From the NCBI GenBank assembly GCA_051439505.1, contig JBFRWI010000039.1:1-19223 (forward strand): a DNA stretch of 19,223 nucleotides, read 5' to 3'. Origin of the DNA: Hormoscilla sp. GTDB lineage: Bacteria; Cyanobacteriota; Cyanobacteriia; Cyanobacteriales; Desertifilaceae. Under the pieces are notes generated by a model. The model was not told the origin of the DNA, ran no database searches, and saw nothing but the letters and a program-made list of their open reading frames with translations. The first letter of the stretch is position 1; every line of letters starts with the position of its first letter. Shown here piece by piece: positions 1-19,223 of the stretch. A program made the position numbers and the translations under genes.

Positions 1-53
1 CCCTTTCAACAGGTACTACCAAAATCAAACATTCAACAGATACTTCATGAAGA

Positions 54-223
54 GGCGTTGCACATTTTTGGGATGATAGCAGCCAATTGTTAAAATTTGG
101 CTTAGGCTAAAGGCGAATTGGAAAAGAGTAAAGCTATCTATTCATGACTACAAATGACTATCTAAATTAACCATTGACAATTAGCAATTAGCAGCCGGAA
201 TGCAAACGTCGTTGTGCAACGCC
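54..223. mobile_element. MITE-A, 170 bp non-autonomous element
   Basis: 11-bp terminal inverted repeats ggcgttgcaca (54-64) / tgtgcaacgcc (213-223) and a perfect 8-bp TSD catgaaga (46-53, 224-231). GGC termini with an 8-bp TSD suggest IS1/IS1595-type ends (inference). Contains short heptamer-like repeats (atgacta x2, attagca x2). Confidence 0.85.
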
Positions 224-281
224 CATGAAGAAAATGTCCGCTATCGCCAGCGAGTGTTTTCACCGCTCGTTACCTTCTGGA

Positions 282-404
282 GGATCTCCTGGGTTTATAG
301 TGTAAAATGTATACTACAATACAGTTTACACCCATAAAAAAGGCTGAAACCCTTAATTTTGCGTGGCTATAAGATTTACTTATCACCCAAAACCCAGGAG
401 ACCC
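282..404 (-). mobile_element. MITE-B copy 1, 123 bp
   Basis: TIRs ggatctcctgggttt / aaacccaggagaccc and a perfect 8-bp TSD cttctgga (274-281, 405-412). Its reverse complement aligns end to end with 1862-1983. GG termini with an 8-bp TSD suggest ISL3- or IS256-superfamily origin (inference). Confidence 0.9.
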
Positions 405-471
405 CTTCTGGATGTTTTTGATGCAGGTAATCGACTCAGATAAAAGTCTTCACAATGCGGTTAGTTGAGAT

Positions 472-1821
472 CTAATCTTTATTTTTTTTAGATAATAGCG
501 CTTTAATTCCCATACTTATCCTGACATTGATTAAGACATAAAGAAACCATACCAACTTTCCTTCAAACAGGCTACTGACCGTAATATTCGGGATAATCAT
601 CCAGGTCAAAATTATGAGCGGAAGTAATGATTCAGCAGCGCCACTACTAATCATATAACGAACGCTCATAGAAATTGTTATCAAGAAAGATGAAATAAAT
701 ATAATCAATCCCATGAGACCGAATTCTAAAAAAATCTCTAAAAAACCATTGTGAGCATGGGGTGGAACCCAGCCATTATCAGAAACAATACCATGAGCTG
801 GGTTATCTTCACCCCGCGATTCTTGCCAAAAACTGTGGGTGCCATGGCCAAAAAGTGGGCGTTCTAGCCCCCGTTCTATCATCTGTGGCCAAACTTTGGT
901 TCGTCCAGTTAATGTCGGATCTTTACCGAGAGATTCTAAAAGTTCGTTCCAATTTTCCAGAAGAATAAATGTTATCGAAGTACCCACCAGCATACAAACC
1001 AAGACACCAACGAAAGCCTGCCTGTAAGGCAATTTTTTCAAAATCTGCAGGCAGGCCACTAATACTAGCAAAATAATAATAACGATCAAACTTGTTGCTG
1101 AGTTAGTATTTTGTCTCACATAAAGTGAAAACAGTGCTATTCCAATTGCTAGTAAACGTTGTTTGGGGTAGAACATAGCATGAAATAACCACAAGGTTAT
1201 ATTTAATGATAATAATATCCCAAGTCTATTCGGGTGAGGCAAAACGCCTTGCCAGCCAATTTTGACAGTATTGATTGCAAAGGATGGTTTAGTTAATGCA
1301 TAAAATGCGCTCAAAAAGGATAATACCGTGGTACTCCATCGCAAAATACTGACGAGTTTTTGCCAACTATATCGCTGGGCAATATGAGCAGCAAAAATCG
1401 AAACTTGCAAAATCACTAGATTATGTTTCAGGGCGTAAATTGGGGTATCTGACCAAAGCGTAGACAAAAGGGAGAGTAAAAGAAAAAAGCCTAACAACAG
1501 GTTATTAAACAAAAGTAGGGAATTTTTGAATATCTGAAGGAACCAGTATCTTAATATTATGACAGAAACAGAATAATAACCCAAGTTCATTATAGCCTGG
1601 ATAGGTCCGAGATTTTTATTCAGTAATTGAACTGGTTGCAACTGAGATAGCGGATATAGTGTAATTTCTGATACTGCCATAAAAAAAATTATAGTAAATA
1701 GATAAATCATCTTATCCGCAAAATAACGGATATTGCTAATTTTAAAAATTAACATACTATAGATTACCAAACAACACATTATCGGTAATAGTATAACAGG
1801 TTCTAAGATTAATTCTTTCAT
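472..1821 (-). CDS. Wzy/O-antigen ligase family membrane protein (ExoQ-like polysaccharide polymerase)
   Basis: 449 aa with many TM segments. Motifs GWQGVLPHPNRLG, KDPTLTGRTKVW and HAHNGFLEIFLEFGLMG are typical of the Wzy_C/O-antigen ligase family. Adjacent to wza/wzc. Confidence 0.85.
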   Translation of the reverse strand: MKELILEPVILLPIMCCLVIYSMLIFKISNIRYFADKMIYLFTIIFFMAVSEITLYPLSQLQPVQLLNKNLGPIQAIMNLGYYSVSVIILRYWFLQIFKNSLLLFNNLLLGFFLLLSLLSTLWSDTPIYALKHNLVILQVSIFAAHIAQRYSWQKLVSILRWSTTVLSFLSAFYALTKPSFAINTVKIGWQGVLPHPNRLGILLSLNITLWLFHAMFYPKQRLLAIGIALFSLYVRQNTNSATSLIVIIILLVLVACLQILKKLPYRQAFVGVLVCMLVGTSITFILLENWNELLESLGKDPTLTGRTKVWPQMIERGLERPLFGHGTHSFWQESRGEDNPAHGIVSDNGWVPPHAHNGFLEIFLEFGLMGLIIFISSFLITISMSVRYMISSGAAESLLPLIILTWMIIPNITVSSLFEGKLVWFLYVLINVRISMGIKALLSKKNKD

Positions 1822-1861
1822 TTTTAAGCGAATGATAATGTCAACATGAATTATGTTGATA

Positions 1862-1983
1862 GGGTCTCCTGGGTTTTGGGTGATAAGTAAATCTTATAGC
1901 CACGCCAAATAAAGGTTTCAGCCTTTTTTTGGGCGATCGAATGTATTGTGGTATACATTTGACACTATAAACCCAGGAGAGCC
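1862..1983 (+). mobile_element. MITE-B copy 2, 122 bp, in the divergent wzy/wza intergenic region
   Basis: TIRs gggtctcctgggttt / aaacccaggagagcc and a perfect 8-bp TSD tgttgata (1854-1861, 1984-1991). Inverted relative to 282-404. Confidence 0.9.
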
Positions 1984-2061
1984 TGTTGATATTAATGAGG
2001 ATAACTATGGCGGTCAAAAAACTATGCTAGCATATTAAACAGTAAGTCGATCGCAAAAATT

Positions 2062-3579
2062 ATGTCACGTAGCTTCCCTGTCTGTCTGAAGAAAATAAGA
2101 ACGGCTACGATGCTCATCCTCTGTACTTTACTGGCGATGAAAAGCACATTGCCTACCCAGGCACAACCGCTCATTATGGCCCCGGAGCCAGCAGTACCGG
2201 ATGTCACGTCCGGGGAACAGCCAGCACCAGGAGAACCGAAACTTAGCCCCCAATCACAGTCCTACAGATTAGGAGTAGGCGATCGCATCCACATTGACAT
2301 CTTTGACTCCCCTGAATATAGTGGAGAATACTCAATTGGCCCAGAAGGGGTTTTGCGCTTACCCCTAGTTCCACCCATATCGGCACTGCATCTAACAATA
2401 GAACAGTTGTCGGATGAAATTACAAAGCAATATAATTCTATATTAAAACGCCCTTTTGTCAGAGTGACGATCATCAGGCCTCGTTCACTGACCATAGGTG
2501 TCACCGGTGAAGTGGATATTCCTGGAGTTTACGCAATAGCGCCAGAAATTGGCAGAACAACTAGACTCCGATACCCAACTGTAACGGAGGTGATTTCCTC
2601 AGCAGGAGGAATCACCCTAGCGGCAGATATACGTCGTGTTCAGGTACGCCGACAGTCAGGTAAAAATCAAGAACAAGTCATTATTCTAGATCTTTGGAGA
2701 TTCTTGCAGCAGGGTACTGGTAGCATTCCAGATATTAATCTTCGAGATGGAGACATAGTTTTTGTACCTACTATAACCACCATTAACCTGGAAGAAGTAC
2801 CCCTGTTGGCAACTTCTAGTTTTGCGATCCCAGCAGCAAAACCCCGTAATATTACAGTAGTCGGGGAAGTAAACAAACCAGGATCCTATGTCACCATCGG
2901 AGGACCTACACGCTCATCGAACACACCAGGCGGACTACCCACTGTGACCTGGGCAATTAGGACAGCTGGGGGAATTACACAATTAGCTGATATTCGTAGC
3001 ATCCAGATCCAGCGGTCTACAAAGACGGGAACAGAGCAAATGATTGAGATTGACCTCTGGCAATTCTTGCAGACGGGCGATCTTACCCAAGACACGGTGG
3101 TGCAAGATGGAGATCGGATTATTGTTCCCACTGCTACTGAAATTAACCTGGCACAAGCCGTTCAGTTAGGAAGGGCTAGCTTTTCCCCTGACAGTATTAT
3201 AGTTTATGTCATCGGCGAAAGGCCACCAGGATCTGTTAGGGAAATAAGAGTCCCCCCTAATACCCCCTTGAATGAAGCTCTGCTGGCGGCTGGTGGATTC
3301 ATTGACAGGAGAGTCAGTCAGAGTTCTGTTGGTCTAATTCGCCTCAAGGATGATGGCACCACGTCTTTTCGTCAAATCCCTATCGAACTGGCAGCTGGAG
3401 TTAATCAGGAAACCAATCCGCTGCTGACCAATAATGACGTTATCATAGTTAGCCGCTCGGGTCTAGCCCGGCTTCTGGATATAAGTGATGCGGTAGGACG
3501 TGTATTAAACCCTGTTAACTCTCTGCGCTCGCTCGTCGGCATTTTTGATATCCTAGGAATTATCAACAACCAGGAATAG
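2062..3579 (+). CDS. wza: Polysaccharide export protein, Wza/OPX family with SLBB repeats
   Basis: Poly_export motif YRLGVGDRIHIDIFDSPEYSGEY and repeated SLBB units (VTGEV..PG, AGGIT..ADIR, L.DGD.VFVP). Directly upstream of wzc. Exact start uncertain (ATG 2062 or 2110). Confidence 0.88.
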   Translation: MSRSFPVCLKKIRTATMLILCTLLAMKSTLPTQAQPLIMAPEPAVPDVTSGEQPAPGEPKLSPQSQSYRLGVGDRIHIDIFDSPEYSGEYSIGPEGVLRLPLVPPISALHLTIEQLSDEITKQYNSILKRPFVRVTIIRPRSLTIGVTGEVDIPGVYAIAPEIGRTTRLRYPTVTEVISSAGGITLAADIRRVQVRRQSGKNQEQVIILDLWRFLQQGTGSIPDINLRDGDIVFVPTITTINLEEVPLLATSSFAIPAAKPRNITVVGEVNKPGSYVTIGGPTRSSNTPGGLPTVTWAIRTAGGITQLADIRSIQIQRSTKTGTEQMIEIDLWQFLQTGDLTQDTVVQDGDRIIVPTATEINLAQAVQLGRASFSPDSIIVYVIGERPPGSVREIRVPPNTPLNEALLAAGGFIDRRVSQSSVGLIRLKDDGTTSFRQIPIELAAGVNQETNPLLTNNDVIIVSRSGLARLLDISDAVGRVLNPVNSLRSLVGIFDILGIINNQE

Positions 3580-3604
3580 TGATTAGGACGTAACAGCTGT
3601 ACTC

Positions 3605-5869
3605 ATGAATAGCAAGCATGATTTTAACTCTGTTCCCAGGTTGAATGGGGATGGCCATAAGTTTCAAGATAATTACCAGCCTGAGTCGAACAACAGTAGC
3701 GATGAACAAAGTTTGGATCTGGGCTGGGTGTTTGGGGTTTTTCTTCGCCGGTTCCCAATAATGGTGGTTGTGGCATTGGCGGTCACCGCGATTGGCGGTA
3801 TTTCCATTGTTAAGCAATCCCGTAAGATTGTGCCAGTATATCAAGGTTCATTTCGGCTTTTAGTTGAGCCAGTCACTGCTGAATCCCGAGTTGCTCGGTT
3901 ATCCTTGCTCTCTCAAAGCTCAGAGGAAGTTGTCAAACAGGGTCATTTTAACATCAGCTTGGTGGATTACGAGAGTCTGATTAGAGTATTAAAGAGTCCT
4001 CATCTGATGGCTCCAATAATAACGCAGATAAACGAGCGTTATCCAAACATGAGTTATAACTCATTAATCAGTAAATTAAAAGTGATTCGCGTGAGTTATG
4101 AAAAAGATGCTAAAACTGAAGGGACTTCAATTCTAAGGGTTGGTTATGAAAGTTCCGAACCCGCAAAAATTCAGTTTGTTTTGGATACTATAGCCAAAGA
4201 GTATATTGAACACAGTATCCGAGAGCGCCGTGCTAGCATCAAGCAAGGGATTGAGTTTATTGAATCTCAACTCCCTGAAAAGGAACGGCGAGTTGAAGAT
4301 CTGCGAAGCAGGATTCAAAAGTTGCGGGAAGAATACAACCTGATAGATTCTAATTATCAAAGTCTCCACATGTCGATCGCCCATCGTCAGCTCCAGGATA
4401 AGCTAACCGATCTGGAAGCAGATCTCCGTGAAAATCAAATTATCTACCAGACTCTGCAACAACAGTTCAAACGAGGCAATTTTGTGTTAATCTTGAATAG
4501 CGCTCCCAACGCCTATAGTACCTTACTCAAGAATTATCAGGAAATAGAAACCCAGATTTCTGTCGCCTCTGCCCGCTTGCGTGAAGATAGTCTCCCGATG
4601 CAGTCTTTACGTGAAAAGCAGCAAAATATGCGGACCCAATTGCGTCAAGAAGCATTTGGTGTTGTCTCAAAGGTTGGCGACCAAATTAAAGCTCTAGAGT
4701 CTCGCCAACAAATACTGAACGCGGCGGAAAATCGTCTCAATCAACAAATTCAACAATGGCCTTATGTGACCCGCCAATATGATGATTTACAACGGGAATT
4801 AGAATTTGCTACTGATAGATACAAGGAGTTTTTAGCAAAGCTTGAATCCTTGCGCATAGATGATGCTCAAATCCAAGTACCTTGGCAGATAATAGATCCA
4901 CCCTCTGTCAAGAGAGATGCTGGCGGCAAACCCATATCTAGTGCGGTCAATAAAAGTCGCAAACAGCTAGTTTTATTGGTGGTTGTAAGCACGCTATTGA
5001 GTGTCGGGGTTGGTTTTTTCGTCGAAATTATGATCGCAGTCTTCCACTCACCTGAAGAGGTTAAAGCGGCAACAAAACTGCAACTGCTCGGAGCGATTCC
5101 TTTTGCCAAGCAATTCCAGAAAATTGAGAAAAAACGCAAAAGACTTTCTCGCAAGACTCTCAAACTAGAAGATTTACCTCAGCCTGAGTTGAGTGCCTCC
5201 TTTTTAGAGGCTTTCCGCTCTCTGTACACCAATATTCGTTTGCTCGGTTCTAAGAACAAACCAATCCGTTCTTTGGCGATCGGTTCTCCTGGTCCTAGAG
5301 ATGGCAAATCGACAATTGCGGTCCAGCTTGCCCAGACAGCAGCTGCAATAGGTCAGCGGGTGTTGCTGGTGGATGCTGATTTGCGTCATCCTCGGCTGCA
5401 TCGCCAGCTGGGTGTCCCTAATTTGCGGGGACTTAGCGATGCAGTGAAGAGTGATTCAAGTTTGAATGAACTCATCCAGCAATCGACCTTGGACAAAAAC
5501 CTGTTTTTCTTGAGTGCAGGGCAAGTTACGCCTGACCCCATTAAGCTGCTCTCATCGCCAAAAATGCAATATCTGATGGAGCAATTTCAAAGTTTTTTCG
5601 ACTTGGTCATCTATAATACGCCTCCTCTCGTAGGTTTGGCAGATGGTAACTTGATCGCTGCTCTTGCTGATGGGATTATCTTGGTAGTGCGAATAGACAA
5701 GACAGACCGTTCCTTGGTGAACAAAGCCTTAGAGGAATTAAAAATTTCTCGTGCTGTAATTTTAGGTGTTGTTGTCAATGGAGTTAAGGGAGCCGTTTCT
5801 AACTCCATTGCTGCCTATCAACGCAACCCTTACAAGTCGCCAGAGCTTGACAGCGAAACAGTTCTTTAG
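3605..5869 (+). CDS. wzc: Polysaccharide co-polymerase / BY-kinase, Wzc (GumC) family
   Basis: Two TM segments flank a coiled-coil periplasmic region. The C-terminal domain has EAFRSLYTNI, Walker A GPRDGKST, A' VDADLRHP and a variant Walker B LVIYNTPP. Confidence 0.9.
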   Translation: MNSKHDFNSVPRLNGDGHKFQDNYQPESNNSSDEQSLDLGWVFGVFLRRFPIMVVVALAVTAIGGISIVKQSRKIVPVYQGSFRLLVEPVTAESRVARLSLLSQSSEEVVKQGHFNISLVDYESLIRVLKSPHLMAPIITQINERYPNMSYNSLISKLKVIRVSYEKDAKTEGTSILRVGYESSEPAKIQFVLDTIAKEYIEHSIRERRASIKQGIEFIESQLPEKERRVEDLRSRIQKLREEYNLIDSNYQSLHMSIAHRQLQDKLTDLEADLRENQIIYQTLQQQFKRGNFVLILNSAPNAYSTLLKNYQEIETQISVASARLREDSLPMQSLREKQQNMRTQLRQEAFGVVSKVGDQIKALESRQQILNAAENRLNQQIQQWPYVTRQYDDLQRELEFATDRYKEFLAKLESLRIDDAQIQVPWQIIDPPSVKRDAGGKPISSAVNKSRKQLVLLVVVSTLLSVGVGFFVEIMIAVFHSPEEVKAATKLQLLGAIPFAKQFQKIEKKRKRLSRKTLKLEDLPQPELSASFLEAFRSLYTNIRLLGSKNKPIRSLAIGSPGPRDGKSTIAVQLAQTAAAIGQRVLLVDADLRHPRLHRQLGVPNLRGLSDAVKSDSSLNELIQQSTLDKNLFFLSAGQVTPDPIKLLSSPKMQYLMEQFQSFFDLVIYNTPPLVGLADGNLIAALADGIILVVRIDKTDRSLVNKALEELKISRAVILGVVVNGVKGAVSNSIAAYQRNPYKSPELDSETVL

Positions 5870-6006
5870 AGAACATGTTATATTGTCCTCTTAAAAAATG
5901 CCGATCGAGAGAGGGGTGTAATGTCATATCACTACATGTTTATTACCACCTGGAATATGACGATATCTCTGGAAACTCTTGCAAGCAAGCGATTTCAGTC
6001 CAGACT

Positions 6007-7218
6007 TCATCTTTCCCTGACATCTGTCACTCGCCAACTGAGTTTTAAGTTGAACCAGAAATTCCAGACAGTCACAGCTGCGATCGCAATTCCTACCGCC
6101 AGATATTCATTCACTCTGAAAACGTTAAACAACAAATTTACAAGCAAAACATTCAAAAATAGTCCGGAAAGACAAATAATATTAAATTTAAGCAGCCGTT
6201 TGTAGCGTCTGCGCCACCCCTGTTGCCCGCGAGAAATATCCCTAAAAGTCCATAAGTCATTCCAGAGGAAATTATTAACAATTGCCGCTTCCCCAGCAAT
6301 GACTGCACTGCTAGTTAGCCCCAACCCTACCTGTTCCCGCAGTAGGTACAGCACTGCCATATTCACAAATACGCCGCTAAAACCGACAATCCCAAACCGG
6401 ATAAATCTACCAATTGGCCATAGAGAAAGGCGCAACCTTAACAAGTGTTGGAGATATTCTACATACTGTTTCCAGGTGACCTTACTATTCCCGACTTGAC
6501 GCTCTTGAAAAACATAGCCAACCTCAGAATGAGAGCGGATATTTCCCCGTGCGAGTACCTCAATCAAAATCTTGTAACCCAAGGGATTCAGATTGTGACC
6601 CACAAGACAACTGCGGCGCACTAAAAAATAGCCACTCATAGGGTCATGTACACGACCAATCACCTCTGGGAGCAGAATTAGCCCCAGCATTTGAGCCCCA
6701 CGGGAGCAAAACCGCCGCAGAAAACTCCATTCACTCACCCCCCCTCCTTCTACATGACGACTGCCAACTGCTAAATCTGCACCTCTTTCCATCTCCTGCC
6801 AAAGCTGCAATAAGGTAGAGGGTGGATGTTGTAAGTCAGCATCAATAACACCTAATACTTCTGCTTGGGCCACCTGCCAACCGCGAATTATTGCAGTTGA
6901 GAGTCCTCGTTCCCCAACTCTACGCATTACCCGCAGTTGGGGATAGTTGAGCGTTAATTCTTGAGCGATTTTCCAGGTGCGATCGGGGCTATCATCATCT
7001 ACTACAATCAATTCATATTCTTCTGGGATTACTCCATCTAGCAATACACTCAAAAGCTTGACAATTTCACAGATGTTTTGACTTTCGTTATAAGTAGGAA
7101 TCACTAGGGAAAACTTCGGTACTGGGCTGCCGGCAGATGACAGTCGCTGTGGAAGCTCAGGAATTCTTAAACAACCAGATGGAACTGGTAATAAGGAATC
7201 TGCTTGACCAAAACTCAT
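6007..7218 (-). CDS. GT2 polyprenol-phosphate glycosyltransferase (DPM1/GtrB-like) fused to a GtrA-like membrane domain
   Basis: SLVIPTYNE, VVDDDSPDRT, DADLQHPP and DPMSGYF motifs, then a 4-TM GtrA-like C-terminus (RFGIVGFSGVFVN...NNFLWNDLWTF...WNFWFN). Confidence 0.88.
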   Translation of the reverse strand: MSFGQADSLLPVPSGCLRIPELPQRLSSAGSPVPKFSLVIPTYNESQNICEIVKLLSVLLDGVIPEEYELIVVDDDSPDRTWKIAQELTLNYPQLRVMRRVGERGLSTAIIRGWQVAQAEVLGVIDADLQHPPSTLLQLWQEMERGADLAVGSRHVEGGGVSEWSFLRRFCSRGAQMLGLILLPEVIGRVHDPMSGYFLVRRSCLVGHNLNPLGYKILIEVLARGNIRSHSEVGYVFQERQVGNSKVTWKQYVEYLQHLLRLRLSLWPIGRFIRFGIVGFSGVFVNMAVLYLLREQVGLGLTSSAVIAGEAAIVNNFLWNDLWTFRDISRGQQGWRRRYKRLLKFNIICLSGLFLNVLLVNLLFNVFRVNEYLAVGIAIAAVTVWNFWFNLKLSWRVTDVRER

Positions 7219-7279
7219 TTCCTACTTTTTTGTTATGCTAAAGTTCTCTCTGAGGAAATTGACTTCAAGTCTTTAGTAG

Positions 7280-7424
7280 CAGGGTCAGCGCAATAAGCAA
7301 TAAAGCCTAGGCATTCTCAATTATTGCTAATTACTGCCATAACATTGAGCAATATAGCTTGGCTATTGCGATTTATCGTTGCTCAATACCAAATTTTAGC
7401 AAAAATTTTCTTGCGCTTGCCTTG
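7280..7424. mobile_element. MITE-C, 145 bp
   Basis: Imperfect 17-bp TIRs: cagggtcagcgcaataa vs reverse complement of right end caaggcaagcgcaagaa (13/17). 11-bp TSD with one mismatch: gtctttagtag (7269-7279) / gtcttaagtag (7425-7435). A CAGGG terminus with a ~10-bp TSD suggests ISAs1-type origin (inference). Internal IR attgagcaa/ttgctcaat. Confidence 0.75.
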
Positions 7425-7631
7425 GTCTTAAGTAGCGAGGCCAAATTTATTTTATATGAGATAATTGATATACAAGCGCTTGAGTGGGAAACTCTCTGAG
7501 AGTTACACCCTCCACCTCTGTAGCCATATTTTTAATATTATCTTCCCCCATCAGGCGATCGCCCTATCATGTATATTGCTTATCTAGGTACATATTTTAT
7601 AGGAAAAATATAACAATGCCATCATATCTTA

Positions 7632-7720
7632 TACCATTTTTTTAAGGTCTGATAGACTTAAAGCGCCATAACCCTTGATTTTGCGTTATTTATCTCTTCC
7701 ACCACTTTAATAAATTGGTA
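7632..7720. mobile_element. MITE-D-like 89-bp element
   Basis: Imperfect TIRs taccatttttttaag / ctttaataaattggta, flanked by tta on both sides (7629-7631, 7721-7723). The short TSD makes this call weaker. Confidence 0.5.
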
Positions 7721-8085
7721 TTACCCATAGCCCCCATATGTATGGTGGGCAGTGCCCACAGATCGCTATATCTAGCCTCTGACTTGACAATTGGCGTCAT
7801 TCATAGCCATATTTAGTCAGGTAATGGGGCTATTTGATTTTCAAATCTGCGGGTAATTTATGGTTAAACAAGCAAACCTATTTATAATTATTAACTATAA
7901 ATATCACCTTTGCACAATTATGTGATGATAGGGGTTGTTGATGAGCGATTGTTTATAGTCATTAATGTCTTTATATGGATATATTTATGATATAGCCCTA
8001 CGCGCATTCGTATAAGCAATTATAAATTCGCAAAAATTACCAATTTATAGCTATTAATGCAATGACAGCTTAAGGCTTATTTTTG

Positions 8086-9672
8086 TCACTGTTTTGTTAA
8101 TTTCCACAACCATACCTGATCCCTACTATCCTTGTTGAGCTTGTCAACGGGCTCTATCTTAACATGCTGCTGTTTTTCCAGTTCAAAACGTAATACCGTG
8201 GCTGGTCCATATAAAAATATATCACTAAAACCCTCGGAAATCTTAGATACAGTTGGTTTAAAAAATAGCTGAAACTGGACTTGGGGCTCCAGCAGATAGC
8301 TCAAAGATATTACATTTCCCAGGCTAGCATCAGAAAGGTCACTCACCACAAGCTGGTCCTTTCCTTGGTTAACGATCTCAGCTACTTGGGGATTTTCAGA
8401 GAACCATTCCTTACTCCACCAAGTCTGGGCCTGGGAACTGATAGCGCTAGCTACCACTCCACTTGACACCACCAGGATTGTAATTATTTTCCACAGCTGC
8501 TGTTCCCTGTCTTTAATAGAGCTAGAGATAATTTTACTGGTCAATAGGTAAGCAACAGCTATCTGAATCCCTAAATAGCAGGGGAATAAATACCTACCTT
8601 TAGTTGAACGTATTCCTCCCCAGATTAAATCTGGCAGGATTACTGCTAGGGCTGTCACCCCAATTAACGTTAAAATAAATAACCAGACCCGTTGGGGACT
8701 GTGACCGCAGAGAAAATAAATCCCATATCCTACTAAAATTAACAGCATTAAAGCAGCAGATGTAAAAGGAATTAAATATATAGATGGGGAATCAGAGGTG
8801 ATACCAAAATCAAAAAACACGCGACTGAGATTCCCCACCCAATTTTTTACCAAAGATAATCTGTCTAATTCTCCTTGAGACCAGTTAGTTCTCCCAGCTG
8901 CTTTGGTAAAGTTAGCGATCAGAATTAGAATCCAAGGAGCAAATACCAGCAGTGCCGCAATTGAGGCTAGCAGGTAACTGGCTATTGTCTTAGTCCACCG
9001 GCACCCTTGCTTGACCACTACATAGATGCCATGTCCAATGGCAACCAATCCACAAAATAGATGAGTATATAGCCCCAGTGCCACCGTGGCTGAGTAAATG
9101 CCCCAACTGAACTTAGTCTGTATGCGTATTGATCTTAGCAGTGAGGCGCAGGATAGCAAGACCATCACTGGATATAAACTATAGGGTCGTGCTTCTTGAG
9201 CGTAGAGGATGTGGAAGGGTGAGACTGCTAGCAGTCCCATTGCCATCCATGCCACTTCTGGTTCTGCAAATAATTCTTGGCACAGCCAATATAGGCAAGG
9301 GAACGCCAGCAGACCGATCGCAGCAGACAAACTTCTGATTGCTGCTACGGAATGACCCAGCCCCTGCACCCAAAATCTCGCCAGTACAAAATAAAGGGGT
9401 GGCAGTTGAGGTTCTTCTACTGCCAACCCCTTTATAGTATCAATAACTCCTTTTTCCTGATTGGGGTGCTGGTACTTCTGTAAGTCTGGGATGCCAATCA
9501 CCTGACCGTCAGAGACTTGCTGAACTGCTTCAGTCTCTGTATAGCCAGATACCCGTAATGAAGTAAAGACTTCGTCATACCAATAGAATTTGCCGTCAAG
9601 GTTCAGAAAGCGAAACCATACACCCAGCACCAGCAAGACTCCGATTAAAAACCTCAATCTGCTTTTTATCAT
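8086..9672 (-). CDS. GT-C fold membrane glycosyltransferase (GT39/PMT_2, ArnT-like)
   Basis: N-terminal TM followed by FYWYDEVFT (acidic loop), EEPQLPPLYF, RSLSA and SPFHILYAQEARPYSL; multiple TM segments; 528 aa. Confidence 0.85.
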   Translation of the reverse strand: MIKSRLRFLIGVLLVLGVWFRFLNLDGKFYWYDEVFTSLRVSGYTETEAVQQVSDGQVIGIPDLQKYQHPNQEKGVIDTIKGLAVEEPQLPPLYFVLARFWVQGLGHSVAAIRSLSAAIGLLAFPCLYWLCQELFAEPEVAWMAMGLLAVSPFHILYAQEARPYSLYPVMVLLSCASLLRSIRIQTKFSWGIYSATVALGLYTHLFCGLVAIGHGIYVVVKQGCRWTKTIASYLLASIAALLVFAPWILILIANFTKAAGRTNWSQGELDRLSLVKNWVGNLSRVFFDFGITSDSPSIYLIPFTSAALMLLILVGYGIYFLCGHSPQRVWLFILTLIGVTALAVILPDLIWGGIRSTKGRYLFPCYLGIQIAVAYLLTSKIISSSIKDREQQLWKIITILVVSSGVVASAISSQAQTWWSKEWFSENPQVAEIVNQGKDQLVVSDLSDASLGNVISLSYLLEPQVQFQLFFKPTVSKISEGFSDIFLYGPATVLRFELEKQQHVKIEPVDKLNKDSRDQVWLWKLTKQ

Positions 9673-9742
9673 AGCTAGCTATAACGCTCAGCATACTAAA
9701 AAACTGGTAATTTCCGGAAAATACCTTCCTCTAGGCGGTTGA

Positions 9743-9770
9743 CGCGGTTCGGATCCGCTCACCGACCGCG
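9743..9770. repeat. REP-like GC-rich hairpin
   Basis: cgcggttcgg...ccgaccgcg imperfect inverted repeat, similar to dispersed cyanobacterial palindromes. Confidence 0.45.
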
Positions 9771-9774
9771 ACGC

Positions 9775-9797
9775 AAAAAAGCCACCAGCAGCGTGGC
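9775..9797 (-). terminator. Putative intrinsic terminator after the omegaRNA-like element
   Basis: Minus strand reads gccac-gctgctg-gtggc followed by tttttt. Confidence 0.55.
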
Positions 9798-9824
9798 CAG
9801 TGACTATTTTGCTGCCTTTCGGCT

Positions 9825-9990
9825 CTCCCTAAAAAGGGGTAAAGTTTGCCTCGGTCATGTTAAAGGGGCTTTTTACATCTGACTCACACGGTCCTACAAA
9901 AATCCATTCGTTCCGTTCCTTAAAGCCAGACGACAGAGCTCACCCGTAGGTGTCATGACCCCCCTAACGTAGGTCTAATCCTGGACCTGC
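9825..9990 (-). ncRNA. Orphan IscB-type omegaRNA / HEARO-like scaffold, internally deleted
   Basis: Minus strand carries, in order, ccag...CTACGTTAGGGGGGTCATGACACCTACGGGTG, AGCTCTGTCGTCTGGCTTTAA, GTGTGAGTCAGA, AAGCCCCTTTAACATGACCGAGGCAAACTTTACCCC...GGGAG. This is the motif order I recall for RNAs upstream of cyanobacterial IscB (RRXRR-HNH) genes. Pairings visible in the sequence: 9959-9968 with 9859-9868, and 9923-9930 with 9878-9885. Confidence 0.72.
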
Positions 9991-10118
9991 ATCTTGCATC
10001 TTCCCGAGGGAGATAATTCCGGATATTGCCAGAAATTACCGGATTTTATGCAAGAGTCTATCAGATCTCTAAAACTGTGGAGACCCCACAGCGATCGGTA
10101 ATGCGCGTGCCTCTTGGT

Positions 10119-10238
10119 CTAGGACCGAATAATCTTATCCTTTTGGCTGACGAATATCAGGAACACCGTTGCGGGAATGACCACAATCACGCCCCCCAAT
10201 ACAAGGCTCCAAAAAAAATTTGCCAACGAAGGAGTCAT
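10119..10238 (-). CDS. psbX: Photosystem II protein X (absent from the ORF track)
   Basis: Translates to [39 protein letters not shown] (39 aa) with a GAGGA RBS just upstream. Divergent from yggT. Confidence 0.95.
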
Positions 10239-10341
10239 AATCCTCACCCTCTGTCACTATAATTGCTTAAATCTTAATTTAAACCATCTGTCACAATATT
10301 GAACAGTTTTCTATGCTCTCCCATATCTAACAATCATATCT

Positions 10342-10623
10342 ATGTTTGCGAACACTGCCAGCCTTGTCCTCGGTCCGGTCCTGGGACTGATGATCTTTGC
10401 CTTCATCTTCCGGATCGTCTTCACCTGGTATCCCCAGGTAGATCTCAACCGCTTGCCCTTTAATCTGATTGCTTGGCCCACCGAACCCTTGTTAGTGCCA
10501 TTGCGCCAAATCGTGCCTCCTTTGGGTGGCGTAGACATTACCCCGATTATTTGGGTAGGGATCCTCACCCTCATCCGAGAAATTATCCTCGGTCAGCAGG
10601 GACTGCTAACCATGATGCACTAG
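10342..10623 (+). CDS. YggT family membrane protein
   Basis: [14 protein letters not shown]...[27 protein letters not shown] is the YggT signature. Converges on accC with a 4-nt overlap. Confidence 0.9.
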
Positions 10624-11957
10624 GTGAAGTGCTGTTCGACAAAATTGGTGTAGACCTCACCTTCATTGAATGCTTGTGTCTCCAAAATCTTTTGATGGAA
10701 AGGAATCGTGGTCGGTACACCCGTGATGGCGCATTCCCGCAAGGCCCGTTTCATCCGTTTGATCGCAGCCGACCGGTCATGTCCCCAGACAATTAACTTG
10801 CCGATTAAGGAATCATAGTAGGGTGGGATTTCATAATCTGTATAGACGTGAGAATCCATGCGGACGCCGGGACCGCCCGGAGGCAGATAACCACTAATCC
10901 GCCCGGGATGGGGACGGAAGTTGTGCGCGGGGTCTTCGGCATTGATCCGGCATTCGATCGCGTGACCCCGCCAAACCACTTCCCCTTGGGTTAAGGAAAG
11001 TTTCTCTCCCGAGGCAATCCGAATTTGTTCGGCAATCAAATCCAGAGAACAGATCATTTCGGTCACCGGATGCTCCACTTGAATGCGGGTATTCATCTCC
11101 ATGAAGTAAAAATGGCCATTTTTGTCCAGGAGAAATTCTACGGTGCCTGCCCCAGTGTAGTTGATGGACTGGGCCGCGATCTTCGCTGCTTGACCCATTT
11201 GCGATCGCAGTTCGGGTGTGAGGGCGGGACTGGGGGCTTCTTCCAGCAACTTCTGATGGCGCCGCTGAATGGAACAATCTCGTTCTCCTAGGTGAATGAC
11301 ATTGCCTTCGCTGTCGGCCAGAATTTGAAATTCGATGTGGCGGGGGTTCTCGATCAATTTTTCTATATAGACCCCAGCATTACCGAAGGCCGCTTCCGCT
11401 TCTCCCTGGGCTGCTTGCCAGAGTTTCACCAGTTCGCTTTCAGACCGCACCAGGCGCATCCCCCGTCCTCCGCCACCGGCTGTTGCTTTAATCATGACCG
11501 GATAGCCAATCTTCCGGGCAATGTCAAGGGCAGCTGTTTCATCTGCCACCAGTCCGTCACTACCAGGAACGGTGGGGACACCAGCACGCTGCATAGTTTC
11601 TTTGGCAGTGGATTTATCTCCCATCGCCCGAATAGCTGCTGGCGTCGGACCGATGAAAGCAATTTGGTGCTCGGTGCAAATTTCGGCAAATTTGGCATTT
11701 TCCGCTAAAAAGCCATAGCCCGGATGAATGGCCATAGCATTTGTTGTCAGGGCAGCGGCGATAATGTTGGGAATATTCAGATAACTTTTACCGCTGGGAG
11801 GTTCGCCGATACAAACGGCTTCGTCTGCCAGCTGCACGTGAAGGGCGTGCTGGTCGATCGTAGAATACACCGCAACGGTGGAAATACCCATTTCTGCGCA
11901 GCTGCGCAGAATGCGGAGGGCGATTTCCCCTCGATTGGCAATCAGAATTTTGCTCAT
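10620..11957 (-). CDS. accC: Acetyl-CoA carboxylase biotin carboxylase subunit
   Basis: [50 protein letters not shown] and [14 protein letters not shown] motifs. Start moved to ATG 11957 (445 aa) because the longer ORF runs through the tRNA. Confidence 0.96.
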
Positions 11958-12137
11958 ATTGCATCTTTGAGATCGGGGCACTGTATCTGTTAGCATAGAA
12001 GCTTGGCGGGACAAAGAGGAAGATGGCGATCTATAATCACCAATCGAGGTGTTGGCATGTTTGGTGTGCTTGGATAGTATAATTGAGATTGATCGGCCTC
12101 GTGAGAGTCTGGTTAATAAATTTTCCCCTCCTACCCC

Positions 12138-12166
12138 TTGACATGAGATAAATTCTAGTTTAGGAT
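12138..12166 (+). promoter_or_regulatory. Sigma70-type promoter for tRNA-Leu
   Basis: TTGACA (12138-12143), a 17-bp spacer, then TAGGAT (12161-12166); an extra TATAAT lies at 12168-12173. The tRNA starts at 12194. Confidence 0.55.
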
Positions 12167-12193
12167 TTATAATCATGTAAAGCGATCGCACAA

Positions 12194-12275
12194 GCGGATG
12201 TGGCGGAATTGGTATACGCGCACGTTTGAGGGGCGTGTGGCGCAAGCCTTGCGAGTTCGAGTCTCGCCATCCGCA
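12194..12275 (+). tRNA. trnL: tRNA-Leu(GAG)
   Basis: Acceptor stem gcggatg/catccgc, anticodon arm cacgt-ttGAGgg-gcgtg, long variable arm, T arm gcgag-ttcgagt-ctcgc, discriminator A. CCA is not encoded. Confidence 0.96.
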
Positions 12276-12302
12276 TTTTTGAATTGGTCCATTTTGGCCC
12301 AG

Positions 12303-12334
12303 AGGAGGAGCCGGTGGTATGCTCCTCCTGCTTT
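12303..12334 (+). terminator. Hairpin downstream of the tRNA, possible terminator
   Basis: 9-bp stem aggaggagc (12303-12311) / gctcctcct (12321-12329), followed by only a short T run. Confidence 0.45.
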
Positions 12335-12408
12335 AAATATATCCTGATGAGCAAAATGGATTAGCCAAGAGCGTTATGATGAAATAGAAGGTAAAGTTAT
12401 GTAAAGAA

Positions 12409-13029
12409 TTGACGGCAATTGTTAGACCCAGCAATCTAGTTCAGCGGCCCAGGGCATGGCATGCTCTGAGACCCCTTTGGCAGGGGGGAGAGGAAATCGT
12501 TCAGCAAGGATTGCCTCACAGCCAGCTAGCACCGGCATGGCAAATGCTGCTGCTAGGAGATGGTTCCCCGACGCGCCACCTGCAACTGCTTACGGGGGAA
12601 GCAACGGAGGTGGACGTGCTCGATATGTCTCATATTGGTATGGATGCAGATGGTGCTCCGGTGCAAATTCACAGAGTTCCCGGGCCACGGCTTCGGCGGC
12701 AAGTGTGGCTGCGAACTGCTTCCGGACAGCGGTTGGCCTATGCTACGTCTTGGTGGGAAGCCAGCCATGTAGATGAGTATTTGCAGAATCGATCTTTGCC
12801 TATTTGGGCAAGTTTGGCTCGCCTGCGGACCGAGTTATATCGAGATGTTCAAGGAATTTACTATGGTCAGGAACCGGCTTTAGACTGTGCCTTTGAACAG
12901 TCCGGACCGTTTTGGGGGCGTCACTACCTGTTTTGGCATGATGAACGCCCCCTCACTCTGATTTATGAAGTTTTTTCTCCTTACTTGAGCAAGTACCTCG
13001 GTCCGATGCAGCTAGATATTAACGGCTAA
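12409..13029 (+). CDS. ubiC: Chorismate pyruvate-lyase (UbiC/Ycf21/DUF98 family)
   Basis: WQMLLLGDGSPTRHLQLLTG, RRQVWL, LAYATSWW, PFWGRHYLFWH and LTLIYEVFSP match the cyanobacterial family. TTG start. 11-nt convergent overlap with purF. Confidence 0.85.
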   Translation: MTAIVRPSNLVQRPRAWHALRPLWQGGEEIVQQGLPHSQLAPAWQMLLLGDGSPTRHLQLLTGEATEVDVLDMSHIGMDADGAPVQIHRVPGPRLRRQVWLRTASGQRLAYATSWWEASHVDEYLQNRSLPIWASLARLRTELYRDVQGIYYGQEPALDCAFEQSGPFWGRHYLFWHDERPLTLIYEVFSPYLSKYLGPMQLDING

Positions 13030-14497
13030 CGGTCTCCAGCATTAACTTGGACTGTTTGAGGGGTTCTGGTATGGTAATCGGGTAATCTCCAGTGAAGCAG
13101 GCAGAACAGAAGCTATTGGGGTCTTCTCCTGTGGCTTGGAGCATTCCTTTCCAGCTGAGATAAGCTAGGGAGTCAACGCCAATTTGCCCTTCGATCTGCT
13201 TTGTAGACTTGGTGGCAGCAATCAACTGGTTTTGAGAGTCGGTGTCGAGGCCATAAAAGCAGGGATGGGTCACTGGCGGTGATGAAACTCGCATGTGGAC
13301 TTCTTTGGCCCCAGCTTCTCGGAGAGCTTTGACCAGGAGGCGACTGGTATTGCCCCGGACGATCGAGTCATCGACGATGGCGATCCGTTTTCCAGCCAGA
13401 ACATCTTTGAGGGGGTTGAGCTTCATGCGGATGCCAGTCTCCCGCATTTTCTGAGTTGGCTGGATGAAGGTACGACCGACGTAACGATTTTTGATCAAAC
13501 CTTCGGCGTAGGGAATGCCAGACTCTTGGGAAAAGCCAATGGCTGCTGGGATACCCGAGTCGGGAACGCCGATGACCATATCTACATCTACTGGTGCTTC
13601 TTGGGCTAGATAGCGGCCCAGTCGCATCCGGTAGCTATAGAGGCTTTCACCTTCCATGACGCTATCTGGACGGCCAAAGTAAATCATCTCAAAGATACAG
13701 AGCTTTCGAGCTGGCAAGCCAGTCCAGTGGAAGGAGGCCATTCCGGCTTCTGTGATCCAGACTAATTCTCCGGGTTCGACATCCCGCAGATATTCGGCTC
13801 CAATGATTTCTAAGCCGCAGGTTTCCGAGGCGAGTACGTAGCGGTGGGGATGATTTTTTAATATGCCAATTACCAGGGGACGAATGCCGTTGGGATCGCG
13901 CACTCCCATTAACCCCGCTGGGGTGCCGATGACTAAACTAAAAGCTCCCTGGCAGCTGCTAAATGCACTGATGGCCCCTTCTAACCATTCTTTGCCGCTG
14001 TTGACCTCTGAGGCGATCGCGTGGGCAATCATTTCCGAGTCGGTGGTGGCGAGCAAGTTACAGTTGCGCTGTTCTAATTTTTGGCGCAGTTCTAGGGTAT
14101 TGACAATATTTCCATTATGTGCTAAGGCCAGAGTTCCCAAGCGAGTTTCTACCACAACTGGCTGGGCATTGACAAGGTGGGAAGAACCGGTGGTGGAATA
14201 GCGGACGTGACCTACAGCTATGCTACCGGTCAGTTGGCTGAGAATAGTTTCGTTAAACACCTGAGACACTAGCCCCATATGTTTGTGAAGATGTACTGTT
14301 TCTCCCGAGAAGGTGACAATTCCTGCTGACTCCTGACCCCGGTGCTGGAGGGCGTACAGACCGAAGTAGGCGAGTTTGGCAACATCTTCCTCTGGGGCGT
14401 AGATGCCAAAAACGCCACAGGCTTCTTGTGGCTTATCCTGGTGGGAAATGCAGCTAGGGTCGGATGCTTCTGTGTAGGGGGAATCGTTGGGAATCAT
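13019..14497 (-). CDS. purF: Amidophosphoribosyltransferase
   Basis: Propeptide ending at EA/CGVFG, ALQHRGQESAG, GHVRYST, HNGN and the PRPP motif IVDDSIVRGNT. ATG 14497 has a GGAG RBS upstream. Confidence 0.96.
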   Translation of the reverse strand: MIPNDSPYTEASDPSCISHQDKPQEACGVFGIYAPEEDVAKLAYFGLYALQHRGQESAGIVTFSGETVHLHKHMGLVSQVFNETILSQLTGSIAVGHVRYSTTGSSHLVNAQPVVVETRLGTLALAHNGNIVNTLELRQKLEQRNCNLLATTDSEMIAHAIASEVNSGKEWLEGAISAFSSCQGAFSLVIGTPAGLMGVRDPNGIRPLVIGILKNHPHRYVLASETCGLEIIGAEYLRDVEPGELVWITEAGMASFHWTGLPARKLCIFEMIYFGRPDSVMEGESLYSYRMRLGRYLAQEAPVDVDMVIGVPDSGIPAAIGFSQESGIPYAEGLIKNRYVGRTFIQPTQKMRETGIRMKLNPLKDVLAGKRIAIVDDSIVRGNTSRLLVKALREAGAKEVHMRVSSPPVTHPCFYGLDTDSQNQLIAATKSTKQIEGQIGVDSLAYLSWKGMLQATGEDPNSFCSACFTGDYPITIPEPLKQSKLMLETVSR

Positions 14498-14634
14498 TTT
14501 TGCTCCGCTAGTATTGGGCGATACTGCTGCGCAGTCGCTGGGCGAACGGGGAAAGATGGTCAAGCTCCAATTGTTAAGCTTTTCTTAACTATCCCCTCCT
14601 TCAGGGTAGCGTAAAAATCAGATATCCCAGGGGC

Positions 14635-16971
14635 TCAGCCATGGAGTTGGCTCTCGATAGCGTTGTGGTAGCGCGAACTCATGTCTTTGACCGGAAGGTC
14701 GATTAAACAAACCCCATCTGCTGTTGAAATCTGTAAAGACTGGTCAGCACCGGTAACTACTCCTAGTTTTTGCCAAGAGAACTCTAGTTGCTGATTTAAA
14801 TAGGATTCCCAAGTTGGCGCGTACTCTGGCCCTACGGAAAGGATGATCCTGGATCCGCCTTCAGAGAAAAGCAGTTCGTCCCAACGCCATGCAGAGGGTA
14901 CATTGTTTAAGCCCAGGTTAATTTTAGCCCCTAACTGTCCGCTGATGCAGCCCTCCGCTAGGGCGATCGCGAGCCCGCCTTCTGCCGCATCGTGGGCCGA
15001 TCGCACCCAACCTTGACGAATGCCTTCGCGACAAGCGCCTTGCACTAGACGTTCTAAGTCAAAATTTACTACGGGAGGCTTTCCGGCTACCAGGCCGTGA
15101 ATGGTGGCTAGGTACTCGGAAGCCCCCAAATGGATTATATGGTTGGGTACGACTACTCCCAGGAGATAAATTAAATCCCCCTCGGCTTGCCAACCTTGAC
15201 CGCAAATCTTCGTAAGATCGGGGATTAATCCTACCATGCCGATCACTGGCGTGGGGTAAATTGCTTGGGGTTGGCTGTCGGCGTCGAGGGTTTCGTTGTA
15301 AAGAGATACGTTCCCGCCAGTCACGGGGGTAGAGAGTTCGCGACAGGCTTCTGCTATACCGCGACAGGCTTCTGCTAACTGCCAGTATCCGACGGGTTTT
15401 TCGGGACTGCCGAAATTGAGATTATCGGTGACTGCGAGAGGTTCGGCCCCTACACAACTGAGGTTTCTGGCGGCTTCGGCGACTACGGCTTTGGCTCCTT
15501 CATAGGGATGGAGATAGACGTAACGACTATTGCAATCTACTGTAGCGGCTATTCCCCGTTGCCAATTGTTTCCGGGGGAGTTTAGAGGACGCAATCGCAT
15601 GACGGCAGCATCGGCTCCACCGGGTAAAATGACTGTATTGTTCTGCACTTGATGGTCGTATTGGCGATAGACCCAGCGTTTTGAGGCTATGGTACTGGTA
15701 GAGAGCAGGTTGAGCAAAATTTCATTCCAGGTCTGAAACGTTCCTTTAACTTCTATGCCGGTATCTGTTGGTGTTGGCAGACTGTTCGCCCACCATTTCC
15801 AAGCTGTTTGGGCGTACTCTGGGGGTTCTTTGAGTAGCGATCGCTCGTAGATGGGAGTATTGTCTGCTAAGGCGGATGCGGGAACTTCTGCTGCGATTTC
15901 ACCTTGGAATAAGATTCTCACTATGGGTTCGGATATGACTGTGCCGGCAACGACGGCGTGGAGTCCCCACCGGTGGAAAATGTCAATTAATTCTTGTTCC
16001 CGGCCTTTTTGGGCGACAAATAGCATCCGTTCTTGTGATTCTGAGAGCAGATATTCATAGGGGACCATGCCTGTTTCCCGCACGGGGATTTTATCTAGGT
16101 CTAGTTCGATGCCGACATTGCCTTTGGCTGCCATTTCTGATGTGGAACAGGTGATGCCTGCTGCTCCCATGTCCTGGGCGGCGACTACGGCCCCGGTATG
16201 ATAGGCTTCTAGACAGGCTTCGATGAGGGATTTTTCCAGAAATGGATCCCCGACTTGTACTGCGGGGCGATCGTCTGCTGATTTATCGGTGAGTTCGGCG
16301 CTGGCAAAGCTGGCTCCGCCCATGCCGTCTCGTCCGGTGGTGGAACCGACGTAGAGTACGGGGTTGCCGATGCCGGTTGCGCCTGATTTGACGATTTCTG
16401 GGGTTTCCATTAATCCCAAGGCCATGACGTTAACGAGGGGATTGCCGGAGTATGCTGGATCGAAGTAGACTTCGCCTCCTACTGTGGGTACTCCTACGGA
16501 ATTACCGTAACCGGCTATTCCTGCGACGACGCCTGTGAAGATCCGGCGGGTTTTGGCCTCTGTTAGGGTACCGAACCGCAGGGAGTTTAATAGGGCGATC
16601 GGGCGCGCTCCCATGGTAAAGATATCTCTGAGGATGCCCCCTACTCCGGTGGCGGCTCCTTGAAAGGGTTCTATGGCTGAGGGGTGGTTGTGGGATTCTA
16701 TTTTGAATGCTAGGCGCAGTCCGTCCCCTAGGTCTACTACTCCGGCGTTTTCTCCGGGTCCGACTAGCACCCGATCGCCTGTGGTGGGAAACTGCTTGAG
16801 TAGTGGTCTGGAGTTCTTGTAGCAGCAATGTTCCGACCACATGACGCCGAACATTCCCAGTTCCGCTTTGTTGGGATGACGCCCCAAGCGCTCGACTATT
16901 TCTTCGTATTCTGATAGGGTGAGACCTTCGGCGGCTATTTCTTCGGGGGAGAAGGGTACGGTGGTAGTCAT
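14635..16971 (-). CDS. purL: Phosphoribosylformylglycinamidine synthase subunit II
   Basis: [50 protein letters not shown] and LSESQERM motifs; 778 aa. Confidence 0.97.
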
Positions 16972-17040
16972 GGAATTTTGGTAAATGCTGACATGTTTAT
17001 TGTATAGTAAGTCTAAATGAATTATTGACTTTGCTGTTAT

Positions 17041-17218
17041 CCCGCCGGGTGTTCAAACCCAAAGGCTAGAGGCTAAAGTCGGTTGAAACTGAGATCTTGC
17101 ACCATTCTTTCAATAAGCCTCCTGGCCCGCCGTGGGTTCAAACCCACGGCTAATAGCTTAAGTGGGTTTGAACCCACTGGACGCCTTGGCTCTTAGCTTC
17201 TGGTTTTAACCAGAAGCT
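17041..17218. repeat. Cluster of REP-like palindromes (two related units plus a third hairpin)
   Basis: Degenerate unit 17041-17092 and intact unit 17126-17180 (gccgtgggtt-ca-aacccacggc, taatagctta, agtgggtt-tg-aacccact). Third hairpin agcttctggtt-tt-aaccagaagct at 17195-17218. Confidence 0.75.
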
Positions 17219-17261
17219 GCTTGTTGCAACAGATGCAATATATAAGTTTAAACAGACCAAT

Positions 17262-17293
17262 AAACAATGTTACCATTAATGGTAACATTGTTT
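17262..17293. promoter_or_regulatory. Perfect 32-bp palindrome, candidate operator
   Basis: aaacaatgttaccatt|aatggtaacattgttt has 16/16 pairs and no loop. The palindrome is certain; a regulatory role is inferred. Confidence 0.5.
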
Positions 17294-17501
17294 TGATTAA
17301 ATGGTAGGATACAACTGAAGTAGTGTTGAAAATATTATCAGGCGGTGAGATGGTTAGCTGCTGCGCAGCCGCTGCGCTTTCCGGGGGGTTAACTCAATTG
17401 AGGATAATCGCGGTTTCCCCCCCAAGCTGCGGGAAAAATCGCTCCGGACAACCTATATCAAAAACCTTGAAGTCTTGGTAGGGGTCGATCTAGTTAAAGC
17501 C

Positions 17502-17771
17502 ATGTCAAAAGAAATCAGGTTTAGTAACCATGCTCTGTCAAAACTTGACGTGGTAAATGAACAAGGGTTTGATATTGGGTGGGAGTTGGTAATTGAAACT
17601 ATTCAATCTCCCGATAGACAAGAACAGAAAGAGGGAGAGGAAACTGTAGCACAGAAAAGGCTTAATGAGAATATAGTGCTCAGGGTTGTTTATAGAGAAT
17701 TTGAAGCATTTATTCTAGTAATTACACTATATCCAGGCAGAAGGAGTCGTTATGAAAAGACAAAGAGTTAG
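17502..17771 (+). CDS. DUF4258-like protein, predicted RelE-fold toxin
   Basis: IRFSNHALSKL...VIETIQSPD...AQKRLNENIVLRVVY...VITLYP pattern; 89 aa from ATG 17502. Overlaps the downstream DUF2283-like gene. Confidence 0.72.
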   Translation: MSKEIRFSNHALSKLDVVNEQGFDIGWELVIETIQSPDRQEQKEGEETVAQKRLNENIVLRVVYREFEAFILVITLYPGRRSRYEKTKS

Positions 17772-18246
17772 ATACAGCCAGGATGTTGATGTGCTGATGA
17801 TTGAGTTATCGGATGAAGGGATCGCCTATGCTGAGGATGAAGGACGGGTAATTCTTCATTATTCCGATCGGGAACGGTTAGTGCTGATTGAGATTTTAGA
17901 TTTTCAGCAGTTGATGGAAGATCGCAAAACTGATAAGCTGATTCTACCAGTTGATGCGCAAGTGAAAACTGCATTCGGAGTTTCTATAGGAAATAGGCAT
18001 CTGCTGAAGTTGCGACAGGCGATCGCAACTTCAAACGACCTCAGCGAAGAAGACAAGGCCGAAGCGCTAGAGCAGGTGCAAACTTTGGCCGAAGCTGCGA
18101 AGAACCCCTCTCAGGAAAGGAAGAGGATTAAGAGGGCGATCGCGATGCTCAGGGGAATTGCTGCTCCCTTGCCACAGGCAACTAAGCTAGTAGAAGAGTT
18201 TAATAAACTTTTACCGGAAATTCCCAAGGTTTTGGGTGTGGAATAG
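17752..18246 (+). CDS. DUF2283-like predicted antitoxin fused to a C-terminal helical domain
   Basis: N-terminal VRYSQDVDVLMIELSD...VILHYS...LVLIEILD is DUF2283-like. The last ~80 aa (LRQAIATSNDLSEEDKAEALEQVQTLAEAAKNP...KLLPEIPKVLG) form a separate amphipathic helical module. Confidence 0.72.
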   Translation: MKRQRVRYSQDVDVLMIELSDEGIAYAEDEGRVILHYSDRERLVLIEILDFQQLMEDRKTDKLILPVDAQVKTAFGVSIGNRHLLKLRQAIATSNDLSEEDKAEALEQVQTLAEAAKNPSQERKRIKRAIAMLRGIAAPLPQATKLVEEFNKLLPEIPKVLGVE

Positions 18247-18357
18247 TCAAGAACGTCTCATGGCCCGCTCATCGTGGTCCCTCGATACCTCAAGGGATAG
18301 CACCCGAGGACATTCCAAATGTTTGCACAGTGATTGTAAGTGATTGAGGACAAGGGC

Positions 18358-19062
18358 ATGATTAACGAATACGTTGAGATAGTCAAATATTATGATAACC
18401 TCTTGACAAGCGGATACTTTGACTTTGAGGCACTTGCCAATAGTTTGTATAACTTGCTCGGTGGGAGAAGGAAAGTTTTAGATATTGGTGTCGGAACGGG
18501 ACTGCTGACGAATAAAATGCTCTCACGGGCTAATTATAGGATTGTTGGGGTCGATTTTTCGGCGGGAATGCTGGAAGTCGCTCGGGAAAGATTGGCGAAG
18601 TCAGATGTGGAGTTGATTTGTTCAGATATTACTGAATTTGAAACGGAGGAGAAGTTTGATGCGATCGTTTCAACTGGAGGTGTAATATGTGTGGGAGAAA
18701 AAGAAGGGGAGTATAGGATTGTTAGTCACATTACCGATCGCGAAAAAAACGAACGGTTGCTGGCTAAGCTACAGGGTATGTTAGATGAGAATGGACTATT
18801 GGCATTGTCGATTCAGGGAGTGCATACTGATTATAAGAAAGAAATACAGGATGGGATTTTTTACGAGCAGAAAATAGAGGCCGAGGGATCTTATGTTAAT
18901 AAGTGGTATAGATTTTATGATGGCAATGATGAGTTGCTAACGGAACAATTTTGCCGTTTTTATGTTTTTGATGGCAAAGAGACAACACATCTGCTGTTAG
19001 ATGCCGGATTTAAACAAGGATATGAGATTGTTGATGGCAAGTTTTTGGTCTGTTGCAAATAA
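18358..19062 (+). CDS. Class I SAM-dependent methyltransferase
   Basis: VLDIGVGTG, IVGVDFSAGMLEVAR and FDAIVS motifs. ATG 18358 with GAGGA upstream (alternative GTG 18340). Substrate unknown. Confidence 0.88.
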   Translation: MINEYVEIVKYYDNLLTSGYFDFEALANSLYNLLGGRRKVLDIGVGTGLLTNKMLSRANYRIVGVDFSAGMLEVARERLAKSDVELICSDITEFETEEKFDAIVSTGGVICVGEKEGEYRIVSHITDREKNERLLAKLQGMLDENGLLALSIQGVHTDYKKEIQDGIFYEQKIEAEGSYVNKWYRFYDGNDELLTEQFCRFYVFDGKETTHLLLDAGFKQGYEIVDGKFLVCCK

Positions 19063-19099
19063 GGAGTGCATCTCATCGCAAGCGTTGCCCGAACCCCGA

Positions 19100-19223
19100 A
19101 CCCTAAAGGGTCCGGCTACATGAACAAAGCCCGCCTGCGCGGGCTAAATTATTATATTATCAATGTACCCGTAGCGTTAGTCGCCCGATTTTTCCGGAAC
19201 GGTACCCTAAAGGGTCCGGCTAC
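19100..19223. repeat. REP-like dispersed repeat, two copies (second cut by the window end)
   Basis: accctaaagggtccggctac occurs at 19100-19119 and 19204-19223. The first copy is followed by the hairpin agcccgc-ctgc-gcgggct (19128-19145). Confidence 0.75.

Follow-up and report, generated by a model that had tools for sequence, protein, structure and literature searches.

A gene-less IscB-type omegaRNA element with IS607-like ends beside psbX in Hormoscilla sp.

A 2026 review places IscB under IS605 only (PMC13565253), and according to a preprint the IS607 serine resolvase was found associated with tnpB and not with iscB (bioRxiv 2023.03.14.532601). The same preprint describes gene-less derivatives of IscB and TnpB elements, and states that IscB guides begin beyond the boundary of the element and depend on read-through from the host. 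IS607 elements are described as having a shared 2-bp core and helically phased motifs (PMC6188088), and one of them can be excised with no more than 40 and 60 bp of its ends (bioRxiv 2023.11.20.567912).

A search of the literature by titles and abstracts did not find IscB with IS607 ends; the TAM tables and supplements of the Science 2021 IscB paper may bear on novelty and on the CTG prediction made below. Stand-alone, trans-acting omegaRNAs were reportedly described in that paper. An initial annotation of the DNA analysed here, a 19,223-nt stretch of a Hormoscilla sp. genome (the window), had placed such a stand-alone IscB-type omegaRNA, without an iscB gene, at 9775..9990 of the minus strand. 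Judging from the sequence, we give a probability of roughly 0.78 to the reading that this IscB family is of IS607 type, is moved in trans by a serine TnpA, and has CTG as its predicted TAM.

The mini-element at the psbX locus and its copies

The omegaRNA indeed has no iscB and ends in a terminator-like hairpin. Rather than being a gene on its own, it forms the core of a multicopy mobile element of 368 bp that runs from 10056 to 9689 on the minus strand (9689..10056; the count takes in the CT at its start and the CTG at its end, the inserted length being 365 bp). When the region was queried against the genome, 43 matches started at 10056 and a longer query stopped at 9689, so that these positions are the termini shared by the genome copies. 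The element lacks a protein gene, and its ends are common to a nuclease-coding (iscB) relative. We hold with very high confidence that the feature is a single copy of a gene-less element derived by internal deletion from an IscB transposon of 1.55 kb, hereafter a mini. It lies co-oriented with and downstream of the host gene psbX (10119..10238, minus strand; Pfam PF06596, 79.5 bits), whose stop codon is 62 nt before the element; on its other side, a PMT-type glycosyltransferase gene (8086..9672, minus strand; PF13231, 41.2 bits, and the open reading frame list) starts 16 nt after it.

The initial annotation had also pointed to a genome search for iscB and sister copies, and both were found. 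The assembly, which is 93% complete in 232 contigs, holds 23 left and 18 right ends. Sixteen right ends belong to minis and two to iscB-coding versions with the same ends; the left ends comprise 11 of minis, one of an iscB-coding version and 11 that could not be classed, mostly through contig ends. Eight minis are complete on a single contig (357-449 bp). The iscB-coding versions lie on C2, complete at 1551 bp, and on C41, cut by a contig end; both encode a full-length, intact-looking IscB of 421 aa that passes NF040563 (478 and 489 bits). In this assembly there are thus about eight minis for each iscB parent. Other genomes contain minis whose interiors differ (L133, with L163 and L165 of similar appearance), and therefore iscB was lost, with the scaffold kept, more than once. 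The window copy is not simple debris, as the initial annotation had surmised: neither of its ends is damaged, and the spread of the family is recent.

Several features of the copies may be recorded beside these counts. Short palindromic repeats are inserted in omegaRNA loops or spacer in G000 (C1, C5, C232, C203, C43, C33, C113) and in L069, and many contigs break near window position 9940. Footprints of 18-45 nt that retain only the left end occur at L070, L071/L152, L072/L073, L074 and G000:C77:40463; one is common to two genomes, and that of L074 abuts an IS607 right end.

The insertion beside psbX is recent and unconserved. The site is empty in all four same-genus genomes, which read psbX, then CTG, then normal intergenic sequence, and contigs from four RNA sequencing runs (4/4 without the element) diverge from the window sequence at 10055. 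In all four relatives psbX is followed by a gene that lies here on C166, behind another mini, and between the two lie at least 21 kb of genes judged from their appearance to be of polysaccharide type (window 1-9688 and G000:C166:1-11475), with a same-orientation mini at each edge of this region. The right flank of the window copy agrees with the relatives' site for 2 nt only, and run X3 has CAG at the same place upstream of the glycosyltransferase gene. The window copy may thus join two different target sites. Under a composite-transposon reading, with the polysaccharide genes flanked by two minis, the site of the relatives is not restored at the outer junction. Elsewhere, the window holds a tRNA gene (12194-12275) and two small overlapping genes (17475-18246) that resemble a toxin-antitoxin-type pair by appearance only.

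The omegaRNA scaffold

The identification as an IscB-type omegaRNA was borne out by covariance search. The Rfam HEARO model (RF02033) matches the minus strand from 10017 to 9839 (9839..10017) over model positions 1-211, the whole model, with 58 bits and an E-value of 2.9e-11. This is below the gathering score of 83 bits, and a whole-window Rfam search at the gathering threshold returned no HEARO; the match was recovered by the E-value search. Among the 14 HEARO matches of the genome, the best reaches 84.9 bits and is the one that passes the gathering cut-off. The scaffold of the C2 and C41 elements, located upstream of the cognate iscB, is 88-93% identical to that of the window.

The sequence blocks, the two long-range stems, the tetraloop hairpin and the hairpin with six T described in the initial annotation were all found on the minus strand where it had placed them, except that the G run has six G rather than five. 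The stem of 9959-9968 with 9859-9868 has 10 pairs, two of them G-U, and that of 9923-9930 with 9878-9885 has 8 pairs; both are present in the predicted fold. The annotated interval omits the 5' 66 nt of the scaffold, whose first (guide-adaptor) stem begins at 10055 (9992..10055, minus strand). It encloses two hairpins, the fold pairing element positions 2-9 with 58-65, and overlaps the transposon end; this first stem is built from the IS607-like end, in contrast to related elements with a GTCA-type start. The fold z-score is −1.82 for the 216 nt of 9775..9990 and −2.58 for 10056-9775.

Downstream of the scaffold, GCC-GAAA-GGC (9814..9823, minus strand) takes the position of the iscB start-codon hairpin of the C2 and C41 elements, with ATG changed to AGG, a homology assigned by eye. 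It is followed by a hairpin resembling an intrinsic terminator (9775..9805, minus strand), of which 10 pairs span 9805-9780 before six T; terminator-like sites number 3 in 801 bases against 0.6 ± 0.7 in shuffles. This module is common to the mini family, recurs in other minis at unrelated sites, and is absent from the iscB elements. The spacer that comes next (9723..9774, minus strand) differs in length among copies and contains a short palindromic repeat. It has been considered a possible iscB coding remnant, for which the case is weak since only 8-nt matches to iscB occur in it.

Compared with HEARO and the OgeuIscB omegaRNA (PMC9640706), the window copy is alike in its full-length model match, in a guide drawn from the 5' flank, and in the order of guide-adaptor stem, nexus-type stems, pseudoknot partner and terminal hairpins, and differs in its score of 58 bits (<83) and in having no nexus pseudoknot loop. 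An alignment places a 13-nt deletion between two AGC repeats at 9938..9941 (minus strand), which took the pseudoknot loop strand and half of its hairpin. It is confined to the window copy, one of 11 minis, while the other 10 retain the pseudoknot strand. The 13 nt that were lost formed the loop whose partner is the 3' GGC (9848..9850, minus strand; assigned to this clade by eye), so that the GGC has no mate here. Loop and partner are complementary, with differing sequences (co-variation), in 8/8 loci parsed; the script was tried on 29 loci and the rest were read by eye. In the OgeuIscB omegaRNA, replacing the matching loop abolished editing/activity (PMC9640706). Because of the loss of this loop, the window copy is probably dead as a guide, and it is probably still movable. 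A lone CRISPR-DR28 match of Rfam (19123-19146, 36.6 bits) resembles the palindromic repeats of the family and probably represents no CRISPR.

Ends, target site and likeness to IS607

The element starts with CT and ends with CTG, and inserts at CTG without a longer duplication, leaving CT at both ends. The first CT (10055..10056, minus strand) is found in 41/41 distinct left ends, collected with a search pattern that tolerated 2 mismatches, and is repeated in the far-end CTG (9689..9691, minus strand), which is the target motif and the predicted IscB TAM and was seen in 28/28 right ends. The orientation to the non-palindromic CTG is fixed in all 28, and the base after it is random. The surroundings are otherwise near random (<=0.32 bits per position), as measured on 41 left and 28 right flanks drawn from several genomes. 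In filled sites the base after the leading CT is C in 38 of 41, T in two and A in one, and never G.

Further empty sites read flank|CTG|flank as well: that of the C43 copy in 4/4 genomes and that of the C180 copy in one. An esterase-like frame apparently split between G000 C193 and C41, with an iscB element between the parts, is continuous only with CTG. For the C113, C203, C153 and C2 copies, the empty-site search gave no ortholog reaching the junction, and six full elements from relatives yielded one usable empty site, reading TTG.

Both ends of the mini carry motifs phased by 10 bp, at positions 15, 25 and 35 on one end and 16 and 26 on the other. The omegaRNA-side end (10010..10056, minus strand), when read on the plus strand, is homologous to an IS607 right end, and the other end (9692..9735, plus strand; C(C/T)GG at 9704 and 9714) is the equivalent of the IS607 left end. 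An earlier comparison of 26-nt ends with nine resolvase loci had shown nothing clear, and the link emerged through a flank match. This flank comparison led to two 1.8-kb elements, on C213 and C1, which encode an IS607-type TnpA (MerR-HTH/resolvase) and TnpB. The omegaRNA end, read on the opposite strand, matches IS607 right ends at 32, 32 and 31 of 47 positions, without gaps and in the terminal register. In an ungapped scan of the 47-nt end over every position of both genome strands, the best 23 hits are the family itself, the next three are the IS607 right ends, and the best other match is 30/47. C(C/T)GG stands at positions 15, 25 and 35 in both the mini end and the IS607 right end. For the other end, agreement with the IS607 left end is 20-22 of 47, no better than background, with a common run of 13 nt offset by one.

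The layout of these IS607 elements is the same, with a 3-nt target, (C/G)TG, of which the second and third bases are found again at the right end; empty sites for four of their copies read GTG in three cases and ATG in one. On the IS607-matching strand the core is AG in the mini family and TG in the neighbouring tnpA-coding IS607 elements. Neither is GG, and since the IS607 elements themselves have TG, GG is not universal in this group. Measured against described members of the family (IS607, IS1535, CboIStron; PMC6188088, bioRxiv 2023.11.20.567912), the mini is alike in having a core dinucleotide at both ends and in the target. It further resembles the family in its near-random flanks, its phased subterminal motifs, and its sequence similarity to the right end of an IS607 from the same genome. 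It differs in its cargo, which is IscB/omegaRNA in opposite orientation rather than TnpB, in its core (AG, or TG in a sister clade, not GG), and in that no tnpA was found in cis. Hence the mini would work like IS607 as a non-autonomous dependant. The IS200/IS605 frame given in the initial annotation does not fit these ends, and mobilisation of the family by a serine recombinase appears likely from sequence comparison.

No serine TnpA or TnpB was found in cis in the minis or in the 1551-bp iscB elements. Both cognate tnpA copies in the assembly are broken, by an in-frame stop on C213 and by a frameshift and a stop on C1; intact ones occur in G002, where the protein has 195 aa, and in G256. In G003, G269, G235 and G127 the left end of the element is present, and no full close relative of that IS607 was found. 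A search by end patterns for an autonomous element with iscB and a transposase found none in this genome or five related genomes. Over 401 genomes of the order, such an element was not found either, 24 matching the pattern, many by chance at 2 mismatches. Metagenome contigs gave four end matches (three with iscB or cut, one mini) and no element with iscB and transposase.

Some IS607 loci deserve a separate remark. Two intact IS607-type tnpA genes without tnpB (L077, L079) stand beside phycobiliprotein-like genes and are possibly domesticated. In the IS607 family represented by L176:1510-3208, L076 and L080, the tnpB frame (563 aa) overlaps nearly all of tnpA in a different frame. Insertions at L178 and L235 that resemble group II intron ends interrupt an IS607 left end and an IscB omegaRNA.

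The closest IscB proteins share 79-100% identity and come from sources named Hormoscilla, Moorena and Limnospira; the next ones stand at 64%, with a gap between. In a quick tree of 79 IscB proteins, with end labels assigned by eye, this close group forms one branch (SH-aLRT 99) that is sister to a larger group (joint support 100), and GTCA-type elements fall outside both. Nineteen loci of the sister clade were read in five genomes of another genus (g72), and one with an insertion in its left end was excluded; 13 have CT/CTG and 5 have CA/CAG, so that core and target are concordant in 18/18. CA/CAG, read on the other strand, is a TG core, as in the IS607 elements, and where the core changes, so does the base that pairs with it in the first RNA stem. 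This concordance may reflect a single inherited change, that is, one strong event and not 18. A more distant IscB group in the g72 genomes (~56% identity) has mostly GTCA-type palindromic ends. Further IscB loci without GTCA-type ends are L094, L099 and L100; L099 shows phased repeats by eye, yet falls among the GTCA-type proteins on a long branch, and a second switch of ends is possible there.

Alternative readings, proposed mechanism and significance

The mini could be an ordinary PATE-like derivative of IS200/IS605 whose 3-nt target is unusual; a Y1 (HUH) TnpA would recognise its subterminal hairpins and mobilise it in single-stranded form. Mobilisation by Y1, and the lack of TIR and TSD, are described for ISC elements (PMC4810608), target and terminal motifs of Y1 elements also resemble each other (bioRxiv 2023.03.14.532601), and the genome has one IS200-type TnpA (NF033573, 88.9 bits). 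Both mini ends can be drawn as imperfect hairpins, of which the 5' arm of the far one varies among copies and the near one is also an RNA stem. The PATE-like derivatives of ISGst1/ISGst5 in Geobacillus stearothermophilus (bioRxiv 2023.03.14.532601) and ISC (PMC4810608) are likewise non-autonomous, with ends kept and the nuclease gene lost, depend on helper proteins in trans, and make no long target duplication. They are IS200/IS605 elements with Y1 TnpA and 4-5-nt targets, whereas the mini family has CTG, a shared 2-bp core and 10-bp-phased motifs. CTG is shorter than such targets and outside the listed ISC sites GT|GG, GT|RA and N|ATGA (PMC4810608). The four Y1-family loci of the genome have no end sequence in common with it (9 mismatches in 26 at best), those related IscB elements that start with a GTCA-type sequence and have one palindrome common to both ends are clearly different in appearance, and the best non-family match to the mini end is an IS607 end, all of which leaves this reading improbable. 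We regard as somewhat less probable still that another enzyme leaving a 2-bp CT repeat is responsible, either a DDE transposase acting on imperfect 23-bp inverted repeats or an IS110-type recombinase. The ends are symmetric, with GGTAATT 14 nt from the core on both sides, and the CT found at either end could be taken for a 2-bp duplication; the fixed orientation to CTG speaks against it, as does the lack of any other genome element with these ends. IS110 has a long, RNA-specified target, which near-random flanks do not fit.

The initial annotation had favoured a trans-acting guide or a domesticated small RNA, and a host function of this kind at the psbX locus now appears very unlikely. Co-orientation with psbX, the closing hairpin, an IscB available in the genome, and contigs from two RNA libraries that cover family sequence agree with it. 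In run X2 the contig depth of the scaffold is 54-325 against 4.8 for psbX, a figure summed over a multicopy family in another strain, unstranded and possibly including DNA, which we do not count as evidence of expression. None of the 16 RNA runs contains half of the window's words, and the insertion is in no run. Domestication is contradicted by the conservation check, with the site empty in the four relatives and the four RNA runs, and by a terminator that minis at unrelated sites have in common. As for a guide acting against other DNA, the window copy is the one among 11 minis that is without the pseudoknot, and none of 22 flank-derived guides has a second target in the genome with <3 mismatches in 16 next to CTG, control motifs giving the same. 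The missing second target fits self-homing or no function equally.

For the preferred reading of an IS607-type element moved in trans, we propose the following course. TnpA_S from an IS607 tnpA/tnpB element would bind the 10-bp-phased motifs at both ends and, acting across the 2-bp core (AG on the IS607-matching strand, CT on the omegaRNA strand), release the element in the form of a double-stranded circle, and the circle would re-insert at CTG. Host transcription entering the element, here read-through from psbX that could supply the 5' guide, would produce an RNA of flank-derived guide and scaffold that ends near 9775. The would-be guide of the window copy (10057..10076, minus strand) corresponds to the empty site of the element itself and to no further close target in the genome. 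IscB supplied by the two full elements could take up the RNA of intact copies and cleave the empty site, in which the flank is followed by CTG, and repair would restore the element; the filled site, with CTC rather than CTG after the flank, would be spared. The upstream open reading frames show no co-orientation bias (11 versus 10; control 189 versus 211), as counted with a crude caller that ignored genes <100 aa, and so give no support for selection on guide expression.

Gene-less omegaRNA elements are already known, which makes another one modest in itself; the ends matter more. What the locus adds is an IscB-type mini that has no gene, carries IS607 ends and is about eightfold more numerous than its parent, together with empty sites and a switch of core; the end homology, empty sites and matched cores make it a concrete, testable case with named parts. 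A broader scenario, which we put forward tentatively as holding somewhat less than even odds, is that in a cyanobacterial IscB lineage hairpin ends of the Y1 kind were replaced by IS607 ends, that the TAM was adjusted to the 3-nt target of the recombinase, CTG (CAG in one sub-clade), and that the new end came to form the first omegaRNA stem. The gene-less minis would then be double parasites that depend on an IS607-TnpB element for TnpA_S, in order to move, and on a sister element for IscB, in order to home back, and the acquired terminator would yield a discrete, loadable guide RNA and may have helped them outnumber the parent. If the IS607 reading is right, compact (421-aa) IscB nucleases with 3-nt TAMs are predicted, shorter than most reported ones (NTAAA, NWRRNA; NAC is also short). 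One short stretch of DNA would serve as recombinase site, RNA stem and mark of self and non-self, and the ancestor of Cas9 would have switched transposase families, as TnpB did.
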